From an uncultured Gemmatimonadales bacterium (lineage in GTDB: Bacteria; Gemmatimonadota; Gemmatimonadetes; Gemmatimonadales; Gemmatimonadaceae): DNA of 64,000 bases. Shown here in pieces: positions 1 to 64,000 of the stretch (within the stretch, counting starts at the first letter, position 1; every line of letters starts with the position of its first letter). The translations under genes and the position numbers were made by a program. The stretch is from positions 800,001-864,000 of the forward strand of contig CAWBZV010000003.1 of NCBI GenBank assembly GCA_963793305.1, in the 5' to 3' direction. Under the pieces are notes generated by a model. The model did no database searches and had not been told where the DNA came from. It saw only the letters and a list, made by a program, of their open reading frames with translations.

Positions 1-1
1 C

Positions 2-925
2 CTGATTCACGGCCCGACCGGGGCCGGGAAAGAGCTCGTCGCGCAGGCGCTCCACGTGCTGAGCCACCGCACGGGCCGGTTCGTTCCCGTCAATGTCGCG
101 GCCGTTCCCGATGCGATGTTCGAGGATGAGTTCTTTGGCCACGTGCGGGGGGCATTCACGGGAGCCATCCGGGACCGTTTCGGCCTGTTGGCCGAGGCGC
201 ATCACGGCACGTTGTTTCTCGACGAGGTGGGTTCGTTCAGCGCGACGGCGCAGCCCAAATTGCTCCGCGTGCTGGAGACGCAACTGTTCCGACCGATCGG
301 CGCGCGGGCCGATCAGCGCAGCGAGTTTCGGACACTGGCCGCGACGAACGAGGAGCTCGAGGATCTCATCGGCGCCCACCGGTTCCGCCGCGATCTCCGC
401 CGCCGGCTCGCGGAGTGCGTCGTGTACGTCCCACCGCTCGTGGACCGCCGCGAAGATATCGGGCCGCTGGCGCAGCACTTCGCGCAACGCGTCGCGGGGA
501 CGCGCGCCATCGTGATCACACCGGATGCCCGGCGGGTGCTTCAAACCTACGATTGGCCGGACAACGTGCGGGAGTTGCGGCAGACGATCGAGTGCGCGTT
601 GGCGCTCGGCGACGGGATGCGCGTCGATGCGAACGGTCTGTGCGCCGCACTCGGCACCCGCGCCACCGCGCGGCCGACTGCGAGCGGCGGCGAGATCGCG
701 CTCGACCGCCAGCGTCTCGTGCAAGTGCTCGAAGAGTGCGACTGGAACACGGCGACCGCCGCGGAGCGCATCGGCGTGAATCGTTCGACGATCTACCGTC
801 GGATGTGGCGATTCGGCGTGACGCAGCCAGACAGCAATGATTTGCGCGATTTGCGCCGAACCGACGCAAATCCGCATGCCTCGGACGCAAATGGCGCGAA
901 TGCGGCCGATCGTGTCACACGGTGA
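2..925 (+). CDS. Sigma-54-dependent enhancer-binding transcriptional regulator (AAA+ and Fis-type HTH), 5'-truncated by window edge
   Basis: Open frame from base 2: Walker A GPTGAGKE, GAFTGA loop, Walker B LFLDEVG, WPDNVRELR, C-terminal HTH TAAERIGVNRSTIYRRM. Confidence 0.93.
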   Translation: MIHGPTGAGKELVAQALHVLSHRTGRFVPVNVAAVPDAMFEDEFFGHVRGAFTGAIRDRFGLLAEAHHGTLFLDEVGSFSATAQPKLLRVLETQLFRPIGARADQRSEFRTLAATNEELEDLIGAHRFRRDLRRRLAECVVYVPPLVDRREDIGPLAQHFAQRVAGTRAIVITPDARRVLQTYDWPDNVRELRQTIECALALGDGMRVDANGLCAALGTRATARPTASGGEIALDRQRLVQVLEECDWNTATAAERIGVNRSTIYRRMWRFGVTQPDSNDLRDLRRTDANPHASDANGANAADRVTR

Positions 926-980
926 AGATCCAATGCCACAGGGGGTTAGCGAGATACCGCTGTGCGGTCCGTCGCGTGCT
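840..980 (+). promoter_or_regulatory. Putative sigma-54 promoter with upstream activator-site repeats
   Basis: GG-N10-GC at 966-979 (cGGtccgtcgcgtGCt); ATTTGCG at 840 and 849 and its complement CGCAAAT at 865 and 886. Confidence 0.45.
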
Positions 981-1018
981 TAAGAACGCCTCCGACTCTC
1001 GCGCCCGGAGGCGTGTTC

Positions 1019-4000
1019 GTGCTCACGAATTGTTGGCGGTTCGTTCTTGTTGTTGTCTGCGCGTTGCTCGTCGCACTCGCTGGTGGGGTTCAGACGGCGT
1101 CCGCTCAGGTCGTCCCGCACCCACCGCGTCCATTCATCTGCATGCCCGGCCAACCCGGGTGTCACACGTATCCCCCCTCGGCGAGCATCAGCCCGACCAC
1201 TGAGACGGTCTCGTCGCGGACGCTGGCGGTGACGGTGACGCTGTGTGACAGCGTCAGCCTCGGAGCCGATTCGGTCGTCTTCAACGGCACCAACAACACG
1301 AGCGCCTTCACGGTCACGAACGTGACCGGATCGGGCCAATGCGCCGTGGAGAAGAAGCTGACCGCGACGCTTCCGCCACTGAACCTCGGGGCGAACACGC
1401 TCGTCGCGTACGTCTACAATGACTTCAGTGGCAACCTGACGAGCTCCATCGCATCCGTCACGTATACATACAACCCACCGCCGAGCGTCAGCGTGACGCC
1501 GAAGGGCAGCTCGCTCTCGCTCCCGACCTCGGCCTCCGACTCCGTCACGTTCACCGTGACGAGTCTCGAGTCGGGATCCGACAGCGCCGCCTTCACGTGC
1601 TCGGCGCCCGGCATCACCACGAGCTGCACGGTGGTGGCCGGGAAGCGATTGGCGGGCGGCGCCAACGCGCCGATCGCCGTACACCTCAATCAGCCGGCGG
1701 CCGCGACGGGCACGGTCACCTTGACCGCGACGATGACGGGGACCCTGGGCTCCGACAATGGGACCATCAACCTCACGCTCATCGATCGCACCCAAGTCCT
1801 GCGGATCGTCGCCGGCGGAGGGATACAGCAGGTGTTGCCGAGTGCCGCCATCGTCGCGCCATTCACGGTGACGAACTACGGCAACCTGCAGGACACCGTC
1901 AACCTCAGTACCACGTGCCCGGGGTCGGCGTTGAGTGGCAGTTGCACGCCGTCGGTCACCTCCTTCACGCTGACTCCGGGGGCATCGCGTGCCGTCACGG
2001 TGAGCGTCGCGGCCGGCACCACGGTCGGTGCGACCGGAACGGTGGGGTTGGTCGGCGCACTCGCCAGTGGTGGCGTGCGCGACAGCGCGTACACCGACAT
2101 CACCATTCGCGCCGCCCGCTCACACGGCGTCGAGCTCGGCGCGGTGAACGACTTCTCGCAGCAGACGCCCGCCCTCTGCTACGCGCGGGCGATCGTGCCG
2201 CGCGCGGCGTACGAGTGTGGCAACCTCCGCATCGCCCATGCCCTGCCGGCCGTCCGGACCTACAACAAGGTCCGGGTGCCGACGCTGCTGTACAGTAGTC
2301 AGCTCGCGCACCCGCATCCCGTGATCAATGCGATCATCACCCTCGACGCGAGCCAGGGCACGCCCGACAGCGTCCTCGGGCAGCTGATGGATGGGAGTGG
2401 CAATACCCTCGGCCATGGCAAGTGGGCCGGCGCCTCATTCGCCAACGGCGCGTCGCGCGCGGTGAGCATCGGTTACAACGCGAGTGGCGTGACGACGAAC
2501 GAGTACAGCTGGAAGGTGCAAGCGCAGGCGTTCTATCCCGATACGATGCTCCCCTACGTCACGAACGAGTTCTATGCGCTCGTCAGCGCGCAGGCCTCGC
2601 ATCTCGGACACGGCTGGACCGTGGCCGGCGTCGAGTCCATGCACGTCTACTCGTGCGGGTGCTCGATGTTGTGGAATTCGGCGGATGGCAGTGCCGAGTT
2701 TTACTCGAACCAGAGCACGGGTTCGTCGTCGACGTTCGCGCCAACGTCGGGATTGCTGACGCGGCCCGACACGATGAAGACCGATCACTCGACCGGGGTG
2801 CTGCACTACATTCGCTACGCGCCGCACGGCGTGCAGGTGATCTTCGATTCCACGGGGCATCATCTCCAAACGCGCGACCGCCTCGGGCACGTGACCACCT
2901 TCACGTACGTCAATGGGACGGACGTCGCCACCATCACGGTGCCGGCGCCGGGCGCGACGCTAACCTATCAGTTCGTGTACGACGGCACGACGCACATGTT
3001 GGACTCGGTCATCGCGCCGTCCGTCGGGGGGGAGCCGACCCGCGCCACCAAGCTCACGATCAACAGCGCGGGCGATGTGACGGCGATCCGGGACCCGGAT
3101 GGGATGTCGGTCACGTTCAACTATCGCACGGGTGGCGACTCCGACGTCATCACGTCGCTCACGGATCGCCGTGGCACGTATACGGCCTTCACCTACGATG
3201 CCGCGCGGGAGCTGGCGACCGCAACGGTCGACTCGACGAGCGGTGGATTCAATCTGACGACGAGCTTCGCCGGCGCGAACGCCTCGACGCTCACCGCTGC
3301 GCTCAACCAGGATTCGGTCTCGATGCTCGTGAACGGGCCGCGGACCGATGTCAGCGATACGGCGCGGATCTGGACGAATCGCTTTGGCCAGCCGGTCCGG
3401 CTCCGCGATGCGCTCGGCTACGAGACCGACCTGACGATGGGCAATACGACGTACTTGGCGGAGGTGACCCGACTCCGCCACCCCAACGGCCAGGTGCTTG
3501 GCGCGGTCCCCGATCCACGTGGCAACCTACAGAGCGAGACCGACTCGAGCCTCGTCAGCGGTGGTCAGTACGCCACGACGGCCTATACGTACGATGGCAA
3601 GTTCGACTTCGTCACGAGCATCACACCCCCATTGCTCGACGCGACGACGTTCACGTACGACACGGTGAATGGAAATCGACTCACGGCGCGGAATGCGCTC
3701 GGCGACTCGACCACCATCAACTACTTCTACGGCAACAGCGACTCGTTGCTCTCATCATCCCAGCCTCCCCACACGGCCAAGGACTCGATCCAGTACGATG
3801 GCGTCTTCGGCAACGTCGTGGGCGAGATGACGCCGCTCGGGTATTGGACGCTGACCCTCCTCGACGGGTATGGTCGGGATTCGTTGGCCATCACGCCCCT
3901 TCCGGCAGCCGACAAATCGCACGACCCGACGGGCGCGGGCGCCGTACGCGATACGACGGAGACGTTGTACGACCCGCTCGATCGTCCCTACTTCACGCTG

Positions 4001-6574
4001 ACGATCGCGCCGACGTACAACGGCGTGGTGCGCCAGACATCGAGCGTGCTCACCGACTACGACGGGGAAGGCGCCGTTCTCTCGACGCAGATCCAGCCAT
4101 CGCCGGACCCCAACAACATTGAACTGATCACCACGTTCCACTTTTATGACCGCGTCGGGCGGCTGAGCTACACGCAACATCCAGACAATTCGAAGGACAG
4201 CACGTACTACGACGCCGCTGGGAACGTGGATACCATCTATACCCGGCGCGGATACAAGATCCCTCAGGCGTTCGATGCATTGAATCGCATCGTGAAGCGC
4301 ATCGTGCCCTCGGTGTTCTACCCCAAGGACTCGATCGGCATTCCGGCGTTGACGGAGCAGAAGAGCTTCTACCTCACACAGAACCCGCCGTACGGCAATC
4401 TCACGATTCCGGGCGACAGCGCGGCGTTTCGCTATGACGAAGTCAGCAATACCGTCGAGGCGGACAATGCCGATGCGCGGATCAGCCGTGTCTACGACGC
4501 CGCGGGCCGGTTGCTCACCGAGACACAGCGCGTCCGCACGCGTGATGGTCAGAACTTCAATACGCACATCTACACGGTGGGGTACGGCTACGATCGCGAC
4601 AGCCGACGCACACTGGTCGTGCATCCAAGCCAGCTGGCGGCGATCGTCAGCGGCCAGTCCCGCGATACGTCCATCTACGGGTACGACCTGGCATCGCACG
4701 TGAGTACTGTGCGGGACATTCTCGGCGGAACGTTCACCTATGGGTACTCGGCCCGTGGCGATCTCATATCGTTGGCATTCCCCGATGGCGCGACCGAGGA
4801 GCGATTCGGGACCGATGACGACGGGCGCTTGACGAACGATTCGATCGGCCCCCTCAGCGGGGCGGCGAATTCGCGGAAGACGGCGCTGACCTACGATGCG
4901 CGCGGCAAGATCCTGACGGGGGTCAACACCTTCGGCATCCAGGACAACGTATCGGCAACGTATTCCGCCATGGGACACGTCGTCGTGCACAATGCTTCAT
5001 TCATCTTTCCGGCGTACGACGGCAGTCCGCAGCAGAACGGCACGGATGACGAGACGTACACACTGGATCCCCTGGGGAATCAAGTCAGCTCGACCTCGAG
5101 CACCAATATCGCCGTCGGGACCATCTCTGATCCGACGACCAGCCTCGCGTTGGCGGGCTACAACAACCGCATTGGGGAGCAGACGGTGCGTCAGGGAGGG
5201 AGCGCCGGTGTCCATGGCTCAGCCGACGCGCTGTTATACGACGCGGAAGGCAACCTGTACGGGACCTATCAGACATCAATCGTGCAGGGCGACCCCGCGG
5301 TAGATCTCTTCTCGTACTATGGCGCGGACAATCGGCTCCGCATGGCGGACAATCGAACGGTCGCCAATGCGTTCGTCCAGACGCTGACGATTTCGAGCCG
5401 CGCGCTCGAGACCTATCGCTACGACGCGCTCGGCCGCCGGGTGTTCAAGCAAGCCGACGACTGGTGTCCGACCAACACGACGGTCTGGAACTACTGCCAT
5501 CGCGCCACGCTGCGCCGCTTTGTGTGGGACGGCGCGCAAGAGTTGGACGAAATTCAGACGCAGGATACCGCCGTCGTATCGATTGCCGAAGCCGACACCG
5601 GCGTCGTCAAGCTCGGCATCCAATGCAATGGCGTGTGCTCCGACAACAACAAATTCTTCGGTCGAGTGCTGTACACGACCGGATTGACGGTCGACCAGCC
5701 GTTGGCGGTGACGCGTGTGGACTATGCCGACTCGGCGACCGTCGTCAATGGCTTAGCCGGCACGCCGGTGCCGTACTATGTCCACCCGCCACTCACGTTC
5801 GTGCCGGTGTGGAACGCCTACGGCCGGTGGGACGCTGTTCTCGATTACGAGTGCGTGACGATGCCGGGCAGCACGCAGCCGCGCTGCGTCGACTCGCAGG
5901 TCGAACTCGGACTCAATCCATACGACAACCTGCACGTCAACGTCCTCAGTTATATGGGATCGATGTTGGAGGACAAGCGCGATGAGACTGGGACACGATA
6001 CCGGCGGGCTCGCACGTACAATCCGACCACCGGGCTGTTCACACAGGAAGATCCCCTCGGCCTCGCCGGCGGGCTCAACGCCTACGGCTTCGCGGAAAGC
6101 GACCCGGTTAATTATTCCGATCCTTTCGGGTTGTGTCCCTTCGGTCAGGTGGTGTGCAACCTCTTCAATAGTTACGCGAACTGGCGTGACGATCAGGAAA
6201 GTGAGTACAAGGAATTTCACGGCGGCGACCAGGTGGTCGCGCTCGAGGTCCCCGGCATATTTGCCGCTGCCAGCCCCGAAGGCATCGCGGAAGGACTCGG
6301 GGAGATCGGAGAGCAATTCGAAAACATCTCAAACGAACTCAAGACCTCGAATCACTTTCAAGCGGCTCGGATGGAGCAGACGGGCCGCCTGGAGACAGGT
6401 GCCGATCACGCGCATGAGCTCAAGGACTTCGCCAACGGCCTGCGCAACTCCGCGGTCAAACTGAAACGTATCTTGAGTAATCCCAAGCTCGAGGCTGCGG
6501 TTCGTAAAGATGCACAGGAGCTCCTCAGCAACGTCAGCATACTGCGCGACCGTATCATGGAGGCACTGAAGTGA
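1019..6574 (+). CDS. RHS/YD-repeat polymorphic toxin with signal peptide, Ig-like N-terminal domains and Ntox28-like C-terminal toxin
   Basis: Likely start GTG 1019 after GGAGG (1007-1011); hydrophobic leader ending ASA-Q; YD repeats; core RARTYNPTTGLFTQEDPLGLAGGLNAYGF..DPVNYSDPFGL; variable C-terminus. Confidence 0.92.
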   Translation: MLTNCWRFVLVVVCALLVALAGGVQTASAQVVPHPPRPFICMPGQPGCHTYPPSASISPTTETVSSRTLAVTVTLCDSVSLGADSVVFNGTNNTSAFTVTNVTGSGQCAVEKKLTATLPPLNLGANTLVAYVYNDFSGNLTSSIASVTYTYNPPPSVSVTPKGSSLSLPTSASDSVTFTVTSLESGSDSAAFTCSAPGITTSCTVVAGKRLAGGANAPIAVHLNQPAAATGTVTLTATMTGTLGSDNGTINLTLIDRTQVLRIVAGGGIQQVLPSAAIVAPFTVTNYGNLQDTVNLSTTCPGSALSGSCTPSVTSFTLTPGASRAVTVSVAAGTTVGATGTVGLVGALASGGVRDSAYTDITIRAARSHGVELGAVNDFSQQTPALCYARAIVPRAAYECGNLRIAHALPAVRTYNKVRVPTLLYSSQLAHPHPVINAIITLDASQGTPDSVLGQLMDGSGNTLGHGKWAGASFANGASRAVSIGYNASGVTTNEYSWKVQAQAFYPDTMLPYVTNEFYALVSAQASHLGHGWTVAGVESMHVYSCGCSMLWNSADGSAEFYSNQSTGSSSTFAPTSGLLTRPDTMKTDHSTGVLHYIRYAPHGVQVIFDSTGHHLQTRDRLGHVTTFTYVNGTDVATITVPAPGATLTYQFVYDGTTHMLDSVIAPSVGGEPTRATKLTINSAGDVTAIRDPDGMSVTFNYRTGGDSDVITSLTDRRGTYTAFTYDAARELATATVDSTSGGFNLTTSFAGANASTLTAALNQDSVSMLVNGPRTDVSDTARIWTNRFGQPVRLRDALGYETDLTMGNTTYLAEVTRLRHPNGQVLGAVPDPRGNLQSETDSSLVSGGQYATTAYTYDGKFDFVTSITPPLLDATTFTYDTVNGNRLTARNALGDSTTINYFYGNSDSLLSSSQPPHTAKDSIQYDGVFGNVVGEMTPLGYWTLTLLDGYGRDSLAITPLPAADKSHDPTGAGAVRDTTETLYDPLDRPYFTLTIAPTYNGVVRQTSSVLTDYDGEGAVLSTQIQPSPDPNNIELITTFHFYDRVGRLSYTQHPDNSKDSTYYDAAGNVDTIYTRRGYKIPQAFDALNRIVKRIVPSVFYPKDSIGIPALTEQKSFYLTQNPPYGNLTIPGDSAAFRYDEVSNTVEADNADARISRVYDAAGRLLTETQRVRTRDGQNFNTHIYTVGYGYDRDSRRTLVVHPSQLAAIVSGQSRDTSIYGYDLASHVSTVRDILGGTFTYGYSARGDLISLAFPDGATEERFGTDDDGRLTNDSIGPLSGAANSRKTALTYDARGKILTGVNTFGIQDNVSATYSAMGHVVVHNASFIFPAYDGSPQQNGTDDETYTLDPLGNQVSSTSSTNIAVGTISDPTTSLALAGYNNRIGEQTVRQGGSAGVHGSADALLYDAEGNLYGTYQTSIVQGDPAVDLFSYYGADNRLRMADNRTVANAFVQTLTISSRALETYRYDALGRRVFKQADDWCPTNTTVWNYCHRATLRRFVWDGAQELDEIQTQDTAVVSIAEADTGVVKLGIQCNGVCSDNNKFFGRVLYTTGLTVDQPLAVTRVDYADSATVVNGLAGTPVPYYVHPPLTFVPVWNAYGRWDAVLDYECVTMPGSTQPRCVDSQVELGLNPYDNLHVNVLSYMGSMLEDKRDETGTRYRRARTYNPTTGLFTQEDPLGLAGGLNAYGFAESDPVNYSDPFGLCPFGQVVCNLFNSYANWRDDQESEYKEFHGGDQVVALEVPGIFAAASPEGIAEGLGEIGEQFENISNELKTSNHFQAARMEQTGRLETGADHAHELKDFANGLRNSAVKLKRILSNPKLEAAVRKDAQELLSNVSILRDRIMEALK

Positions 6575-7035
6575 ACATAGACCTGTCGCCGTGGAGGGCA
6601 CCGGCGGAGCTCGTCGACGCGATTTGGGCTGCGCGACGCGAGCAGCGGAGGGACCTGCAACCGGCGATCGTGCAACTGCTCGATCACGATAACCCGACCG
6701 TTCGTGAAGAGGCGGTGTCGTTGCTTTTTGTCAAGTGGGCGGATCGCTCGCTTCGTGACCGGCTCATCGGCCTGATGCGATCCGACCCTGATTTCGGGGT
6801 ACGGGCGCGGGCAGCCGGGGCCCTTGGACTGACATCGGACGACCGGAGCCGGCGCCGCGACTGTGAAGTACTCCGGCAGATCGTACTCGATAGGGAAGAC
6901 GACCCGGTCGTCCGTAAGGCGTGTTATGAGGCACTACAAGGAATGATCCACGGCAAGGCAATGCTACTCGACGACGATGTCGATCTCGATGAGGATGTGG
7001 ATTTGGAATGGGTGAAGGCAGCCTGCGGTGACTGA
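6571..7035 (+). CDS. HEAT-repeat protein, probable cognate immunity protein
   Basis: GTGA overlap with RHS stop; three HEAT/PBS-like units (DNPTVREEAVSLL, DPDFGVRARAAGALG, EDDPVVRKACYEAL). Confidence 0.8.
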   Translation: MNIDLSPWRAPAELVDAIWAARREQRRDLQPAIVQLLDHDNPTVREEAVSLLFVKWADRSLRDRLIGLMRSDPDFGVRARAAGALGLTSDDRSRRRDCEVLRQIVLDREDDPVVRKACYEALQGMIHGKAMLLDDDVDLDEDVDLEWVKAACGD

Positions 7036-7091
7036 GTGGCGCACCGGGCGCTTCACGGTCTTACGTCCACCCTTGACGGGATAAGACGCAA

Positions 7092-7124
7092 GCCGCTAGT
7101 GCGGATTCGGCCCGCACTAGCGGC
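7092..7124. terminator. 13-bp perfect hairpin, probable bidirectional terminator
   Basis: GCCGCTAGTGCGG-N7-CCGCACTAGCGGC between the immunity gene (+) and the convergent methyltransferase remnant (-). Confidence 0.6.
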
Positions 7125-7137
7125 GCATTCATGGTAA

Positions 7138-7236
7138 TCATTCCGTCACGAGAAAATTGAACTGGCCGAGCCCCTGCGCGCGCGCGAAGTCTGCGGTGCT
7201 GCCGAGGCGGCCCGGTCCGCGCGACGTGATGTAAGG
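7138..7236 (-). pseudogene. Diverged duplicate of the 3' end of the FkbM methyltransferase gene
   Basis: Encodes YITSRGPGRLGSTADFARAQGLGQFNFLVTE*, versus YITSRGPVPLGSTSDFARAQELGQFNFLVTE* at 11972-12070. Confidence 0.85.
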
Positions 7237-7545
7237 AAATCGTTCCTGAAGGCATCCATCTCGTGAGCCTCGGTCGCCGTCACGGGCACATTGCGTGTCG
7301 AATCGACCGTCTCCGACGCGAGCAGTTGATCCAAACAGCCGCTCATCCTCGCGCGCTACGCGCGCCGTGCGCGCGATCGACGCCTCGACGTCCACCGGCT
7401 CGCTGGCGGCTTCGACGCTCAACCAGAGGCCGATCCTGGCCCACTCCGCCGCAATCGCGGCCACTGTGTCATTGACTCCGGCGTCGGGCGAATGCTTGGC
7501 AGCTGTCGTCCTCATCTCACTTTGCCTGCGTGCCAGGCCAGGCAT
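7237..7545 (-). pseudogene. Probable fragment of a hypothetical gene fused to the FkbM remnant
   Basis: Protein-like stretch IAAEWARIGLWLSVEAASEPVDVEASIARTARVAREDERLF that then loses coding character. Confidence 0.3.
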
Positions 7546-8225
7546 CGAGCGCCGTCACCGCGGGCGCGCTCGAAGATAAGTTGGATGCTGCAGGTACGGT
7601 GAATCGCCGAGCGCGAACTTACGATCCTCTCACGGGGCGGCTTACGCAGGAGGATCCGGCCGGGTTAGCTGGAGGGCTGAATGAGTACGGTTTTGCAGCC
7701 GGTGATCCGGTCAACTACAGTGATCCGTTCGGCCTGTGTCCACCATGCGACGGCAATGGCGTGTCGCCCCAGCGCCACCATACACCGACCGCTGACGAAG
7801 AGGCATTGCAGGGCCCCGGACTGCTTGATCCTGTCGCAATCGGGACTGGGTTCTTGGCGGGTCCGGTGGATGCTGCGATCACTGGGGCGATAGAACGCGC
7901 TGGTGCGGATGCTGCAGCCACATCGGCTGCCAAAGCGGGCACCAAGGTGTATCGGGTTTTCGGCGGGGAGGCGAAGCCCATGGGTCGCTATTGGACTCCC
8001 GTAAATCCCGCAGAAGTAGCAGGCTTCCGGGCTGCGGCGGGGCTGCCAGTCGAGAACACGGGCCGATTCGTGATCGAAGGGGTGCTGCAGGATGCTACCG
8101 GAGTGCAGGTAGGGCGTGCGGCGGCCGGTGCAGGCGGTAGGGGTGGGATCCCTGAGTTCTTGGTTCCCGCGCCGGCGAAACAGATTCAAATTATAAACGT
8201 GTCTGGCGCGAACCCACCATTCTGA
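7530..8225 (+). CDS. Orphan RHS module 1: truncated RHS core plus C-terminal toxin (possible ADP-ribosyltransferase/NADase fold)
   Basis: LEDKLDAAGTVNRRARTYDPLTGRLTQEDPAGLAGGLNEYGFAAGDPVNYSDPFGLCP parallels the main RHS core; tip has VYRVFGG..GRYWT..GGIPE; no convincing start codon. Confidence 0.85.
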   Translation: MPGQASSAVTAGALEDKLDAAGTVNRRARTYDPLTGRLTQEDPAGLAGGLNEYGFAAGDPVNYSDPFGLCPPCDGNGVSPQRHHTPTADEEALQGPGLLDPVAIGTGFLAGPVDAAITGAIERAGADAAATSAAKAGTKVYRVFGGEAKPMGRYWTPVNPAEVAGFRAAAGLPVENTGRFVIEGVLQDATGVQVGRAAAGAGGRGGIPEFLVPAPAKQIQIINVSGANPPF

Positions 8226-8232
8226 GGGGGGC

Positions 8233-8622
8233 ATGAGCGACAAGGGTCCAGATTTCTTCCTTGGCTCGAGCGACAGCCGCGGTGACTTTGCGCGCGCGCG
8301 TGCAGCATCGGCGCGCGCGCGCCTCGCCGGGCCGAACAACGTTCAGTATCTGTGGATTCGCGTTGAGCCGGCGATAATCGGACAGCCGTACGGCTTAGGC
8401 GGAGCGGATATTCACGACCTGATAATCGCTCCGCACTACGACGGCAGTACCTTGTTCCCGATCAAGGAGTTTCCCATGCCTGTTGTCGTTTACCGTGCAT
8501 TAAGCGATCGGGTGTTCGAGACACTTCGATTCGGTGAAGAAGACGTCTCTAACATCGCATGGGGAGAGCTGTACCGGACGCGCGACGCGGCGGTAGCCGC
8601 CTCGGGGGGCGAAACTCTCTGA
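8233..8622 (+). CDS. Putative immunity protein for orphan toxin 1
   Basis: 129 aa ORF 7 nt after the toxin stop, with GAGGGG RBS. Confidence 0.75.
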   Translation: MSDKGPDFFLGSSDSRGDFARARAASARARLAGPNNVQYLWIRVEPAIIGQPYGLGGADIHDLIIAPHYDGSTLFPIKEFPMPVVVYRALSDRVFETLRFGEEDVSNIAWGELYRTRDAAVAASGGETL

Positions 8623-8677
8623 CGCCACGCTACCTGCAACAAGAGGACAGCGTCTATCCATTTTGCTACGAGTGCGT

Positions 8678-9019
8678 ATGAAAGACCGGTCTTCCAACGA
8701 GCGTCGTGAGCGGCGCGTCGAGTTTCTGGGCGAGCAAGATGGTCCACCGGAGCGCGAACTCAAAGCGCTTCTGCAGAAAGAACTTCGTCGATTCCCTACG
8801 GTGCGGCGAGCCTACCTTGCGCGCGTCGGGTTTGCACCGGATGCTGCAGTATCCGTGGCGTTGTGCATTGCTCCGAGCTCAAAGAATGATCAGGCCATAG
8901 TTCAGACAGTCAGTCGTGTGTTTGGAGCGTACTTCGCTTCTGAGGCTCATCTCGACATCGTCTTTCTTGATGCCGAACAGGAAGAAGATCTGAGACGCGT
9001 CTGTGGTTCGTTCCTCTAA
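8678..9019 (+). CDS. SseB C-terminal-domain-like small protein, possible accessory immunity protein
   Basis: FLGEQDGPPERELK..VRRAYLARV..HLDIVFL pattern recalls standalone SseB_C proteins; ATG 8678. Confidence 0.6.
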   Translation: MKDRSSNERRERRVEFLGEQDGPPERELKALLQKELRRFPTVRRAYLARVGFAPDAAVSVALCIAPSSKNDQAIVQTVSRVFGAYFASEAHLDIVFLDAEQEEDLRRVCGSFL

Positions 9020-9042
9020 AAACCGTGGGAATCCGCTTCGCC

Positions 9043-9170
9043 CGCGGGTCGGGTGTTAATTCGGGCCTCGGTGGGCCGTCTGGATCGCCGGACCTCACAG
9101 TCGTCGCGCGGGTCGAGTGTAAATTCGGGCCTCATCGAGCCTTCCGGATCACTGGACCTCGCGCCTGTCA
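9043..9170. repeat. Two imperfect 64-bp tandem repeats, each an internal-loop hairpin (candidate target-binding loops)
   Basis: Units start at 9043 and 9107 (cgcgggtcgRgtgtWaattcgggcctc...tcYggatcRcYggacctc); outer stem shows a compensatory G-C to A-T change. Confidence 0.85.
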
Positions 9171-9590
9171 TCAGGGCCGCGCCGTGGACAGAGGGGTGGT
9201 CGTCCCACTGACTGAGGCTCGCAGCCTGGGTGTGTTTGCGGACCTCCCCCCGTACACCGCGTGTGACGACCGTGTGTCTCCTCGAGCGTCCACGGCGCAT
9301 TCCGGATCGCTAGGTCTCTCGTCTCACGCGGAATAGCTCGTGATCAGTTGTCAAACAGCGCCGAAGAGCTGCGTGCGTAGTGGGACCTCCACGCGACGAT
9401 CAAAACCTCGGTGCTCGGCGGGTCACGCCGGCACGACACATCTTCATAGACGCTTCGGATCCGAGGGAGACCTAGACGGTTGTATGACGACGGTCACCTG
9501 CGCGAACAGCCAGGGCCGCAAGGAACTTGAAGGTCGAAGCATCTCCCTCCACGCTCGGCTCACCACCCGTACCTTCGTCTTCTCCTCCGT
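9043..9590 (-). ncRNA. Putative bridge/seek RNA downstream of the IS110 recombinase
   Basis: No credible ORF; nested stems 9179-9189/9288-9298 (11 bp), 9198-9204/9265-9271 and 9310-9318/9467-9475; loop segments match target and donor junctions; exact ends unknown. Confidence 0.7.
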
Positions 9591-10858
9591 TCATGCCGCT
9601 CGATACGGCGACTCACGCTGGAGCACCTGCCACCGCCCGGCGTCGAACGGTTCTGCGGTCTGCATGATATGCAACAACATCGGGACGAGCTTCCGGGCGA
9701 TCGCACACACGGCGCTCACCTTGGATCCGCCGTTTCGCGCGACCAGCGCGACGTACTGCTCATGACACAATCCACCCGTCCGGCAGCATCGGCCCGCGAG
9801 CAGGAAGAGCTGGCGTCGGAGCGCCGGCCGCCCGCGCTTCGTCTGTCGGATCCGACTGCGGACGGACGTTCCGCTTTCCTTCCCCGCCAGGTTCATGCCG
9901 GCGAGCTTCAGCACCTGGCGCGGCGAGACGTAGCTCGCCGGCGTGCCGAGTTCGGCGACGAGGGTCGAGGCGCAGACGACGCTCACACCCGGCACCGTGG
10001 TTAAGGCGGCGACGGCCGTGATCTCCTGGGCGAGCTCCGTCAACTGAGCCTCGACCGCCCCGATGTGAAGCCGGACGATCGTCCACCGGGCGAGGAGACG
10101 CCGGATCTCCTGACGGCGGGCACCGCGATCGTCGACCACTCCGATCGTCAATGCCGCGGCCGTCAGGAACGCGTTGATCCGGTCTGGCGCGAAATGGTTG
10201 TGCGAGACCTTGCGGATGAGCGCTCGTACACGCATCGGTCGCTCGGCATCGAGCTCCGCCGGCGTCGACCAGTGCCGGAGCAGCGCGATCGGCGTGCAGT
10301 ACTTCACGTCGGTGAACGTGGCGGTGAACTCCGGCCAGACGACGTCGAGGACGCTCAAGAGTCGGTTCTTGAGTCGCGTCTCCTCGACGGCGAGCCGCTG
10401 GCGCTCGGTCGTCAGGGCCCGAAGGGCGATCGCGCGCGGCTCAAGAAGGGCGTAGCTGACGAACAGACCGTCGCTCACGAGCCGACAGATCAGGCTAGCG
10501 TCTTTCGCATCGTCCTTCCGTGGGCTGTTGTCTTCCATCTCCTTGAGCCGCTTCGTCAGAGCCGAGAGCACCGTGACCACGCGTAGCCGCGCCGGTGCAG
10601 ATCGGCGGCGAAGGTCTGCCCATGGTGGCCCGCGAACTCGATGCCCACGAGCATCCGTTCGCGGGGCACGTTGGGGAACAGTGCGGTGAGATGTGCGTCA
10701 GCAGCATCGAACCCGCCGCGACTCACCGGCACTGTAATGGCCTTGGTGCGACGGCTGTCCGGCCCGCGTGCAACGAGCATGTGAAAAGTCTTGCCGGTGT
10801 CGACACCCACATGGACGCAAAAGGTACGGGCGTACGCGAGCTTGTCGTCGGCGTGCAT
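9591..10858 (-). CDS. IS110-family transposase/recombinase, split by a single-base frameshift near 10581
   Basis: DEDD residues VGVDTGK, GIEFAG, KDDAKDA; C-terminal LTTVPGVS..AELG..LAGM..ESGTS with conserved Ser; adding one G joins ORFs 10556-10858 and 9591-10580 as GYAVVTV. Confidence 0.92.
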
Positions 10859-11062
10859 GGCGCGGGCGAGTAGAGTGTGGTAGCGTCAGCCGGGGGAGGC
10901 CAGACTCTCTCACCCGTGAGAATGTTGCCGCTACACTAATGCACGCTGCATACCACACCTCGCGATCACCAGCGCTCGATCAATGATCGACGGCAAAACA
11001 AAACCCAATGTCGGTGTGCAGCGCTCTATAGTGGCTGCACACTAACATCGGGAGATAGATGT

Positions 11063-11599
11063 GTAAATTACTCGGACCCATTCGGTCTGAGCCCATGCCC
11101 TCCAGACAACGACTGCGGCATCAGCGCGAGCGACGCACTCGCGGCTCTCACGGGCGCGGGTCGGCTCCTTCAGCCCGCGCAAGGACCTCTCGAAGTGGCT
11201 GGTACGATTGCGGTCGCACCGCTGGCCGGGGGAGTGGGGGCAGCCGAGGAGATCAGCGGTGCCGTGATTGCGCTCGGACAGACGCTGAGGTCCGGAGCCG
11301 GTAGCGGGGTTCTGACAGCGGCGGGAGTAGCGGGACGAGTGGCGTCTGCGACCGGCGGCGCCGTTTCCCAGCTAGCCAAGTCGGAAGGTTTCAAAGTCAC
11401 GGTGGACGCCGGGCGAGCTATTGTCGCTAGAATTAAGTCTACTGGCGACATCCGTGTGGGTATCGACGGCATCGGCTCACTGACACGCGAGGGCGTAGTG
11501 TCCGCGAATCGAGCGCTCACCCATCTGAAGAACCTGTCGAGCCAAGAGATAATTGGTCTCATCAACAAGGCTCGTGAATTGCTCGCAGCGCCACGCTAA
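11063..11599 (+). pseudogene. Orphan RHS module 2: displaced C-terminal toxin beginning exactly at VNYSDPFGL
   Basis: In frame upstream of ORF 11195: GTA AAT TAC TCG GAC CCA TTC GGT CTG = VNYSDPFGL, with no RHS core sequence before it. Confidence 0.85.
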
Positions 11600-11623
11600 C
11601 CAACCTCTGACGCCTTATCTCTC

Positions 11624-11959
11624 ATGGATCGCGCCGTCCTGCCGCAGGCACTCAATGGTGGTTACATCGAGGAGTACGAGTTCGACCTGCGTCGGAATCT
11701 ATTCTCCATGCGAGTCCATGTTCTCGACAACGATCTGCTGTCCAGCTATAACGTGCGGTTCGAGAAGTTGAGTCAGTTCGCGATGGATAGTGAGAGCCTG
11801 GGTGACAAAGAGCGACTCGAACTGACCGAGATCTGGATCGACTCGACTCCGGAGTCGTCCAGTACCGAGGAGTGGAGTATTACGATAAGCATGTGGGACA
11901 TTACTCACATTCGCCTGCGGTGCGCCATCATCGTGATCGATGGCGCACCGCTGCGCTGA
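11624..11959 (+). CDS. Putative immunity protein for orphan toxin 2
   Basis: Acidic 111 aa ORF directly after the toxin tip; lower GC than flanking housekeeping genes. Confidence 0.7.
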   Translation: MDRAVLPQALNGGYIEEYEFDLRRNLFSMRVHVLDNDLLSSYNVRFEKLSQFAMDSESLGDKERLELTEIWIDSTPESSSTEEWSITISMWDITHIRLRCAIIVIDGAPLR

Positions 11960-11971
11960 CGACGAGAGACA

Positions 11972-12886
11972 TCACTCTGTCACCAAGAAATTGAACTGCC
12001 CGAGCTCCTGCGCGCGCGCGAAGTCGGAGGTGCTCCCGAGGGGGACCGGCCCGCGCGACGTGATGTAGGAGACGTTGAGGCCGAGGCTGAGGACGCGGTC
12101 GATGATGTGGCCCTCGTTGATCGCCCGCCCGAGAAACTCCATGATCAGCGTCGGCCGCCCACGCGGGCGACGCAGCGTGCGCTCGAATCCATCGAGCAAT
12201 CGCATCTCGTGCCCTTCGACGTCGATCTTGAGCAACGCCGTCTCCGGCGCGATGCCCTCGCGCTCGAACACCTCGTCGAGCGAGACGACCGGCACGTCGA
12301 ATCGCTCGCGCAGGTCGCCCAATGCGGTGCGCCCCGACTCTAGCGTGCTTTCCTGATCGTTCTCGCGAACGTAGAACGTCATCGTGCCCGGCTCGGCGCT
12401 GACGCCCGCGTGGCGCACCTCGACGCGCGGGCTCCAGCCGTTGCGCTCGACGTTCCGTTCGATGAGAGACGCGAGATGGGGCGTTGGCTCGTACGCGATG
12501 ACGCGCGCATGAGGTGCGTGGCTCGCGGCGAGATAGGTGAACACGCCGACGTTGGCGCCAATGTCGAAGATGGTCGTCGCCTCGCGCGCGAGCGATGTGA
12601 AGAGACGAATGGTCGACCAGTCGGCATACTGCTGGAGCGGCTGGACGAGCAGGCTGCGGCAACTCGGCAGCGACAGGTCCAACTCTAATGTGACCACGGA
12701 CGCCCCGAGGTCGATCGACGCGACCGTCGTGCGGTGTGCCGAGCGACAGACGAGCTCTTCGACCGCGCGAGACGCGGAGTTGCCGCCGAGGATGCGGCGT
12801 TGCCCCAAGCGGGCCACCAGCGCGATCAACGGCGGACCGAGTACGGTCGACCCAGTGCGGCGCAACGTGCGCGCGACGACCGACAT
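11972..12886 (-). CDS. FkbM family SAM-dependent methyltransferase
   Basis: IFDIGANVGVFT, YEPTP, LLKIDVEGHE motifs; likely start ATG 12886. Confidence 0.9.
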   Translation of the reverse strand: MSVVARTLRRTGSTVLGPPLIALVARLGQRRILGGNSASRAVEELVCRSAHRTTVASIDLGASVVTLELDLSLPSCRSLLVQPLQQYADWSTIRLFTSLAREATTIFDIGANVGVFTYLAASHAPHARVIAYEPTPHLASLIERNVERNGWSPRVEVRHAGVSAEPGTMTFYVRENDQESTLESGRTALGDLRERFDVPVVSLDEVFEREGIAPETALLKIDVEGHEMRLLDGFERTLRRPRGRPTLIMEFLGRAINEGHIIDRVLSLGLNVSYITSRGPVPLGSTSDFARAQELGQFNFLVTE

Positions 12887-12945
12887 GCGGGAAAATCTAG
12901 GGGCGCCGGGCGCCGCGAGCACGAATATCGCAATAGGAGGCCGGC

Positions 12946-13188
12946 ATGCACGGCATGCACGAGATCGGAGCAAACACGGTCGCGACCTGGATCTGCGTGG
13001 TCCTCGTGATCCTGGTCATCCTCGGCGTCCTGCGCGCGCTCGTACGCCCCATTGTCGCCGTCGCGCTCATCGCGATTATTCTCATCATCTTCGGCGTCCT
13101 CCGCGAAGACTCGGTCGCTCGCTTCGCCCGCAACACCGTCCACCAGGTCCACCAATTCGTGGCATCGCTCTTCAGCGCGGCGCGATAG
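12946..13188 (+). CDS. Small membrane protein
   Basis: 80 aa, two hydrophobic segments, AGGAGG RBS upstream. Confidence 0.6.
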   Translation: MHGMHEIGANTVATWICVVLVILVILGVLRALVRPIVAVALIAIILIIFGVLREDSVARFARNTVHQVHQFVASLFSAAR

Positions 13189-13221
13189 GAACACTCCAGG
13201 TGTATCGCGTATTTATCAGAT

Positions 13222-14007
13222 ATGATAGGTACCGTTCATCTCCGCGTCTCGAGCCTCAACCGAGCGATCGCGTTCTATCGCGACCTCTTGGGACTCAAGG
13301 TCATTGCACCAGGCGTCCTCGCCTCGAGTGAGAATGGCCCGCCGCTGATCACGCTGACCGAGCTGCCCGGCGCCACAAAGCCAGGTCGCACGACCGGCCT
13401 GTATCACGTGGCGATCCGCGTGAGCGATGCCCCCGCGCTCGGGCGCCTGCTCGCACGGCTCCTCGCCGCCGACTACCCGCTGCAAGGCGCCAGCGACCAC
13501 CCGACGAACAAGGCGATCTACCTGGCCGATCCCGATGGCAACGGCATCGAGCTCACGATCGATAATCCCAAGTCCGAGTGGTTCGGCCCAGATGGCCAGC
13601 TGCGCCTGGCGTCGCCGCCGCTCGACGGCCACGCACTCCTCGAGGCCGCCGGCCCGGCGCCATGGCCCGGGCTCGATGGCGGGGCCGATATCGGGCACAT
13701 CCACCTACATGTGGCCGATCTCGATCGCTCGATCGCGTTCTATCGCGATGTCGTCGGCATGGACCTCAAGTATTCGCTCCATCGGTTCCGCGCCGCGTTC
13801 ATGGCGTTCGGCGATTATCACCACCACCTGGGCCTCAACACGTGGAATGGCGTCGGAGCAAGTCGCCCGGCGAGCGATGCGGTGGGGCTCGTTTCGTTCA
13901 CCATCCAGGCGCCTGATACAACCGACGGCGACCGCGAGCTCGTCGATCCCGACGGAAATCGCGTGTTAATAACGGCCGGTGTGACTCAAGGAGCGGGCAG
14001 CCTCTAG
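13222..14007 (+). CDS. VOC family protein (catechol 2,3-dioxygenase CatE-like)
   Basis: Two glyoxalase domains: GTVHLRV, GLYHVAI, ASDH..AIYLADPDGNGIEL, GHIHLHV, YHHHLGLNTW. Confidence 0.88.
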   Translation: MIGTVHLRVSSLNRAIAFYRDLLGLKVIAPGVLASSENGPPLITLTELPGATKPGRTTGLYHVAIRVSDAPALGRLLARLLAADYPLQGASDHPTNKAIYLADPDGNGIELTIDNPKSEWFGPDGQLRLASPPLDGHALLEAAGPAPWPGLDGGADIGHIHLHVADLDRSIAFYRDVVGMDLKYSLHRFRAAFMAFGDYHHHLGLNTWNGVGASRPASDAVGLVSFTIQAPDTTDGDRELVDPDGNRVLITAGVTQGAGSL

Positions 14008-14072
14008 CCGTAAACTGCGTCAGCCGCTACTGTTGTAGGGTTACCCCGACCCGAGGAGGGGTCCTGCGACGG

Positions 14073-15650
14073 TTGCGCATCGGCGTTCTTGATCTCGTTA
14101 CGAGCGGCCCGGCCCACGGGCTGTACTCAAAGCTCATGAACGCCAATTTGGCGAGCATCATGCCGCAGGTCATCGGTGCATGGTGTGAGGAAGCGGGCCA
14201 TGAGGTCCGCTTCGTGTGTTATACGGGGTACGAGGACCTCTCCAAAGAGTTGCCCGCGGACACCGACCTGCTGTTCATCTCGTCGTTCACCGAGGCCGCA
14301 CAGCTCTCGTACGCGATCAGCGCGATGTATCGCCAGCGCGGCACCATCACCGCGATCGGCGGCCCCCACGCGCGTTGCTATCCAGAGGACTCGGCCAAGT
14401 ACTTCGACTACGTCTTCGGATTTACGGACAAGCCGCTGGTCTTGAGCATGCTCGCCGACTGCGAGCAGCATCGGCCGATGGGCGTTCAGCTGAACGCCGG
14501 CAAGCAGCCGCGCCAACTGCCCAGCGTCCGCGAGCGCTGGAAGTTCATCCAGGTCACGCTCGCCAAAGCGCCGACGATCAAGATCGTCCCGATGCTGGCG
14601 AGCTTGGGATGCCCATATACGTGCAGCTTCTGCATCGACTCGACCGTCGATTATCAGCCGTTCGAGCCCGAGCAAGTACGCGATGATCTCCGGTTCTTGC
14701 TGGAGAACATGAAGCGGCCGCGCATCGGCTGGCATGACCCGAATTTCGGCGTGCGCTTCGACGAGACGCTCGGCGCGATCGAGGAGGCGATCCCACCCGG
14801 GAGTGCGGACTTTATCGCCGAGTCGAGCTTGTCGCTGCTCAACGAGGATCGCCTGCCCCGACTGAAAAAAAACGGGTTCGCCGCGATGCTGCCCGGTGTC
14901 GAGTCCTGGTTCTCGCTTGGCAACAAGGCGAAGACGGGCAAGCACTACGGGATGGAGAAGGTGAAAACGGTCGCCGAGCATGTGAACATGGTCATGCGCT
15001 ACATCCCGTACATGCAGACCAACTTCGTGCTCGGCCTCGACACCGACGAGGGTGACGCGCCGTTCGAGTGCACCAAGGCGTTCGTCGATTTGGCGCCGGG
15101 TGCCTTCCCGGGATATTCGCTGCTCTCGGCGTTCGGCCGGGCCGCGCCGCTCAACCTGGAGCTGCAACGCGCCGGGCGCGTGCTGCCGTTCCCGCATCAC
15201 TTCCTGAACAACAACCTGGCGATGAACGTCAAGCCCAAGAACTACACTTGGGAGTCGTTCTACGACCGCGTCATCGATCTCACGACCTATTCGTTCTCAC
15301 CTCGGGCGATCTGGAACCGGTTCAAGGCGACCGGTGGGACGATCCCGAAGTGGATGAACGTCGTGCGCGCGATGTCGAGCGAGGGGTGGGGACGCCAGCG
15401 GTACTACACGAAAGTGCGGGCGCTCCTCAGCTCGGACGCGAGTGTCCGGCGGTACTTCAACGGCGAGACGGACACGCTGCCGGCGTTCTACGAGAACCGC
15501 GTGAAGCAGGATCTCGGGCCGTTCTGGTCGGAGCTACCGGAAGGCGCGCTGCGGCACGATCCCAACGCCTACTTGAACGCCGAGCGGGAGCGGGTGACGC
15601 GTGGGACCGAGGCTACTGTCGAACTTCAGCGTTCCTCGCCGGCGTCCTGA
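14073..15650 (+). CDS. B12-binding-domain radical SAM protein
   Basis: CPYTCSFC motif, N-terminal IGGPHA, FVLGLDTD. Confidence 0.88.
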   Translation: MRIGVLDLVTSGPAHGLYSKLMNANLASIMPQVIGAWCEEAGHEVRFVCYTGYEDLSKELPADTDLLFISSFTEAAQLSYAISAMYRQRGTITAIGGPHARCYPEDSAKYFDYVFGFTDKPLVLSMLADCEQHRPMGVQLNAGKQPRQLPSVRERWKFIQVTLAKAPTIKIVPMLASLGCPYTCSFCIDSTVDYQPFEPEQVRDDLRFLLENMKRPRIGWHDPNFGVRFDETLGAIEEAIPPGSADFIAESSLSLLNEDRLPRLKKNGFAAMLPGVESWFSLGNKAKTGKHYGMEKVKTVAEHVNMVMRYIPYMQTNFVLGLDTDEGDAPFECTKAFVDLAPGAFPGYSLLSAFGRAAPLNLELQRAGRVLPFPHHFLNNNLAMNVKPKNYTWESFYDRVIDLTTYSFSPRAIWNRFKATGGTIPKWMNVVRAMSSEGWGRQRYYTKVRALLSSDASVRRYFNGETDTLPAFYENRVKQDLGPFWSELPEGALRHDPNAYLNAERERVTRGTEATVELQRSSPAS

Positions 15651-16281
15651 ACGAAGGCGCGCCGCCTTGCCCCGAGGCGGCGCGGTACCAGTCTCCCAGC
15701 TCGCGCCAGGCACCCGCCGTCTCCTGAACCGGCGCAGCGCTGCGCCATGCGCAGAGCCCGCTGCCGCGGGTCGTGAGACAGTCGCGCCGGTAGCTGACGC
15801 CGAAGTGCACGAGCACCCAGTCTTCGTACGCCGCGACGCCGTACAGCGCCTCTGACAGCGAGGTGCAGGCCTCCCGCCATTCGCCCGGGCTGATCGGCGA
15901 CCGGACTTTCGTCGCCTGGAGCGGCACGCAGGAGTTAGGGTCGATCCGAACGCCTTCCGTGCGCCGTGGCTCGAACCCGAGGCGCCGTACATAGACGCCG
16001 GACGAGGTCGGGTCGCCGGGAGCGGTCGTGACGAACATTCCGCTCTCGCAGACCCGCATGAGCCGCATGCTCTCCATGGTCAGCGAGTACGCGCTGGACG
16101 ACAGCGTCCCGCCCGCGACCGGTCCGCAGTCGCAGGTGAACCCGTACGCGAGAAGCAGATTACCGGACGGGTGCTTGACGTCGTGGTTCCAGAGCCAGAG
16201 CTGCTGGTCGAACAGGCGTTCGGCCCGCGTGCGCATCGCGCGCGGAAGTTGAAATGGAATAAGGGTATGCGAGAACGCCAC
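15613..16281 (-). CDS. Hypothetical protein
   Basis: 222 aa ORF following the anti-sigma gene, globular composition. Confidence 0.55.
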   Translation of the reverse strand: MAFSHTLIPFQLPRAMRTRAERLFDQQLWLWNHDVKHPSGNLLLAYGFTCDCGPVAGGTLSSSAYSLTMESMRLMRVCESGMFVTTAPGDPTSSGVYVRRLGFEPRRTEGVRIDPNSCVPLQATKVRSPISPGEWREACTSLSEALYGVAAYEDWVLVHFGVSYRRDCLTTRGSGLCAWRSAAPVQETAGAWRELGDWYRAASGQGGAPSFRTPARNAEVRQ

Positions 16282-16290
16282 GAATCGGAT

Positions 16291-17049
16291 CTACCGCGAA
16301 ATGGTGTCAATGTTCCGAGCTAATTCCTGCAAGTCACTTGGGTTCACGTCGGATACGGCCCAGTAGACCATTCCTGCGTGCGTCCAGTGTAGCATGGAAT
16401 ATCCTAGACGCAACTCACCTGCCGGTTTCGACTCGTTGCCGCCGGGCCATTCGTAGACGTTGATCTTGTGCTGGCGGCGGCCGTAGACGAGCGCCGCGAC
16501 CCGCTTGCCGGCGATGAAGTCGACCCGGCCGCCGAGCAGAGGGAAACCCTGAGGGGCGAGGTCGACTACAGACGGTGCGAAGTCGAGCTTGCCCGAGTAC
16601 CAAGGTTTCACGGTGTGTTGGTCAGTGGACGCAACGTCGAACAAGTGCGCTTGATCGCCAGCGAGCGATCGGACATGGCTATCAAGCACTTCCTGGGCCG
16701 TGGTATCGTTACCGCTCTGTCGGCCGCCAACCGCCAGGCCCACGGCCAGCACAACCGCCGCGGCGGCGGCGAGGACTCCTGGGCTCCACATCGGGCGGCG
16801 CCGGCGGGCCCAGGGGCTTGCTGCCGTTGCTTCGGCGGCTTCGAGCGTGGCGGCAATGCGCTCACGGAGTGCGGCCGGGGCAGTCTCCGCGCGCGCCTGC
16901 CGGCGCAACGCGTCGCCCATCGCGCGATACTCGGCCAGGCGTGCGGTGCAAGGCGGACAGGTGGGCAAGTGCGCCTCCAGTGATGCAACGTCATCCAGCT
17001 CGCCGTCGGCGTAGGCGCTGAGGAGATCTTCAAATTGCTCGTGCGTCAT
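16291..17049 (-). CDS. Transmembrane anti-sigma factor (zf-HC2)
   Basis: LSAYADGEL..HLPTCPPC, one TM helix, STDQHTVKPWYSGKLDF. Confidence 0.9.
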   Translation of the reverse strand: MTHEQFEDLLSAYADGELDDVASLEAHLPTCPPCTARLAEYRAMGDALRRQARAETAPAALRERIAATLEAAEATAASPWARRRRPMWSPGVLAAAAAVVLAVGLAVGGRQSGNDTTAQEVLDSHVRSLAGDQAHLFDVASTDQHTVKPWYSGKLDFAPSVVDLAPQGFPLLGGRVDFIAGKRVAALVYGRRQHKINVYEWPGGNESKPAGELRLGYSMLHWTHAGMVYWAVSDVNPSDLQELARNIDTISR

Positions 17050-17573
17050 GTGGCCCTCTCAGCGACATCCCCAATGAGCTTGCGCAAGCGCTCGCGGGCG
17101 CGAGCGAGGCGCGACATCACGGTCCCGATCGGTGCGTTGATCGCCTGCGCGATCTCCTTGTACGAGAGCCCTTCGAGCTCGCGGAGTACCACGACTTCGC
17201 GCGCCTCGTACGGCAGCTGGGCGAGCCCTTGCTCGATCGTCAACCGCTGGTCTTCGTCCACGCTCAACGGGTTCGAGTGCAGCCGATCGTCGAACTCGAT
17301 GGTCTCCGCGCGATCCATGCTGCGCCGACGCGACGAGTAGCAGGTGTGCCGCACGATCGTGAGCAGCCACGCGCGGCTCTCTTGCTCAGAGGCGCCGCCC
17401 GCGCCACGAAACCCATCGAAATATCGCAGTGCGCGCAGATACGCCTCCTGGACCACATCCTCGGCGTCATGACGATTGCGCGTCAACTGCCGCGCGACGG
17501 CGTACGCGGCATCGAGGTGTGGCATCATCAGCTTCGCGAAGCGGCCGGAGCGCTCGTCAGGGTCCTCTTTCAC
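17046..17573 (-). CDS. ECF RNA polymerase sigma-70 factor
   Basis: DAEDVVQEAYLRA, RAWLLTIVRH, LSYKEIA..PIGTVMSRLARAR; likely start GTG 17573. Confidence 0.92.
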   Translation of the reverse strand: MKEDPDERSGRFAKLMMPHLDAAYAVARQLTRNRHDAEDVVQEAYLRALRYFDGFRGAGGASEQESRAWLLTIVRHTCYSSRRRSMDRAETIEFDDRLHSNPLSVDEDQRLTIEQGLAQLPYEAREVVVLRELEGLSYKEIAQAINAPIGTVMSRLARARERLRKLIGDVAERAT

Positions 17574-17625
17574 TCTACCAGTATAGCGCCCGGAATAATC
17601 CCGCCGCCCCCGCGGTCTTCCGGAT

Positions 17626-18885
17626 ATGCCAAACTTTATCAAAGACGACATGGCCCACGACGGAGTCGACCGTCGTGGCTTTCTCGAATGCATGGCGTGG
17701 GCGGGCACGGGCCTCGTCTGGTCCATGGTCGGCGGTGTGCCGCGCTCGTTCGCCATCGGCGACGCGAAGGCGCCCAAGGACCTGTTCTTCGTGCAGATCT
17801 CGGACAGCCACATGGGATTCGACAAGGCGGCAAATGCCGACGTGGCTGGCACTTTTCAAGAAGCCATACGCCGTATCAACGCCTTCCCCAGCCAACCGGC
17901 ATTTCTCCTTCACACCGGTGATATCAGCCACCTGTCCAAGCCGACGGAGTTCGACGCCGTCGATCAGATGATCAAGTCGGCGAAGACCAAGACCGGTTCG
18001 ATTTTCTACGTCCCGGGCGAGCACGATGTGTTGAACGACCAGGGCGCGAGTTACCGGGATCGCTACGGCAAGAACACGCAGGGCAACGGCTGGTACTCGT
18101 TCGACCACTCCGGCGTGCACTTCATCGGGCTCGTGAACGTCATGGATCTCAAGCCCGGCGGCCTCGGAAGCTTGGGCTCGGAGCAGCTCGAGTGGCTGGA
18201 GAAAGACGTGAAGGGCCTGGCGTCTAGCACCCCGATCGTCGTCTTCGCCCATGTGCCACTGTGGGCCCTGTATCCCCAGTGGGGCTGGGGCACGGATGAT
18301 GGTGCACAGGCGCTCTCGTACTTGAAACGATTTGGGTCCGTGACCGTGCTCAACGGCCACATCCACCAGACCGTGCAGAAGATCGAGGGGAACATGACGT
18401 TCCACACGGCCCTCTCGACGGCGTTCCCACAGCCCGCGCCTGGGACGGCCGCGGGTCCTGGCCCAGTCGATGTCGGCGCCGACCGCCTGAGAAGCTTTCT
18501 GGGGCTTTCCAGCATCCGGTTTGCGGCCCACGCCGGCACGCTCTCGATCGTCGATTCGTCGTTGGCCGGCACGCCGGTGGCGGTGGCCGGAGCATCGAGC
18601 GCTCGTGGCAAGCCAAAGACACTCGCGCCTGTCGCCGACAATGAGATCGCGATCGACAACTTCGTGTTCAATCCGCCGAATCGCACCGTGCCGGCGGGGA
18701 CGACCGTCACCTGGATCAACCGCGACGACGTCCCGCACCGGATTGCCAGTTTTACTAACGCATTTACGCCCGGCCCGACGCTCGATACCGACGGCAAGTT
18801 CTCGCAGAAGTTCGAGACGCCGGGCGTGTACAAGTACTACTGCACCGTGCATCCCACGATGACGGGAATCATCACGGTCCAGTAG
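17626..18885 (+). CDS. Tat-exported metallophosphoesterase fused to a cupredoxin domain
   Basis: DRRGFL leader; SDSH, TGD, GEHD, GHIH; C-terminal YYCTVHPTMTG type-1 copper site. Confidence 0.88.
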   Translation: MPNFIKDDMAHDGVDRRGFLECMAWAGTGLVWSMVGGVPRSFAIGDAKAPKDLFFVQISDSHMGFDKAANADVAGTFQEAIRRINAFPSQPAFLLHTGDISHLSKPTEFDAVDQMIKSAKTKTGSIFYVPGEHDVLNDQGASYRDRYGKNTQGNGWYSFDHSGVHFIGLVNVMDLKPGGLGSLGSEQLEWLEKDVKGLASSTPIVVFAHVPLWALYPQWGWGTDDGAQALSYLKRFGSVTVLNGHIHQTVQKIEGNMTFHTALSTAFPQPAPGTAAGPGPVDVGADRLRSFLGLSSIRFAAHAGTLSIVDSSLAGTPVAVAGASSARGKPKTLAPVADNEIAIDNFVFNPPNRTVPAGTTVTWINRDDVPHRIASFTNAFTPGPTLDTDGKFSQKFETPGVYKYYCTVHPTMTGIITVQ

Positions 18886-20704
18886 GGAGGGCGAACACCA
18901 CCAGCGCGTCGCCATCGCCGAACACATCACCACCACCCGCGGCGACGGCGACGTACTGGCGTCCATCGCGCCCCTTGTACGTCATCGGCGTCGCCCGCCC
19001 GCCCGCGGGGAGATCGGCCGCCCACAACTCGCGGCCGGTCTCGATGTCGAACGCGCGAATCTTGCGATCCATCGTGGCGGCCATGAACACGAGCCCGCCG
19101 GCCGTGACGATCGGGCCGCCGAGGTTCGGGCTCCCGTGGCCGTCGTTGCCGAGGGGCACGTCCCAAATGTGTTCGCCCGTCCTCAAGCTCACGGCTACCA
19201 AACGGCCCCAGGGCTGAGGAGAGCAGGGGACGTGATTCGGCGCGATGATCCGCCGGCGCATGATGTACGGCGTCCCGCGCATCCGTGTGTACTGATAGTC
19301 GTAGCGCGATGACATGCTGTCGGCCGCCGCGCGGTCGAACTGATCATTGGGAATCAGCTTCACTTCGGCCACGACAGTATTGACGCCGGCGACCACGATG
19401 GACCGCGATGGGTCGTACGCGACACCACCCCAGTTCACGCCGCCGATGTTCGACGGAAGCTGCAGCGTCCCCTCGAGACTCGGCGGCGTGAAGATCCCCT
19501 CGTAGCGCAGGTTCGCCATCAGCGCCCGGCACTCCGGCGTGACGCTGTCGAGGCTAATGTGATGCGGGCTCAGGATGATCGACGAGAACGGCTGCGTGGG
19601 CGAAGCCTGCTCGCCGGGAATCGTGCTGGCGGGCACCGGGCGCTCTTCGACCGGGAACAACGGCTTGCCCGTCTCGCGGTCGAGCACGAAGAGCATACCG
19701 GTCTTTGTCGCTTCGAGTACGGCCTCGCCGCGTGGGGTCTTCACCAACGCTGGCGGCCCCGCGTTGTCGTAGTCCCACAAGTCGTGATGGACCGTCTGGA
19801 AATTCCAGACCATCTTGCCCGTCGTCGCGTGCAGGGCGACCACGGAGCTGCCATACCGATTGTCGCCGAGGCGCTCGCCGCCGTAGTAGTCGACGCTGGG
19901 ACTCGTCGTCGGCAGAATCACCCAGTCGCGGGCCGAGTCGACGGCGATGACCGACCAGACATTGGCGCCGCCGGTTTGGTGGGCATGAGGGCCCATCCAC
20001 GTGCGCCAGGCTGGGTCCGTGGAGTCTTGGACCACGGGATCCCAGGTCCACCGCAGCGCGCCCGTGCGGGCGTCGAATGCGCGGACCTCTCCGCTCGCCG
20101 CGTTGATGCGGCCGTTGTCGGCAATCGCCGAGCCGACCACGACGAGCCCGTGCACGATCGCGGGCGGTGACGTCTCCTCGTACTCCTCCGGGTAGTCGGT
20201 GCGCGGTGCGTTCCGAAGACCGGCTCGCAGGTCGATGGTTCCATGGTTGCCGAACTCGTCGATCGGCTTTCCAGTCTTGGCATCGAGCGCGATGAGACGG
20301 GCGTCGATGACAGCGACGAAGATCCGCCGGCGACCGTGGTCGTCCACCCACGTCGACACGCCACGGTTGGCGAAGTCGCCGAATTCGAGCTTGAGGTCCT
20401 CATGCGGGTCGAATTTCCAACGCTCAGCCCCCGTCACGGGATCTAGCGCTATGACTCGGCCAAGGGGCGTGCTGACGTACATCGTGCCGTCGACGACGAG
20501 CGGCGTGGCCTCGAATTGTTTTGGGCGCTCTGTCTTGAATTCGGGGGCCATCTCGCCCGTGTGATAGATCCAAGCGACTTTGAGCCGCGAGACGTTGGAC
20601 CGGGTGATTTCCGTGAGCGGAGAAAAACGGCCGCCGGCGCGATCATGGCCATAGGCGGGCCAGTCGCCGGTCTGCAGCAGCAGGAGTGTCAGGGGGATGA
20701 TCAT
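18872..20704 (-). CDS. PQQ-dependent dehydrogenase (glucose/quinate type, soluble)
   Basis: DWPAYG, FEATPLVVDG, QTVHHDLWDYD, GGPIVTAGGLVF, ATPMTY. Confidence 0.92.
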   Translation of the reverse strand: MIIPLTLLLLQTGDWPAYGHDRAGGRFSPLTEITRSNVSRLKVAWIYHTGEMAPEFKTERPKQFEATPLVVDGTMYVSTPLGRVIALDPVTGAERWKFDPHEDLKLEFGDFANRGVSTWVDDHGRRRIFVAVIDARLIALDAKTGKPIDEFGNHGTIDLRAGLRNAPRTDYPEEYEETSPPAIVHGLVVVGSAIADNGRINAASGEVRAFDARTGALRWTWDPVVQDSTDPAWRTWMGPHAHQTGGANVWSVIAVDSARDWVILPTTSPSVDYYGGERLGDNRYGSSVVALHATTGKMVWNFQTVHHDLWDYDNAGPPALVKTPRGEAVLEATKTGMLFVLDRETGKPLFPVEERPVPASTIPGEQASPTQPFSSIILSPHHISLDSVTPECRALMANLRYEGIFTPPSLEGTLQLPSNIGGVNWGGVAYDPSRSIVVAGVNTVVAEVKLIPNDQFDRAAADSMSSRYDYQYTRMRGTPYIMRRRIIAPNHVPCSPQPWGRLVAVSLRTGEHIWDVPLGNDGHGSPNLGGPIVTAGGLVFMAATMDRKIRAFDIETGRELWAADLPAGGRATPMTYKGRDGRQYVAVAAGGGDVFGDGDALVVFALPTGP

Positions 20705-20762
20705 GGGCCCGAACGTACCTGTTGTCGGCCCCCGACTCTACAAAACCGGGTCAGGCGGGACC

Positions 20763-21461
20763 TCAGAGGGACGAGCGGGACACGTGATAGATCGCCATCT
20801 TGCCCTCTTTCTCGGTCTCCACCGCGAGCCCCTCGCTCTCACAGGCCCGCACAAACCCCGGTGCATGCACCCGCCCCGGATCGACAATGATCCCCTGGCC
20901 CTTGGGCGCCAACGTTCGTGCGAGGGCGCTGGCGATGAGAGCGGAGTAGGGCCGCTCGTACAGCACGTCGGCGCCAACAACGGCGTCGAATGTGCCCAGG
21001 TCTGGCATTGAGCGCCAATCAACGAGGCGCGTTTTGGGTGCACGCCTCGCGATCGCAAGAGCATTCAACTCGGCAAACAGGAGCGCGTCGGCGTAATAAT
21101 CTGTCGCCGTCACGTTCCAACCGGCCGCCAACGCGACCGCGGTGACCAGGCCGACCCCACAGCCGAGTTCCAGCAAACGTCCTTGTGCCTGGGGTAGGTG
21201 ATTGGCGAGCACCAGGGCCGATGGCCAGAGCTCGGCCCAATACGGCAGACGTTCATCATGCTCGAAGTCTTCGGGGCTGATCAACTCGTCCGCGCTACGC
21301 GGCTTGCGGATCGCGACCGTCGTATCGCCGACCGCGACCGACACAGTGACGACCGCAAACCGTCGGCCGAGCCGTCGTCTCAGTACTTGGTACTTTTGGA
21401 CCGGGGACATTTCAACGGTCGACGAATGCGCATCGGTCGTGTTAGTCTCGCCGCGTGCCAC
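20763..21461 (-). CDS. Class I SAM-dependent methyltransferase
   Basis: LPYWAELWPSA, LLELGCGVGL, GADVLYE; start uncertain. Confidence 0.85.
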   Translation of the reverse strand: MARGETNTTDAHSSTVEMSPVQKYQVLRRRLGRRFAVVTVSVAVGDTTVAIRKPRSADELISPEDFEHDERLPYWAELWPSALVLANHLPQAQGRLLELGCGVGLVTAVALAAGWNVTATDYYADALLFAELNALAIARRAPKTRLVDWRSMPDLGTFDAVVGADVLYERPYSALIASALARTLAPKGQGIIVDPGRVHAPGFVRACESEGLAVETEKEGKMAIYHVSRSSL

Positions 21462-21697
21462 GACATCCAGATCTCAAGCCGTTGGGCGACACATTGCGGG
21501 AATTCCGTGAAGCCGCCGGAATCTCGCAAGAAAAGTTGGCGGACAAGGTGGGGATCGACCGGACGGTTATCGGCGCGACCGAGCGCGCCGAGCGCAACGT
21601 GGGATATCGGCAGATCCGCCGCGTGCTGGTCACGCTCGGCGTGAGCTGGACCGAGTTCGGACGGGAACTGGATAAACGAGATCAACGGCGCCGGTGA
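21455..21697 (+). CDS. XRE family HTH regulator
   Basis: LREFREAAGISQEKLADKVGIDRTVIGATERAERN. Confidence 0.85.
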   Translation: MPRHPDLKPLGDTLREFREAAGISQEKLADKVGIDRTVIGATERAERNVGYRQIRRVLVTLGVSWTEFGRELDKRDQRRR

Positions 21698-21698
21698 C

Positions 21699-21724
21699 GC
21701 GCCCGGCCTCGAAGAGCCGGGCGC
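21699..21724. terminator. GC-rich hairpin between convergent genes
   Basis: GCGCCCGGC-N8-GCCGGGCGC. Confidence 0.5.
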
Positions 21725-21760
21725 ATCTTAACCGAGTTTCTAGCGGCGTAGTTCAGCCGC

Positions 21761-22177
21761 CTAGAAACGAACGAATACGGCTTCGCCCGTGTGCTCCGCG
21801 CGCTCGGCGGCCTGCGCCATCGCCTCACGCTGCGCGGCTGGCGTGTTGTCCGAGGGGGTGATCATGGACGTCTTCGGGGCCATGCCAGCGCCGGCGCACG
21901 TCACCTTGATGTCCATCGGCGAGAAGATGCCGATCGTGATCCACTCCACCAGCAGGTTGAGGAAGCTGTGCTGGGTCTCGACCTTCGCTACGCCCGATGC
22001 ACACTGCTTGGACACGTCCATGACGTTGGGCGGCACGAGACCGTCGACCCACGACTTGGCCCACTGCTGCTCGACGACCGTCGAGCTCTCGGCGCGACCG
22101 GTCGTGATGACGGCGTGATAGCACGCCATTGAGGATACGAGAGCCAGAACGAGCGGGGCACGGAAGGATCGTTTCAT
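21761..22177 (-). CDS. Bor/Iss family lipoprotein
   Basis: Lipobox SMAC; DVSKQCASGVAKVETQHSFLNLLV..ITIGIFSPMDIKVTC. Confidence 0.75.
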   Translation of the reverse strand: MKRSFRAPLVLALVSSMACYHAVITTGRAESSTVVEQQWAKSWVDGLVPPNVMDVSKQCASGVAKVETQHSFLNLLVEWITIGIFSPMDIKVTCAGAGMAPKTSMITPSDNTPAAQREAMAQAAERAEHTGEAVFVRF

Positions 22178-22366
22178 GCGTGAGCCTCTGAGGCAGGAGA
22201 TGGGGGATAGGCGCGCGGACATAATGGAATATCCAGGGTACCTCGGCAACCCTACTTAGGCCCCGAAAGAGAGCACCACCAAGAACCAGGTGCGGGGGGC
22301 CTGGCTCTTGGCGATGCGCATTTTCCCTGTGACCTACGTCACAGGCCCCATATTATTCTCACCACC

Positions 22367-22711
22367 TCACCTGGTGCGAGCCCAGGGGATGATATCGAGG
22401 CGCTCGAAGGGGATCGCCTCGCCGGTGCGTTCGTCCCGGCCGAACTTCTGCGGGTCGTGGTACAGACGGCGCAGCGCCTCGTCGATCTCCCCCAACTCGC
22501 GGGTCTCGCGCCCGGCCTCCTGCGCATCGAGCTCGCTGTCCATGGTATCCGTCCCCTCGTCCGCGAGGTGATACGGATAATGGGAAACGTCTCCCGCCGC
22601 GTCGGACGAGGTCACGCTCTTTCGCTGCCGATACTGATCGAGAGCGCCGATCACGCGCGACCGCTCCTCGAGCAGCCGCTTCTCCAGGTGCTTGCGTTGT
22701 TCGTCCGTCAT
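22367..22711 (-). CDS. TraR/DksA family protein without zinc-finger cysteines
   Basis: HLADEGTD coiled-coil tip, IDEALRRL, FGRDERTGEAIPFERLDIIPWAR. Confidence 0.8.
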   Translation of the reverse strand: MTDEQRKHLEKRLLEERSRVIGALDQYRQRKSVTSSDAAGDVSHYPYHLADEGTDTMDSELDAQEAGRETRELGEIDEALRRLYHDPQKFGRDERTGEAIPFERLDIIPWARTR

Positions 22712-24963
22712 TCCGCCCCCCGCAGCGCAACTGCTGCCTGTGTAACGACCGCCGCCTCGTCGTCCAGCACCTTGCCGACGCGGACGATCTCCGAGTCCGC
22801 CAGTCCCCATTCCTTCTGTTCGATGGCCTCTCGAACGCCTGGCACGGTCTTCACCCCATACCCGGTATAAAATCCCGGCGCGTACAGCAGGTGTCTATAC
22901 CAGGGCCGGTTCGGCAAACCCCCGGCCGAGGTGAGAGCCCGTTCGCTTCGAATCAGTAAAGAGTTGATCGCGGCGAGTTTGTCGGGCGCTATGCGATCGA
23001 GCGCGGTCCCGTCCGTGTCGGCGGCCGCGGCCGCGTACTGTGACGCGGCCCGCGTCAGCGCATCGACCCCGTTCTCGAGCGGGGCGAAGTCGAGGTGCGG
23101 GGGCGTCGCCACCGAGTCCGGCGCTATCGTCGGTTGGCGGGGGTCGTTGACCGCCGCGAACACGCCATCGCGGAGCTCGCGGTTCTGCTCATTCAGCGAG
23201 TCGGTTTCGTCCTTGGCGAGCTTCTCGAGCTGCGTCCGATACTGGGCAACCGTCTCCGCCAGACCCGTATAATCAAACGGGATAATTTGCGCATCGGCCA
23301 AACGCATGACGCTCGTGCCGATCGTCTGCGCCAGGGCGCGACCGTACACGAAGCCCGTGTCCGAGAAGTGCGTGTACCAGTAGAAGTCGTCGTAGATCGA
23401 GTGGTAGATCCCGCCCGGGGTCTCGCCGTTGTATCCGAGGTTCGCCGAGGCGACCCCCAGGTGCTGAACGAAGGCCGAGTAGTCCGAGCCGGAGCCGAGC
23501 GCGGCGATGCGCAGGTTGCTGCGCGTGCGGACCTCGTCTCGCTCGGCCGGCGGGCCGTAGCGGAGACGTTCGGCTTGCCACCGGCGCCACACGGGGAGAC
23601 GCGTCTCGGGGTCCTGGATGTCCTTGGCGACATCGTTGAAGAACGCCTCCAGAATGTGCGAGCCCTCGATCTGCAGATATCCGCGATCGTTCGAATCCGT
23701 GTTGAGATACGCGACCGCATGTTGCTGGAGCTCGTCCGCGTGGGTCTCGGCCCACTCGGTCGAGCCGAGCAAGCCAGGCTCTTCGCCGTCCCAGGCGCAG
23801 TAGATGATCGTGCGGCGCGGCTTCCAGCCTTTGGCCAGCAACTGCCCAAACCCTCTAGCCTCCTCAATCAACGAGATCTGGCCCGAGATCGGATCCTCGG
23901 CCCCGTTCACCCACGCGTCGTGGTGATTGCCGCGGACGATCCACTCGTCCGGCGCCACGCTGCCTGGGATTCTGGCGATGACATCGTAGAGCGGCTTCGT
24001 GTTCCAGTCTGACTTGAGAAGCAGATGGACCTTGGTCGGTCCAGGGCCGCCGAACCGATACGTGATCGGCAGGCTGCCCCGCCAAGCGGCTGGGACAACC
24101 GGTCCCTTGAGCGCAGCCAGAAGCGGCTGTGCATCGCCATAGGAAATCGGCAGCACGGGGATCTTGGTCAGCGTCTTCACTTCGCTCAACGCCAACCGCT
24201 TCGCGCCCGGCACTGCCCCGATGCCAGGCGTCAGCGGATCGCCCGGATACGTCGGCATGTCCATGACGCTCCCGCGCTGCACGCCATCGCGCGGACGCAT
24301 CGGACCGTTCGGGAACACTTCACCCTCGGCGTACCCATCTTCGTGCGGATCGGAGTAGATCAAGCAACCAACGGCGCCATGCTCGGCCGCGACCTTGGGC
24401 TTGATGCCGCGCCAGGAGCCGCCATAGCGGGCGATGACAATCGCGCCTTTGACCGAGATCCCGTGACGCGCCAGCTCTGCATAGTCAGCCGGCACGCCGA
24501 AATTCACGTAGACGAGCGGCGCGGTGACGTCACCGTCGACGGAGTAGGCGTTGTATGTGGGCAGTTGCTCGGTCGCTTGACCCGACGTGGGATCGACGCT
24601 GAGCGCGGATTCTTTGAGCGAGAGACGAAATGGCGTCGGGGCGACCATCTCCACGAGCCGCTCTTTCGGCGTGGGGTACAGCACGTCGAATTGTTCAATG
24701 TGTGCGTCCAGGCCGAAGGATTTGAACTTTCCAAGAATCCACTCGGCGTTGTCCTTGTCGTATGCGGTGCCGACGTTATGTGGGCGCGCACTCAAACGCT
24801 GCATCGAGGCGCGCATCGTGTCTGGCACGGGGAGCGATTGGAATTGCTTTTCCCAGTCGCGTTCCGAGCGCGCGGCGGCGGTCGAATAGCCAGTGAGCCG
24901 CGGGTCGGGCGAAAAAATTATTACTACGGCAAGTAGCGGGCCGAGCCGAGTGAGTATAGGCAT
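22708..24963 (-). CDS. M28 peptidase (glutamate carboxypeptidase II-like; PA and TfR-dimer domains)
   Basis: GNHHDAW, GAEDPISG, WDGEE, GSGSDY, YHSIYD; likely start ATG 24963. Confidence 0.92.
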   Translation of the reverse strand: MPILTRLGPLLAVVIIFSPDPRLTGYSTAAARSERDWEKQFQSLPVPDTMRASMQRLSARPHNVGTAYDKDNAEWILGKFKSFGLDAHIEQFDVLYPTPKERLVEMVAPTPFRLSLKESALSVDPTSGQATEQLPTYNAYSVDGDVTAPLVYVNFGVPADYAELARHGISVKGAIVIARYGGSWRGIKPKVAAEHGAVGCLIYSDPHEDGYAEGEVFPNGPMRPRDGVQRGSVMDMPTYPGDPLTPGIGAVPGAKRLALSEVKTLTKIPVLPISYGDAQPLLAALKGPVVPAAWRGSLPITYRFGGPGPTKVHLLLKSDWNTKPLYDVIARIPGSVAPDEWIVRGNHHDAWVNGAEDPISGQISLIEEARGFGQLLAKGWKPRRTIIYCAWDGEEPGLLGSTEWAETHADELQQHAVAYLNTDSNDRGYLQIEGSHILEAFFNDVAKDIQDPETRLPVWRRWQAERLRYGPPAERDEVRTRSNLRIAALGSGSDYSAFVQHLGVASANLGYNGETPGGIYHSIYDDFYWYTHFSDTGFVYGRALAQTIGTSVMRLADAQIIPFDYTGLAETVAQYRTQLEKLAKDETDSLNEQNRELRDGVFAAVNDPRQPTIAPDSVATPPHLDFAPLENGVDALTRAASQYAAAAADTDGTALDRIAPDKLAAINSLLIRSERALTSAGGLPNRPWYRHLLYAPGFYTGYGVKTVPGVREAIEQKEWGLADSEIVRVGKVLDDEAAVVTQAAVALRGAE

Positions 24964-25012
24964 GGCACGAAGTTGTGGCGCGCCGCTCGTCGACGCCAGT
25001 ATACTGTAACGC

Positions 25013-25831
25013 ATGAGCGAGCCGGCAACGTCCCCGGCCGCGGCGGAGCCAGCACAGGTCACCGTAGCCACCGCGACCGACAGTGGGAAATACGTTTACT
25101 GCATAGTTCGCAGTGACAAACCCCGGGATTTCGGGGAGATCGGCATCGGTGGGGGACGTCGGGTCTATACCGTCCAGTACAAAGATCTGTCGGCGGTGGT
25201 GAGCAACACGCCGATCGTGTTGTACGATCCGACAAGAGAAAACGTTCTCGCTCACGAGTTCGTCAACGAGACCGTCATGCGCGAGTACACGGTCATCCCG
25301 ATGAGCTTCGGCACGTTGTTCCGATCCGAGGACAACGTCACCGAGTTGCTGCGCTCGGCGTATCAGGCGTTCAACGATGTGCTCGACAAGATGCAGGACA
25401 AGATCGAATTTGGGCTCAAGATCCTGTGGGATCGCGAGAAAGTCATCGCCAATCTCGAGCAGCAGAATGACGAGATCCGGCGGCTCAAGGACGAGATCAC
25501 GAACAACGCCAGCTCCTCGACGTATTTCGCGCGGATGCAACTCGGGCGACTCGTCGAGGCCGCGCTCGAGGAGACCGGCAATCGGCTCGTCGCCGACGTG
25601 CACGACGCGTTGAAGCCCATCGCCGTCGCCAGTCGCAGCAACAAAGTCATCGGCGATCGTATGATCATGAACGCGGCGTTTCTCGTCGAGCGGGCGAAGA
25701 GTGAAGAATTCGACGAGGTCGTGCGCGAGGTCAGTCATCGCTACGACGAACTGCTGACGTTCAAGTACACCGGCCCCTGGCCGCCGTACAACTTCGTCAA
25801 CATCAAGCTCAAGCTCGAACGCGCGAGCTGA
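25013..25831 (+). CDS. gvpF: GvpL/GvpF family gas vesicle protein
   Basis: YVYCI, HEFVNE, PMSFG, C-terminal YTGPWPPYNFV. Confidence 0.88.
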   Translation: MSEPATSPAAAEPAQVTVATATDSGKYVYCIVRSDKPRDFGEIGIGGGRRVYTVQYKDLSAVVSNTPIVLYDPTRENVLAHEFVNETVMREYTVIPMSFGTLFRSEDNVTELLRSAYQAFNDVLDKMQDKIEFGLKILWDREKVIANLEQQNDEIRRLKDEITNNASSSTYFARMQLGRLVEAALEETGNRLVADVHDALKPIAVASRSNKVIGDRMIMNAAFLVERAKSEEFDEVVREVSHRYDELLTFKYTGPWPPYNFVNIKLKLERAS

Positions 25832-25843
25832 CGAGATCCCGCC

Positions 25844-26095
25844 ATGGGATTGCTCACGAAGTTGCTGTTCTTCCCGGTCGCTGGGCCCGTCGCCGGCATC
25901 CGCTGGACATTGGGCCAGGTGCAAGGCGTCGCCGAGCGAGAGCTCACCGACGATACGAAGATCAAGAACGATCTCATGGAGTTGCAGCTCAGACTCGAGC
26001 TCGGCGAGATCGACGAGGCCGAGTATGCGAAGGCCGAGGCCGTTCTCATGCAGCAGCTCCGTGACGTCAGAGAGTGGCGCGAGCGACTCGGCTGA
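25844..26095 (+). CDS. gvpG: Gas vesicle protein GvpG
   Basis: LLFFPVAGPVAGIRW..AERE..LELGEIDEAEY. Confidence 0.85.
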   Translation: MGLLTKLLFFPVAGPVAGIRWTLGQVQGVAERELTDDTKIKNDLMELQLRLELGEIDEAEYAKAEAVLMQQLRDVREWRERLG

Positions 26096-28445
26096 TCTTT
26101 TAGCCGCGCTCCCGCGGTGGGTTATCGTTGGCGGGAAAGGGGGCGTCGGTAAGACCACGATCGCCATCGCGCTCGCCAAGGCCGCGGCCGGCCGCGTACT
26201 GCTCCTCTCCACCGACCCGGCGCGCGCTCTCGGCCCCGCGCTCGGCGAACCTGTCGGTCCCCACCCGACCAAGCTCCTGAGCATCCCCGGCGTCTTCGCG
26301 CAGCAGCTCGACGCGGCGGTCGAGCGCGACGCGTTTCTCGCACGTTGGCGAGAGACGCTCGTCACGGTGATCGATCGTGGGACATACCTCGATCGCGAGG
26401 ACATCGTCGGTTTCATCGACGCGGTGCTCCCCGGGACCGACGAGGCCATGGCACTGTTGTCGCTCGCCGATCTCGCTGCGTCGAGCGAGTGGGACCGTGT
26501 CATCATCGACACGGCTCCGACAGGCCACACGCTACGGCTATTCGCGCTGCCACAAACGTTCGGCCTCGTTGTCGATCTCTTGGAGCTCATGCAGGAGAAG
26601 CACCGGTTCATGGTACGCGCGCTCACGCATCGCTATCGCGCCGACGCGGTCGACGCGATGCTCGCCGAGCTTCGACACCGCGTCGATGCGCTTCGGGCAT
26701 TGCTTACCGATCCGGGTTCGACTCGCCTGGTGCTCGTCGCCCGCGCCGAGCCCATGGTCGTCGCCGAGACCGAGCGCTACGCCGCCGCCTTGCCCGGGCT
26801 CGGCCTCACGGCCGGTGCGCTCATCGTCAACGCCGTCTCCGACGACTCTGATCCGAATGCGCTCGCTTCGCTCGCGTCACTACTCCCCGGTATCCCGCAC
26901 CTCTCGCTCGCGCGATGGCGCACGTCACGCAAACGGCCCGAGTCACGCGAACGGCCAGATTCACGAGCCGCGCAGCGGACGTGGGCCGAACGTTCTGAAG
27001 AGCTACGACGTTCGGGGGAGCCACGACGTCCGGAGGAGCCACGACGTCCGGAGGAGCCACGACGTCCGGAGGAGCCACGACGCCCAACAGAGTCAGGACG
27101 CGCAACAGAGTCAGGACGCGCAACAGAGTCAGGACGCGCAACAGAGTCAGGACGCGCAACAGAGTCAGGACGCGCAACAGAGTCAGGACGCGCAACAGAG
27201 TCAGGACGCGCAACAGAGTCAGGACGCGCAACAGAGTCAGGACGCGCAACAGAGTCAGGACGCGCAACAGAGTCAGGACGCGCAACAGAGTCAGGACGCG
27301 CAACAGAGTCAGGACGCCCCACAGAGTCCGGAGGCCCAACAGAGTCCGGACGCCCCACAGAGTCCGGAGGCCCAACAGAGTCCGGAGGCCCAGCAGAGGC
27401 ACGACGCCCGGCGGAGCCACGCCCAGCAGAGGCACGACGCCCGGCGGAGCCACGTCCGACAGAGTCACGCCCGACAGAGTCACGCCCAAAAGAGCCTCGA
27501 CACCTGGTGCAAGGCGACGAGGCGCGAAGCGCCGAGGAGGAGGACCCAGCGTGGCTCCGCCGGCGCCTGCACAGCGATGCGGCGCGAACCGCCGAGGATG
27601 CCCTCCGGCCGCTGACGATCGTGGGTGGCAAGGGCGGTGTCGGCAAGACGACCGTGGCGTGCGCGCTGGCGATCGAGGCGGCGAGAGACGAGCAGTTGGT
27701 GCTCGTGGTCTCGACCGATCCCGCGCCGTCGATTGCCGATGCGCTGGGGCTGGAGGTCGGCGACGAGACCGTCGCGATCACGCCCGGACTCTGGGCGCGG
27801 CAGGCCAATGCGACCGCGGCGTTCGCCGAGATGCAGAAGGCCTATCGGCAGCGGGTCGACGCCCTGTTCGACCGGCTCATCGGCGCAGGGTTCGATGCCG
27901 TCCACGACCGGAAGATCCTGCAGGATCTCCTCGCGCTCGCGCCGCCGGGGATCGATGAGCTCTACGCCCTGGCGACGATCGGCGAAACGCTGGCCGCGGG
28001 GCAATTCGACACCATCATTGTCGACCCCGCCCCGACCGGCCATCTGCTGCGACTGTTGGAGACGCCAGCGTTGGCGCTCGACTGGAGCCACCGCATCATG
28101 CGCCTGGCGCTGAAATACAAGGAGATCGCCTCCTTCACCGAGACGATGGGCGATATCCTGACGTTCGCGCAACGCACCCGCGCGGTGCGCGATCTCCTGG
28201 CGGATCCGGCCCGCTCGACGGTGATTCTGGTGACGCTGGATGAACCGCTGGTACGGTCGGAGACGGAGCGCCTGACGGTGGCGGTCGCCACGCTGGGGCT
28301 CACCGTGGGCGCTGTCATATGGAACCGAAGCAACCTGCCACTGTCGGCAGGCGGCGCCGTCCCGCAGTTTGCGGCACCAGAGGAGTCGCCGTCGCCACGC
28401 GGGCTGGAGGCGCTCCGGCAGTGGTACCGTCAGTGGAGAGGCTAG
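26061..28445 (+). CDS. Tandem two-domain ArsA/Get3 family ATPase with repetitive linker
   Basis: Two copies of GKGGVGKTT, STDPA, PG(T/I)DE and D(T/P)APTGH; likely start GTG 26061. Confidence 0.9.
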   Translation: MTSESGASDSADLLAALPRWVIVGGKGGVGKTTIAIALAKAAAGRVLLLSTDPARALGPALGEPVGPHPTKLLSIPGVFAQQLDAAVERDAFLARWRETLVTVIDRGTYLDREDIVGFIDAVLPGTDEAMALLSLADLAASSEWDRVIIDTAPTGHTLRLFALPQTFGLVVDLLELMQEKHRFMVRALTHRYRADAVDAMLAELRHRVDALRALLTDPGSTRLVLVARAEPMVVAETERYAAALPGLGLTAGALIVNAVSDDSDPNALASLASLLPGIPHLSLARWRTSRKRPESRERPDSRAAQRTWAERSEELRRSGEPRRPEEPRRPEEPRRPEEPRRPTESGRATESGRATESGRATESGRATESGRATESGRATESGRATESGRATESGRATESGRATESGRATESGRATESGRPTESGGPTESGRPTESGGPTESGGPAEARRPAEPRPAEARRPAEPRPTESRPTESRPKEPRHLVQGDEARSAEEEDPAWLRRRLHSDAARTAEDALRPLTIVGGKGGVGKTTVACALAIEAARDEQLVLVVSTDPAPSIADALGLEVGDETVAITPGLWARQANATAAFAEMQKAYRQRVDALFDRLIGAGFDAVHDRKILQDLLALAPPGIDELYALATIGETLAAGQFDTIIVDPAPTGHLLRLLETPALALDWSHRIMRLALKYKEIASFTETMGDILTFAQRTRAVRDLLADPARSTVILVTLDEPLVRSETERLTVAVATLGLTVGAVIWNRSNLPLSAGGAVPQFAAPEESPSPRGLEALRQWYRQWRG
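26990..27500 (+). repeat. In-frame 18-bp VNTR
   Basis: CAACAGAGTCAGGACGCG x12 perfect (27085-27300) plus a near-perfect 13th copy and degenerate flanking units; encodes (ATESGR)n and RPEEPR. Confidence 0.95.
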
Positions 28446-28452
28446 CGCCCTA

Positions 28453-29184
28453 GTGTATTACGTGTACGGCATTGTTCCGGAGACACTCACGAATCCACCG
28501 ACGGGACTCGATGGAGCGCCGGTAACGCTCGTACCAGTCGGAGACCTCTCGGCGCTCGTCTCGGATGCCGACTACGATCCCGCGACCGTCGAGGCGCGGC
28601 TCGCGGATCTCGACTGGCTGTCGCCACGAGCCGTGGCGCATGACTCAGTCGTGAGCTGGGCGAGCGACAAAGGGGGCGTGATCCCGTTCCCGATGTGGGT
28701 GCTCTTTGGCGACACGCCAGCGCTCGAGCGCGGCTTGGCCCCACGGCTGGCCGAGTTCCACCGCGAGCTCGCCCGCGTGACGCCGGGCCGCGAGTACTCG
28801 GTACGCGTGTTCGCGTTGAAGGAAAAATTGGCCGCGCTGAGCCCCGCGGTCGCGCAACTGGAGTCGGAGATCGAGAAAGCGACGCCGGGCCAGCGCTATC
28901 TGCTGGAGCGGAAGCTCGAGGGTGTGCGCCAGACGGAAGCGCGCGAGGTCAGCGCCTCGGTGTCCAACTCGATTCACGAGGAGCTCTCCAAGCTCGCACT
29001 CGCCGCCACGACCGAGCCAGCGCCCAAGTCCGCGGCGATCCTCAACGCCGCGTACTTGGTGAGCCGGGACACCCCGGAGCCCTTCCAGGCAAGGCTTACC
29101 GATCTCATCCACAAGTTCGAGCCGTTGGGATTCCGGTTCGAGTTCACCGGCCCCTGGCCACCGTACCACTTTGTCGGCCGCTGA
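28453..29184 (+). CDS. gvpL: GvpL/GvpF family gas vesicle protein
   Basis: YVYGIV, AVAHDSVV, LNAAYLV, FTGPWPPYHFV; likely start GTG 28453. Confidence 0.85.
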   Translation: MYYVYGIVPETLTNPPTGLDGAPVTLVPVGDLSALVSDADYDPATVEARLADLDWLSPRAVAHDSVVSWASDKGGVIPFPMWVLFGDTPALERGLAPRLAEFHRELARVTPGREYSVRVFALKEKLAALSPAVAQLESEIEKATPGQRYLLERKLEGVRQTEAREVSASVSNSIHEELSKLALAATTEPAPKSAAILNAAYLVSRDTPEPFQARLTDLIHKFEPLGFRFEFTGPWPPYHFVGR

Positions 29185-29380
29185 CGAGCCGCTGGTCCTG
29201 AGTGATCTCATCAGTCGCGTGCTCGACAAGGGCGTCGTGCTGAGCGGCGACGTCGTCATCTCGATCGCGGATATCGACCTCATCAAGCTCGAGCTCCACG
29301 TACTTCTTTCGGCTGTCGAGACTACTCTCCGTCGTGAGTCCCACGTACCTGTACTGCCTGACCACGCCCGCGGCGCCTGA
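29171..29380 (+). CDS. GvpA-family minor protein (GvpS/GvpM-like)
   Basis: LSDLISRVLDKGVVLSGDVVISIADIDLI. Confidence 0.85.
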   Translation: MSAADEPLVLSDLISRVLDKGVVLSGDVVISIADIDLIKLELHVLLSAVETTLRRESHVPVLPDHARGA

Positions 29381-29952
29381 CCCGCCGGCCGGCACCGTAG
29401 GACTCGACGGCGGCGCGGTACGGAGGCTCGGCGACGCATGGGTCAGCGACGTCCCGTCGCGGTCCGTAAAGGCGACCGTCGACCGCATTCGCGCACACGA
29501 TGCCGTCGTCTCCGCTGCCCTCGGCACCGGGTCCACACCGGTACCCGCGCGCTTCGGTCAGACCTTTGCCGATGACACCGAGTGTGTGGCGGCGATCTCG
29601 GCCAAAAAAGACACCATGAGCGCGGGTCTTGCTCGGGTCGCCGGCATGGTCGAGATGACGGTGCTGTTTCGGGTCGAGACCACGCTCGACTCCTCGTCAG
29701 GTACGGCTTACTTGCAGTCGCTCGCCCGGCGAGATCACACGCTCGACGAATTGCGTCGTCTCAACGGGCGTTTCGCCGATGTCGTGCGGGAGTCGACCGA
29801 ACGTGCGGACGAGGGCACGGTTACGCTCTCCCATCTCGTCGATCGCGGGTCGATTGACCGATATCTGGAGAGGGTTAGAACCGTCACATCCGGGATGGAC
29901 GTTCCGGATCCTAGGTCCCGGAGCCCCGTACTCGTTCGGCCCGCCAGTATGA
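29334..29952 (+). CDS. Third GvpL/GvpF family protein, frameshifted near 29904
   Basis: YLYCL, AHDAVV, PARFG; expected C-terminal GPGAPYSF lies in a shifted frame ending at TGA 29950-29952. Confidence 0.75.
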
Positions 29953-30260
29953 CCGAGGATCTGGACCTCGACCTGAGACGAATCGCCCGAACGCTGCCCG
30001 AGCGTATCGAGGCCGACGCCGAGCACGCCGAGGCAGGTCTCGCCCGTCTCGCCTTGACCGTGATCGAGTTACTCCGTAAGGTCCTTGAACACCAGGCGGT
30101 ACGCCGGATGGACGGCGGGACGCTGTCAGCCGAGGAGATCGAACGCCTCGGACTCGCGTTGCTCAAGTTGAACGACCGGATGCAGGAGCTGAAGACGACA
30201 TTCGGCCTCTCCAACGAGGATTTGGAGATCGACTTGGGACCCCTGGGTCGCCTGAGATGA
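29949..30260 (+). CDS. gvpK: Gas vesicle protein GvpK
   Basis: GLARLALTVIELLRKVLEHQAVRRMD..ERLG..DLGPLG; ATGA overlap with the previous gene. Confidence 0.9.
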   Translation: MTEDLDLDLRRIARTLPERIEADAEHAEAGLARLALTVIELLRKVLEHQAVRRMDGGTLSAEEIERLGLALLKLNDRMQELKTTFGLSNEDLEIDLGPLGRLR

Positions 30261-30276
30261 GGATGGGATAAACCAC

Positions 30277-30585
30277 GTGTCAGAACTCGTTTCGCCGACG
30301 CGAAGCCACGGGCTGGTCGAGATCCTCGACCGGGTGCTGGACAAGGGCCTGGTCATCGCGGGCGACATCAAGGTCAACCTCGCGAACGTCGAGCTGCTGA
30401 CGATCCAGATCCGGCTCTTGGTCTGCTCGATCGACAAGGCCGAGCAGATCGGCTTGAACTGGTGGCGTCACGACCCCCGGCTGACCGCCGGCGGGCAAGG
30501 GGCGTCTATATCCGGTACAGAGCTGTCCGATCGACTGGCACGAATCGAGCAGCAGCTCATCAAACTCTCGCAACCGAGGACGTAA
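30277..30585 (+). CDS. gvpJ: Gas vesicle protein GvpJ-like
   Basis: [33 protein letters not shown]. Confidence 0.82.
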
Positions 30586-30589
30586 CTCG

Positions 30590-30901
30590 ATGGCCGTCGA
30601 ACGCTCCCCAAGTGGCAGCTCTCTCATCGACGTCCTGGATCGGGTCCTGGACAAAGGCATCGTCATTGACGCCTGGGTGCGAGTCTCGCTGGTCGGCATC
30701 GACCTGGTGACGGTCGAAGCCCGCATCGTGGTCGCGTCGATTGATACATACCTGAAGTATTCCGAGGCGGTGGGGATTACGTCTCCGGTCTCGCGGCCCC
30801 GAGAGGCGCTGGCGTCCGCGGACACGGGGGAGTTGGAGCGCATGCGGGTTGAAAACGCCGACCTCCGACGGCGCCTCGAGCACCACACTCGCGGTAGCTG
30901 A
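30590..30901 (+). CDS. gvpA: Gas vesicle structural protein GvpA with C-terminal extension
   Basis: [53 protein letters not shown]. Confidence 0.93.
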
Positions 30902-30916
30902 TCCGAGACCACCGGT

Positions 30917-33193
30917 GTGAGCGCCGCGCAGCTGCTCATAGGACGCGACGGGGTCGACCAGGCCGACGCGCCCGCGTTGTTGGAGTTTCTGGCGACGCTC
31001 ACCGAGGCGCCGGATTGCCCTACGGCGTCGGCCTATCTGCTGGCGCGCCTCACCGTGCGGCGCGCGGTGCTGATGCTCGTCGACCCGGTGCGCGACATCT
31101 TGAGCGTCTACTCCAGCATTGGCGTCCCGGTCGATGAGCTGGGGGACGAGGGCCTCTCCCTGGGCGACGAGCGGCATCCGCTGGTCGTGTCGGCGATGAC
31201 CATGACCACCGTCAGCGGGTCGTCGGTCCATTTCGGGCTGCCGTTCGCCGAGTGGGTGGCGTTCCCGATGCCGCAGCCGACGTTCCGCGGCGCTCCCGTG
31301 CCGATCGCCGGGCATCATGCCACCCAGCTCGTCGCCGGGGTCGGCGGCCAGGTCACGCCCGCCTCCTTGCGACCGGGCCAGGCGCCGCTCGGCGTCGTCG
31401 TCATCGAGGGGGTGCCGGCGCCGCAACGCTTGGCGTTTCTGTCTCGACTCGTGGCGCTCGCCGGGCCCGTGATCGCGCGGTTCGAGGCGCTCGGCGTGAG
31501 CGACGAGCAGGCCGAGCGGCTTCGGCAGCAGCGGGACCGGCTTCGCATGATGATCGATGCGTTGCCCGATCCGATCGTCATTACTGACGCCGCGAATGAC
31601 ATCGTCGTGCAAAACGCGCGGGCCGAGCAACTGCTGTCCTCGCGCGAAGGGGACTCTCAGGGTCGCCGTCGGGCGGTCGAAATAAATAATCTGCTCTTCA
31701 CGTCGTATTTGTCGAAGGCGATGATGACGGGCGCCATCGACAAGCAGAGCGGCCCTCGCGAACTCAACCTCGTCGATCCCACGGAAGGCGCAGACATCCT
31801 GTTCGAAGTCCTCGCGCATCCCCTTCGCGATGATGTGGATCGCAAAGGTGCGTTTCTCTCGGTGCTGCGCAATGTCACTGATCTCCGGCGCGCGGTCAAT
31901 GAGCTCGAACGCCACATGCAGCGCGTCAGGCTCGCGGAGATCGATGCGACGCGCGAGCGGGATCGGCTCAATCTCATCCTCGAGAACGTCGCCGACCCGA
32001 TCCTGGTCACGGACGACCGGTCGAACATCATCCTGATGAACGAGCAGGCCGAGCGCTTGTTCGAGGCGCCACCTCCCACGGCGGTGACGACGGTGCGTGG
32101 CCGGCGCGTGCAGGCCCAGGCCGTGCGCGGCAACGACATGAAGTTCACGAGTTTCATCTCCGATTTCGCGATGGCGACCGCGACCGCGCGCCGGGCGGAG
32201 ATGACGCTGACGCGGCCGGATACCGGGGACGCGCTGCCGATGGAGGTCGTGTCCGGAAAGATCCGGAACGAGCGCGATGAGGCGATCGCGATCGTGTCCG
32301 TGCTGCACGATCTCACCAAGCAGTACGAGAACGCGCGACTGTACGAGGAGTTGAAGCGGTCGAGCGAAGGCCTCGAGGCCAGAATTCGCGCGGCGACCGC
32401 GGATCTGGCCGAGCAGAACGCGAAGCTCCAGTGGCAGACGCAGGAAGTGGAGCGGGCGAACACGCTCAAGTCCGAGTTCCTCGCCAGCATGTCGCACGAG
32501 CTCCGAACCCCGATCAATGCCGTGCTCGGGCACACGGCGAACATGATCGAGGGCATCTACGGCGGCGTCTCCGACGATCAGTTGGAGATGCTCAAGCGCA
32601 TCCGCTCGGCCGCGAACCATCTGCTGGCGTTGATCAACGATATCCTGGATCTGGCCCGGATCGAAGCCGGGAAGATGCCGTTGCGCATCGAATACGTGCA
32701 CGTCAAGAGCATCGTGACCGAGATCTCGCAGCAGATCGAGCCGCTGGTGCGCCGCAAGGGGCTCGACTACGTGATCGAGGTCCCGCCCGACTGCCCGCCG
32801 TTGCGCACGGATCGCACCAAGGTCAAGCAGGTGTTGCTCAACCTGCTGTCGAACGCGATCAAGTTCACGCCGCGCGGGAGGATTACGCTACGCGCCGAGT
32901 GCGACGCGGATTCCGTGAAGCTCAGGGTGACCGACACGGGCATCGGCATCAAGACGAAAGACCTGAGTGTGATCTGGGAAGATTTCCGCCAAGTGGATCA
33001 GACGTTGATCCGCGAGTACGGCGGCACGGGCCTAGGCCTCAGCATCACGCGCAAGCTGCTGGAGCGGCTGGGCGGGCGGGCCGAGGTCGCGAGTGAGTAC
33101 GGGAAGGGGACGACGTTTACGGTGACGCTGCCGTGGCGCGTGGAAGAAGAGGCCCACGCCATCACGCCCGCGGATCAAGCGGCGCTGCCGTAG
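30917..33193 (+). CDS. Cytoplasmic PAS-domain sensor histidine kinase
   Basis: Two PAS starts (IDALPDPIVITD, LENVADPILVTD), MSHELRTP, NLLSNAIKFT, DTGIGI, GTGLGL. Confidence 0.92.
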   Translation: MSAAQLLIGRDGVDQADAPALLEFLATLTEAPDCPTASAYLLARLTVRRAVLMLVDPVRDILSVYSSIGVPVDELGDEGLSLGDERHPLVVSAMTMTTVSGSSVHFGLPFAEWVAFPMPQPTFRGAPVPIAGHHATQLVAGVGGQVTPASLRPGQAPLGVVVIEGVPAPQRLAFLSRLVALAGPVIARFEALGVSDEQAERLRQQRDRLRMMIDALPDPIVITDAANDIVVQNARAEQLLSSREGDSQGRRRAVEINNLLFTSYLSKAMMTGAIDKQSGPRELNLVDPTEGADILFEVLAHPLRDDVDRKGAFLSVLRNVTDLRRAVNELERHMQRVRLAEIDATRERDRLNLILENVADPILVTDDRSNIILMNEQAERLFEAPPPTAVTTVRGRRVQAQAVRGNDMKFTSFISDFAMATATARRAEMTLTRPDTGDALPMEVVSGKIRNERDEAIAIVSVLHDLTKQYENARLYEELKRSSEGLEARIRAATADLAEQNAKLQWQTQEVERANTLKSEFLASMSHELRTPINAVLGHTANMIEGIYGGVSDDQLEMLKRIRSAANHLLALINDILDLARIEAGKMPLRIEYVHVKSIVTEISQQIEPLVRRKGLDYVIEVPPDCPPLRTDRTKVKQVLLNLLSNAIKFTPRGRITLRAECDADSVKLRVTDTGIGIKTKDLSVIWEDFRQVDQTLIREYGGTGLGLSITRKLLERLGGRAEVASEYGKGTTFTVTLPWRVEEEAHAITPADQAALP

Positions 33194-33199
33194 GCTCTC

Positions 33200-33517
33200 T
33201 TAGTCCGCGCGGCCGCGGACCTCGCTCGCCCACTGCACGACCTGCTCGAGGAGCGCGCGCGCGCCCTCGCCGTCACCGCGCATCGCACCCGTTCGCGCCA
33301 TCGTTTCGGCGACCTCGCGCTTGATCTCGGTGACGACGCGCTCGGTGGGTTCGCCTTGCTCGCGCAGATGCGTCGCTTGCTCGCGAACCGCATCGCGGAG
33401 CTCATTGCGCGCGTTCGGGTCTGACGCGTCGGCGAGTCGCACGGCGATCTCCAAACGCTGCAGTGCGCCCGACGAGAGCCGTTTCCGGCGTGGCGCTGGC
33501 GAATCCGCGTTGATCAT
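33200..33517 (-). CDS. Hypothetical protein
   Basis: 105 aa helical ORF filling the gap between genes. Confidence 0.5.
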   Translation of the reverse strand: MINADSPAPRRKRLSSGALQRLEIAVRLADASDPNARNELRDAVREQATHLREQGEPTERVVTEIKREVAETMARTGAMRGDGEGARALLEQVVQWASEVRGRAD

Positions 33518-33559
33518 TCAGGGACGATCACTGGATCGCCCCTAAATGTCAACACGGTG

Positions 33560-34450
33560 TTACTGCCCGCGCGCGTACCCCATGAACTTCGCGCGCACCG
33601 GCCCGGTGCGCTGGCTGTTGACGAGTTCGTGATCAAACTCGCCATACGCTTGGCTCGCCACACGCACGGTCACGTTGTCGCCGACCTGCCACGCGGCCGT
33701 CTCGGTCTGATCCGCGGGATAAATATCCCACACACTGCCGTCATCGATTTGGACATAGCGGCTACCGGACCGAATACCCGTGACCGTATGCGCATTCGCG
33801 GGCACCGACGAGCGTGTGTTCGCCGCCGCGGTCGCCGCTGGTGCTGGAGCCGCGGGCACGAATTGCGACGTCGACGCACGCTGCTGCTGCGCGGCGCGCG
33901 TGGTGCTGTCGATGAGCGCGGCGCGATAACGCTCCAACCACATCTCCAGTGCTTGCACTTCTTGCGGCTTGAGCGTCGTGAGTCCCGTCGACGTGTATTC
34001 GTGGAGACTCATGAGCTCATCGAGATGCACACCGCTGCTATTGCCGGCGTTCGCCGACGCAGCTGGTATCGTGTCATACGTGCCCGCCGCCGCAACGGCT
34101 GGTGCGGCAGCTGGTGGGCCGACCGGCGCTGGGCGGTCGCCCATATAGACGCCGTTCGCTGGCGGAGGCGGCGCGTCGCTGGAGTAGTGGCTGCTGCCGC
34201 GGATCGTCGGCAACGTCGTGACTTGCGGCTGCGTAGCCGCTGTTGGCGCGGCGGGCGTGATGCCGGGCGCTGGCTGAGCAGTCACTGAGGGGGCGGGCGC
34301 TGAGGGAGCGGTGCTGTTACTCGCTCGACTTCTTGGCGACGAGTACACGATGCCCCAACCGTGTTTCGTCGTGTCCTGCTGTTGCTGCTGCGCGTGCGCG
34401 ACGGAAGCAAGCAGACAGAGTCCGAGTGCACCAATGCCGCGGTACCACAT
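33560..34450 (-). CDS. Secreted hypothetical protein with Pro/Ala-rich linkers
   Basis: Signal peptide MWYRGIGALGLCLLASVAHA; low-complexity linkers; small beta-rich C-terminal domain. Confidence 0.7.
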   Translation of the reverse strand: MWYRGIGALGLCLLASVAHAQQQQQDTTKHGWGIVYSSPRSRASNSTAPSAPAPSVTAQPAPGITPAAPTAATQPQVTTLPTIRGSSHYSSDAPPPPANGVYMGDRPAPVGPPAAAPAVAAAGTYDTIPAASANAGNSSGVHLDELMSLHEYTSTGLTTLKPQEVQALEMWLERYRAALIDSTTRAAQQQRASTSQFVPAAPAPAATAAANTRSSVPANAHTVTGIRSGSRYVQIDDGSVWDIYPADQTETAAWQVGDNVTVRVASQAYGEFDHELVNSQRTGPVRAKFMGYARGQ

Positions 34451-34590
34451 GGGACAGCTCCTGACGGTGTTCGTGTTAGTTGTCTCAGCACTTGCAAGTG
34501 TAGGACCGCCGCGTAACACGCATGCGACGGCCACCAAGAGCGAACTCGGCTACGCTCTTGTCCTACCCCAGATACACTCGCGTGTCCCCG

Positions 34591-36112
34591 TTACTGAGCG
34601 GGCAGCCTGAATTCCGCGGTCTGCTCGGTGCGGCGGCCCCGGCGGTCGGTCACGGTCACCGTCAGCGAGTAGGATCCGCGCGGCAGGCGCGGGAGCTGAT
34701 GATGCGTGCGGGTCGCGTTGGACCCCGCGCGGTCGTCGTATGCCTCGGTCGTCTCGTGCGTTGCGCCGAGGAGCTTTTGCAACCCGGATTCCTGTCTCGT
34801 CGCCGTTATCACGGTGTGATAGTGCGAGGCGCTCTTGAGGCCGCAGACACCGTACGCAATCATGGGCCCCGCATCCTCGTGCGAGTTAATCGAGTCGAGC
34901 ACGACGTGGAATTCGGTTACCCCGCCGCCAGCGTCACAGAACGTCTCTTTGGGCGCAACAGGCGCGGGCTTCGCCACGGGCTTGGGCTTCGGCTTGAGCG
35001 TAGCGGGCGCCAAAATCGGGGGCAACGCGGGGGTTGGCGCGGGCGCCGGGTCCGGCACGAGCGCAGTCACGGCCGCCAGTGTCACAACCGGAGCCGGTGG
35101 CGGCGGCAGCTTCGCCCGCCAGGTCGCATACATAGCAGCCGCAGCGGCGGTCGCGGCGAGCGCCAGGCCGCCCACAATCGCGCCCCACGGCGTACGGCGG
35201 CGACGCGGCGGCAATGCCGGAACTTCGAAGCGGGGAGTATCGACGCGAACTGGCTCAGGAGGAAGCTCGCCTAAGCCCTCCAATACGCGGAGCAACTCTT
35301 CGCCGTCCTGAAACCGGTCACTGGGTTCCTTCTCCAGCATCCGGCGAACGATCGCAAACAGCGACCGCTCCTCGTCGCTGTAGAGCGTTGGCGTCGGGAT
35401 CGGCGTCGTCACGTGCCCGTAGAGGATCGCAATCCCGTCCTCGCCGTCGAACGGCACTCGCCCAACCAGGCACTGATAGGCGACGACGCCCAGACTGTAC
35501 ACGTCCGCGCGCTGATCGAGCGGTCTGGCTCGCGCCTGCTCCGGGCTCATGTACCGCGGCGAGCCGACGGCCATGCCCGAGTTCGTGAGCGTGCGATGCG
35601 TGCCGACCTTCGCGATCCCGAAATCGGCCAACACCCAGCGGTCGTCGTCCCGCATGATGTTGTCCGGCTTGATATCGCGATGCACGACGCCATTCTTGGC
35701 CGCGTAGGCGAGCGCTCGGGCCGTATCCGTGAGCATCGCTCGGATCTCACCCGGGGCCAGCTTCCCGTTCGGCCGCTCGGCCAGCACCCGGGCGAGCGAT
35801 GGCCCGCGCAGGTACTTCATGACGATGTAGGAGACCCGCTCGCCGGACCGGCCGACCCGATAGATCGGGACGATATTCGGATGTTCCAGGGAGGCCGAAC
35901 GTCCGCGCCTCCCGCTGGAAGCGCTCCACGAAATCCGAGTCGAACGTCATCGCAATCGGCAAAACTTTGATTGCAACGTCCCGTCCCAACGAGCGATCGT
36001 GTGCCAGAAATACGACCGCCATGCCACCACGGCCGATTTCTGACCGCACGTCGTATTCGTCGGCCAGAGCGCTCTTTACAACGTCGAGGTCGGAGAGTTC
36101 GCCTACTATCAC
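34591..36112 (-). CDS. Hanks-type Ser/Thr protein kinase with TM helix, frameshifted near 35899
   Basis: IGRGGMAVV, VAIKVL, then shifted SLEHPNIVPIY, HRDIKPDNI, DFGIAK, YMSPEQ. Confidence 0.9.
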
Positions 36113-36212
36113 GCGATCTTGACGGGCACCATTTCTGGTTAGTCACGAAGGGCGGTCATTGTGACTCCCGTCACACCGAGAGAGCATGCACCGTTCATAA
36201 GTTGGTCACACA

Positions 36213-36494
36213 ATGATCGACCGCTATTTCACCCACGAAGGTGAGCAATGGCGATGCTCCGTCGCCGTCACGCCGGCCGCCCCCGCCGGCCGTCCGCGCA
36301 GCGCCGTGTCGGTCGAAGAGGGCCGCACGCGGCTCTACTTCTGGTCGGCGTCCGGTGAGATGCGGTCGATCCTCTACCCGACCCCCCGGCGCCTCACGGA
36401 AGAGGAGATCCAGGCCGTCCCCGACGACCAGCTCCGCGAGCTGCTCGATGCGCCCGACGTGAAAACCATGGGGCGCCTTCCCATCGCCGGCTAG
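36213..36494 (+). CDS. Hypothetical protein
   Basis: 93 aa ORF with plausible composition. Confidence 0.5.
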   Translation: MIDRYFTHEGEQWRCSVAVTPAAPAGRPRSAVSVEEGRTRLYFWSASGEMRSILYPTPRRLTEEEIQAVPDDQLRELLDAPDVKTMGRLPIAG

Positions 36495-36589
36495 CTCGGC
36501 GCAGCCGAGCGTTTCCAACCGATCAGCTTCGGGGCGACCGCTCCAGCGTTGCCGCGAAGCGTCGCCGGCCCGGCGCAAGAGTTCGCCGG

Positions 36590-37336
36590 ATGCTCGACAA
36601 CTCGGGGGCCGGCGCTTACACGTTTGATGTGGCAGATGAGACCGTGCTCGTCATCGATGACGAGCCGCAGATCCGCCGCGTCGTACGAAACGCCCTCAAG
36701 GACGAAGGCGAAGTCGCGCGGACCATAGAGGCGTCAACCGGGGCCGAGGGGATCGACCGGGCGGCGGCGGAGCGGCCGTCGTTGATCGTTCTCGATCTCG
36801 GACTTCCCGACATGAGTGGCGAGGCGGTCTGTCGCGAGATCCGCGGCTGGTCGACCGCGCCCATCATCGTCCTCTCGGCCCGCCACTCCGAGCGCGAGAA
36901 AGTCGCCCTCCTCGACGCCGGCGCCGACGACTACGTGACCAAGCCGTTCTCGACCGTCGAATTTCAGGCCCGGGTCCGCGCGCAACTCCGTCGGTCACGG
37001 CTAGCCGGCGCCGGAGAGACCGGCGAGCCGCTGGTCTTGGATGGCGGGGCCATCACGATCGATCTCACGAAGCCCCAGCTCATGAAGCAAGGCGCGCCAG
37101 TACACCTCACGCGCACCGAGTGGGAGCTCTTGCGCGTGCTCGTCTCCCACGCCGGGAAGACCCTGACGCACCGCGAGTTATTTACCGCCGTCTGGGGCAA
37201 CTCGTTCGGCGACGCGCAGCAGTACCTTCGCGTCCACATTCGGAGCCTGCGCCGAAAGATCGAGCCCGATCCCGTGCGGCCGCGCTACATCATTACGGAA
37301 CCAGGCGTCGGATACCGCCTCGAGCCGACCGCGTGA
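36590..37336 (+). CDS. kdpE: KdpE-like OmpR-family response regulator
   Basis: VIDDEPQIRR, LDLGLPD, ADDYVTKPF, YIITEPGVGYR; kdp context; start may be GTG 36628. Confidence 0.9.
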   Translation: MLDNSGAGAYTFDVADETVLVIDDEPQIRRVVRNALKDEGEVARTIEASTGAEGIDRAAAERPSLIVLDLGLPDMSGEAVCREIRGWSTAPIIVLSARHSEREKVALLDAGADDYVTKPFSTVEFQARVRAQLRRSRLAGAGETGEPLVLDGGAITIDLTKPQLMKQGAPVHLTRTEWELLRVLVSHAGKTLTHRELFTAVWGNSFGDAQQYLRVHIRSLRRKIEPDPVRPRYIITEPGVGYRLEPTA

Positions 37337-38859
37337 CGCGTGTGACCCGCCGGCAATTCGGCGAATATGCACTCTGGGTTGCCGCGCTCTTCCTCGTGTG
37401 GGCCGCCATGTTGTCCGTGCGGCCGCGCCTCAACGAAGCCCACGTCGCCCTCACGTTCCTCCTCGTCGTCCTCGGCGCTTCGGCGCGCGGGGGCCGCACG
37501 TTCGGGTTGGCCATAGCGGGTGCGGCGTTCTTGCTCTTCGACTGGTTTTTCTTGCCGCCGTATGGCGCACTGTTGGTGAGCAACCCGCTCGATTACGTGG
37601 TGCTGCTCGCGTTCCTGGCCACGAGCTTCGTGGCGGCCCAGCTACTCTATCGAGCCCAGGCGGAAGCGACGCTGGCCCAGCGACGGGCGGCCGAAATCGA
37701 CCGATTGGCCGCGCTGGGCTCCGAGTCGCTGAACGCCGGCCAGCCGCAAGACGCGCTCTTTGCGGTGGCCGAGGTGATCCGGACGACGCTCAAGCTCGAT
37801 CAGTGCGTGATCTTCCCGCGCGAGACGCCGCCCGCCGTCACGCAGTCTCCGCCCGACGTGCGGGCCGATCGCACGATCGCGCCTGGCCTCGTCGCCTGGG
37901 TCCTGCAGCACGGGACCGAGGCCGTGCTCTCCGCCGACGGCACGACGCGCCTGGCGTGGGACGGTCCCGCGCGGCTGGAGGCCGTGCCACAAGCGCGGGC
38001 GCTGTTGATGCCGCTGCGCGTGCGCGAGCGTAACGTCGGCGTGCTCGCTATCGTGCGCGACCACGGGCTTGCCCTCGATGCCGAAGCCCGGCGCGTGCTC
38101 GATGCGCTCTCGTACTACGCCGCGCTCGGCGTCGAGCGGGCGCGGCTCGTGGCCGATGCGCAGCACGCCGAGGCGCTGCGGCAGGCGGACAAGCTCAAAG
38201 ACGCGCTCGTGGCATCGGTCTCGCACGATCTCCGGACGCCGCTCACCACAATCAAAGCGCTGGCCCACGACATCTCGAATGGCGGCGACGAGCGTGCGAC
38301 GATCATCGAGCAGGAAGCTGATCGGCTGAACGAGTTCGTCGCCAACCTGCTCGACCTGTCGCGGATCCAGGCGGGTTCATGGCAGCCGTGTCCCGAGGCG
38401 AACGAGGCCGAGGATCTGGTCGGCGCGGCGTTGCAGCGAGTGGCGGGTCCGCGTGGCAGCCGCGATATCACCGTCTCGCTCGACGATGAGCATGCCATCC
38501 TGATCGGGCGGTTCGATTTTACGGCGACGCTTCGCGCGCTGGTCAACCTGCTCGACAACGCGATCAAATATGCGCCGGCGACGGCGCCCATCGAGCTGTC
38601 CGTCCGGCGGGATGGCGACATGATTGCGTTCGCCGTGAGCGATCCCGGGCCGGGTATCCCGGCGTCCGAAGCCGAACGCGTGTTCGAGCCGTTCTACCGG
38701 CCACCCGGCACGCCGCCCGACATCGGTGGCGCCGGCCTGGGTCTCTCGATTGCCCGCGGCCTCGTCGAAATGCAGGGCGGGTCGCTGCGCTACTCGCCCC
38801 GGCCGGGTGGCGGCAGCGTGTTCACGCTCCGCGTACCTCTTCACGAAAAATTTATGTGA
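37333..38859 (+). CDS. kdpD: KdpD C-terminal half (4-TM, GAF, histidine kinase)
   Basis: FDWFFLPPYG TM region, VSHDLRTPLT, NLLDNAIKY, GAGLGL; GTGA overlap with kdpE. Confidence 0.85.
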   Translation: MTRVTRRQFGEYALWVAALFLVWAAMLSVRPRLNEAHVALTFLLVVLGASARGGRTFGLAIAGAAFLLFDWFFLPPYGALLVSNPLDYVVLLAFLATSFVAAQLLYRAQAEATLAQRRAAEIDRLAALGSESLNAGQPQDALFAVAEVIRTTLKLDQCVIFPRETPPAVTQSPPDVRADRTIAPGLVAWVLQHGTEAVLSADGTTRLAWDGPARLEAVPQARALLMPLRVRERNVGVLAIVRDHGLALDAEARRVLDALSYYAALGVERARLVADAQHAEALRQADKLKDALVASVSHDLRTPLTTIKALAHDISNGGDERATIIEQEADRLNEFVANLLDLSRIQAGSWQPCPEANEAEDLVGAALQRVAGPRGSRDITVSLDDEHAILIGRFDFTATLRALVNLLDNAIKYAPATAPIELSVRRDGDMIAFAVSDPGPGIPASEAERVFEPFYRPPGTPPDIGGAGLGLSIARGLVEMQGGSLRYSPRPGGGSVFTLRVPLHEKFM

Positions 38860-38913
38860 AGTGGCGGCTTGCATACGCGGCCTTAACGCCCACGCCGGTA
38901 GCATCCATCCGCT

Positions 38914-39009
38914 ATGCTCGATCTTCTCTATGTCGCGATCACGGTCGTCTTCTTCGGCCTGATGCTCGCGTTCGTTCGCGGTCTCCAGATCTTAGGCCGC
39001 GACAAATGA
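38914..39009 (+). CDS. 31-aa single-TM peptide upstream of kdpF (absent from ORF track)
   Basis: MLDLLYVAITVVFFGLMLAFVRGLQILGRDK*; stop overlaps kdpF start (ATGA). Confidence 0.75.
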   Translation: MLDLLYVAITVVFFGLMLAFVRGLQILGRDK

Positions 39010-39095
39010 GCCTCGACGCGATGATCGGCGGTCTCGTGTCCGCCGTTCTTCTGGTCTATCTGGTCTACACGCTGCTCCGTCCCGAGAAGTTCTGA
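39006..39095 (+). CDS. kdpF: K+-transporting ATPase subunit F
   Basis: MSLDAMIGGLVSAVLLVYLVYTLLRPEKF. Confidence 0.92.
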   Translation: MSLDAMIGGLVSAVLLVYLVYTLLRPEKF

Positions 39096-39097
39096 TC

Positions 39098-40795
39098 ATG
39101 ACGGTGAACGGCTGGGCCCAGATTGGGTTCTATTGCCTCGTGCTGCTCGCGGTGACGAAACCCGTGGGCCTGTACCTGGTCCGCGTCTACGACGGCACCT
39201 ATCGATGGCTCGCGCCAGTGGAGCGCGTCATCTACCGCGTGTGTGGCGTCGACCCCGACGACGACCACCACTGGACGCACTATGCCGCGTCGCTCTTGAT
39301 CTTCAGCGCCGCGACGATGCTCGTGACGTATCTCGCGCTCCGGTTGCAGCATCTCTTGCCGCTCAATCCGGAGCATCTCGCGGCCGTCACCGACCGGCAA
39401 GCATTCGAGACGGCGGCGTCATTCACGACGAATACGAACTGGCAGTCGTACGCGGGCGAGACGACGATGTCGTACTTCTCGCAGATGACGCAGCTCGCGT
39501 TTCACAACTTCGCGTCTGCCGCGGTCGGCATGGCGGCGGCGGTCGCCTTGGTGCGTGGCATCGCGCGGCAATCGGCCGGCCGGCTCGGCAACTTCTGGGT
39601 CGATGTCGTGCGTGGGACGTTGTACGTCCTCATTCCCGCCTCGATCGTGTTGGCCCTGTTATTCGTCCAGCAAGGCGTCATTCAGAATTTCAAGCCGTAC
39701 GTGCACGCGACGACACTGGAGGGCGGCGCGCAGACGCTGCCGATGGGGCCCGTCGCGAGCCAGGAAGCGATCAAGCAGCTCGGGACGAACGGTGGCGGGT
39801 TCTTCAACGTCAACGCCGCGCATCCGTTCGAGAATCCCACGCCGTGGAGCAACTTCCTGCAGATGCTGGCGATTTTTATTATCCCCGCCGGCCTCGTGTA
39901 CATGTTCGGCCACACCGTGAAAAGTCCCAAGCATGGCTGGGCGGTCTGGTCGGCCATGTTCATTCTGTTCTTCGCGGGCACGACGACCGCCTACTGGGCC
40001 GAGGCGCGCGGCAATCCGATCCACCAGGCGCGAGGGATCGCGGTCGCTGACGGCAATATGGAGGGCAAAGAGGTTCGCTTCGGGATAGTGAACTCGGCCC
40101 TTTACGCAACGATCACGACCGACGCCTCGTGCGGCGCGGTGAACGCCATGCACGACTCGTTCACGCCGATCGGCGGCATGATACCGCTCGTGAATATCCA
40201 GCTGGGAGAGCTCGTCTACGGCGGCGTCGGCGCCGGCCTCTACGCGATGATCATTGAGATCGTGCTCGCGGTGTTCATCGCCGGGCTCATGGTCGGACGG
40301 ACGCCGGAGTATCTCGGCAAGAAGATCGAGAGCCGGGAGATCCGCATGGTCATGGTGTACGTGCTCGTGTACGCCTTTGTCGTGCTCTCGTTCACCGCCG
40401 TCTCGGTCGTCACGAAGGCCGGGCTTGCGGGCCTCAACAATGCCGGGCCACACGGGTTCTCGGAGATCCTGTACGCGTTCAGCTCCACCGTCGCCAACAA
40501 CGGCAGTGCGTTCGCCGGGCTGACGGGGACGACGTACTACTACAACACGATGTTCGGGCTCGCGACAATGTTCGGGCGGTTCGCGATGATGGTGCCGGCG
40601 CTGGCGCTGGCCGGGTTCTTGGCCGAGCGGCGCGTGGCGCCGGAGACGGCCGGGACATTCCCCGTGACGACGCCGCTGTTCGTGGTGCTGCTCCTCGGCG
40701 TCATCGTCATCGTCACCGCGCTGACGTTCTTCCCGGCGCTCTCGCTCGGCCCGATCGTCGAGCACTTCCTGATGCAACATGGCATACTCTTCTAG
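39098..40795 (+). CDS. kdpA: K+-transporting ATPase subunit A
   Basis: [28 protein letters not shown]. Confidence 0.97.
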
Positions 40796-42940
40796 ACCGC
40801 TCTTCGATCCTCCGATCGTCAAGCGGGCGATCCGGGACTCGTTCGTCAAGCTCAATCCGGCGCATCTCGTCCGGAACCCCGTCATGTTCGTCGTCATGAT
40901 CGGGAGCGTGCTCACGACGCTCGTCGTCGTCCGTGACGCGGTCACCGGTCATGGTGAGCTCGGCTTCTCGATTCAGCTCACGCTGTGGCTGTGGTTCACG
41001 GTGTTGTTCGCCAATTTCGCCGAGGCGATGGCCGAGGGTCGGGGCAAAGCCCAGGCCGACACGCTGAGAAAATCGCGGACGCAAACCGTCGCCAAGCGGC
41101 TTCTCTCGCGTGATGACCGCGGGCACTTCGAAACTGTGCCCTCCTCCTCGCTCACCAAAGGTGACTACGTCGTCGCGCTTCCGGGCGACGTGATCCCCGG
41201 CGACGGCGACGTCGTCGAAGGCGTCGCATCGGTCGACGAGTCCGCGATCACGGGCGAATCAGCGCCTGTCATCCGGGAGTCTGGCGGCGATCGCTCGGCC
41301 GTCACCGGTGGCACGCGCGTCCTCTCTGACTATCTGGTCATTCGCATCACCGCGAATGCCGGCGAGACGTTCTTGGATCGCATGATCGCATTGGTCGAGG
41401 GTGCCACGCGCCAAAAGACGCCCAATGAGATCGCGCTGACCATTCTCTTGTCCGGCCTGACGATCGTGTTCTTACTGGCTGTTGTAACACTGCAGCCATT
41501 TGCGATCTACAGCGGGACGGCAATCAGTATCCCGGTCTTGGTGGCGCTTCTCGTCTGTCTCATTCCGACAACGATCGGTGGGCTTCTCTCGGCCATCGGT
41601 ATCGCCGGCATGGACCGCGTCATCCAGCAGAATGTTATTGCGATGAGTGGGCGGAGCGTCGAGGCTGCCGGCGACGTGAACACGCTGCTGCTCGACAAGA
41701 CGGGAACGATCACCCTCGGCAACCGCCAAGCCGTCGAGTTCGTCCCGATGCCTGGCGTGACCCCCGAGCAACTCGCCGACCGCGCCCAACTCGCGTCATT
41801 GGCCGACGAGACGCCCGAGGGTCGCAGCATTGTCGTGCTGGCGAAGGAAAAGTTCGGCCTCCGGGGCCGCCAGTTGAGCGACGCCGAGAACGTCCTGCCG
41901 CCGGCCCAGTTGGCCGCGGTCGGGGCCGAGGTAGGCACAGTCAGGATCGCGTCGCAGGAGAGCACGAGCATCGCGCAGCCAAAAGAATGTCGAGTTCGTG
42001 CCGTTCAGCGCGTCCACGCGCATGAGCGGCGTCAACCTGCGCGGCGGCGGCGCGCTGCGCAAAGGCGCCGGCGACTCGATCAGTCGCTGGGTGCAGGAGA
42101 ACAATGGCGCGATCCCCCCGGAGCTCGACGCCGCGGTCGCGCGGATCGCGCGCGAGGGTGGGACGCCGCTCGTGGTCGCCGAGAAGACCAATGGAGCCGC
42201 GCGGGTGCTCGGCATCATCTACCTCAAGGACATCGTGAAGGGCGGCATGCGCGAGCGGTTCGATCGCTTGCGGGCCATGGGCATTCGCACGGTGATGATC
42301 ACGGGCGATAACCCGCTGACCGCCGCGGCGATTGCTCAGGAAGCTGGGGTCGACGATTTCCTGGCCGAGGCGAAGCCGGAAGACAAGAATGGCGCTGATC
42401 AAGCGCGAGCAGGCCGGCGGGCGGCTCGTCGCGATGACGGGCGACGGCACGAACGACGCGCCGGCGCTGGCGCAGGCGGACGTTGGCGTCGCCATGAATA
42501 CCGGAACGCAGGCGGCGAAAGAAGCCGGGAACATGATCGATCTCGACTCGAATCCGACGAAGCTGATCGAGATCGTCGAGATCGGGAAGCAACTGCTCAT
42601 GACGCGCGGGTCGCTCACGACGTTCTCGATCGCGAACGACGTGGCGAAGTATTTCGCGATCATTCCCGCGATGTTCACGGTCACATTTCCCGTACTGCAG
42701 TCGCTCAACATCATGCGGTTGCACAGTGCGAACTCGGCGATTCTGGCGAGCGTCATCTTCAACGCCCTGATCATCGTCGCGTTGATTCCGCTGGCGCTCC
42801 GTGGCGTGCGATATCGGCCGATGGGTGCCGCGTCGATTCTTCGGCGCAATCTCTTCATCTACGGCGTCGGGGGCATCATCGTGCCGTTCGTATTTATCAA
42901 ACTCATCGACATGATCCTGGTCGCCACTCATGCTGCGTAA
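40779..42940 (+). CDS. kdpB: K+-transporting ATPase subunit B, two single-base frameshifts (~41983, ~42388)
   Basis: TGES, DKTGT, KGA, TGDN and [10 protein letters not shown] spread over three frames; each shift is one extra A. Confidence 0.93.
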
Positions 42941-43508
42941 TCAATTACGCCCGGCGATCGCGCTCACGTTCATCCTGATCGTGATCACCGGGTTGATCTA
43001 TCCTGGTATTGTCACCGGCCTCGCGCAGGCGCTCTTCCCGCACCAGGCCAATGGCTCGCTGATCGAATCGAATGGTCGCGTGGTTGGCAGTGGGCTCATC
43101 GGGCAATCATTCGCGTCGGCCAAATATTTTCATCCTCGGCCATCGGCCGCCGGGTCCGGATATATCGGTGATTCGTCGTCGGGGACCAACAAGGGTCCAA
43201 CAGACCGCAAATTGGCCGACACGCTGATCGCGCAAGCCGTTGACAGTGCCGTCAAGAACGACGGTGCAGTAAAGGGGCATATCCCGGCCGACATGGTGAC
43301 ATCGTCGGGCTCGGGCCTCGATCCTCATATCTCGCCGGCAACGGCGGAGATACAAATTGCCCGCGTCGCCAGAGCGCGGGGCGTTTCAGCCGATCGCATC
43401 CGCGCGATCGTCGCCGCACACACCGAAGCCCGCCAGCTCGGATTCTTCGGCGAGCCACGCGTGAACGTGCTGCTGCTCAACCTGGCGTTGGACTCACTCA
43501 ACCACTAA
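42930..43508 (+). CDS. kdpC: K+-transporting ATPase subunit C
   Basis: [32 protein letters not shown]. Confidence 0.96.
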
Positions 43509-43520
43509 GCCCCCAGCCAT

Positions 43521-44891
43521 ATGCGAAATTTTCTCGGCGTCTACGCACTCGCGTGGGCGCTGGGCGGAGCCGCGTCTGCCCAGCAGCCCGATTCCACGAA
43601 ATCCGACTCCACGAAGTCGGCCAAGCCCAAACCTCCCGACCCGTTCTCGTTCGCCGACTTCACGTGGGTCAACGGCAACAGCCGCGCCCACTCATCCCCG
43701 CTCGACACCAAATGGTTCACCCCGGAGCTCCGCGTCGACGTCAACTTCGTCAGTGACTTCAATCGCCCCAAGGACCACACGCTCGATGGGGCCGCCGAGA
43801 TGGGCCGCACGAGCGAGTTCCAGCTCCAGCAGTTCGGGATCGGCGGCGACTTTCACTACGACAACGTTCGCGCGCGGCTCATGACCCAGTTCGGCGCGTA
43901 CTCGACCGAGACGCCGCGCGACGACGCCAGTCCATCGCGGGGTCAGTTCCAGCTCGCTGACGCCTACAGGTACGTCTCCGAGGCGTATGGCGGGTATCAC
44001 TTCGACGTGATGAACGGGATCAACGTCGACTTCGGCATCTTCGACTCGTACATCGGTCTCTTCAGCTACTACAATGCGGACAACTGGGCGTACCAGCCGT
44101 CGTATGTGTCGGCCAATACGCCGTGGTTCTTCAACGGCATGCGCGTGCAGATGTTCCCGAGCCAGAAGCTCAAGGTCGAGTTCTGGCTCATCAACGGGTG
44201 GCAGTCGTACGGCATGTTCAACAGCTCGCCGGGCTACGGCACGCAGATCCTCTGGCGTCCGACGGGCAACCTCTCGATGCTGTCAAATGACTACTGGGGG
44301 TACGACGACTTGGGCGCACCGTCGCGCTCCCGCATCCATAGCGACGACAGCTTCTTGATGAAGGTCTACGATTCACCGAACAGTCTGTGGGACAAGTCGG
44401 CTTTCTCGTTCACGTTCGACATCGGCTGCGAGTTCGGCGATCATGTGAACTGTGCCAAGGCCGGACCGGGCCGTCCCCAGCAGTACTTCGTCGGCTTCAT
44501 GCTCTATGACCGCAACTGGTTCTATCACGACCATTTCGGCATCACGGTCGGCGGCGGCGCCATCAACAATCCGGGCCGGTACCTCGTCCTGCCGCCGCCG
44601 ATCAACGGCGCCACGGCGGCGGTCTCTTCGCCCTATTTCACGTTCAATCCGGGTGACCAATTCCACGCCTGGGATGCATCGATCTCGTTCGACTGGGCAC
44701 CGAACGACTTCTTCATGTTCCGCATCGAGCCTGATCGTCGAGGCTCGAGCGTGCCGTATTTCGTCGGGCGCCAAGGCATCACGCCCATCGGCGGCAATAC
44801 GGGGAATCCCGCGGCAATGGTACCCGGCTTCACGCCGGACCTCGTGAAGGAGGAGATGCGCATCAACTTCGCCGTGCTGGTCAAGATGTAA
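43521..44891 (+). CDS. Outer membrane beta-barrel protein (putative porin)
   Basis: Signal peptide, aromatic-rich amphipathic strands, INGWQ motif shared with the next gene. Confidence 0.75.
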   Translation: MRNFLGVYALAWALGGAASAQQPDSTKSDSTKSAKPKPPDPFSFADFTWVNGNSRAHSSPLDTKWFTPELRVDVNFVSDFNRPKDHTLDGAAEMGRTSEFQLQQFGIGGDFHYDNVRARLMTQFGAYSTETPRDDASPSRGQFQLADAYRYVSEAYGGYHFDVMNGINVDFGIFDSYIGLFSYYNADNWAYQPSYVSANTPWFFNGMRVQMFPSQKLKVEFWLINGWQSYGMFNSSPGYGTQILWRPTGNLSMLSNDYWGYDDLGAPSRSRIHSDDSFLMKVYDSPNSLWDKSAFSFTFDIGCEFGDHVNCAKAGPGRPQQYFVGFMLYDRNWFYHDHFGITVGGGAINNPGRYLVLPPPINGATAAVSSPYFTFNPGDQFHAWDASISFDWAPNDFFMFRIEPDRRGSSVPYFVGRQGITPIGGNTGNPAAMVPGFTPDLVKEEMRINFAVLVKM

Positions 44892-44935
44892 AAAGGGGGT
44901 AGCCCAATGTCGCCCAGTGGACCACGTTATGGCGC

Positions 44936-46060
44936 ATGGTTTCGCGCACGAGTCTCTCGGGATTATTGGTGCTCTCACTCGCACCCGTATGCGCCGGCGC
45001 GCAGACCAGCGCGCCGGCCGCATCGGTGGCCGACACGACACCCAAGATCACGTTCGGCGCATTTATCGACGGATACTACGCGTGGGATTTCGACCGGCCG
45101 TACAACTTCGACCGCGCGTTCACGACCCAACCGGCGCGGCACGCCGAGTTCAACATCAACCTGGCGTATGTCGAGGTGAAGCTCACCGCGCCGAATTTTC
45201 GCGGGCGACTCGCCGTGCAGTTCGGGACGTCCGTGCAGGATCTGTACGCGGCCGAGCCGCACATCGGCGATGTGAGCGGTCCATCCGTGGCCGAGTTCAT
45301 CCAGGAAGCGACGGCCGGCTACAAGCTCAGTTCGACCCTGTGGATCGACGGCGGCATCTTCGCCGCGCACACGGGCTACGAGGGCTGGATCTCGCGCGAC
45401 AACCTGACGTACACGAGATCGATCATGGCCGACTATTCAGCGTACTACGAGGCCGGGGTCAAGCTGACCTGGACGCCGTCCCAGGCCGTGGCGGCGCAAT
45501 TTCTCGTCCTCAACGGGTGGCAGGACATCTCGAACTACAACACGCCGCCCGCCCTCGGCGCTCGCGTAGACTACACCGTGTCGCCCGTGCTCACGCTATC
45601 GTACGACAACTTCGTGGGGGTTATCTCCCCGGATACGGTGATCCCACAGGTGCGGTTCTTCAACGAGTGGATCGCCCAGTACAACCCGACCGCTCGCTGG
45701 CAGTTGGCCGCCGCGATCGACGTAGGGCTGCAGAGCCGGACGGCGAGCGCGCATGGCACCGCGACCTGGGATGGCGCCGCGCTCTTCGCCAAGTATCACG
45801 CGACCGCCAAGGTCGGCATCGTCGGCCGGATAGAGCGGTACGCCGATCCGAGTCGGGCGATCGTTCAAACGAATCTGCCGGCGACGTTCGAGGCGAGCGG
45901 CGCATCGCTTGGGGTCGACATCGCCCCCGTGTCGCGGCTCCTCTGGCGAACGGAGGCGCGAGGATTGCGCGCCGACCGGCCTGTCTTCCCCCTGCACCAC
46001 GCTGGCGATTATTCTCGCAATGACGGGTTCGTCGTCACCTCGCTCGCCTTGACCATTTGA
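44936..46060 (+). CDS. Outer membrane beta-barrel protein (putative porin)
   Basis: Signal peptide, IDGYYAWDF, HTGYE, YYEAGVK, LNGWQ. Confidence 0.75.
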   Translation: MVSRTSLSGLLVLSLAPVCAGAQTSAPAASVADTTPKITFGAFIDGYYAWDFDRPYNFDRAFTTQPARHAEFNINLAYVEVKLTAPNFRGRLAVQFGTSVQDLYAAEPHIGDVSGPSVAEFIQEATAGYKLSSTLWIDGGIFAAHTGYEGWISRDNLTYTRSIMADYSAYYEAGVKLTWTPSQAVAAQFLVLNGWQDISNYNTPPALGARVDYTVSPVLTLSYDNFVGVISPDTVIPQVRFFNEWIAQYNPTARWQLAAAIDVGLQSRTASAHGTATWDGAALFAKYHATAKVGIVGRIERYADPSRAIVQTNLPATFEASGASLGVDIAPVSRLLWRTEARGLRADRPVFPLHHAGDYSRNDGFVVTSLALTI

Positions 46061-47190
46061 GCGACTTTCTCACTCTCGTCCGGCAGCGCGAGCGCGGCAA
46101 GCTCAAGCTGTACATCGGGTCGGCGGCCGGCGTCGGCAAGACGTACCGGATGCTGAACGAGGCGTGCGCCTTGAGAAATCGCGGGGTCGATGTCGTCATC
46201 GCGTTCGTCGAGACGCACGGGCGTGCGGATACCGAGGCGCAAATTGGCGATCTCGAGATCGTGCCACGCAAGCGCATCGAGTACCGTGGCGTGACGCTCG
46301 AAGATATGGACGTCGAGGCGGTGCTCGCTCGGCGTCCGGATATCGCCGTCGTCGACGAGTTGGCGCATACGAATGTCCCCGGGGCCAAGCACGCCAAACG
46401 GTGGCAAGACGTCATGGAGCTGCTCGACGAAGGCATCAACGTCATCTCGGCCGTCAACGTCCAGCATCTCGAATCGCTGAATGACGTCGTGGCCCAAACG
46501 CTGGGCGTAACGGTTCGCGAAACCGTCCCCGACTGGGTGGTCGCCACTGCCGATCAAGTGGTGAACCTGGACATCTCGGCGCAGGATCTTCGTCAGCGGC
46601 TGCAAGAGGGAAAGATCTATCCCAAAGAAAAAATACAAGCTGCACTGGCCAATTTTTTCACCGAAGAGAATCTGACGACGCTCCGTGAGCTCGCACTGAG
46701 GGAAGTGGCGAGCTCGGTGGACAGAACACGCGAGCAGATCGTTCGGCGCGAGGCGGGCGAGGCGCCGGCGCCCAAGACCGTTGACCGTGTTCTCGTCGCG
46801 CTCTCCAGCGACCCGCCACAATCGGCGGTTCTCCTGCGCAAGGCGAGCCGAATCGCCGGCCGCCTGAATACCGACTGGTACTGCGTGTACGTTCAAACAC
46901 CGGACGAAGCCGCCGACCGGATCGACTCGACGATCCAGCGTCGTCTCGTCGACAACATTCAGCTGGCGCAGGCTCTCGGCGCCGAGGTCGTGAAGCTCAC
47001 GGGTACCGATGTCGCAGCGACGCTACTGGAGTTTGCCGGCGAGAAGGGCGTGACCTTGATCCTCACCGGTCAGAGCCGCCGCCCGTGGTTCCAACATCCG
47101 TTCCGCGGCTCGGTCGTCGCACAGCTCGTGAAGAACACGCAGGGGCTCGACGTGCTCGTCGCCTCCGGCGTGGACCGGGAGGACGACTAG
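46057..47190 (+). CDS. kdpD: KdpD N-terminal sensor plus USP domain (stand-alone)
   Basis: GKLKLYIGSAAGVGKTYRML, VDELAHTN, NVQHLESLND, LRELALR. Confidence 0.93.
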   Translation: MSDFLTLVRQRERGKLKLYIGSAAGVGKTYRMLNEACALRNRGVDVVIAFVETHGRADTEAQIGDLEIVPRKRIEYRGVTLEDMDVEAVLARRPDIAVVDELAHTNVPGAKHAKRWQDVMELLDEGINVISAVNVQHLESLNDVVAQTLGVTVRETVPDWVVATADQVVNLDISAQDLRQRLQEGKIYPKEKIQAALANFFTEENLTTLRELALREVASSVDRTREQIVRREAGEAPAPKTVDRVLVALSSDPPQSAVLLRKASRIAGRLNTDWYCVYVQTPDEAADRIDSTIQRRLVDNIQLAQALGAEVVKLTGTDVAATLLEFAGEKGVTLILTGQSRRPWFQHPFRGSVVAQLVKNTQGLDVLVASGVDREDD

Positions 47191-48185
47191 TGCGCGTCGG
47201 CGCCCGTCTCTTTCTCTCGCTCGTGCCCGCGATCCTGGGCGTATTTACCGTTGCTGGGCTCGCCTACTGGGGCGAATACGGGCGGCAGGCACCACATGTG
47301 CTGGTCATTACGGCGGTGATCGCGTCGGTGGCCTCACTGATCATGACTTGGATGAACACGCAATACGTGGCGAAGCGGGTGCAGAAGCTCGCGGAAGGAT
47401 CGCCCCGAGAGGGTTCTGGGGCGTTTCGCCTGCGGGACGTAGCCGACGCGGTCACCGGTCGAGCGATCTCGACGGGCGCTCGCGACGAGCTCGATCGCAT
47501 CGAGCACACGGTCGATCGGCTGTCGAGCGAGCTCGAACGGGTGCGCTCCGAGCGCAACGTGAGTCAGGCCGAGTCCAGCGAGAGGATCCGCGAATACACG
47601 AAACTGTTGGCCAATGCGACGGGCGACGCCATGAAGCAGCTCGACGAAGCGCGGCTGCCGTTGCACATCCTGCTCGATAACAAGTTCGGCGATCTCAATG
47701 AGAACCAGGAAGAGATGCTGGCCGCCGCTCGGTCGGCGGTCGAGCAGGCCGACCTCCGCCTTCGCCGGCTGCGCGAGATCGTCGACATCGATGCCGGGCG
47801 CGTGCCGCTGCGTAGGGATGCGGTTCGCACCGGAGACCTCATCACGTCGCTGCTGCCCGGGCTCAACGCCCAGGGCCAAGAGAGTGGCGTCGAGGTGACC
47901 GCCGACCTCGCGCCCGCGCTTCCCCGGGTCACCGCTGATCGCGCCAAGTTGCAGGAGGCGTGTGGCCTGTTGCTCAGTGAGCGCGTGCGCGGGCTACCGC
48001 CTGGCAGCAAGGTCGCGATCTCGGCCGAGCAGTCTGGGGACGTCGTGAAGATCGACGTGAAGCACCCTGGTGGTACGGAAGGGACCGGAGCCGACACCGC
48101 GCTCGCTCGACGCCTGATTGCGGCAATCGGCGGCACCGTCGAAGATCACGATGGTATAACCACCATCACGCTCCCGAGGAACTAA
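47190..48185 (+). CDS. Membrane histidine-kinase-like protein with degenerate catalytic boxes
   Basis: Two TM helices, coiled coil, kinase-like spacing (GDLNENQEEML, LPRVTADRAKLQ) but no canonical H, N or G1 box. Confidence 0.65.
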   Translation: MRVGARLFLSLVPAILGVFTVAGLAYWGEYGRQAPHVLVITAVIASVASLIMTWMNTQYVAKRVQKLAEGSPREGSGAFRLRDVADAVTGRAISTGARDELDRIEHTVDRLSSELERVRSERNVSQAESSERIREYTKLLANATGDAMKQLDEARLPLHILLDNKFGDLNENQEEMLAAARSAVEQADLRLRRLREIVDIDAGRVPLRRDAVRTGDLITSLLPGLNAQGQESGVEVTADLAPALPRVTADRAKLQEACGLLLSERVRGLPPGSKVAISAEQSGDVVKIDVKHPGGTEGTGADTALARRLIAAIGGTVEDHDGITTITLPRN

Positions 48186-49132
48186 TGCGCACGCTGCTTA
48201 TACTGGCGGCGGCCGCTCTAGCGGCGCCGGGCATCGTCGAATACCAGATCCCGCGCAGCGGAGCGTTCCCGCATGATCCGGCCGTCGGGAAAGACGGCAT
48301 CGTGTGGTACACGGACCAGGCGAACAGCTATATCGGCCGCCTCGACCCGGCGACGGGAAAAATCACCGACTATCCGTGTCCCACGCCAAGCTCGGGCCCG
48401 CACGGCATCACGGTTGCCTCGGACGGCAGCGTGTGGTACACCGCGAATCGTATTGGGAAAATCGGACGGCTCGACCCGGCGACAGGCAAGATTCAGGAGT
48501 TCGTGCTTCCCAAAGAAGCCGATGATCCGCACACGCTGATTGTCGTCAACGGCAGGGTGTGGTTCACCGTCCAACAGGCCGATCTCTATGGCGTCTTGGA
48601 TCCGTCGACCGGAAAGGCCACCATCTGGCCCGTGCCAGTGAAAAAAGCGTTGCCCTATGGCATCGCCGCCTCTCCCGATGGCCACCTCTGGATTGCCTTG
48701 TTTGGGACCAACCAACTCGGTCGCGTCACGCCATCGAATGGCGAGATGAAGTTGTACCCACTACCGGAAGCCAACACCCGCCCGCGCCGGATCGTCGTCG
48801 ACGGCACTGGCCAGGTCTGGTACACCGACTACTCGCAGGGCTATCTGGGCATGTTGGACCCGAAGACCGGCCAGACCAAACAATGGCCGGCGCCAGACGG
48901 GAAGGGGGCGGGCCCCTATGGTATCGCGATCGGCCCGGACGGGAAGATCTGGTATGACGAGTCGGGGTCGAGTCGCATCGTCTCGTTCGACCCGAAGACG
49001 GGACAGTCCACGACAGTGGACATCCCCACCAAAGGGGCCATCGTGCGCAATATGGAAACGGATTCGACCCGTGGCCGACTGTGGCTAGCGCTCTCCGGCA
49101 CGGGCCGAATCGGGCGCATCGATTTACGTTGA
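48185..49132 (+). CDS. Virginiamycin B lyase (Vgb)-like secreted beta-propeller
   Basis: Repeats P(H/Y)GI..DG.VWYT..IGRLDP.TG. Confidence 0.85.
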   Translation: MRTLLILAAAALAAPGIVEYQIPRSGAFPHDPAVGKDGIVWYTDQANSYIGRLDPATGKITDYPCPTPSSGPHGITVASDGSVWYTANRIGKIGRLDPATGKIQEFVLPKEADDPHTLIVVNGRVWFTVQQADLYGVLDPSTGKATIWPVPVKKALPYGIAASPDGHLWIALFGTNQLGRVTPSNGEMKLYPLPEANTRPRRIVVDGTGQVWYTDYSQGYLGMLDPKTGQTKQWPAPDGKGAGPYGIAIGPDGKIWYDESGSSRIVSFDPKTGQSTTVDIPTKGAIVRNMETDSTRGRLWLALSGTGRIGRIDLR

Positions 49133-49137
49133 GGGCC

Positions 49138-50193
49138 ATGTATTCACGGTTCTGCGCCGCGCTTCGCGGCGGCTCGAACGCTTCGAGGCAGTGCTTCGCC
49201 CTGCTCGAAGCTGGTCGGTTGGACAGCGCTCGACTGCGTCGAGCTTTGGCTCTGGCGGCCGCCGCCGCGACCGCGGTCATTGTCGGCGCGACTTCGGGCT
49301 GTCTCGGCAACACCACCGTTGCCGCTCCGCCGCCGGCGGACACCGTCTGCGCCCGCGGCGCGCTCAAGGTCGGCGATAGCATCGTCAACATATTCGACGC
49401 CGCCAACGGCTGTCGCACGGTCGATCTCTACTCGGCCGAGACCACGTTCGCCAACGCGTATACGGTGGCGCTCACGTCGGGGTCGGGCTATCTCATCACG
49501 ATGGGCACGACGGACTCGAACCCGTACCTGCGTTCGTCGCTCGAGCTCGTGAACACGAAGAAGCGGTTGATCGCCTACGACACGTACTATTTCCCACAGG
49601 AAGCGGCGCTGACGTTCGTGGCGGACAGCACGATCAACTGGACGGTGAGGGCCGCGACCCTGGACACGCTCGCCGGCGATCTCGGGCAGTATTTCATCAA
49701 GATGCAGTCGTGCAAGGTGCCCGTTGCGTTGCTGGTCAACTCGACGGACTCGGCGACGCACTCGGACAGCCTCACGAAATCAGACTGCAAAATGCCGATG
49801 GGCGACTTCAATCCCGTCGACAGCTCGCGCGTGCATCTCTACTCGATGCATCTGGACGCGGGCCAGTCGCGCACGCTGACCTACAGCTCCACGGTGCCGA
49901 TGGTGATTCTGATCGGCCCAACGTACGACACGTTCGCGTCGCTCCTGGGATCGCGCGGCGCCGATAGCCTCGACTCCCAGAGCGGCTCGCTGGAGTTCTT
50001 CCCGGACTCGACCGCCGACTATACGGTCGTCGTCGGCACCTTTGCTTATTCTACGACGAGCGTGCCGTACACGCTGACCATCGGCGCGGAGCACGCGCCA
50101 TCGGTGCAACGAGTGCTCCCCCGGCATCGTATTACCGAGCATGAGACCCATTTGTCTGTCGGCACTCGCCCTCGCTGCTGCAGCGTGCGGTAG
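49138..50193 (+). CDS. Putative lipoprotein, paralog A
   Basis: Lipobox-like TSGC, Thr/Ser-rich beta domains; start uncertain. Confidence 0.65.
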   Translation: MYSRFCAALRGGSNASRQCFALLEAGRLDSARLRRALALAAAAATAVIVGATSGCLGNTTVAAPPPADTVCARGALKVGDSIVNIFDAANGCRTVDLYSAETTFANAYTVALTSGSGYLITMGTTDSNPYLRSSLELVNTKKRLIAYDTYYFPQEAALTFVADSTINWTVRAATLDTLAGDLGQYFIKMQSCKVPVALLVNSTDSATHSDSLTKSDCKMPMGDFNPVDSSRVHLYSMHLDAGQSRTLTYSSTVPMVILIGPTYDTFASLLGSRGADSLDSQSGSLEFFPDSTADYTVVVGTFAYSTTSVPYTLTIGAEHAPSVQRVLPRHRITEHETHLSVGTRPRCCSVR

Positions 50194-51088
50194 CGACAAC
50201 ACCCCCACATCCGCCAATTCGGCGGCGAAAAGCGTCGCCTGCGCCACGGGATCCCTCTCCGTTGGCGCGATGCACAATGGGGATCTCGACTCGGCGTCGA
50301 CCTGCAAGCGAGCCAGTGCCGTCTCGGGCGATTCGACGCTGACGGCGTTCTATACGCTGAGCGTCCAGTCGGGCCATGGCTATCTGTTGGCAATGGCCGG
50401 ACAATCTCTGCACAGCGTGATGGCATTGGTCTCGCCGGGCGACACGTTGCGGGCGTTGAGCCCCGTGTATGCCGGCCCGTTCCCGATCGCGCGGATGCTG
50501 ATCGCGAGCGAGGTGACCGAGACGGACACGGTGCGCGCGACGACGTTCGATACGCTGGCGAGCGACACGGGCGCGTACACGCTCACGACGCAGGCGTGCA
50601 AGGCGCCGGTGCCGCCCCTCATGCAGCCCACGGACTCGATCACGCATACCGACACCATCAGCGTCGGCGGCGACTGCCCGGTGCTCCTGTCGGACTTCGT
50701 GAACAACGCGAATGGCGAACAGGTCTTCGTGCACCTGTACTCGCTGCACTTTTCAGAGCGGGGTGTGTTCCGTCAGGTGACGGTCGACGCCTCGAGCCCG
50801 GTCTGGCTGCTCATGGGCGGACCGGAAGACGACGCGTTCGGGGCGATCGCCGGACAGAGCACCGTCTCGTCGATCGACACGGCCACGACGCACACGATCA
50901 ACGATTTCGGTACGGGTCAGGGGCACTACACGTTCATCGTGGCGGCGACCGCGCCGGCGTCCTACACGCTGACGATCGGGACCGAGCAGCCCTTCTCGAG
51001 CGTTACTCGGTTTTCCAGAAGTCGATCCCGCCCGCTTGTGGTCCAACATCAATCGACGCCACCTTCTGTAGTGCGTCGAGGTCGATGA
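50141..51088 (+). CDS. Putative lipoprotein, paralog B
   Basis: Lipobox AAAC; shares ATTxDTLAxDxGxY, CKxPV and VHLYSxH with the previous gene. Confidence 0.7.
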   Translation: MRPICLSALALAAAACGSDNTPTSANSAAKSVACATGSLSVGAMHNGDLDSASTCKRASAVSGDSTLTAFYTLSVQSGHGYLLAMAGQSLHSVMALVSPGDTLRALSPVYAGPFPIARMLIASEVTETDTVRATTFDTLASDTGAYTLTTQACKAPVPPLMQPTDSITHTDTISVGGDCPVLLSDFVNNANGEQVFVHLYSLHFSERGVFRQVTVDASSPVWLLMGGPEDDAFGAIAGQSTVSSIDTATTHTINDFGTGQGHYTFIVAATAPASYTLTIGTEQPFSSVTRFSRSRSRPLVVQHQSTPPSVVRRGR

Positions 51089-52076
51089 CGTCGACCGTGC
51101 CGGGTTGGGAGCCGATGCCTTCGTCGGTGACGAACGCGTAGCGATCATCGGGCGTCACGGCGACGCCGCTCGTGACCTTGCGCGTGGTCGGGATGCGGGC
51201 GAGCTCTTTCCCACTCGCCACGTCGACGATCGACACCGATTGCCCGCGTTTGTTGGTGCCGACGAGCAGCTTGCCGTTGTGGGTGACGGCGAGATTGTAG
51301 ACGCCTTCCCCAAACGGGATGCGGCGGGTCATCGTCCACCTCTTGACGTCGATCTCGACGACATCGTTCGTCTTGTTGCAAGCGACCCAGACCTTGGTGC
51401 CATCGGGCGACGGTTGCGCCCACGTTGGCAAACATGTCGGGACTGACATCTGCGCGGGTCGTGACGTCACGCCATGCTCGGCGCCGGTCGCCACACTAAA
51501 CCACCGGGCAACCTTCAAATTGCGCGCATCGATCTCGACGAGCATGTCGTCCATCATGCACGCCGAGTAGTGCCGGGTCCCGCTGGCATTCAACCGCGAC
51601 CCATGGGGCATGGTACACGTGGGGATCCGTGCGATCTCGGTGAGCCCATCGGTATACACGACGGACACCGATGACGTGATCATGTCGCCGTACAAATTGA
51701 AATTCACGACGTAGACATAGGCGCCGTCGGGCGTGACCTGCAGGGTGGCGGGGAAGAGGCCGAGCTCGACCCGACCGACGAGCGTGTCGCCTTTCGTCGT
51801 GTATTTCCAGAGCGACCCTTCCGGAGTTCCGTGGGCGGTGGAGACGTAGTAATAGCGTCCGTCGGGCGAGACGCCGAGGCCGTGCGGCCCGACGGGCTCG
51901 GTGGGATTGAACCCCATCTTGATCTGATGGTCGACTTTGGCGCCATTCGGCCCAAATCGCACCAGCGCGATGTGGTCGTTGCCTTCGGAGCCGACGAAGA
52001 AGAGATAGTCGACCTTGGGCGGCTCGATCGGTTTTTGCAGTACAACGACGGCCAGCAGCAGCGTCAATGCTCTCAT
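51003..52076 (-). CDS. YncE/YVTN-type beta-propeller protein
   Basis: PHGLGVSPDGRYYYVS, VTPDGAYVYV, VAVTPDDRYAFV repeats. Confidence 0.85.
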   Translation of the reverse strand: MRALTLLLAVVVLQKPIEPPKVDYLFFVGSEGNDHIALVRFGPNGAKVDHQIKMGFNPTEPVGPHGLGVSPDGRYYYVSTAHGTPEGSLWKYTTKGDTLVGRVELGLFPATLQVTPDGAYVYVVNFNLYGDMITSSVSVVYTDGLTEIARIPTCTMPHGSRLNASGTRHYSACMMDDMLVEIDARNLKVARWFSVATGAEHGVTSRPAQMSVPTCLPTWAQPSPDGTKVWVACNKTNDVVEIDVKRWTMTRRIPFGEGVYNLAVTHNGKLLVGTNKRGQSVSIVDVASGKELARIPTTRKVTSGVAVTPDDRYAFVTDEGIGSQPGTVDVIDLDALQKVASIDVGPQAGGIDFWKTE

Positions 52077-54073
52077 GGGATGATCGGCGGTTTCGGGTCG
52101 ATGCGAACGATCCAGAGGCCGTTGTTGAAGTCATTCACGTACGCCAGGCCGTCCTTTGGATTGACGACGACACCCCAGGCCTGGGCGGCATTCTTTACAA
52201 ACCCGTCCATGTCCGCGGTATTGAGCGACGCGATCTCGCGGCCTTGCGCCCGGAGGTCGCCTTTGAGCTCGCCGGAAATGTCGAACACGTGGAATCCGGC
52301 GTCGTAGGCGCCGAGGTACAACGTATCGGCGACGACCCAGACGTTGTGCACGCCGCCTTGCTCGGGTGTGTACCAGGCGACCGAGCGGGGATGCTCGATG
52401 TCGCTCACGTCGACGACCTGCAGCGTGCCGTACATGCGGTCGGCCGAGGCGTCTTTGGCGCCCTTGATCTCGCCGTTGCGATAGACCTCGTCGGCGATGA
52501 ACACGTACTGGTTGTGGCGCCAGGCGGTGTGCGTGCCGCGCGTGAACCCCGATGCCGATGCCGCCTCGACATCCCGGTACAGCGAATCCAGGTCGTACTT
52601 GAACTGGGAGACCATCACCGGGTGCGACGGACTGCCTCCCTTGATCCCGTTGCCGATGTCGAGAATCACCAGGCCATCGTTCCAGTAGCTGGCGTACAAA
52701 AGGCCGTCGCGCACGTCGATATCGTGCACGTAGCGGGCGGCATCGGGTCTGTTCGTACGAAACTCGCCGACTTTCTTGGGATGATACGGGTCATTGAGAT
52801 CGATAATGTCGATCGCGCCCGTGCCGTCGTTCGTGATGTAGTCGTGCGTTCCGTACTTGTCCTGCTTGTAGATGTAATTCGAGTGCACGCCCGCGGTCAC
52901 GCCGTCGGTGAACTCGGCGATCTTCTTTGGGTGCAGGGGGTCTTCGACCGACGCGATGACGATCCCGTTCTTGCGATCGGACGCGCTCTCGCGCGTGAAC
53001 GACATGTACTTGCCGTCCGGCGTCGTCATGATATCGTTGACCAGGCGCGTGTTGGCCTGGATCGAGTCGACGATCGTGGGATTGGCCGGGTTGCTGATGT
53101 CGATCGCGTACAGCCTATCGCCGCCGCCGTGCGTGCCCAGATACGCTACTGTGCCGTTCGGGTGAATCCATATTTCCGATGTGGGGAAGGCTGTCCGTCC
53201 GAGTCGTCCCACGACGGTGACCCCGCGCCGCACATCCCGCGCTTGGGCATGTATGACGGTACTCGCCGTGATCGTCCCCAGTGACGCGGTGACCAGATAG
53301 TCGCCGGGGTTGTAGGCGACGAAGCTCCCGTCTTGGTCGAGCTGCCCATTTCCCGGTGCAAAGACCCAGGTTGGCGTCAGTCCGTCGATAGTGCCGCCAG
53401 CCGCATTCTTGGCGGTCACGGCGAACTTGACGACATCGCCTTGGCGGACCGTCGTGTTCGTGGGTGTCAGCGTGAGCGAAGCGATCTTCGTTCCGAGAAC
53501 GTTGACGGAGGCTTTGGCGGTCGCCGAGCCGGTGGTCAGCGTGATGTCGGCCTTGCCGGGCGCGACGGCCGTAACAAATCCCGCTCCATCGACCGTGACG
53601 ACGCTGGGTGCGCTCGACGACCAACTCATGGGGTCCCGCGAGCGATCGTTCGCGGCGGAGAAGGCGATCGCGTCGAGTTGCAGTTGCTGTCCCGGCACGA
53701 GCGTGCCGAGGTGCGTTCTGATTTCGGCCCGCACGGCTTTGCCGGGCACGACATGAAATTCGATCGGCTGAATGACGGGCTTCGTGCCGGGCACCAGCGC
53801 CACCACATTCAGCGGGATCTTGCCCACCGAGCTCGCGACGATCATTCCGGCCGAATCAATGCGACCTTCGTTCGTTCCACCGCGCATCGTGTAACGAACG
53901 ATCGCGTTCGTGACGGGCTTGCCACTCGCATCAAGCGCCCTCACGCTGATGCGAACCGAGTCACCAGCCGTGATCTCCCTGGTCGGCGGCGTAACGATCA
54001 CGCGAGCGATGGGAGACGCCGGAAGGCCCGGCGTCTGCTGCAGAACGAGCGACACTAAGAGCGCGACGTGCAC
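52073..54073 (-). CDS. Secreted Ig-like domain plus LVIVD-repeat protein
   Basis: WSSSAPSVVTVD..G.VTAV..G (Big_2-like); GLVILDI, LQVVDVSD, FHVFDIS repeats. Confidence 0.8.
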   Translation of the reverse strand: MHVALLVSLVLQQTPGLPASPIARVIVTPPTREITAGDSVRISVRALDASGKPVTNAIVRYTMRGGTNEGRIDSAGMIVASSVGKIPLNVVALVPGTKPVIQPIEFHVVPGKAVRAEIRTHLGTLVPGQQLQLDAIAFSAANDRSRDPMSWSSSAPSVVTVDGAGFVTAVAPGKADITLTTGSATAKASVNVLGTKIASLTLTPTNTTVRQGDVVKFAVTAKNAAGGTIDGLTPTWVFAPGNGQLDQDGSFVAYNPGDYLVTASLGTITASTVIHAQARDVRRGVTVVGRLGRTAFPTSEIWIHPNGTVAYLGTHGGGDRLYAIDISNPANPTIVDSIQANTRLVNDIMTTPDGKYMSFTRESASDRKNGIVIASVEDPLHPKKIAEFTDGVTAGVHSNYIYKQDKYGTHDYITNDGTGAIDIIDLNDPYHPKKVGEFRTNRPDAARYVHDIDVRDGLLYASYWNDGLVILDIGNGIKGGSPSHPVMVSQFKYDLDSLYRDVEAASASGFTRGTHTAWRHNQYVFIADEVYRNGEIKGAKDASADRMYGTLQVVDVSDIEHPRSVAWYTPEQGGVHNVWVVADTLYLGAYDAGFHVFDISGELKGDLRAQGREIASLNTADMDGFVKNAAQAWGVVVNPKDGLAYVNDFNNGLWIVRIDPKPPIIP

Positions 54074-54239
54074 GAGGAGTTTCGCCCCGGAAAAAGTCGC
54101 TACTGACTACCACCGTGTCAGGCCGAGCGCAACTGTTTTGGGATGAGTGCCCGATCGCCCACGCCGCCCGATCGTCCACGCGCCCGAATTATCAACTAGT
54201 CGACTAGTAGCGTCGGCGACGAGCGCGAAGCGCGAGGAG

Positions 54240-55004
54240 TTAGTACCCGGGCCGCACGAGGATCGAATCGCCGACGCGGATCCGGTTGGACGCCAGGTGA
54301 TTCCACCGCTTCAACGAGTCGACGGGAACGTGATACTCCGTCGCAAGCGTGGCGAGCGCGTCGCCGCGCTTGACGCGATGGTACTGCGGCGCCCGCGCCA
54401 GCTGCGCCGCCTCCTCCTGCTGCTCGATGACCTTCGCGGCAGCAGCCCGCGCTGCGCTCTGCCACCGTGCCACCCCAGTCATGAGCAGCTCCGCCGCCTC
54501 CCGATCGCGCGGCAAGATGGCAAACCGCTCCCGCGTCCCCGGCGCCCGCAGCGCGATGCTGTGTATCCCGCTCACGGGCGACCGACTATCCCTCAACACG
54601 ATGGAGTCGAGCCAAAACCCGTACAGCTCGGTCGCCGGCGTCTCCCCGTCCGCCGCCGGCGGCGGTAGCAACGATGGCACGAGCCCGACGAAGATGAGCC
54701 GTCGATCGGTGACGGCGAGCATGCCCGGTGTAGCCTTCGGCGACCACCAGACGTGCCGAGACACCGGCACGGTGTACAGCGCCCTTTCCCCAGAGCGCCG
54801 TAGCTCGTCTCTCAAATGCTGGGCGACCGCGGGTGGGGGCGCATCGGGCGGCCGCTCGAGCACATAGAGCGCGTACCCAATCACTTCTCTCGCCCCGACA
54901 ATGGCGAGAATGACGAACGCCACCTTCGCCAACCGGCGCGCCGTCAGTCGCTGAATAATGTGCCCGGATTCAACCAGGGCATGACGAACACTGAGTTGCA
55001 CCAT
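54240..55004 (-). CDS. LysM-domain membrane protein
   Basis: One TM helix; C-terminal YHRVKRGDALATLATEYHVPVDSLKRWNHLASNRIRVGDSI; start uncertain. Confidence 0.85.
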   Translation of the reverse strand: MVQLSVRHALVESGHIIQRLTARRLAKVAFVILAIVGAREVIGYALYVLERPPDAPPPAVAQHLRDELRRSGERALYTVPVSRHVWWSPKATPGMLAVTDRRLIFVGLVPSLLPPPAADGETPATELYGFWLDSIVLRDSRSPVSGIHSIALRAPGTRERFAILPRDREAAELLMTGVARWQSAARAAAAKVIEQQEEAAQLARAPQYHRVKRGDALATLATEYHVPVDSLKRWNHLASNRIRVGDSILVRPGY

Positions 55005-55017
55005 GAAATTTACCCCA

Positions 55018-56542
55018 ATGACCGCGGAACGCGCCGCCATGCGCGTGGTGCAGGCCGGCGCGATCGCCGTCGTCCTCGCCGCGCTGCCGTACAAGACATT
55101 TGACCTCGATCGCTACTTCGTGCCGAAGGAGCTCGTCCTCGGCCTGACCGCGACCGCCGCCGCGCTTCTCTTGCTCGCGCACCGGGACGCGCACAAACCG
55201 GCAGTCAGTCGCGTCGATGTCCTGCTGTTCGTCTTCCTAGGTCTAAGCGCCGTATCGTCTTGGTTCGCGCAGAACGGCTGGCTCGCCTGGCGCGCCCTGG
55301 CCTTAAGCCTGGCCGGAATCCTGATTTTCTGGACCACCCGCGGCCTCTCCCGCGCTGGCCTGGGCCACCAGGTCCTCGGCGCAATAGCCCTCGCCGTCGT
55401 GGTCGCCGCCGGCACGTCCCTGTTTCAGGCCTATGGCGGCCACGGCGACCTCCTGAGCTTGAACCGCGCTCCCGGCGGCACGCTCGGCAACCGGAACTTC
55501 GTAGCCCACCTGGCCGCGATCGGCCTCCCGGTGCTCGTGCTGATCATCCTCGACACCCGCCGGTTCGTCGCATTTCTCGCCGGCACCGTCGGCTTAGGTC
55601 TAGTCGTCTGGGCCCTGATCCTCTCGCGCTCCCGAGCGGCCTGGCTCGCCGCCGGCCTGTGTGCGCTTCTGGCGCTGATCGCGGCCTGGCGTTCCGGCTA
55701 CCGTCCACCGATCGGCCGAGCGGTGATCCTCGTCGGCGCCGCCGCAGCCGGCATACTCGCGGCGTTAGTGCTGCCGAACACGCTCCACTGGAAGAGCCGC
55801 AACCCGTACCTGGAATCGGCCGTCGGCGTCGCCGACTACCGCGACGGCAGCGGCCATGGTCGCATCGTGCAGTACTCGACGACCACCAAGATCGCCCTCG
55901 CCCACCCGATCCTGGGCGTCGGCCCGGGCAACTGGCCCGTCGTCTACCCAAAGTACGCCGCGCCAAACGATCCATCGCTCGACAGCGACGACGGCATGAC
56001 CGCGAACCCGTGGCCCTCCAGCGACTGGGCCGCGTACTTGTCCGAGCGCGGGTTAGTGGCCACGCTCTTCCTGGCCTTAGGGCTCATCACGCTCGCCGCC
56101 ACCGGCGCGCCGTTGACACTCATCGCGACGGTCCTCGCGGTGTTCACCGTCGGCGCCTTCGACGCGGTATTGTTGTTACCCGCGCCCACTCTGTTGGTCT
56201 GGGCCACCCTCGGCGCCCTCACGCCTCAAGCCAAGCCCAGGCCTCCGCATTCCAATCCCCCGAATCCTGGCCGCCGTCGTGATCTTCGTCCTCGGTGCCG
56301 CCTCAATCCTGCGCAGCACCCAGGAGGCCGTCGCCATGGCGATCGCCAACGACGAGACCTCGGCCGGCCCCCTCGAAATCGCCGCCCGCGTCGACCCAGG
56401 CTCCTATCGCATCCAAGTCCGCGTCGCCGAGGCCGAGGAGCGCCGCGGCCACTGCGGCGCGGTGATCACGCACGCCACCGCGGCGCGGAAGCTCTTCCCC
56501 TCGGCTCCAGCGCCCCGGCACTTACTCTCGCGTTGTCGCTGA
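55018..56542 (+). CDS. O-antigen ligase family membrane protein, frameshifted near 56243
   Basis: GTLGNRN, SRSRAAWL, HPILGVGPGNW, many TM helices; C-terminus continues in ORF 56279-56542. Confidence 0.8.
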
Positions 56543-56548
56543 TCGGCA

Positions 56549-56631
56549 ATTTACAAGAGCACCGTTAGTTTTACGTCATGTAAAACTTTAGATATTTTGC
56601 AGATCGTTAAAACAACGATTACTTTGTAAAT
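56549..56631 (+). promoter_or_regulatory. AT-rich promoter/operator with inverted repeats upstream of the TA pair
   Basis: AGTTTTAC-N5-GTAAAACT (56567-56587), ATCGTT-N5-AACGAT (56603-56619), ATTTACAA/TTGTAAAT at the ends. Confidence 0.6.
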
Positions 56632-57693
56632 ATGCCCGACACCCGGTCGTCTCAGCTGGAGCGGCGTGCGCTCGCGCTCGTGCGCGACGCCGTGCCCACA
56701 TCCGTCGAGGTGATCGGCACTCCGACCGAGACCGACACCGGTGCCGATGCCCGCGTGACGCTACCAGATGGCGGGACCGCATTGTTGGAGTTCAAGCGAT
56801 GGCCTGGTCCGGACGCGCACAAGCGGCGATCCCGCGAAGACGAGCGCTCGCCTACACTCGTATGGGTCACGCCGCGAGCGTCCGCCGACCAACGGCGGCA
56901 ATGGCGCGATCGCGACGAGAGCTTCGTGGATCTGAGCGGCGCGGTCCGCCTCGCGCTCCCCGGTCTGATCATCGACCGGACAGATCTCACGGGCAAGCAG
57001 TCCGCGTCGGATCGCATCACGTTCAGCCGAAACCCGTTCTCGGACCGCGCCTCACTGGTCGTCCGCGCGATGCTCGAAGCACCGCGTAAGCCTTGGAGTA
57101 CGACCGCGCTCGCCACAGCAGCCGGTGTGTCTGTCCCTACCGTTTCACTCGTGACGGAAGGGCTGCGGCGATTAGAGCTCCTGTCATCGCCGCCCGGGCA
57201 ACGCGGCGCGATGACGCTCGACGACCCGGCGGCCGTCATCGCGCAGTGGTCTCGGCGCTATGACTGGCGACGGAATGCAAGCGTTGCGCTCGCTGCACCC
57301 ATCGGGAGTGCGGAGGGTTTCTTTGGACAACTTGCGACGACGTTGGGGCCAGCGAAGCGTAGGCGGTGGGCTCTGACGCTTCAGGCGGGAGCATCGTTCG
57401 TCGCTCGGCACGCGGATTGGGACATCATTCACGCGTACGTGGATGTGGAGTCGGTCGACCAGCTGATCGAAATCGGGTTGAAGGCGGGATGGCCGCCCTC
57501 GCCGACCGGCAGACTCGTGCTGATGCAGCCGTGGTATCACGCGTCTGTCTGGTATCATGCCCAAGCGTACATCAAAGCGCTACGCGAATTTCCCGTAGTG
57601 AGTCCCGCGCAGCTCGTGCTCGATCTGTGGCATTATCCCGTACGTGGCTTGGAGCAAGCGGAACTCATCATGAAGCGCGCAGGATGGATATGA
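56632..57693 (+). CDS. Type IV TA antitoxin, AbiEi-like
   Basis: SFVDLSGAVRL, central wHTH, WALTLQAGA, PVVSPAQLVLDL..RGLEQAE. Confidence 0.78.
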   Translation: MPDTRSSQLERRALALVRDAVPTSVEVIGTPTETDTGADARVTLPDGGTALLEFKRWPGPDAHKRRSREDERSPTLVWVTPRASADQRRQWRDRDESFVDLSGAVRLALPGLIIDRTDLTGKQSASDRITFSRNPFSDRASLVVRAMLEAPRKPWSTTALATAAGVSVPTVSLVTEGLRRLELLSSPPGQRGAMTLDDPAAVIAQWSRRYDWRRNASVALAAPIGSAEGFFGQLATTLGPAKRRRWALTLQAGASFVARHADWDIIHAYVDVESVDQLIEIGLKAGWPPSPTGRLVLMQPWYHASVWYHAQAYIKALREFPVVSPAQLVLDLWHYPVRGLEQAELIMKRAGWI

Positions 57694-58574
57694 CTCCGCG
57701 CAACGAGACGGATCAGGAGCGGGCTTTCACTCGTGTCCTGTGGTTCCTCCGCGAGTACTTGCCGGACCTCGTGATCATCGGCGGATGGGTGCCCTATATC
57801 TACAAGAATTACAGTGGAGATCCTTGGATTGGGCGTCAGTCGCGCACGAACGAAGTCGACGTCCTAGCGATGCCCCCGCTTCCAGTGCGACAGGGTGTAC
57901 CACTCGATGAGATCCTACGCGAAGCGGGGCTCGCCCCGCAACGAGACACAGGACCTTCCGCCGTCTGGTCAGCGATCGGCGACACTGGCGAGGAAATCGA
58001 GTTTCTGACGCCACTTGCCGGCACGGCCACCGAGTTCGGTTCCACCGTGAGCTTGCTTGGACATGGCCGAATCGGGGCGATCCGATTGACAGGTCTCGAG
58101 CTCCTCGGTCGCCACACGAACACGATGCGCGTGCCGCTCGGAGACATCGGCGGGCGAATGCAAGAGGTCACCGTACGGGTGCCTCTCCTGGGCGCTTATC
58201 TGGTGAACAAGGGCGCGACGTTCCTTGCCCGGCGGCCGCACTCCAGTGGACCCAATCCGAAGCAGGCGAAAGATCTCGTCTACGTGCACAACGTCATGGC
58301 CGCGAGCGACGTCGTCAGAAAGCGCGTCGAGACTGATATCCAGCGCTTGTGGCAGCAGAGCAAGAAGGCGAGCATCGAGCGCCAGGCGATTCGCACGGCG
58401 AGCAACAACCTGTCATTGGCACTCGGCGGAACCCTGGGGGTCGTCACCTCGGCGGCCGAGGAGCTCGGAACGCGCGACGGCTTGACGCGGGTTGACGCAT
58501 CGGCGCGCATTCGCGGACAACTGGGCGACTTCATGGCCCTGCTAAAACAGACCCAGACCAGCACTCCACGTTAG
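57690..58574 (+). CDS. Nucleotidyltransferase-fold protein, AbiEii-like type IV toxin
   Basis: LVIIGGWVPY, RTNEVDV, IEFLTP, KQAKDLVY; ATGA overlap with the antitoxin. Confidence 0.75.
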   Translation: MTPRNETDQERAFTRVLWFLREYLPDLVIIGGWVPYIYKNYSGDPWIGRQSRTNEVDVLAMPPLPVRQGVPLDEILREAGLAPQRDTGPSAVWSAIGDTGEEIEFLTPLAGTATEFGSTVSLLGHGRIGAIRLTGLELLGRHTNTMRVPLGDIGGRMQEVTVRVPLLGAYLVNKGATFLARRPHSSGPNPKQAKDLVYVHNVMAASDVVRKRVETDIQRLWQQSKKASIERQAIRTASNNLSLALGGTLGVVTSAAEELGTRDGLTRVDASARIRGQLGDFMALLKQTQTSTPR

Positions 58575-58649
58575 AGCGGCGGGTTCCACCGCGACGCCAC
58601 TGTTCCACTTGGATGGAACAGTAGGCGTGGCTGCGGTTTGTCCAAGCTG

Positions 58650-60572
58650 CTATTGCACCGTCCCAAGTAGATACTGCTGTACGAACGCCACCATCGCGTA
58701 CTGCTGGTAATCCTGGTTCTTCTTCTTCGCGAACCCGTGCCCTTCGTCGAGGCCGACGAGATACCAGACCGGCGTGCCGTGCTGGCGAACCGCGCTGACG
58801 ATCTGGTCGGCCTCGGACTTGGGCACGCGCGGGTCGTTGGCGCCGGAGACGACGAAGAGGGGCTTCGTGATCTTGTCGGCGTGGTTGAGTGGCGCCATCG
58901 ACTCCATGAAGGCGCGGACCGTCGAGTCGCGCTCGTCGCCGTACTCGACGCGGCGCAGATCGCGACGGTAGCTCTCGGTGTGCTCGAGGAACGTCGCGAG
59001 GTTGGACATGCCGACAACGTCGAGGGCGCAGGTGATCTTGTCGGCGTACAATGTCGCCGTCACGAGGGTCATGTGCCCGCCGTAGCTGCCGCCGGTGACC
59101 ATGACGCGATTCGCGTCGAGATCGGGCTGCGTGGCGATCCAGTCGAAGAGCGTGCCGATGTCGTGGTAGGCGTCGACGCGTTTGACGCCGTTGTCGGCCG
59201 CGACGAAGGTCTTGCCGTACCCGGTCGAGCCCCGGACGTTCGGGAAGATGATCGCCACGCCCTGCTGGTCAATGAAATAATTCAACCGGCCCAGGAATCC
59301 TGGCCGTGACTGTCCCTCGGGGCCGCCGTGGATGTCGATGATGACCGGACGCTTGCCCGTGAACTTGGCGGCGGGTTGATATAAGAATCCGGAGAGCGTG
59401 AGTCCGTCCGTGCCTTTCCAGTGGACCAGCTTCGGCTCGACGAACGTCTTGGGATCGATCCCGCCGGTCTCGCTCTCGGTCCAGCGGTCGACGTTCCCGG
59501 TCTCGACGTTGAGCGAGTAGACGTCCTGCGGCGATCGCGCCGAGCTGACCACGAAGCCCAGGTCGCGGTTGTTGCGGTGCCAACGCAGTCCGCCGATGAC
59601 GCCGACGGGCAAGTTGGCCGAGTGGCGGATGGCGCCGGTTTTCGGATCCATCAAGTGCACGACGCTGATGCCATCCTCGTTCGTCACGTAGGCCAGCGTC
59701 TTCCCATCCCAGGAGAGCGCGAAATCCTCGACATCCCACTTGGGCTCACGGCTCACGACGTGCGCGACCCCGGTCGCGACGTCGATCGCGATCAGGCGGG
59801 CGAACTCGGCGCCCTCGTCGCTCGTCGCGTAGACGAGCTTCCCGTCCGGGCTGAACTGCCCGCCGCCGTAGGCGACCACGCCCGGCGGCGTTAGCCGGCG
59901 CTTCGAGCCCGTGGCAACGTCGACGAGCCAGAGTGCGCTCTCGTTCACCGAGTGGTAGTCGGAGACGAGGAGCGATTTGTTGTCGGGCGACCAGTCGAGC
60001 GGCGCCCATCCGCCGCCCTGCACCTCGAGCACCTTGCGATCACTCGACGGGTTGGCCGGATCCATGGTGTAGATGTCGGTGTCGGTCCCGTTGCGCCGTG
60101 TCGAGCGGTAGGCGATGCGCGTGCCGTCGGTCGACCACGGCCCGACGTCGTTCTTGCTCTTGCCATCGGTGAGCAACGTCGCTTCGCCCGTCACCGGGTC
60201 GAACCGGTACAGCTGATTGAACTCGCTGCCGCCGACGTCGCGCTCGAGGACGAGATACGCGCCGGTGGCCGGCTGATAGCTCGCGGCCAGCACGCGATCG
60301 GGGAAGAACGTGAGCTGCCGGCGATCGCCGCCGGGGAACCGCACCACGTGCATCTGCACGACGTCGGCGAAGCGCGTGCCGATCAGGATCTCGCGGCGCG
60401 TCGGGTGCCAATCCTGGAGCGCCGCGCTCCGGAACTCCGTGTAGCGTCCGACCGTCTCGGCCACGCGCGCCGAGATCGGGGGGATGCCGTCGACGACGAG
60501 GTGCTCGTTCGGCACGACATTCTGTGCGCCGAGGGCCACGGGGAGAGCCAGTACGCACCAGCGAGCAAACAC
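58650..60572 (-). CDS. S9 family prolyl oligopeptidase/acylaminoacyl peptidase
   Basis: IHGGPE, GGSYGG, GANDPRV, DEGHGF. Confidence 0.93.
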   Translation of the reverse strand: MFARWCVLALPVALGAQNVVPNEHLVVDGIPPISARVAETVGRYTEFRSAALQDWHPTRREILIGTRFADVVQMHVVRFPGGDRRQLTFFPDRVLAASYQPATGAYLVLERDVGGSEFNQLYRFDPVTGEATLLTDGKSKNDVGPWSTDGTRIAYRSTRRNGTDTDIYTMDPANPSSDRKVLEVQGGGWAPLDWSPDNKSLLVSDYHSVNESALWLVDVATGSKRRLTPPGVVAYGGGQFSPDGKLVYATSDEGAEFARLIAIDVATGVAHVVSREPKWDVEDFALSWDGKTLAYVTNEDGISVVHLMDPKTGAIRHSANLPVGVIGGLRWHRNNRDLGFVVSSARSPQDVYSLNVETGNVDRWTESETGGIDPKTFVEPKLVHWKGTDGLTLSGFLYQPAAKFTGKRPVIIDIHGGPEGQSRPGFLGRLNYFIDQQGVAIIFPNVRGSTGYGKTFVAADNGVKRVDAYHDIGTLFDWIATQPDLDANRVMVTGGSYGGHMTLVTATLYADKITCALDVVGMSNLATFLEHTESYRRDLRRVEYGDERDSTVRAFMESMAPLNHADKITKPLFVVSGANDPRVPKSEADQIVSAVRQHGTPVWYLVGLDEGHGFAKKKNQDYQQYAMVAFVQQYLLGTVQ

Positions 60573-60678
60573 GGGAGAAGCCTCTCGAGGGGAGGCCCGT
60601 AATCTAGCAAGACGCTACGCGCTTGCCCGAATACGGAGTCGGTTGGATACGCTCCGCTCCGCTATGCTGGCGAAATTC

Positions 60679-61305
60679 TCAGGTACCCGTGAGGTGAATG
60701 GCGATCTCGCCGACGTACGGCCGGAGCTCACGGGCGAGACGGTTCGACGAGGAGACTTTCTTGTCGCCCATGACCGACCGGTACGGCTTGTTGTCGAACA
60801 GGTGGAGCGCGTCGAGCCGGATCGCGATCGTGCTATCGCGCGCCAAGACGCCACCGTGCCAGTTGATGACCTGCCCGCCGTAGTCTAAGCCGAAGCCATT
60901 GAACTCGAAGGGCTTGGTGTTGAGCCGCTGCAGATCTTCGACCGTGGTGCCGAGCGTCACGCCCGACATGGTGTGCCACACGGACTGCGATCCGCGGAGC
61001 GTGACGCTCTTCGGATAGCGCAGGTTGACGGTGTCGCCAAAGGCGATCTCGATGCGACGCAGGGAGTCATCGGGGAAGATCACGGCCTCGACCACCCCGG
61101 CGTCCCGTTTGAGGCGCACGTTGGTTTCGCCATAGGAGCGGGCGATATCGGCCAATGTGCACTTGGACGTGATCGCACCGACTCGTGAGCCGGGGATGAT
61201 CACCCAATCGGAGTTGTCGGGTGTCGCTGACGCGAGAGCGGCCAGAACAAGGGCCGCGATGTGCGTGTATGCGGCGCTCATGCTACAGAGACGATCGACT
61301 CGCAA
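60679..61305 (-). CDS. Secreted hypothetical protein
   Basis: Signal-like IAALVLAALASA, globular C-terminal region. Confidence 0.6.
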   Translation of the reverse strand: MRVDRLCSMSAAYTHIAALVLAALASATPDNSDWVIIPGSRVGAITSKCTLADIARSYGETNVRLKRDAGVVEAVIFPDDSLRRIEIAFGDTVNLRYPKSVTLRGSQSVWHTMSGVTLGTTVEDLQRLNTKPFEFNGFGLDYGGQVINWHGGVLARDSTIAIRLDALHLFDNKPYRSVMGDKKVSSSNRLARELRPYVGEIAIHLTGT

Positions 61306-61444
61306 AAGAGTCGCGCGGACTTTCTGTCATCCGCGCGACGCCGCTCCGCGGCGCGTCGATGCAGCGCTTCGCGCTTGCTCGACTGGTCGGTTAGAAGGAG
61401 CTCAGGCTTGCGCCTGAACTCCACCTGTCACGCGTCCTTATGCC

Positions 61445-63034
61445 CTATTTCGAGGCCACGACCTGCTGCGACCGGTGCGTATAGGCTTCGAGCCACCCGG
61501 GGAGGACAGGCGTACCCTCGATGACTGCCCCGGCCAGGAGGCCCGGGTTGAGACCGATCGCCCAGAGGGCAGTTGTGGCCACGGATCTCGTATCTACGGG
61601 CGCGTCGATGTGCGTCTCCGGAACGCCCGGCAGGAACAGAAGAATCGGCAGCTCGACGTCGTAGTCGTGGAACCCGCCGTGGTCCTCGAGCGCCGTCGTG
61701 CCGATCGGATCGTAGATCACGCCAGGCTGCGGCAGCACGATGATGTCGGGCGTGCGGCTGTCCTGGAGAGGGCTCGGAAATCCGGGGAAGCCGGCGTTGC
61801 CCGCGGTCAAGCTGGTGCCCCACAGGATGTGCTGCGCGCCGTTCGTGGCCGCGTTGAGCTGAATCTTGTCGACGGCCGCCGAGGTCAGGTCTTGATTGCT
61901 GAGCCAGAGAAGCCCGATGTCGTCCAGGGTCGAGCCGGCGACGAGATTCGGGGCGACGCTGTCGACCTGCGTCTGGAGCAGTGTGTCGGCGATGATGTGC
62001 TCCGTCGGCGGCAGAATCGGTCCTTGTCCGTGCTTGGCGGTGACGATGATCAACGTCTCATTGGCGACGCCGGTCGCGCGCAGCTGGCCTTCGAACTTGC
62101 CGAGCGTGCTGTCGACGTAGTCGAGCGCTTTGCCGAGCTGCACCGAGGGCGTGTAGTCGGCGTGGTAGTAGCCGTTCACGGTCTCGCCGGTCGAGACGGA
62201 CTGGAAGTCCATGCCGAAGATCGCCGGCACGCCAATGTGCTTCGTGCCGGTGTGATCGAGCCCTTTGCACCAATTCAGCACGTAATTGACTTTCATGCTG
62301 TCGTACGTGATGTCGTCGTTGACATCGTGGGTCGCCGAATTGCCAGACGGCAGCGTGCCCGCGACCTCGAGGTTGGCGAGATCAGTCACGCCTTTGCCGG
62401 ACGGACCTTCGACGATCGTGTACGCGCCGATGTGCTTGTCCGACCACGCGGTCACGTAGCCCGCCTCGTGCGCGACCTCGAAGATGTTGTTCACGCGCAC
62501 GTACTGCCACGGATAGACCGGCGTGCAGCCGTTATTGGGATCGCGCGGCAACGCGGCCGTGTTGATGCCACCGCCGCCATCGAGGCGCGTGGAGTTGATG
62601 TCGATCGACTCGTCGAACGTGACGGTGGTGCCGACTGTAGAGCAGTTCGAGCCCGGTGGCGAGAGCTGCCGATCGTAGCTGACATCGTACCACACGCCGG
62701 TCGTCGCGGCCGACGCGCCGCTGATGAGCTGCTGGAGCCCGGGGAACGAGTCCGAGGGTTTCGAGCCGGTGACGTTGCTGTACGTGACGCCGCTCTTCTC
62801 CCATTTGGCGAGCACGGAGTTCGGATGCGTGGCGACGTAGTGCGTGAGATCGCCGTTGTGCATCCCATCGACCGAGATCAGGAGCACGTGCTTGATCACG
62901 TGCAGGCCGCCGGTCCCGGATGCGTCCGCGACCGATTCAGATGCGCTTGGCGCGAGCGGCTTGCTCGAATCGCACGCAGCGAGCCCTACGCCGGCCATGA
63001 GCGCGAGTCCCGCGTAGATGACTTTTAGTTGCAC
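61445..63034 (-). CDS. Alkaline phosphatase superfamily lipoprotein (phosphodiesterase/nucleotide pyrophosphatase type)
   Basis: Lipobox LAAC, LLISVDGMH, PSDSFPG, VTAKHGQ, DHGG. Confidence 0.88.
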   Translation of the reverse strand: MQLKVIYAGLALMAGVGLAACDSSKPLAPSASESVADASGTGGLHVIKHVLLISVDGMHNGDLTHYVATHPNSVLAKWEKSGVTYSNVTGSKPSDSFPGLQQLISGASAATTGVWYDVSYDRQLSPPGSNCSTVGTTVTFDESIDINSTRLDGGGGINTAALPRDPNNGCTPVYPWQYVRVNNIFEVAHEAGYVTAWSDKHIGAYTIVEGPSGKGVTDLANLEVAGTLPSGNSATHDVNDDITYDSMKVNYVLNWCKGLDHTGTKHIGVPAIFGMDFQSVSTGETVNGYYHADYTPSVQLGKALDYVDSTLGKFEGQLRATGVANETLIIVTAKHGQGPILPPTEHIIADTLLQTQVDSVAPNLVAGSTLDDIGLLWLSNQDLTSAAVDKIQLNAATNGAQHILWGTSLTAGNAGFPGFPSPLQDSRTPDIIVLPQPGVIYDPIGTTALEDHGGFHDYDVELPILLFLPGVPETHIDAPVDTRSVATTALWAIGLNPGLLAGAVIEGTPVLPGWLEAYTHRSQQVVASK

Positions 63035-63150
63035 CCTTCCCCCCAGTATGAGTGGAGCCCAGGGTACTGGGATGGCGTGTCACTCTATTGACGCGGGGTT
63101 ACCGAGTGAGTCCCACAGCCGTAACACCAAGCGCTGCCGTGGTATAGGGC

Positions 63151-63360
63151 ATGCGAATTGCGGCCCGGTCTGGCATGATGACCGACAAAGAGTCACGGTC
63201 CCGGGAGCCGGTGGTTCCGACGGTTGATCCGAAGGAGAAAACGAAAGCTGATCAGAAGAAGGCCAAGCGGCGCGAGCTGGGCGGTGATGCGGATCGGGGG
63301 CTCGATACTGGGGAGTTCGAGCCGTTCGACGACAAACGGGCGCCGGACTCAGGTACGTAG
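63151..63360 (+). CDS. Possible small hypothetical protein
   Basis: Short charged ORF in an intergenic gap. Confidence 0.3.
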   Translation: MRIAARSGMMTDKESRSREPVVPTVDPKEKTKADQKKAKRRELGGDADRGLDTGEFEPFDDKRAPDSGT

Positions 63361-63999
63361 TGCGTGGTGGACCGCGATCCCGCCGTACAGGTGGGAATAG
63401 ACTCGCTCCACGGCGAAACCGGCCTCGGCGAGCGCGGCGTTGAACTCCGGGATCGAGACGAAGTGGTCGACTGATCGGGCGATGTAACCGTAGACGACTG
63501 GCTCTCTATGCCAGAGCCAGCCCACGGTATTGCCCGCGGCGCTCAAATAAGCCAGGAAAACCTGGCGCCACACGACGTTCGTGGGGCGATAGAAGTCGAG
63601 CGTCAGCAATCTCCCGCCGCGTCGTAGCACTCGCGCGATCTCTCGCAGTCCTCGGCGAAAATCCGGCACGTTGCGGAGCGCGTAGCCGGCGGTGACGATA
63701 TCGACCGATGCATCGCTCACATCGAGCGCGGTCATGTCGCCGACCACGAACGAGGGGGACAGCGGCCCGTGTGATCGCTGCGTCGCCGCTTCGATCATTC
63801 GGGGGGATGCGTCCAGGCCGGTGACCTGAGCGCCTTTCGCGGCGAGCGCAAACGTGAGATCGCCCGTCCCACAGGCGAGATCGAGTGCGCGCGTATTCGG
63901 GCCCACATGCGACTCGAGCTCGCTCAGCAGCTGGGATTTCCAGTGCCGATCGAGCCCGAACGAAAACAGTCGCGTGAACTCATCATATCGTGACGCGAT
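63349..63999 (-). CDS. UbiE/MenG family methyltransferase, 5'-truncated by window edge
   Basis: IASRYDEFTRLFSFGLDRHWK, LDLACGTGD, GYALRNVPD, EIARVLRRGG. Confidence 0.9.
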   Translation of the reverse strand: MASRYDEFTRLFSFGLDRHWKSQLLSELESHVGPNTRALDLACGTGDLTFALAAKGAQVTGLDASPRMIEAATQRSHGPLSPSFVVGDMTALDVSDASVDIVTAGYALRNVPDFRRGLREIARVLRRGGRLLTLDFYRPTNVVWRQVFLAYLSAAGNTVGWLWHREPVVYGYIARSVDHFVSIPEFNAALAEAGFAVERVYSHLYGGIAVHHALRT

Positions 64000-64000
64000 G

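What the first reader, a model, noticed from the sequence alone, without database searches (positions are those of the whole stretch)
7710..11064. Candidate RNA-guided toxin-tip exchange system: IS110 bridge recombinase inserting a toxin/immunity cassette in frame into RHS genes
Seen: left junction GGT GAT CCG GT|C AAC TAC (7701-7718) and right junction agatgt GT|A AAT TAC TCG GAC CCA TTC GGT CTG (11057 onward). Deleting the interval at the shared GT restores GDPVNYSDPFGL and rejoins the core remnant to orphan tip 2. The interval holds tip 1, two small genes, a structured non-coding region and an IS110 recombinase. The empty site GTGATCCGGTAAATT is matched 15/15 by two segments of one hairpin, and the predicted circle junction AGATGTGTCAA is matched by two segments of another RNA domain. 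Known: IS110 recombinases use bridge RNAs with target- and donor-binding loops around a 2-nt core (IS621), and RHS tips vary downstream of the DPxGL motif. Inference: the element's own end encodes (V)NYSDPFGL, so insertion swaps the toxin tip in frame and pushes the old tip and immunity gene downstream as an orphan. I know of no description of this mechanism but cannot search the literature.
Basis: partly seen in the sequence, partly recalled or inferred. Interest (0 to 1): 0.96.

Follow-up and report, generated by a model that had tools for sequence, protein, structure and literature searches.

The report
RNA-guided transposon swapping Rhs toxin tips
This is a now-disabled copy of a family of RNA-guided (IS110-type) mobile elements whose own end is the start of an Rhs toxin tip, so the element lands at the core/tip joint of Rhs genes, fuses its toxin tip and likely immunity gene in frame, and pushes the old tip downstream, which may explain how these bacterial weapons change warheads.

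Summary
Window 7712-11062 is bounded by the same GT. Removing it restores GDPVNYSDPFGL, and one hairpin (9107-9165) matches the restored site 15/15.

The window has a single copy with a frameshifted transposase, so the case rests on relatives. A tip ORF starts 1.1-2.2 kb beyond the transposase stop in 17 of 17 assessable genome copies and 43 of 45 assessable metagenome loci. Its first bases are the recombination junction.

In one genome the same element type (tip + IS) sits in a REP-like repeat. Twenty-eight unoccupied copies of that repeat fix both ends at a CT core.

The conserved 3' non-coding RNA has a donor loop. One strand covaries with the transposase-side end. The other covaries with the first three bases of the tip cassette (56 of 59).

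Seven distinct metagenome loci show a cargo tip in frame with an Rhs ORF of more than 1000 aa, then the IS, then a displaced tip.

- The window copy sits in an orphan core remnant, not the main gene.
- The proposed GTCAA guide (9349-9353) is invariant; the covarying one is 9399-9405.
- Cargo-bearing IS110 elements were described in a 2026 preprint.

No circle, empty-site or RNA evidence was obtained.

The parts
962..6574 (+). Main Rhs gene (1870 aa) with its own tip 0. Core/tip joint is AGCGACCCG|GT|TAATTAT, with the GT at 6107-6108. This is context and a possible second target.
   Evidence: ORF. RHS_repeat. Rhs_assc_core ends at residue 1724. Junction and hairpin-1 match (RT 7/7, LT 7/9).
6571..7035 (+). 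HEAT-repeat ORF, likely the immunity gene of tip 0 (context).
   Evidence: Pfam HEAT_2, E 2e-15. The immunity role is inferred from position only.
7530..7711 (+). Orphan Rhs core remnant ending ...GDPV. It is the left half of the target (LT) plus core GT at 7710-7711.
   Evidence: Rhs_assc_core positions 25-76 of 76 matched at residues 19-69 of ORF 7530-8222. The open frame upstream of the joint is only 82 aa.
7712..8225 (+). Cargo toxin tip 1. Its first bases, CAACTAC..., are the element's far end (right donor arm, RD).
   Evidence: The RD triplet CAA is matched by the covarying guide. No Pfam family. One distant homologue in 301 genomes of the order.
8233..8622 (+). 129-aa ORF directly after tip 1, a candidate immunity gene (cargo).
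   Evidence: no Pfam family. The role is inferred from position. In the relative L098 the same position holds Imm-NTF2-2.
8663..9019 (+). 118-aa ORF, a second cargo gene of unknown role.
   Evidence: Weak SseB_C match, E 2e-4, 21.8 bits, below the 22.5-bit cut-off.
9046..9100 (-). Target-binding hairpin 1. Loops are GTGTTAATT (9053-9061) and CTGGATCGC (9080-9088).
   Evidence: Same fold as hairpin 2 on the transposase strand (z -1.38, weak). It fits the main Rhs joint with RT 7/7 and LT 7/9.
9107..9165 (-). Target-binding hairpin 2. Loops are GTGTAAATT (9117-9125) and CCGGATCAC (9144-9152).
   Evidence: RT 7/7 and LT 9/9 against the restored site. Fold. Homologous hairpins in relatives match their own sites.
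9176..9330 (-). Two further hairpins of the same general shape, with uncertain targets. One carries CCGGATC at 9302.
   Evidence: Single-sequence fold z-scores are -0.64 and -0.97, which is not significant.
9336..9590 (-). Conserved structured core of the non-coding RNA, including the donor-binding loop. The LD guide is the complement of 9435-9443. The RD guide is the complement of 9399-9405.
   Evidence: Consensus structure from 14 sequences: 30 pairs, 17 with compensatory changes. Guide covariation.
9591..10858 (-). IS110-family transposase, broken by one frameshift between 10559 and 10580.
   Evidence: Pfam. Relatives have uninterrupted frames of 441-486 aa. An intact relative matches NF033542 with 160.8 bits against a 140-bit cut-off, and IS621 8wt6 with E 2e-15. 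The frameshift is also present in run X2.
10859..11062 (-). 5' non-coding region, with the left donor arm (LD) ...GATAGATGT ending at 11062.
   Evidence: The end motif ATAGATGT, or a one-base variant, is conserved across relatives.
11063..11599 (+). Core GT (11063-11064) and displaced orphan tip 2, starting exactly at V-NYSDPFGL with no Rhs core upstream.
   Evidence: Homologues of tip 2 are attached to longer ORFs in G137 (57% identity, 376-aa frame) and G112 (1585-aa frame).
11624..11959 (+). 111-aa ORF after tip 2, a candidate immunity gene of the displaced tip.
   Evidence: Weak YxiG-like match, E 0.004, below cut-off. The role is inferred from position.

Best explanation
Window 7712-11062 is one copy of a Gemmatimonadales family of IS110-type, bridge-RNA-guided elements that carry an Rhs toxin tip, and probably its immunity gene, as built-in cargo.

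Element layout, in the tip's reading direction: [tip - small ORF(s) - target-binding hairpins - donor-binding loop - transposase (antisense) - end ...ATAGATGT].

Sequence of events:
1. Inferred: the element leaves as a circle whose junction is LD-core-RD.
2. Shown by sequence comparison: RD is the first bases of the tip cassette (C-A-N, the third base of the Val codon plus the Asn/Thr/Met codon of DPV|NYxDPFGL).
3. The RNA's target loops read the two halves of an Rhs core/tip joint written in other synonymous codons. In some relatives they read the end of a REP-like repeat instead.
4. Recombination at the 2-nt core joins the resident ...GDPV to the incoming NYxDPFGL tip in frame. The resident tip and its immunity gene are left downstream as an orphan.
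5. Repeated rounds give arrays of [tip-IS] units.

Status of each step:
- Shown: the junction anatomy, the unoccupied sites, the guide covariation and the in-frame fusions to long Rhs ORFs in relatives.
- Inferred: circle formation, RNA expression, the strand of the RNA, the immunity function of the cargo ORFs, and how cargo is exchanged. For cargo exchange I suggest half-match recombination between the right junctions of tandem elements.

The window copy is a fossil. Its transposase is frameshifted, it is the only copy in its genome, and it sits in an orphan core remnant.
For: Window:
- Identical GT at both ends, a restored GDPVNYSDPFGL, and hairpin 2 matching 15/15.
- A bridge-loop fold on the transposase strand.
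- The LD guide matches 9/9.

Relatives from genomes:
- 17 of 17 assessable copies, including the window, have a tip ORF starting 1265-1873 nt beyond the transposase stop. A further copy (L042) had only 818 nt and could not be assessed.
- The transposase-side end abuts a tip with no Rhs core upstream in the window, L031, L035 (x2), L038 and L044.

G213:
- Four copies have ends reading ...GACGCG|CT|CATGTACGCGGATCC(tip...IS)...ATAGATGT|CT|AGTTAG.
- Of the 32 copies of the REP-like repeat listed, 28 are unoccupied. Most of these read ...GCG|CT|TGTTAG or ...ACG|CT|AGTTAG.
- Three copies share the same tip + IS unit at 95.5-97.7% identity on two contigs. The fourth has the same IS (96.9%) with a different tip.

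Metagenomes (77 loci):
- 43 of 45 assessable loci have the cargo tip.
- 46 of 65 assessable loci have a tip at the other end.
- The left junction is an Rhs core in 29, another IS110 end in 6, and REP-like or other in 8.
- The in-frame ORF upstream exceeds 1000 aa in 12 loci, which are 7 distinct places: L053; L054/57; L072/115; L095; L101; L109/110; L121-123.

RNA:
- The conserved core has 30 consensus pairs, 17 of them with compensatory changes.
- The RD guide triplet matches the tip's first three bases in 56 of 59 elements: CAA 11, CAC 33, CAT 10, GAA 2. This is 45 of 48 non-redundant, and 0 of 10000 permutations reached it.
- The LD guide follows AGATGT, AGAGGT, AGGTGT and AGACGT.
- Exact match of 9 or more between an element's right junction and its own non-coding region occurs in 16 of 66 elements, against 98 of 3140 unrelated pairs.
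- L031 and L039 share two hairpins, and each sits at the site matched by a different one.

Protein:
- An intact relative is an 'IS110 family RNA-guided transposase' above cut-off.
- It aligns with IS621 including the SG motif.

Cargo:
- Where Pfam finds anything, the families are typical of polymorphic toxin tips or immunity proteins: DUF4329 + Imm-NTF2-2, Peptidase_M23, Tlde1, eCIS_core, DUF4951.
Against: - The window's transposase is frameshifted in two runs, and the genome has only this copy.
- No circle-junction or empty-site contig was seen in 4 runs, and no RNA run was listed, so nothing shows activity.
- The window insertion is in an orphan remnant, not the main gene.
- The RD guide pairs with only about 5 nt. 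Three of 59 elements do not fit it (L040, L059, L077).
- Elements are related, so the covariation counts overstate independent events. There are about four guide states.
- Exact target-loop matches of 9 or more are found in only 16 of 66 elements. The G140 copies match their RT poorly, at 6-7 nt.
- The first core base differs between the two junctions in 32 of 53 elements, which a strictly conservative exchange at an identical core does not predict.
- Two of 45 assessable loci (L105, L107) show no cargo tip.
- 39 of 45 cargo tips and 41 of 44 downstream ORFs have no Pfam family, so 'toxin' and 'immunity' rest mostly on position.
Confidence: 0.8

Rival explanations
1. The IS is a passenger. Tip cassettes move into Rhs loci by RecA-type homologous recombination through core homology (the classical C-terminal displacement model). 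An IS110 that likes the DPV|NY joint simply sits behind them.
For: The window has a core remnant upstream of tip 1, as ordinary orphan modules do. Jackson et al. [quoted passage not shown]
Against: Tip + IS units sit in REP-like repeats with no Rhs core homology at all. This holds for G213 x4, for L043, and for a share of the 8 metagenome loci classed 'other' (7 read by eye as REP-like). In G213, where unoccupied copies are available for comparison, the junctions are precise. The RNA's donor guide covaries with the tip's first bases. The conserved IS part has no LT-like sequence next to it.
Confidence: 0.08
2. A plain, cargo-less IS110 inserted at the start of orphan tip 2. Tip 1 and its neighbours are just the preceding orphan cassette, and the left half of the target was later lost.
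For: Copies of the IS at 83-99% identity in G140 share only about 2.0 kb, and the 98.7% pair shares just 55 nt more. This looks like an IS that ends at the hairpins.
Against: It would require the same loss in every one of 17 genome copies and 43 metagenome loci. It cannot give the G213 junctions, where the repeat's left half abuts the tip start. It does not explain the RD-guide covariation.
Confidence: 0.04
3. The element is real, but the in-frame fusion is a by-product. The family's true home target is the REP-like repeat (identical CT cores), and Rhs joints are off-targets that happen to resemble its own end.
For: The core is identical at both junctions in all 12 CT/CT cases. Most Rhs-inserted CT-type elements show GT on the left and CT on the right (24 of 53). 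Half-match off-target insertion is reported for IS621 (bioRxiv 10.64898/2026.08.31.748434; abstract read).
Against: GT-type elements, including the window, have GT at both junctions and loops that match Rhs joints 15/15. The element's own end encodes the Rhs motif even when it is inserted in a repeat. 29 of 43 left junctions are Rhs cores. G213 and G137 carry a loop for an Rhs joint as well as one for the repeat.
Confidence: 0.1

Closest known systems
IS621 / IS110 bridge recombinases with bridge RNA (Durrant et al. 2024, PMC11208160, search listing only; structure 8wt6)
   Same: DEDD + Tnp-domain recombinase. The intact relative matches 8wt6 with E 2e-15 and NF033542 above cut-off. The non-coding RNA has one donor loop and target loops, each with two strands reading opposite DNA strands around a 2-nt core.
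   Different: The RNA lies downstream of the transposase. There are one to several target loops in tandem. The right donor arm is inside a coding sequence, so the element carries a gene fragment meant to be fused. The transposase is larger (417-437 aa against 328).
seekRNA of IS1111/IS110 elements (Siddiquee et al. 2024, PMC11187229; sections 6 and 9 read)
   Same: The guide RNA comes from the long non-coding region, which is downstream of tnp in some IS110-type members. [quoted passage not shown]
   Different: No subterminal inverted repeats were looked for or seen here. The targets are a protein-coding motif. Cargo was engineered in that paper but is natural here.
Expanded, cargo-bearing IS110 loci (Hu et al. 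2026, bioRxiv 10.64898/2026.08.14.744561; abstract, section 8 and a word search read. Supplements are closed, so a toxin case there cannot be excluded)
   Same: IS110 elements larger than the minimal IS. Tandem non-coding repeat units sit beside the transposase. Boundaries are one-sided (half-match). Insertion into occupied loci is repeated.
   Different: There the cargo is mostly plasmid-derived DNA and resistance genes, added progressively. Here it is a fixed small cassette whose first codons are the recombination site, giving an in-frame gene fusion. The words toxin, rhs and polymorphic are absent from that text.
ISPpu9 modular transposition (PMC12288879; abstract read)
   Same: An IS110 member that targets REP sequences. 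It forms circles with the transposase alone, with an adjacent module, or with the module alone.
   Different: The module there is a small RNA gene, not a protein-coding cassette fused to a host gene.
Rhs C-terminal displacement and orphan tips (Jackson et al. 2009, PMC2935791; passages read)
   Same: A new tip joins the core at the conserved joint and pushes old tips downstream. A circular tip-bearing intermediate was postulated.
   Different: [quoted passage not shown] Here a dedicated RNA-guided recombinase travels with the tip.
Integron gene cassettes (recalled; not looked up)
   Same: Promoter-less cassettes are captured as circles at a fixed site and stacked in arrays.
   Different: Integrons use a tyrosine integrase and attC/attI sites, do not create in-frame fusions, and the recombinase does not travel with the cassette.

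Membership tests
IS110 family (RNA-guided / bridge recombinase elements) | DEDD RuvC-like N-terminal domain plus a C-terminal Tnp domain with a catalytic Ser in an SG motif | tested here: met
   The window matches Pfam DEDD_Tnp_IS110 (E 3e-11) and Transposase_20 (E 1e-15). An intact relative matches NF033542 with 160.8 bits against a 140-bit cut-off. Its alignment to IS621 covers the ...SGSSVRG region. The window gene itself is frameshifted.
IS110 family (RNA-guided / bridge recombinase elements) | Non-coding RNA with a target-binding and a donor-binding loop, each with two guide strands | tested here: met
   Target loops. Donor loop with covarying LD and RD strands. There is no Rfam family, and expression was not tested.
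IS110 family (RNA-guided / bridge recombinase elements) | Element flanked by the same core dinucleotide, with no target duplication beyond it | tested here: inconclusive
   The window has GT/GT and G213 has CT/CT with unoccupied sites. Across 53 elements, 21 have identical cores and 32 differ at the first base.
IS110 family (RNA-guided / bridge recombinase elements) | Circular double- or single-stranded intermediate with an abutted-end junction | not testable with these tools
   No joint was seen in contigs of 4 runs. Contigs cannot show rare circles.
Rhs / YD-repeat polymorphic toxin locus | Rhs repeats and an Rhs-associated core domain ending at the DPxGL motif, followed by a variable tip | tested here: met
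   RHS_repeat, E 7e-9. TIGR03696 matched to its last position in the main gene and in the remnant. Three different tips follow the same motif.
Rhs / YD-repeat polymorphic toxin locus | Tip is a toxin and the next gene is its cognate immunity protein | tested here: inconclusive
   Window tips 1 and 2 and their neighbours have no family. Among relatives, 6 of 45 cargo tips and 3 of 44 downstream ORFs hit families, for example DUF4329 + Imm-NTF2-2 and Tlde1. No activity was tested.
Cargo-bearing 'expanded' IS110 loci (Hu et al. 2026 preprint) | Extra DNA lies between authentic donor ends, and tandem non-coding repeat units sit next to the transposase | tested here: met
   Cargo lies inside the junctions. 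There are tandem hairpin units at 9046-9165, and their copy number differs in run X4.
Integron | Tyrosine integrase with attI/attC sites | tested here: not met
   The only recombinase in the unit is of the IS110 type.

The most novel reading that the evidence does not exclude
A natural, RNA-programmed in-frame gene-fusion system. [quoted passage not shown] Arrays of target loops let one element address several synonymous-codon spellings of the same motif, and a neutral REP-like landing site as well. This would be the long-missing enzymatic route for Rhs C-terminal displacement and for the horizontal spread of toxin tips, at least in Gemmatimonadales.
Probability: 0.55. Interest if true: 0.95.

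Novelty: new variant of a known kind. Interest (0 to 1): 0.88.

Why it matters
Rhs and other polymorphic toxins change warheads by 'C-terminal displacement', and a tip-bearing circle was postulated in 2009 without a known recombinase (PMC2935791). This family supplies a candidate: a bridge-RNA recombinase that travels with the tip and inserts it in frame.

It also shows something not described for IS110 elements in the texts I could search: a donor end that lies inside an open reading frame, so the product of transposition is a new fusion protein.

The mechanism is directly testable with natural intact homologues and short target sites. For the bridge-recombinase field it offers natural examples of multi-loop guide RNAs and of tolerance at the first core base.

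Tried and rejected
- Rfam scan of 7000-12500 at E up to 1 gave only two chance-level matches, sodF sRNA and a flavivirus xrRNA.
- The own genome has no second copy of the IS, so its ends could not be set from within the genome.
- A phylum-wide sample added no new genomes: 6 of 401 at E 1e-60, all in two families.
- Sequencing runs: no RNA holder was listed. Contigs of X1-X4 showed no empty-site or circle joint. Neither result bears on activity.
- A fuzzy-regex extraction of the RD guide picked wrong blocks in many loci. It was replaced by an HMM alignment.
- Single-sequence folds were not significant: hairpin 1 (z -1.38), the 9176-9330 hairpins (z -0.64 and -0.97), and the donor-loop stretch (z -1.15). 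The structure claim therefore rests on the alignment.
- Searches with the tip 1 and tip 2 proteins in 301 genomes of the order found only distant homologues (1 and 2 genomes). There was no uninterrupted version of this locus.
- An earlier-findings look-up returned nothing.
- I did not fold or dock any protein, and I did not build a covariance model.
- Of the 132 cargo-region ORFs listed, only 89 (one tip and mostly one adjacent ORF per element) plus 3 window ORFs went to Pfam.
- Loci L105 and L107, which lack a cargo tip, were not examined further.

Full report
**What is in the window**

The + strand carries, in order:
- a 1870-aa Rhs gene (962-6574; RHS_repeat and Rhs_assc_core matched to its last position) with tip 0
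- a HEAT-repeat ORF (6571-7035)
- a short core remnant ending ...GDPV (7530-7711)
- tip 1 (7712-8225)
- two small ORFs (8233-8622 and 8663-9019)
- 571 nt of non-coding DNA (9020-9590)
- an IS110-family transposase on the minus strand (9591-10858), split by one frameshift
- 204 nt of non-coding DNA ending ...GATAGATGT (to 11062)
- tip 2, which begins exactly at V-NYSDPFGL with no Rhs core in front (from 11063)
- a small ORF (11624-11959)

Both ends of the interval 7712-11062 are followed or preceded by GT, and joining at that GT restores GDPVNYSDPFGL. An independent contig from run X1 spans both junctions. The frameshift is also present in a contig from run X2.

Hairpin 9107-9165 carries GTGTAAATT and CCGGATCAC. 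Against the restored site these score 7/7 and 9/9. On the transposase strand the hairpin folds into an outer stem, an 8+8-nt internal loop holding the two segments, and an inner stem-loop. That is the shape of a bridge-RNA binding loop.

A tandem copy (9046-9100) has the same fold with different loops. It fits the joint of the main Rhs gene, AGCGACCCG|GT|TAATTAT, with RT 7/7 and LT 7/9.

**The ends had to be set from relatives**

The genome has only this one copy. Homologous transposases (33-60% identity) occur in 14 of 301 sampled genomes of the order, counting G000. They were found in no further genome of a 401-genome phylum sample at E 1e-60. Titles of two database relatives place them in Gemmatimonadales.

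In every one of the 17 copies with enough flanking sequence, counting the window, a tip ORF of the x-x-x-DPFGL type starts 1265-1873 nt beyond the transposase stop and reads toward the IS. The DNA left of that tip start falls into three classes:
- an Rhs core ending ...DP(V) in 8 copies
- the end of another IS110-type element in 3
- a REP-like repeat in 5

One copy (L038) is cut by its contig end, so its left flank cannot be classed. The other end of the IS...ATAGATGT or a one-base variant, abuts a second tip with no core upstream in several copies.

**Genome G213 settles where the element ends**

It has four copies of a 1.85-kb IS. Three share the same tip + IS unit at 95.5-97.7% identity on two contigs, and the fourth has another tip.

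All four sit in a roughly 140-nt repeat of which 32 copies were listed. The 28 unoccupied copies mostly end ...GCG|CT|TGTTAG or ...ACG|CT|AGTTAG. The occupied ones read ...GACGCG|CT|CATGTACGCGGATCC... on the left and ...ATAGATGT|CT|AGTTAG on the right.

The inserted unit therefore begins with the bases encoding (L)MYADPFGL and ends with the IS. The tip is inside the element, and no Rhs core homology flanks it.

**The metagenome sample generalises this**

An alignment of nine intact transposases retrieved 77 loci. Results, all:
- 45 loci were assessable for cargo (at least 2200 nt beyond the transposase stop, or the motif found). 43 have the tip at 1100-2200 nt. L105 and L107 do not.
- 65 loci were assessable at the other end. 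46 have a tip within 520 nt.
- Among the 43 left junctions, 29 are Rhs cores, 6 are ends of other IS110-type elements, and 8 are REP-like or other.
- In 12 loci, which are 7 distinct places, the cargo tip is in frame with an upstream ORF of more than 1000 aa. The longest is at least 2185 aa and runs off the locus.

So the in-frame replacement of a tip in a full-length Rhs gene, with the IS behind it and the old tip displaced, is actually observed. It is not observed in the window, where the open frame upstream is 82 aa.

**The RNA**

The roughly 250 nt next to the transposase stop align across 14 diverse elements. They give a consensus structure of 30 pairs, 17 of them with compensatory changes. 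Inside it, an internal loop holds two strands.

One strand, the complement of window 9435-9443, has the sense of the transposase-side end. It changes with that end: AGATGT, AGAGGT, AGGTGT and AGACGT each pair with the matching guide.

The other strand, the complement of window 9399-9405 (RNA UUUUGAU), is antisense to the second core base plus the first bases of the tip cassette. After an HMM alignment of all elements, its triplet matches the tip's first three bases in 56 of 59 elements: CAA 11, CAC 33, CAT 10, GAA 2. The misses are L040, L059 and L077. This is 45 of 48 after removing identical tips, and 0 of 10000 label permutations reached it. The elements are kin, so this amounts to a few independent changes rather than 56. 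Even so, it includes elements sitting in repeats, where the tip start cannot be a host Rhs joint.

I therefore do not take it as the guide.

Target loops are less uniform:
- Exact matches of 9 or more to the element's own right junction occur in 16 of 66 elements, against 98 of 3140 unrelated pairs.
- The G140 copies match their left half 9/9 but their right half poorly.
- L031 and L039 share two loops, and each sits at the site matched by a different loop.
- G213 has one loop for the repeat and one for an Rhs joint found in G137.

**Cargo**

The tip is typically 150-180 aa and is followed at once by an ORF of 70-240 aa.

I sent 92 of these ORFs to Pfam: 45 cargo tips, 44 following ORFs and 3 other window ORFs, chosen from the 132 listed. 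Six tips hit families (DUF4329, Peptidase_M23, Tlde1, eCIS_core, and DUF4951 twice, one of those below cut-off). Three following ORFs hit families (Imm-NTF2-2, DUF7674, and the window's weak SseB_C).

The cargo is thus diverse and looks like toxin/immunity pairs where it can be named. For the window's own genes this is inference from position.

**How it most likely works**

Shown:
- The anatomy LT|core|RD...LD|core|RT, with RD being the tip start.
- The unoccupied sites in G213.
- The covariation of both donor strands.
- Target loops that match the sites in many elements.
- In-frame fusions and arrays of [tip-IS] units (for example G140, and G137).

Inferred from what is established for IS621-type elements (PMC11208160, listing only; 8wt6):
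- Excision to a circle.
- Pairing of the RNA loops with donor and target.
- Exchange at the core.

My own inference is that cargo is exchanged by recombination between the right junctions of tandem elements, or at any upstream joint spelled T|CA(N). Two preprints report such one-sided ('half-match') events for IS110 elements.

One feature does not fit a strictly identical core. In 32 of 53 elements the first core base differs between the two junctions, most often GT on the left and CT on the right.

**What is known**

- IS110 bridge RNAs and seekRNAs are known.
- A downstream non-coding region occurs in some IS110-type members (PMC11187229, sections 6 and 9).
- Modular circles are known for ISPpu9.
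- Cargo-bearing IS110 loci were reported in August 2026.
- Rhs C-terminal displacement was described in 2009. [quoted passage not shown]

I found no text linking the two. No paper holds IS110, Rhs and bridge RNA together. The 23 papers with both IS110 and Rhs, and the 10 with IS110 and polymorphic toxin, are genome surveys by title (20 and 10 of them listed). One that I opened only notes transposases near toxins.

**Verdict**

The window holds a decayed member, and the family is the finding. It uses known machinery (IS110 plus bridge RNA) in a new role and with a new kind of end, so I file it as a new variant of a known kind, with high interest.

What remains open is activity. No circle, empty site or RNA was seen. 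The toxin and immunity functions are untested.

Noticed in passing
window 9046-9100 versus 6098-6116: The second target hairpin fits the joint of the intact main Rhs gene in the same window (RT 7/7, LT 7/9, with both LT mismatches being transitions). The element may therefore have been able to enter the main gene as well.
   Followed up: partly
window 9044-9098 (run X4): A contig from another study's metagenome returns from 9098 to 9044 with 10 other letters between. This means an extra copy of the hairpin unit, so the number of tandem guide hairpins varies between strains.
   Followed up: no
53 elements with both junctions: The first base of the core dinucleotide differs between the left and right junctions in 32 of 53 elements (24 GT/CT, 3 AT/CT, 3 CT/GT, 2 GC/CT). 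The second base is T at both junctions in 51 of 53.
   Followed up: partly
L033, L034, L045 (genome G213); also L043, L056, L081, L085, L087, L112, L117: A REP-like repeat of about 140 nt (32 copies in 53 kb of G213) serves as an alternative landing site. Its last bases (...AACGACGCG|CT|) resemble the end of an Rhs core reading ...NDAL.
   Followed up: partly
L036 11410-12573, L037 1316-2530, L044 10649-11845, L077: A second, distant IS110 type (33-37% identity, end ...ATAGGGGT) also abuts tip starts and alternates with the first type in arrays. The habit may be older than this clade.
   Followed up: no
G000 C3:171377 and C5:1481952: The genome's two other long Rhs ORFs (1675 and 720 aa upstream of the joint) spell the joint GT|CAACTAC. 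This is the same spelling as the element's own donor end, not that of its target loops.
   Followed up: no
L105, L107: Two metagenome relatives with more than 4.9 kb of flank show no tip within 2.2 kb of the transposase stop. They may be cargo-less forms or diverged ones.
   Followed up: no
L036 8196 side: In the 98.7%-identical IS pair of G140, one copy abuts only about 20 nt of tip-like sequence before unrelated DNA. The flank is either a decayed tip or a short mimic of the target.
   Followed up: no

What the first reader, a model, noticed from the sequence alone, without database searches (positions are those of the whole stretch)
9043..9170. Tandem target-binding loops covering synonymous codon variants of one protein motif
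Seen on the recombinase strand, each 64-bp unit reads stem, left segment, small hairpin, right segment, stem. Unit 2 gives GTGATCCGG (rc 9144-9152) plus GTAAATT (9119-9125), i.e. (G)GT GAT CCG GTA AAT. Unit 1 gives GGCGATCCAG (rc 9080-9089) plus GTTAATT (9055-9061), i.e. GGC GAT CCA GTT AAT. Both encode G-D-P-V-N and differ at third codon positions. Known: IS621 bridge RNA has one such loop. Inference: a multiplexed guide mini-array that targets a conserved peptide motif despite codon degeneracy. Individual matches are only 7-10 nt; the support is their order, orientation and synonymous pattern.
Basis: partly seen in the sequence, partly recalled or inferred. Interest (0 to 1): 0.9.

Follow-up and report, generated by a model that had tools for sequence, protein, structure and literature searches.

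The report
RNA-guided transposon that swaps RHS toxin tips
The two 64-base repeats are guide loops of the bridge RNA of an IS110-type mobile element that aims at the DNA encoding a conserved motif of RHS toxin genes and carries its own toxin tip and immunity genes, so it looks like a natural RNA-guided device for exchanging toxin tips.

Summary
In detail: two 64-bp tandem units (81% alike) at the stated coordinates, each folding as stem / left segment / hairpin / right segment / stem on the recombinase strand, with covariation support. They are the last 128 nt of the 3' non-coding region of an IS110-family element. Unit 2 (window 9104-9166) is the target-binding loop that guided this copy: its left segment equals the left half of an RHS 'GDP|VN' site at 7702-7710, and its right segment equals the right half at 11063-11069 plus the first 2 nt of the element's end. 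In four close relatives the right segment follows the flank's wobble base (4 of 4). Unit 1 is not the donor loop; that lies upstream (about 9397-9443). Unit 1 is a second, and 9261-9324 a third, target-type loop. Related elements carry one to four such loops, decoding to VN, VS, VT and LS variants, and sister elements used different loops. The inserted unit is larger than the IS: it runs 7711-11062 and includes a toxin tip plus immunity genes. The window's recombinase has a one-base frameshift. Use of unit 1, and transcription, remain unshown.

The parts
962..6574 (+). Full-length RHS toxin gene (1870 aa). Its core-end site AGC GAC CCG|GTT AAT TAT is at 6098-6115. Its own tip has a weak Ntox28 match.
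7530..7710 (+). Orphan RHS core-end fragment ending in the left half-site GGT GAT CCG (7701-7709, +G 7710). This is the flank of the inserted element on its cargo side.
   Evidence: Unit 2's left segment matches 7702-7710 exactly.
7711..9019 (+). Cargo of the element. It comprises a toxin tip starting GTC AAC TAC (VNYSDPFGLCPPCDG..., read in frame with the flank, to 8225) and two small presumed immunity genes (8233-8622; 8663-9019, weak SseB_C).
   Evidence: The donor-loop right segment covaries with this tip start in relatives.
9040..9102 (-). Left segment GGCGATCCAG; right segment AATTAAC+AC (decodes GTT AAT T). The element's conserved part ends here (...CGACCCGC, about 9044).
   Evidence: (79.7 bits)
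9104..9166 (-). Left segment AGTGATCCGG; right segment AATTTAC+AC.
   Evidence: (79.2 bits)
9198..9245 (-). 'Unit X': same stems and hairpin, but loop letters differ among close relatives and match nothing found. Target unknown.
   Evidence: Counterparts in L032 and G003 score 20.1 and 16.7 bits.
9261..9324 (-). 'Unit 0', a third target-type loop. Left segment AGCGATCCGG; right segment AGGAGAC+AC (decodes GTC TCC T, V-S).
   Evidence: D2; 32.6 bits
9340..9563 (-). Conserved core of the non-coding RNA holding the donor-binding loop. Left segment AGATGTG(T) is at 9436-9443 and is complementary to the element's first bases. A hairpin follows. Right segment TTTTGAT+CG is at 9397-9405.
9591..10885 (-). 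IS110-family DEDD recombinase gene. It is broken by one missing base near 10580 relative to three intact relatives.
   Evidence: The same letters are seen in contigs of a second sample.
10886..11062 (-). Short 5' non-coding end. The element's terminus reads ACATCTATCTCCCGATG... on the minus strand, with its last base at 11062.
11063..11959 (+). Displaced old tip. It comprises the right half-site GTA AAT TAC TCG GAC CCA TTC GGT CTG (VNYSDPFGLSPCPP..., to 11599), with no GDP before it, and its presumed immunity gene (11624-11959, weak YxiG-like).

Best explanation
Window 7711-11062 is one mobile unit of the IS110 (bridge-recombinase) family, lying opposite to the RHS genes. It encodes a DEDD recombinase and, in the 550-nt region 3' of it, a multi-loop guide RNA.

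Each loop is stem / left segment / hairpin / CGA + right segment / stem. The left segment is complementary to one DNA strand of the right part of a site. The right segment is identical to that strand of the left part, plus 2 nt of the partner site.

The upstream conserved loop binds the donor joint, which is the element's first bases plus the first codons of its own toxin tip. The loops of the finding bind the target: the DNA that encodes ...G-D-P|V-N-Y-S-D-P-F-G-L at the end of the RHS core. Recombination at '|' puts the element's tip, immunity genes, RNA and recombinase behind the host's RHS core, in frame. The old tip is pushed behind the element.

Unit 2 guided this copy. Unit 1 and the loop at 9261-9324 are further target loops for other spellings of the motif (GGC GAT CCA G|GTT AAT T; GCG ATC CGG|GTC TCC T). 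Most likely they widen the range of RHS genes the element can enter.

Shown: the loop fold, the junctions, and the guide-flank and guide-cargo covariation. Inferred: transcription, catalysis, and use of units 1 and 0. This copy is probably dead (frameshift).
For: FAMILY. The recombinase carries Pfam PF01548 + PF02371.

END OF THE ELEMENT. ACATCTAT... directly abuts a right-half RHS site in 13 of 18 copies with a visible junction. Contigs L023 and L026/L077 begin 2 nt before it.

UNIT 2. Its right segment equals flank(7 nt)+AC in window, L030, L031 and L032, where the wobble base is T, A, T, C (4 of 4). Family-wide, the own flank is matched exactly by an own loop in 7 of 18 and with 1 mismatch in 5 more. 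Its left segment matches the left half-site 0.8-2 kb beyond the RNA end, including the variable base: window T, L030 C, L032 C, L084 G, L085 G.

DONOR LOOP. The motif AGATGTG was found in 24 of 37 non-coding regions. The 4 nt of the right segment next to the joint equal the reverse complement of the cargo tip's start in 11 of 12 loci, with four different tetramers: TTGA, GTGA, ATGA, GAGA.

INDEPENDENT CASE. L079 entered a non-RHS repeat through another loop. Its far junction reads rc(GTC AAC AAC ACC GAT CCG)|target right half.

CARGO FUSION. The cargo tip is in frame with more than 1000 aa of upstream ORF in L074, L075, L082, L085 and L086.

SERIAL ELEMENTS. Elements in series, each with a displaced tip at its end, occur in L031.

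FOLD AND STRAND. All 76 model hits lie on the recombinase strand. 20 of 34 copies have 2-4 hits.

TERMINAL LOOP. The guide GTGAATT recurs in 11 of 51 decoded loops from elements only 55-65% identical in recombinase. These include L073 and L086, whose insertions used another loop.
Against: - No RNA run holds the region, so transcription and RNA ends are unknown.
- No promoter-like site was found.
- The fold energy is not exceptional.
- No insertion in the window's clade uses unit 1 or unit 0.
- Unit 1's counterpart has a 1-nt loss in the left segment and a stem mismatch in L030, is degenerate in G003 and is missing in L032.
- Cargo is unrelated between elements that are 84% identical in the IS part, since homology stops at ...GACCCGC. 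Cargo must therefore be exchanged often, or the cargo model is incomplete.
- 5 of 18 end flanks are not RHS-like, and 6 of 18 flanks match no own loop within 1 mismatch.
- The base at the crossover (G or C) is read differently by left and right segments in one clade. I could not define a core dinucleotide.
- L033 breaks the donor-loop rule.
- The donor-loop match is short (4-6 nt).
- Contigs from three other samples show no excision joint.
- The unit model was built from the window's clade and finds 0-1 loops in the L023 clade.
Confidence: 0.65

Rival explanations
1. Unit 2 is the only working target loop. Unit 1, and perhaps the loop at 9261-9324, is a leftover of a tandem duplication or of an earlier specificity, drifting without function. 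The synonymous pattern then only reflects descent from a loop that once matched an RHS site.
For: - 4 of 4 insertions in the clade match the 5' unit, none the 3' unit.
- The 3' unit is damaged in L030 and G003, and L032 works with one unit.
- A tandem duplication of an end is seen in L031.
- With only 4 guide differences between units 1 and 2, 3 at third positions has about 0.11 probability by chance (my arithmetic).
Against: - Unit 1 is the best-scoring unit of all 76 (79.7 bits) and has intact stems and hairpin.
- Multi-loop arrays persist across elements with 55-65% identical recombinases.
- The terminal guide GTGAATT is kept in 11 loops, also where another loop was used (L073, L086).
- Sister elements L079 and L078 used different loops.
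Confidence: 0.27
2. The two units are simply the target-binding and donor-binding loops of an ordinary two-loop bridge RNA.
For: Known bridge RNAs have two internal loops of like build, as stated in passages of PMC11208160. Most relatives also show two adjacent units.
Against: - Neither segment of unit 1 matches the element's ends (ACATCT... / tip start).
- The invariant complement of the end (AGATGTG) and a segment that covaries with the tip start lie about 230 nt upstream.
- L032 has an intact recombinase and one unit only.
- Both units carry the RHS left half GATCC(G/A)G.
Confidence: 0.03
3. The repeats act as DNA, not RNA. They would be protein-binding or recombination sites at the element's end, or a terminator pair for the convergent immunity gene.
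For: - They sit at the very end of the conserved element.
- The plus strand folds more stably, pairing unit 1 with unit 2 (z -2.2).
- Hairpins abut the end in L030 and L031.
Against: - Compensatory changes fit the within-unit helices.
- G-U pairs occur on the recombinase strand only (UG/GU types), and would be C-A on the other strand.
- The loop letters, not the stems, track flanks.
- No T-run terminator was found there.
Confidence: 0.05

Closest known systems
IS621 / IS110-group bridge RNA (Durrant et al. 2024, PMC11208160, passages read; Hiraizumi et al. 2024, PMC11208158, listing only)
   Same: A DEDD recombinase plus a non-coding RNA. Its internal loops each pair with both strands of a site. 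There is one loop for the target and one for the donor joint. The guide carries 2 extra nt that match the partner site, comparable to what I recall as the 'handshake' guide.
   Different: - The RNA lies 3' of the gene, not 5'.
- The order of the two segments in a loop is reversed.
- There are three or four target-type loops instead of one.
- The target is a protein-coding motif.
- The recombinase is about 412-427 aa.
- No Rfam family matched.
IS1111-family seekRNA (Siddiquee et al. 2024, PMC11187229; sections 6, 9, 10, 13 read)
   Same: The non-coding region lies downstream of the transposase. The strand-complementary segment comes 5' of the strand-identical one. The two matches overlap at the insertion point. 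Relatives are naturally retargeted by changes in the loop only.
   Different: - The paper gives IS1111 transposases as 330-350 aa with subterminal inverted repeats. Here they are 412-427 aa, and no such repeats were identified.
- The paper describes one target-matching pair per seekRNA.
Cargo-bearing IS110 elements (Hu et al., bioRxiv 10.64898/2026.08.14.744561; abstract and passages read)
   Same: IS110 elements that include passenger genes. Half-matched boundaries occur. One locus is reported with several donor-binding loops.
   Different: - Their cargo is mostly plasmid-derived and resistance genes. The words 'toxin' and 'Rhs' do not occur in the main text.
- Here the cargo is a toxin tip that must be joined in frame to a host gene, and it is the target loops that are multiplied.
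Rhs orphan-tip displacement by homologous recombination (recalled, e.g. work on Salmonella and E. coli rhs loci; no paper read here)
   Same: Arrays of tip + immunity modules lie behind an rhs gene, and the expressed tip is exchanged at the conserved core end.
   Different: The known route uses homology of a core-end fragment. Here the joint is a site-specific, RNA-specified crossover inside the PVN codons, and the incoming tip travels with its own recombinase.
CRISPR arrays / integron cassettes (recalled, as analogies only)
   Same: Several guides are encoded in tandem in one transcript. Promoterless cassettes are inserted at a fixed site so that a resident gene or promoter expresses them.
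   Different: There are no repeats-and-spacers processing signals and no integrase of the tyrosine family. The guides sit in structured loops of one RNA.

Membership tests
IS110 family (bridge recombinase elements) | DEDD/RuvC-like N-terminal domain plus Transposase_20 C-terminal domain | tested here: met
   PF01548 and PF02371 in the window ORF (E 3.1e-11, 1.2e-15) and over the full length in the intact relative L030 (4.4e-20, 2.9e-15). The window copy is frameshifted.
IS110 family (bridge recombinase elements) | Non-coding RNA loop whose two segments match the two halves of the insertion target | tested here: met
   Unit 2 against 7702-7710 and 11061-11069. 4 of 4 in the clade and 7 of 18 exact family-wide, against 15 of 306 non-self pairs.
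IS110 family (bridge recombinase elements) | Second loop matching the donor joint (both ends of the element) | tested here: met
   AGATGTG is complementary to the first bases of the element in 24 of 37 non-coding regions. The right segment equals the tip start in 11 of 12. The matches are short (4-7 nt).
IS110 family (bridge recombinase elements) | Shared core dinucleotide in donor and target | tested here: inconclusive
   Flanks begin GT (window clade) or CT (L023 clade). The first base differs between the two junctions of one element. I could not fix the cut positions.
IS110 family (bridge recombinase elements) | RNA is made and bound by the recombinase; circular intermediate | not testable with these tools
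   No RNA run is listed. Contigs show no joints.
IS1111 group | Long non-coding region downstream of the transposase gene | tested here: met
   About 550 nt 3' of the gene against about 180 nt 5' of it.
IS1111 group | Transposase of 330-350 aa and subterminal inverted repeats of 7-17 bp (as stated in PMC11187229 and PMC11208160) | tested here: not met
   Intact relatives are 412-427 aa. No terminal or subterminal inverted repeat stood out, but I did not search for one across the cargo-inclusive ends.
Rfam-described RNA families | Match to a curated covariance model | tested here: not met
   cmscan of 8000-12000 at E<=1 gave only a below-threshold flavivirus xrRNA hit at 10678-10755.
RHS / YD-repeat polymorphic toxins (the target) | RHS repeats and a conserved core-end motif followed by a variable tip and an immunity gene | tested here: met
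   PF05593 in the 1870-aa ORF. ...DPVNYSDPFGL... occurs at 6101 and 7704, and a half motif at 11063. The variable tips have weak Ntox28 and YxiG-like matches. That this motif marks the core end is recalled.

The most novel reading that the evidence does not exclude
A lineage of bridge-recombinase elements in Gemmatimonadaceae has become a vehicle for RHS toxin tips. It reads a conserved peptide-coding motif with an array of target loops, each spelling a different codon or residue variant, plus loops for other repeats. It splices its own tip and immunity genes in frame onto any matching RHS core, reversibly, and shelves the old tip. That would be a natural multiplexed guide array for a recombinase, and an RNA-guided mechanism of polymorphic-toxin diversification.
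Probability: 0.5. Interest if true: 0.9.

Novelty: new variant of a known kind. Interest (0 to 1): 0.85.

Why it matters
Bridge RNAs are described with one target loop and one donor loop. Their natural targets are mostly repeats or other mobile DNA.

Here the target is the coding sequence of a conserved protein motif, and the guides show codon-like periodicity. The element's passenger is a gene fragment that only works after precise in-frame joining to a host gene.

If confirmed, this would matter in three ways:
- It gives a site-specific, horizontally mobile route for exchanging RHS toxin tips, beside homologous recombination.
- It shows that nature already multiplexes bridge-RNA guides in one transcript, which is of direct interest for engineering these recombinases.
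- It offers a set of natural guide/target pairs with mismatches at known positions.

Tried and rejected
- Tandem Repeats Finder found no array.
- The Rfam scan gave no relevant family.
- Own-genome BLAST found no other copy of the element or units, so boundaries could not be set within the genome.
- Simple-insertion model (IS = 9044-11062 with the left half-site at its 3' end): rejected. The flank at 9020-9043 and its counterparts in L030, L031, L032, G003 and G017 are ends of immunity genes or hairpins, not GATCCG.
- Unit 1 as donor loop: rejected.
- A 7-nt match between the RNA (GACCCGC, about 9418-9424 by my coordinate conversion) and the end of the conserved element: not kept, because L031 and L032 lack it.
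- Unit X against its own locus: two 9-nt matches in the window's flank (about 8916-8948, by my conversion), but nothing comparable in 5 relatives. I treat this as chance.
- By-eye assignment of loops in the L023 clade failed. Its target loop turned out to lie elsewhere, and the roles of its other loops are unresolved.
- Sequencing runs: no RNA holder is listed. Contigs of 4 runs show no joints, and parts are without cover.
- The promoter/terminator scan was uninformative.
- The search of earlier findings returned nothing for this genome.
- Literature searches for Rhs with IS110, bridge RNA, seekRNA or polymorphic toxin found only incidental co-mentions. I checked one of them, PMC6329079. Supplements of the bioRxiv preprints were not seen and might list RHS-associated elements.

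Full report
OBSERVATION. The sequence at 9043-9170 is as described. The repeat finder reports two 54-nt copies 64 nt apart, 81% identical, and a third partial copy of one arm at 9297-9324. Tandem Repeats Finder reports nothing. One detail differs: the base before GTGATCCGG in unit 2 is A, so the loop spells AGT, not GGT. The repeat and the surrounding 2.5 kb are single-copy in the 5.7-Mb, 26-contig genome, so this is not a dispersed host repeat.

On the minus strand, 9036-9175 folds into two stem / internal loop / hairpin modules, with an ordinary energy (z -1.3). The plus strand folds differently, pairing the units with each other (z -2.2).

CONTEXT. The genes run in this order:
- A 1870-aa RHS gene (962-6574) with RHS repeats.
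- A HEAT-repeat gene.
- An orphan RHS core-end fragment with a tip (7530-8225).
- Two small genes.
- The repeats.
- On the minus strand, an IS110-family recombinase (PF02371, PF01548).

The recombinase is split between two frames. One base is missing near 10580 relative to three intact relatives. A contig of a second sample has the same letters there.

The RHS core-end motif ...DPVNYSDPFGL... occurs at 6101 and 7704. A third copy lacks its left half and starts at 11063...GGGAGATAGATGT|GTA AAT TAC TCG GAC CCA TTC GGT CTG. It is followed by a 178-aa tip and a small gene.

RELATIVES. Close and distant relatives came from several searches:
- whole genomes of the same family (23 of 401 genomes at E<=1e-40)
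- genome contigs (7 loci; titles name Gemmatimonadaceae/Gemmatimonadota MAGs)
- metagenome contigs (12 loci, of which L030, L031, L032 and L034 are 86-92% identical in protein)

In every one of the first three relatives an RHS core-end lies about 1 kb from the repeats, in the same arrangement.

BOUNDARIES. Homology between the window and L030 or L031 runs from ACATCTAT... (window 11062, minus strand) to ...CGACCCGC (about 9044), which is the end of unit 1. ACATCTAT abuts a right-half RHS site (x-N/S/T-Y/F-x-DPxGL) in 13 of 18 copies whose junction is visible. The 5 others are L073, L078, L079, L082 and L083. Two contigs start 2 nt before it.

UNIT 2 IS A TARGET-BINDING LOOP. I write a site as XL|XR on the recombinase strand.
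- The right segment of unit 2, AATTTAC+AC, equals the flank's last 7 nt plus the element's first 2 nt.
- In L030, L031 and L032 the corresponding segments AATTAAC, AATTTAC and AATTCAC equal their own flanks. With the window, that makes 4 of 4 at a position that takes three different bases.
- Over 18 junctions, an own loop holds the own 9-mer exactly in 7 and with one mismatch in 5.
- Non-self pairs match in 15 of 306. No permutation of 10,000 reaches 7.
- The left segment AGTGATCCGG is the left half of the RHS site, GGT GAT CCG G at 7701-7710.
- Its variable base agrees with the full site beyond the cargo in window (T), L030 (C), L032 (C), L084 (G), L085 (G) and G017 (C). It disagrees in G003, L075, L082 and L033.

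The 5' segment is complementary to the element-sense strand and the 3' segment is identical to it. This is the order that PMC11187229 (section 9 and abstract) gives for IS1111-type seekRNAs.

THE INSERTED UNIT INCLUDES CARGO. The sequence next to ...CGACCCGC is never the left half-site. It is the end of a small gene or a hairpin. The left half-site lies 0.8-2 kb further on, joined in frame to a tip.

Three lines of evidence say that this tip and its immunity gene(s) are part of what was inserted.

(i) Both halves of unit 2's site are found only by joining 7710 to 11063, and likewise in L030, L032 and L085.

(ii) The conserved upstream part of the non-coding region holds a loop whose left segment AGATGTG is complementary to C|ACATCT. 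This motif was found in 24 of 37 regions. Its right segment covaries with the tip's first codons:

| Right segment | Tip start | Loci |
|---|---|---|
| TTGA | GTCAA | 6 |
| GTGA | GTCAC | 2 |
| ATGA | GTCAT | 1 |
| GAGA | GTCTC | 2 |

That is 11 of 12, with L033 the exception. The segment is followed by CG or TG, the first bases of the target's other half.

(iii) L079, a member of a clade 82-89% identical in DNA, inserted through a different loop into a non-RHS repeat (CTAAC|GCCGCGGCG, six copies in the locus). Its far junction reads ...GTTGTTGAC|GCCGCGGCG. That is the reverse complement of GTC AAC AAC ACC GAT CCG (VNNTDPFGL) joined to the target's right half.

In L074, L075, L082, L085 and L086 the cargo tip continues an ORF of more than 1000 aa that reaches the locus end, so the element's tip is the expressed tip of a full RHS gene. 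L031 holds two different elements in series, each with a displaced tip at its end.

Against a simple picture: cargo differs completely between elements 84% identical in the IS part. Cargo-bearing IS110 elements with half-matched boundaries have been reported (bioRxiv 10.64898/2026.08.14.744561, abstract and passages), but without any mention of toxins or Rhs.

WHAT UNIT 1 IS. It is not the donor loop (see above). It has the same build as unit 2 and the best score of all units. Its guides read GGC GAT CCA G and GTT AAT T. Its right segment equals the right half of the main RHS gene's site at 6107-6113. Its left segment differs from that site at 3 of 9 positions.

A covariance model built from 12 units finds 76 matches at E<=1 in 31 sources. 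All lie on the strand of the recombinase. The window has three: 9261-9324, 9104-9166 and 9040-9102. Among 34 recombinase copies with at least 750 nt after the stop:

| Matches per copy | Copies |
|---|---|
| 0 | 6 |
| 1 | 8 |
| 2 | 11 |
| 3 | 8 |
| 4 | 1 |

. The model comes from the window's clade and is blind to much of the L023 clade.

I decoded 51 loops, chosen by having GAY CCN in the left segment. This choice fixes D1, D2, P1 and P2.
- The right halves read VN 21, VS 13, VT 4, LS 4, LN 2 and others 7.
- Positions 3 and 6 take all four bases, while position 7 is T in 48 of 51. This is the pattern of codons.
- L072 and L090 carry VS + VN(GTCAACT) + VN(GTGAATT).
- L033 carries VT, VS and VN, plus one loop that does not decode cleanly in this register.
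- The terminal guide GTGAATT recurs 11 times, including in L073 and L086, whose insertions used another loop.
- L079 and L078 used different loops.

These points favour working arrays. Against this: the counterpart of unit 1 is damaged in L030 and G003, L032 has one unit, and no insertion in this clade uses it.

STRUCTURE SUPPORT. On the 12-unit alignment, 85.9% of cells pair (shuffles 77.1 +/- 1.7; 0 of 500 reach it). 7 of 13 pairs change on both sides. Slid controls pair at 25-44%. G-U pairs occur on this strand.

EXPRESSION AND ACTIVITY. Nothing can be said. No RNA run is listed. Contigs from a second sample of one study and from another study confirm both units and the junction at about 9044, but show no excision joints.

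COMPARISON AND NOVELTY. Mechanistically this is a bridge-RNA or seekRNA element. It differs in four ways:
- it has several target loops;
- its target is a coding motif;
- its cargo needs in-frame joining;
- it combines a long IS110-type recombinase with an IS1111-type RNA layout.

The searches of the held library found no paper linking Rhs genes to bridge or seek RNAs. Bridge-RNA variants with longer guides (10.64898/2026.10.21.760802, passages) and multiple donor loops are in print. I found no report of multiple target loops in those searches.

I rate it a new variant of a known kind, of high interest. The adaptive claim for unit 1 is still inference.

Noticed in passing
L079 (recombinase-strand coordinates 472, 1097, 1649, 5498, 5901; junction at 4865): A roughly 60-nt sequence containing CTAAC|GCCGCGGCG recurs every 0.4-0.6 kb around the element. 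It is the target of the first loop (left segment CGCCGCGGCGTAC) of the L076/L078/L079/L080 clade. I did not determine what the repeat is (gene starts or an intergenic motif).
   Followed up: partly
window 9198-9245 (and counterparts in L030, L031, L032, L034, G003): 'Unit X' has the stems and hairpin of the guide loops, but its loop letters differ completely among relatives 80-90% identical elsewhere. No partner sequence was found.
   Followed up: partly
L031:2942-3090: The first ~75 nt of the element (ACATCTACAACCCGATG...GCTGCACTGAC) are duplicated in tandem at the junction with the displaced tip.
   Followed up: no
window 6107, 7710, 11063; G000 C3:171365, C5:1481940: Tips at the active or cargo position start GTC AAC TAC (3 of 4 full sites in this genome). 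The displaced tip and the main RHS gene use AT-rich codons (GTA AAT TAC, GTT AAT TAT) in a genome with about 80% GC3. The target loops of the window's clade are aimed at the AAT spelling.
   Followed up: partly
G000 C3:168890 (outside the window): ...RTV|FNYADPCGL..., a right-half RHS-like motif without the GDP half, about 2.5 kb upstream of another full RHS site at C3:171365. It may be a relic junction of another element.
   Followed up: no
L023, L026/L077 position 1-3; G009 and G017 contig ends: Several assemblies break exactly at, or within about 130 nt of, the element's first base. This would be expected if the flanking tip sequences are repeated or the locus is heterogeneous in the population.
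   Followed up: no
window 11061: One low-depth contig of run X2 reads A instead of G at the second-last base of the element's end.
   Followed up: no
L031:357-1451, L078, L080, L085, L086: A second, only 36-40% identical IS110-type recombinase lineage sits in the same RHS arrays. In L031 its end (..CCCGATACAGGGGT|CTC AAC TAC TCG) also abuts a displaced tip.
   Followed up: partly

Follow-up and report, generated by a model that had tools for sequence, protein, structure and literature searches.

In the window, the 64,000-nucleotide stretch of DNA analysed here, a 570-bp gap lies between a transposase gene on the minus strand (10858-9591) and a run of Rhs-related sequence on the plus strand, which raises the question of what the gap encodes and whether the toxin gene beside it moves with the transposase. 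A sequence-only reading had placed the donor-binding region of a bridge RNA in the gap and proposed that positions 7712-11064 form a mobile unit with a GT core and with the toxin as cargo. The letters that it quoted are all present as it gave them, and its donor-binding region is borne out by guides that vary together with the element ends. Relatives of the element, copies in integron attC sites and the guide covariation likewise bear out its core, its ends at 7712 and 11064, and a cargo lying inside them.

We put the probability at about 0.86 that this interval is an IS110-family element with a predicted bridge RNA of one donor loop and four target loops, that its cargo-side end is the start of an Rhs tip, and that insertion at a D-P-V-N motif would swap the tip in frame, displacing the former tip together with its likely immunity gene. 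Comparison at the level of sequence shows the ends and the inclusion of the cargo, the covariation of guides with DNA in the donor and target loops, the in-frame fusions, and the copies with the same cargo at different sites. We also consider a broader reading somewhat better than an even bet: an RNA-guided lineage of two clades that would act as a programmable toxin exchange of soil Gemmatimonadota, in which CRISPR-like arrays of loops would cover the codon variants of one motif, an Rhs warhead and its immunity gene would be delivered in frame, mutual insertion of the clades would build orphan arrays, integrons would store tips, and excision would revert the toxin.

The mobile unit and its recombinase

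The features of the locus are collected in Table 1. In the 16 elements compared, each end has a GT or CT core; there is no target duplication, and empty-like sites exist. Complete relatives are 2.6-3.5 kb long, with about 200 bp before the transposase and about 550 bp of RNA behind it.

Table 1. Positions of the element's parts and of its Rhs surroundings in the window.
Feature	Position	Strand	Basis or remark
Full-length Rhs gene with its own tip	962-6574	+	1870 aa
HEAT-repeat protein, likely conferring immunity to the full-length Rhs	6571-7035	+	role suggested by position
Orphan Rhs core fragment, host of the insertion	7530-7709	+	TIGR03696 over cut-off
Core GT, cargo-side junction	7710-7711	+	first two bases of the Val codon in D-P-V-N
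Cargo toxin tip	7712-8225	+	171 codons counted from the core; frame continuous with that of the Rhs core; first three bases form the cargo-side donor half
Cargo gene 2, likely immunity protein	8233-8622	+	role suggested by position directly behind the tip
Cargo gene 3, SseB_C-like	8663-9019	+	E 2e-4, under cut-off
Target loop 4	9040-9100	-	guides 9080-9088 and 9053-9061; D-P-V-N, Val codon GTT
Target loop 3	9104-9164	-	guides 9144-9152 and 9117-9125; D-P-V-N, Val codon GTA
Target loop 2	9195-9248	-	guides 9230-9238 and 9207-9214; non-Rhs, variable among close relatives
Target loop 1	9268-9320	-	guides 9302-9310 and 9274-9282; D-P-V-S
Conserved motif, in both sister clades and whatever the element end	9348-9355	-	conservation
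Conserved donor domain of the RNA	9360-9559	-	outer helices 9559-9550 with 9375-9360
Donor guide, cargo-side end	9399-9404	-	pairs with core and 7712-7714
Donor guide, transposase-side end (11057-11064)	9435-9443	-	match and covariation
IS110-family recombinase gene	9591-10858	-	PF01548, PF02371; one-base frameshift near 10580
Short transposase-side end	10859-11064		donor half 11057-11062, core GT 11063-11064
Displaced Rhs tip without a start	11063-11599	+	178 codons when counted from the core
Likely immunity gene of the displaced tip	11624-11959	+	role suggested by position; weak YxiG match, under cut-off

The intact transposase of the relative L028 scores over the cut-off for NF033542, and residues D20, E74, D117, D120 and S329, which correspond to a DEDD domain and a catalytic serine, are invariant in 12 sequences. 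Against IS621, the window-type recombinase gives a phmmer E of 2e-12. The window transposase is the sole copy in its genome and, set beside three relatives of 86-92% protein identity, is one base short near 10580. This frameshift is probably real, because contigs of runs X1 and X2 (one study; X1 may be the window's source) share its letters, and the window copy is likely immobile unless a recombinase is supplied in trans. The contig sets of four runs held neither an 11064/7712 circle junction nor an empty site, contigs being prone to drop rare forms and the recombinase here being broken. There was no match among plasmids at E 1e-30 and none among viral contigs, and no RNA run was among those listed as carrying the stretch.

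Relatives were gathered by similarity of transposase and RNA only, and one of the two nearest transposases comes from a genome of the window's genus. They are present in 7 of 401 genomes in a phylum sample and 20 of 401 in a family sample, and 429 protein clusters were found at E 1e-60. Two of the copies have altered ends: between 4500 and 6000 of L001, two other insertion sequences cut the transposase and the transposase-side end is lost, and near 5470-5530 of L029 a 48-bp tandem duplication of the transposase-side end has left two consecutive donor halves.

Cargo and insertion sites

We built a model of the window tip (pLDDT 77, six sequences) whose nearest structure is Tne2 (Z 7.7, rmsd 4.7 over 104 residues) and which reaches Z 7.6 against the Rhs C-terminal toxin Rhs1-CT, both Z values being middling; the Atlas gives a TNT-domain lead (0.93). 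The tip is accordingly modelled as a predicted NAD-consuming toxin with an ADP-ribosyltransferase/NADase-like fold. Relatives of it, at 44-62%, sit on five longer proteins, four of them named Rhs, the range for Rhs proteins being 50-58%. The second cargo gene has no Pfam or NCBIfam match. Among the tips of 25 elements, five have a Pfam-named domain (HNH, Tlde1, DUF4329 and, twice, DUF4951) and one more has a Gly-zipper match only, under the cut-off, while matches among the 24 second genes include Imm32 (under cut-off) and Imm-NTF2-2. Tips begin at the DPxG hinge and occur where full-length Rhs proteins end, and a set of 26 holds five similar pairs beyond one duplicate.

The insertion in the window struck the orphan fragment and not the full-length Rhs gene, which sits 1.6 kb upstream. 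The displaced tip matches the C terminus of two longer Rhs proteins, P0270 (84%) and P0271 (1824 aa, 66%), where it follows directly after G-D-P-V-N; at the protein level, this is the empty allele of the window site. The full-length Rhs protein is likely secreted without a type VI needle. It has a signal-peptide-like start, repeats that look Ig-like by eye, and a tip with a weak Ntox28 match (E 0.016). The 3' end of an FkbM methyltransferase gene is present as an 87% copy at 7137-7233 and 11971-12067, flanking the orphan, the element and the displaced pair, as if the whole 4.8-kb block between the copies had arrived by another event. DNA similar to 7334-7573 also lies behind another Rhs locus (G000:C5 near 1483500).

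In relatives, 16 of 26 transposase-side ends adjoin a displaced Rhs tip in frame, five an attC core and five other sequence. On the far side, an open tip running 113-187 codons from the GT/CT core is found in 26 of the 35 RNA-bearing copies, and in 7 of the 35 the contig ends within 1.2 kb. L064 has a further tip, with a variant motif, whose start fits the guide; the L041 tip has an early stop; and for L030 two nearer motif matches outside an Rhs context were passed over for the end seen in another of our comparisons. In L051, L053, L060 and L065 the cargo tip and an open frame of 1365-1698 codons are joined in the same reading frame. In six copies at non-Rhs sites (L042, three in L044, L046 and L054) the tip starts exactly at the core, and uninterrupted attC-like copies of the site, which close exactly at the far core, adjoin L042, L044 and L054. 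L042 has an integron integrase at a distance of 3.5 kb, and L044 one at about 22 kb. The non-Rhs loops of the attC-site elements match those sites, which are likely parking places for the element. Copies in integron attC sites, each with a matching loop and with the toxin tip kept, are those of L042, L044, L054 and probably L057.

Mobility with cargo is illustrated by L044-2479 and L044-8945, which are 97.7% identical including the cargo and occupy different sites. L044-17197 has the same transposase and RNA as L044-8945 but a different tip, and the presence of such near-identical elements with different tips in one genome suggests selection for variety.

A second clade of transposases, 35-39% identical to the first, occupies the same loci. 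Both clades join on one branch with support 99 in a tree made by a quick method with a midpoint root, from proteins other than named IS1111 or IS110 references and with 7 ungrouped proteins inside the branch. Six clade 2 elements have the same layout, with tips of 149-180 codons and with donor half and guide changed together. Elements of clade 2 often sit at the cargo-side junction of clade 1 elements, and the reverse, which produces chains of tips. Chains of both clades behind one Rhs core are seen in L029, L041, L043, L055, L058 and L060. L077 repeats L043; L077 and L078, 98.6% identical, lie at two Rhs loci with different displaced tips.

These insertions bear on whether the element, taken as described, might be purely selfish, using the conserved hinge to land safely and the tip only to keep the host gene open, while the swap yields the host no working new weapon. 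The orphan fragment struck in the window, the several copies that carry a tip without a start in attC or other sites, and the nested two-clade chains that pile up at one hinge would suit such an element, but the tips are long, open and nearly all different, have an immunity-like gene behind them and relatives where full-length Rhs proteins end, and differ between near-identical elements such as L044-17197 and L044-8945. We consider a purely selfish element unlikely and prefer toxin exchange.

The donor domain of the predicted guide RNA

The RNA lies on the minus strand. Folded as a single sequence, 9020-9600 does no better than shuffles (z 0.22), and the plus strand gives z -2.57, with 5 of 200 shuffles equally good. 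We made an alignment of 25 of the 35 RNA-bearing elements, from which 6 copies lacking the 5' anchor, 2 with long insertions and 2 near-copies were omitted. Its consensus fold has six helices, with 95.8% of cells paired, two-sided changes at 20 of 35 pairs and 0 of 500 shuffles as high, figures that are favoured by the fold having been predicted from the alignment on which it was scored and that leave out one 3-pair helix over the guide. In this fold 9463-9471 pairs with 9541-9549, closing one branch of the domain, and the other branch bears the donor loop. Rfam has no family for it at gathering score.

The sequence-only reading had drawn the domain at 9310-9475, closed by a stem between its two ends. 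The arms, 9310-9318 and 9467-9475, are complementary over 9 nt each, but across the 25 relatives the stem pairs in 55.6% of cells, a level reached by 18 of 500 shuffles and well short of the consensus fold, and sliding it by one column yields equal covariation. The first of these arms, 9310-9318, belongs to target loop 1, whose 5' edge it forms. Both the stem and the limits that it set gave way to the conserved domain of Table 1.

Two segments had been proposed as donor guides. The reverse complement of 9435-9443 is 11057-11064 plus 7712, and 9349-9354 reads 11062, the core and 7712-7714. A 9-mer match arises in 0.21% of 20,000 dinucleotide shuffles of the 166 nt and a 6-mer match in 3.9%; the 9-base match is beyond chance and the 6-base match is weak. 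The first segment shifts with the element end in L053 and between clades, which upholds its proposed role at the transposase-side end. In the consensus fold it faces 9395-9410 across one internal loop, and there the bases 9401-9403 predict the first three cargo bases in 24 of 26 elements and at 9 of the 11 ends that are not CAA. After 8 related copies were dropped, 9400-9404 still predicted 16 of 18 ends (p 1e-5), against 12 of 18 for 9349-9354. This rule is missed by L031 and L062, in which the cargo starts GAA and the guide reads CAA. In clade 2 the cargo-side guide gives the right end in 6 of 6 elements, among which four different words occur. Ten clade 2 loci came later: the 7 with a tip all fit the guide (5 by script, 2 by eye), 2 are cut short, and L079 has no tip in the 2.4 kb behind its RNA.

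The motif at 9349-9354 does not follow the cargo in this way. It is nearly constant while the cargo-side end varies, predicting 15 of 26 ends and 1 of the 11 non-CAA ends (permutation p 0.17), and its clade 2 equivalent reads CAA in 6 of 6 elements, only 1 of which has a CAA end. Covariation in homologs, which the sequence-only reading had named as a check on its guides, thus holds for 9435-9443 and fails for 9349-9354, whose role as second guide passes to 9400-9404. One could still hold that the 9310-9475 fold is right and that 9349-9354 is a second donor guide in a multibranch loop, whether by itself or as an additional contact. The motif shows strong conservation, fits the window donor and changes with the end in L051, and multi-loop donor domains are described for IS1111 elements in the accessible text of PMC11208160. 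Against these points stand the counts just given, the lack of conservation of the closing stem, and L058 and L062, where the motif changes and the end does not follow; we regard such a guide as very unlikely, and take the cargo-side end to be read by the internal loop of the consensus fold.

The motif occurs a second time in L059, L061, L064 and L067. We tried it as a -35 promoter element and rejected this, with 0 promoter-like sites in 8900-11200. The donor domain also has a second internal loop, at about 9533-9478 on the minus strand, with conserved closing bases and variable strands. As a guide to its own element this loop was rejected as well, the longest matches to own and to other elements being 7.9 and 7.7 in one comparison and 7.1 and 6.4 in a second.

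Target loops and the cargo-side end

Behind the donor domain the RNA has repeated 52-nt hairpins with a symmetric internal loop. Our target-loop profile finds four in the window, at least two in 24 of 35 elements and none in 4 of 35. Loop 1 scores weakly (3.0 bits) and folds poorly alone (z +0.95). Decoded from their guides, loops 1, 3 and 4 read as codon variants of the Rhs D-P-V-N/S hinge. Loop 3 exactly matches both flanks of the insertion, with its 5' strand on 7702-7710 and its 3' strand on 11061-11069, and thereby spans both flanks, the core between them and the final two bases of the donor; the left target half in the orphan fragment, 7702-7709, matches the left guide at 8 of 8 positions. 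The empty site of the window insertion decodes to G-D-P-V-N-Y-S-D-P-F-G-L. Of 9 Rhs hinges scored in the genome, that of the full-length Rhs gene (6099-6113) comes closest to the decoded loop 4 target, with differences at 2 of 15 positions.

Across relatives, the 3' target guide follows the flank, and it matches its own flank by at least 4 bases beyond core and handshake in 11 of 23 elements, compared with 43 of 506 cross pairs. None of 100,000 permutations was as high, although kin are not independent, so that permutation values overstate the case. Among the 12 elements below the threshold, several have one or two mismatches and one is cut by its contig. The 41 decoded Rhs-type loops give D-P-V-N 21 times, D-P-V-S 12 times, D-P-V-T 5 times and other readings 3 times, with N, S or T as the fourth residue in 38 of 41, spelled with 14 different five-base words; this decoding is partly circular, in that the Asp-Pro word picks the loops, the core is fixed as GT and the handshake is required, which leaves codons 3-4 free. 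The likely reason for having several loops is that conservation of the hinge is at the level of protein and not of DNA, with one codon variant per loop. Three of 41 clade 1 loops decode to the CAA start of their own cargo, and since most loops avoid this start, re-insertion at an element's own junction would be limited.

The guides of loop 2 match 8907-8924 (minus strand) in the element's own SseB_C-like cargo gene over 9 and 8 nt, with one extra base at the core position; the match is unique in the genome and lies 300 bp from the loop. It could be the footprint of guide acquisition, or loop 2 could be a binding-only loop. None of 16 other non-Rhs loops matches its own cargo, the window being the only case. 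The decoded target of an L001 loop is absent from G522 and G000.

The two kinds of loop together bear on where the cargo-side end lies. The donor loop reads three cargo-side bases, and nine such words occur on the plus strand between 6100 and 9040; of the nine, the word at 7710 alone has a target-guide match in front of it. The claim that the donor domain places the element ends independently was therefore overstated, reading as it does only three cargo-side bases; by sequence, this end appears to be set jointly by donor and target guides, together with the relatives. An ordinary IS1111-like element ending near 9030, with the upstream tip a resident orphan from homologous recombination, is the least credible alternative and is largely refuted: orphan arrays are common and are usually put down to recombination in the accessible text of PMC8125069 and PMC5361080, and L031, L062 and L079 break the rule, but near 9030 we found no further core accompanied by a target match, the attC copies carry the tip without a preceding Rhs core and their empty sites close at the far core, and the donor guide tracks the first tip bases.

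Proposed mechanism

By analogy with IS621, the RNA would be transcribed, a circle joining 11064 to 7712 would be excised, and strands would be exchanged at the GT core. One recombinase dimer and the donor loop would hold the donor of the circle, another would hold an Rhs hinge on the target loop that fits it, and two guide bases that pair with the donor after exchange would bias the reaction towards insertion. The right half of the donor would supply the start of V-N-Y-x-D-P-F-G-L, so that the host frame would be rebuilt and continue into the new tip. The old tip would be stranded without a start behind the transposase, with its likely immunity gene downstream, and precise excision would bring it back. 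The extra non-Rhs loops would aim at integron attC sites.

Comparison with known systems

As IS621 is described in the accessible text of PMC11208160 and PMC13626964, the element resembles it in pairing a DEDD and serine recombinase with an RNA whose internal-loop strands would read both strands of target and donor around a two-base core, and in having two extra guide bases placed for pairing with the donor after exchange. Unlike IS621, which has one target loop, the element has up to four; its RNA lies behind the transposase with the donor loop first; its donor half is protein-coding and its natural cargo 0.7-1.3 kb; and it targets several codon variants of one protein motif.

With the IS1111 group (PMC11187229, as far as its accessible text goes) it shares a long non-coding end behind the transposase and a short one before it, as well as the order of the guides, the one complementary to the transposase-sense strand preceding the other; here the 5' guides read as the window's plus strand, antisense to the transposase. 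A comparison of 19 complete elements at 12 offsets gave no sub-terminal inverted repeats of 7-17 bp, mean complementarity being 0.18-0.35 with never more than 3 conserved positions. By sequence, then, the enzyme is an IS110-family member that appears to work like that of an IS1111-type element while lacking the IS1111 inverted repeats. As in the IS1111-attC elements ISKpn4 and ISPst6 of the same paper, some copies lie in attC sites; unlike those elements, attC is only a second target here, and their cargo was added by experimenters.

The outcome proposed here is that of Rhs C-terminal displacement, in which, according to the accessible text of PMC8125069 and PMC5361080, a new tip and its immunity gene become attached at the DPxG hinge to the conserved core, with the old pair shifting downstream. 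Those papers attribute it to homologous or homology-facilitated illegitimate recombination, and PMC5361080 states that there is no evidence for an integrase doing this in Vibrio arrays. Unlike in the published displacement, each new tip here brings a recombinase and a guide, which are kept between the new and the old tips. Our literature search, with subscription journals outside it, found no description of Rhs tip swapping by IS110 elements or bridge RNAs. The invertases Piv and MooV are IS110-related recombinases that alter which coding end joins a host gene, as we propose for this element; unlike it, they invert a fixed segment, are not mobile and have no variety of cargo. Both are named as pilin invertases in PMC11208160. 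The accessible main text of a preprint that clusters 32,190 bridge RNAs (10.64898/2026.10.21.760802) has no Rhs or toxin, and its supplements could hold such RNAs.

The IS110 family and bridge RNA are known; new here are the target-loop array, the coding donor end and the proposed toxin exchange. The gain of an Rhs tip with the old pair kept downstream has hitherto been ascribed to rare recombination without a dedicated enzyme. Here recombinase, guide and cargo are all readable in the DNA, and together they make up a likely dedicated machine for toxin shuffling. If our reading is true, Rhs C-terminal displacement would have an enzyme-driven route, and a natural, multi-target bridge RNA for in-frame domain swapping would exist. 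We did not find in print bridge RNAs with several target loops per donor loop, with a coding donor half that yields an in-frame fusion, or with natural kilobase cargo. Such an RNA would offer an existing design for inserting at multiple sites and for swapping domains without a scar, and its variable loops would provide a way to study how bridge RNAs acquire guides.
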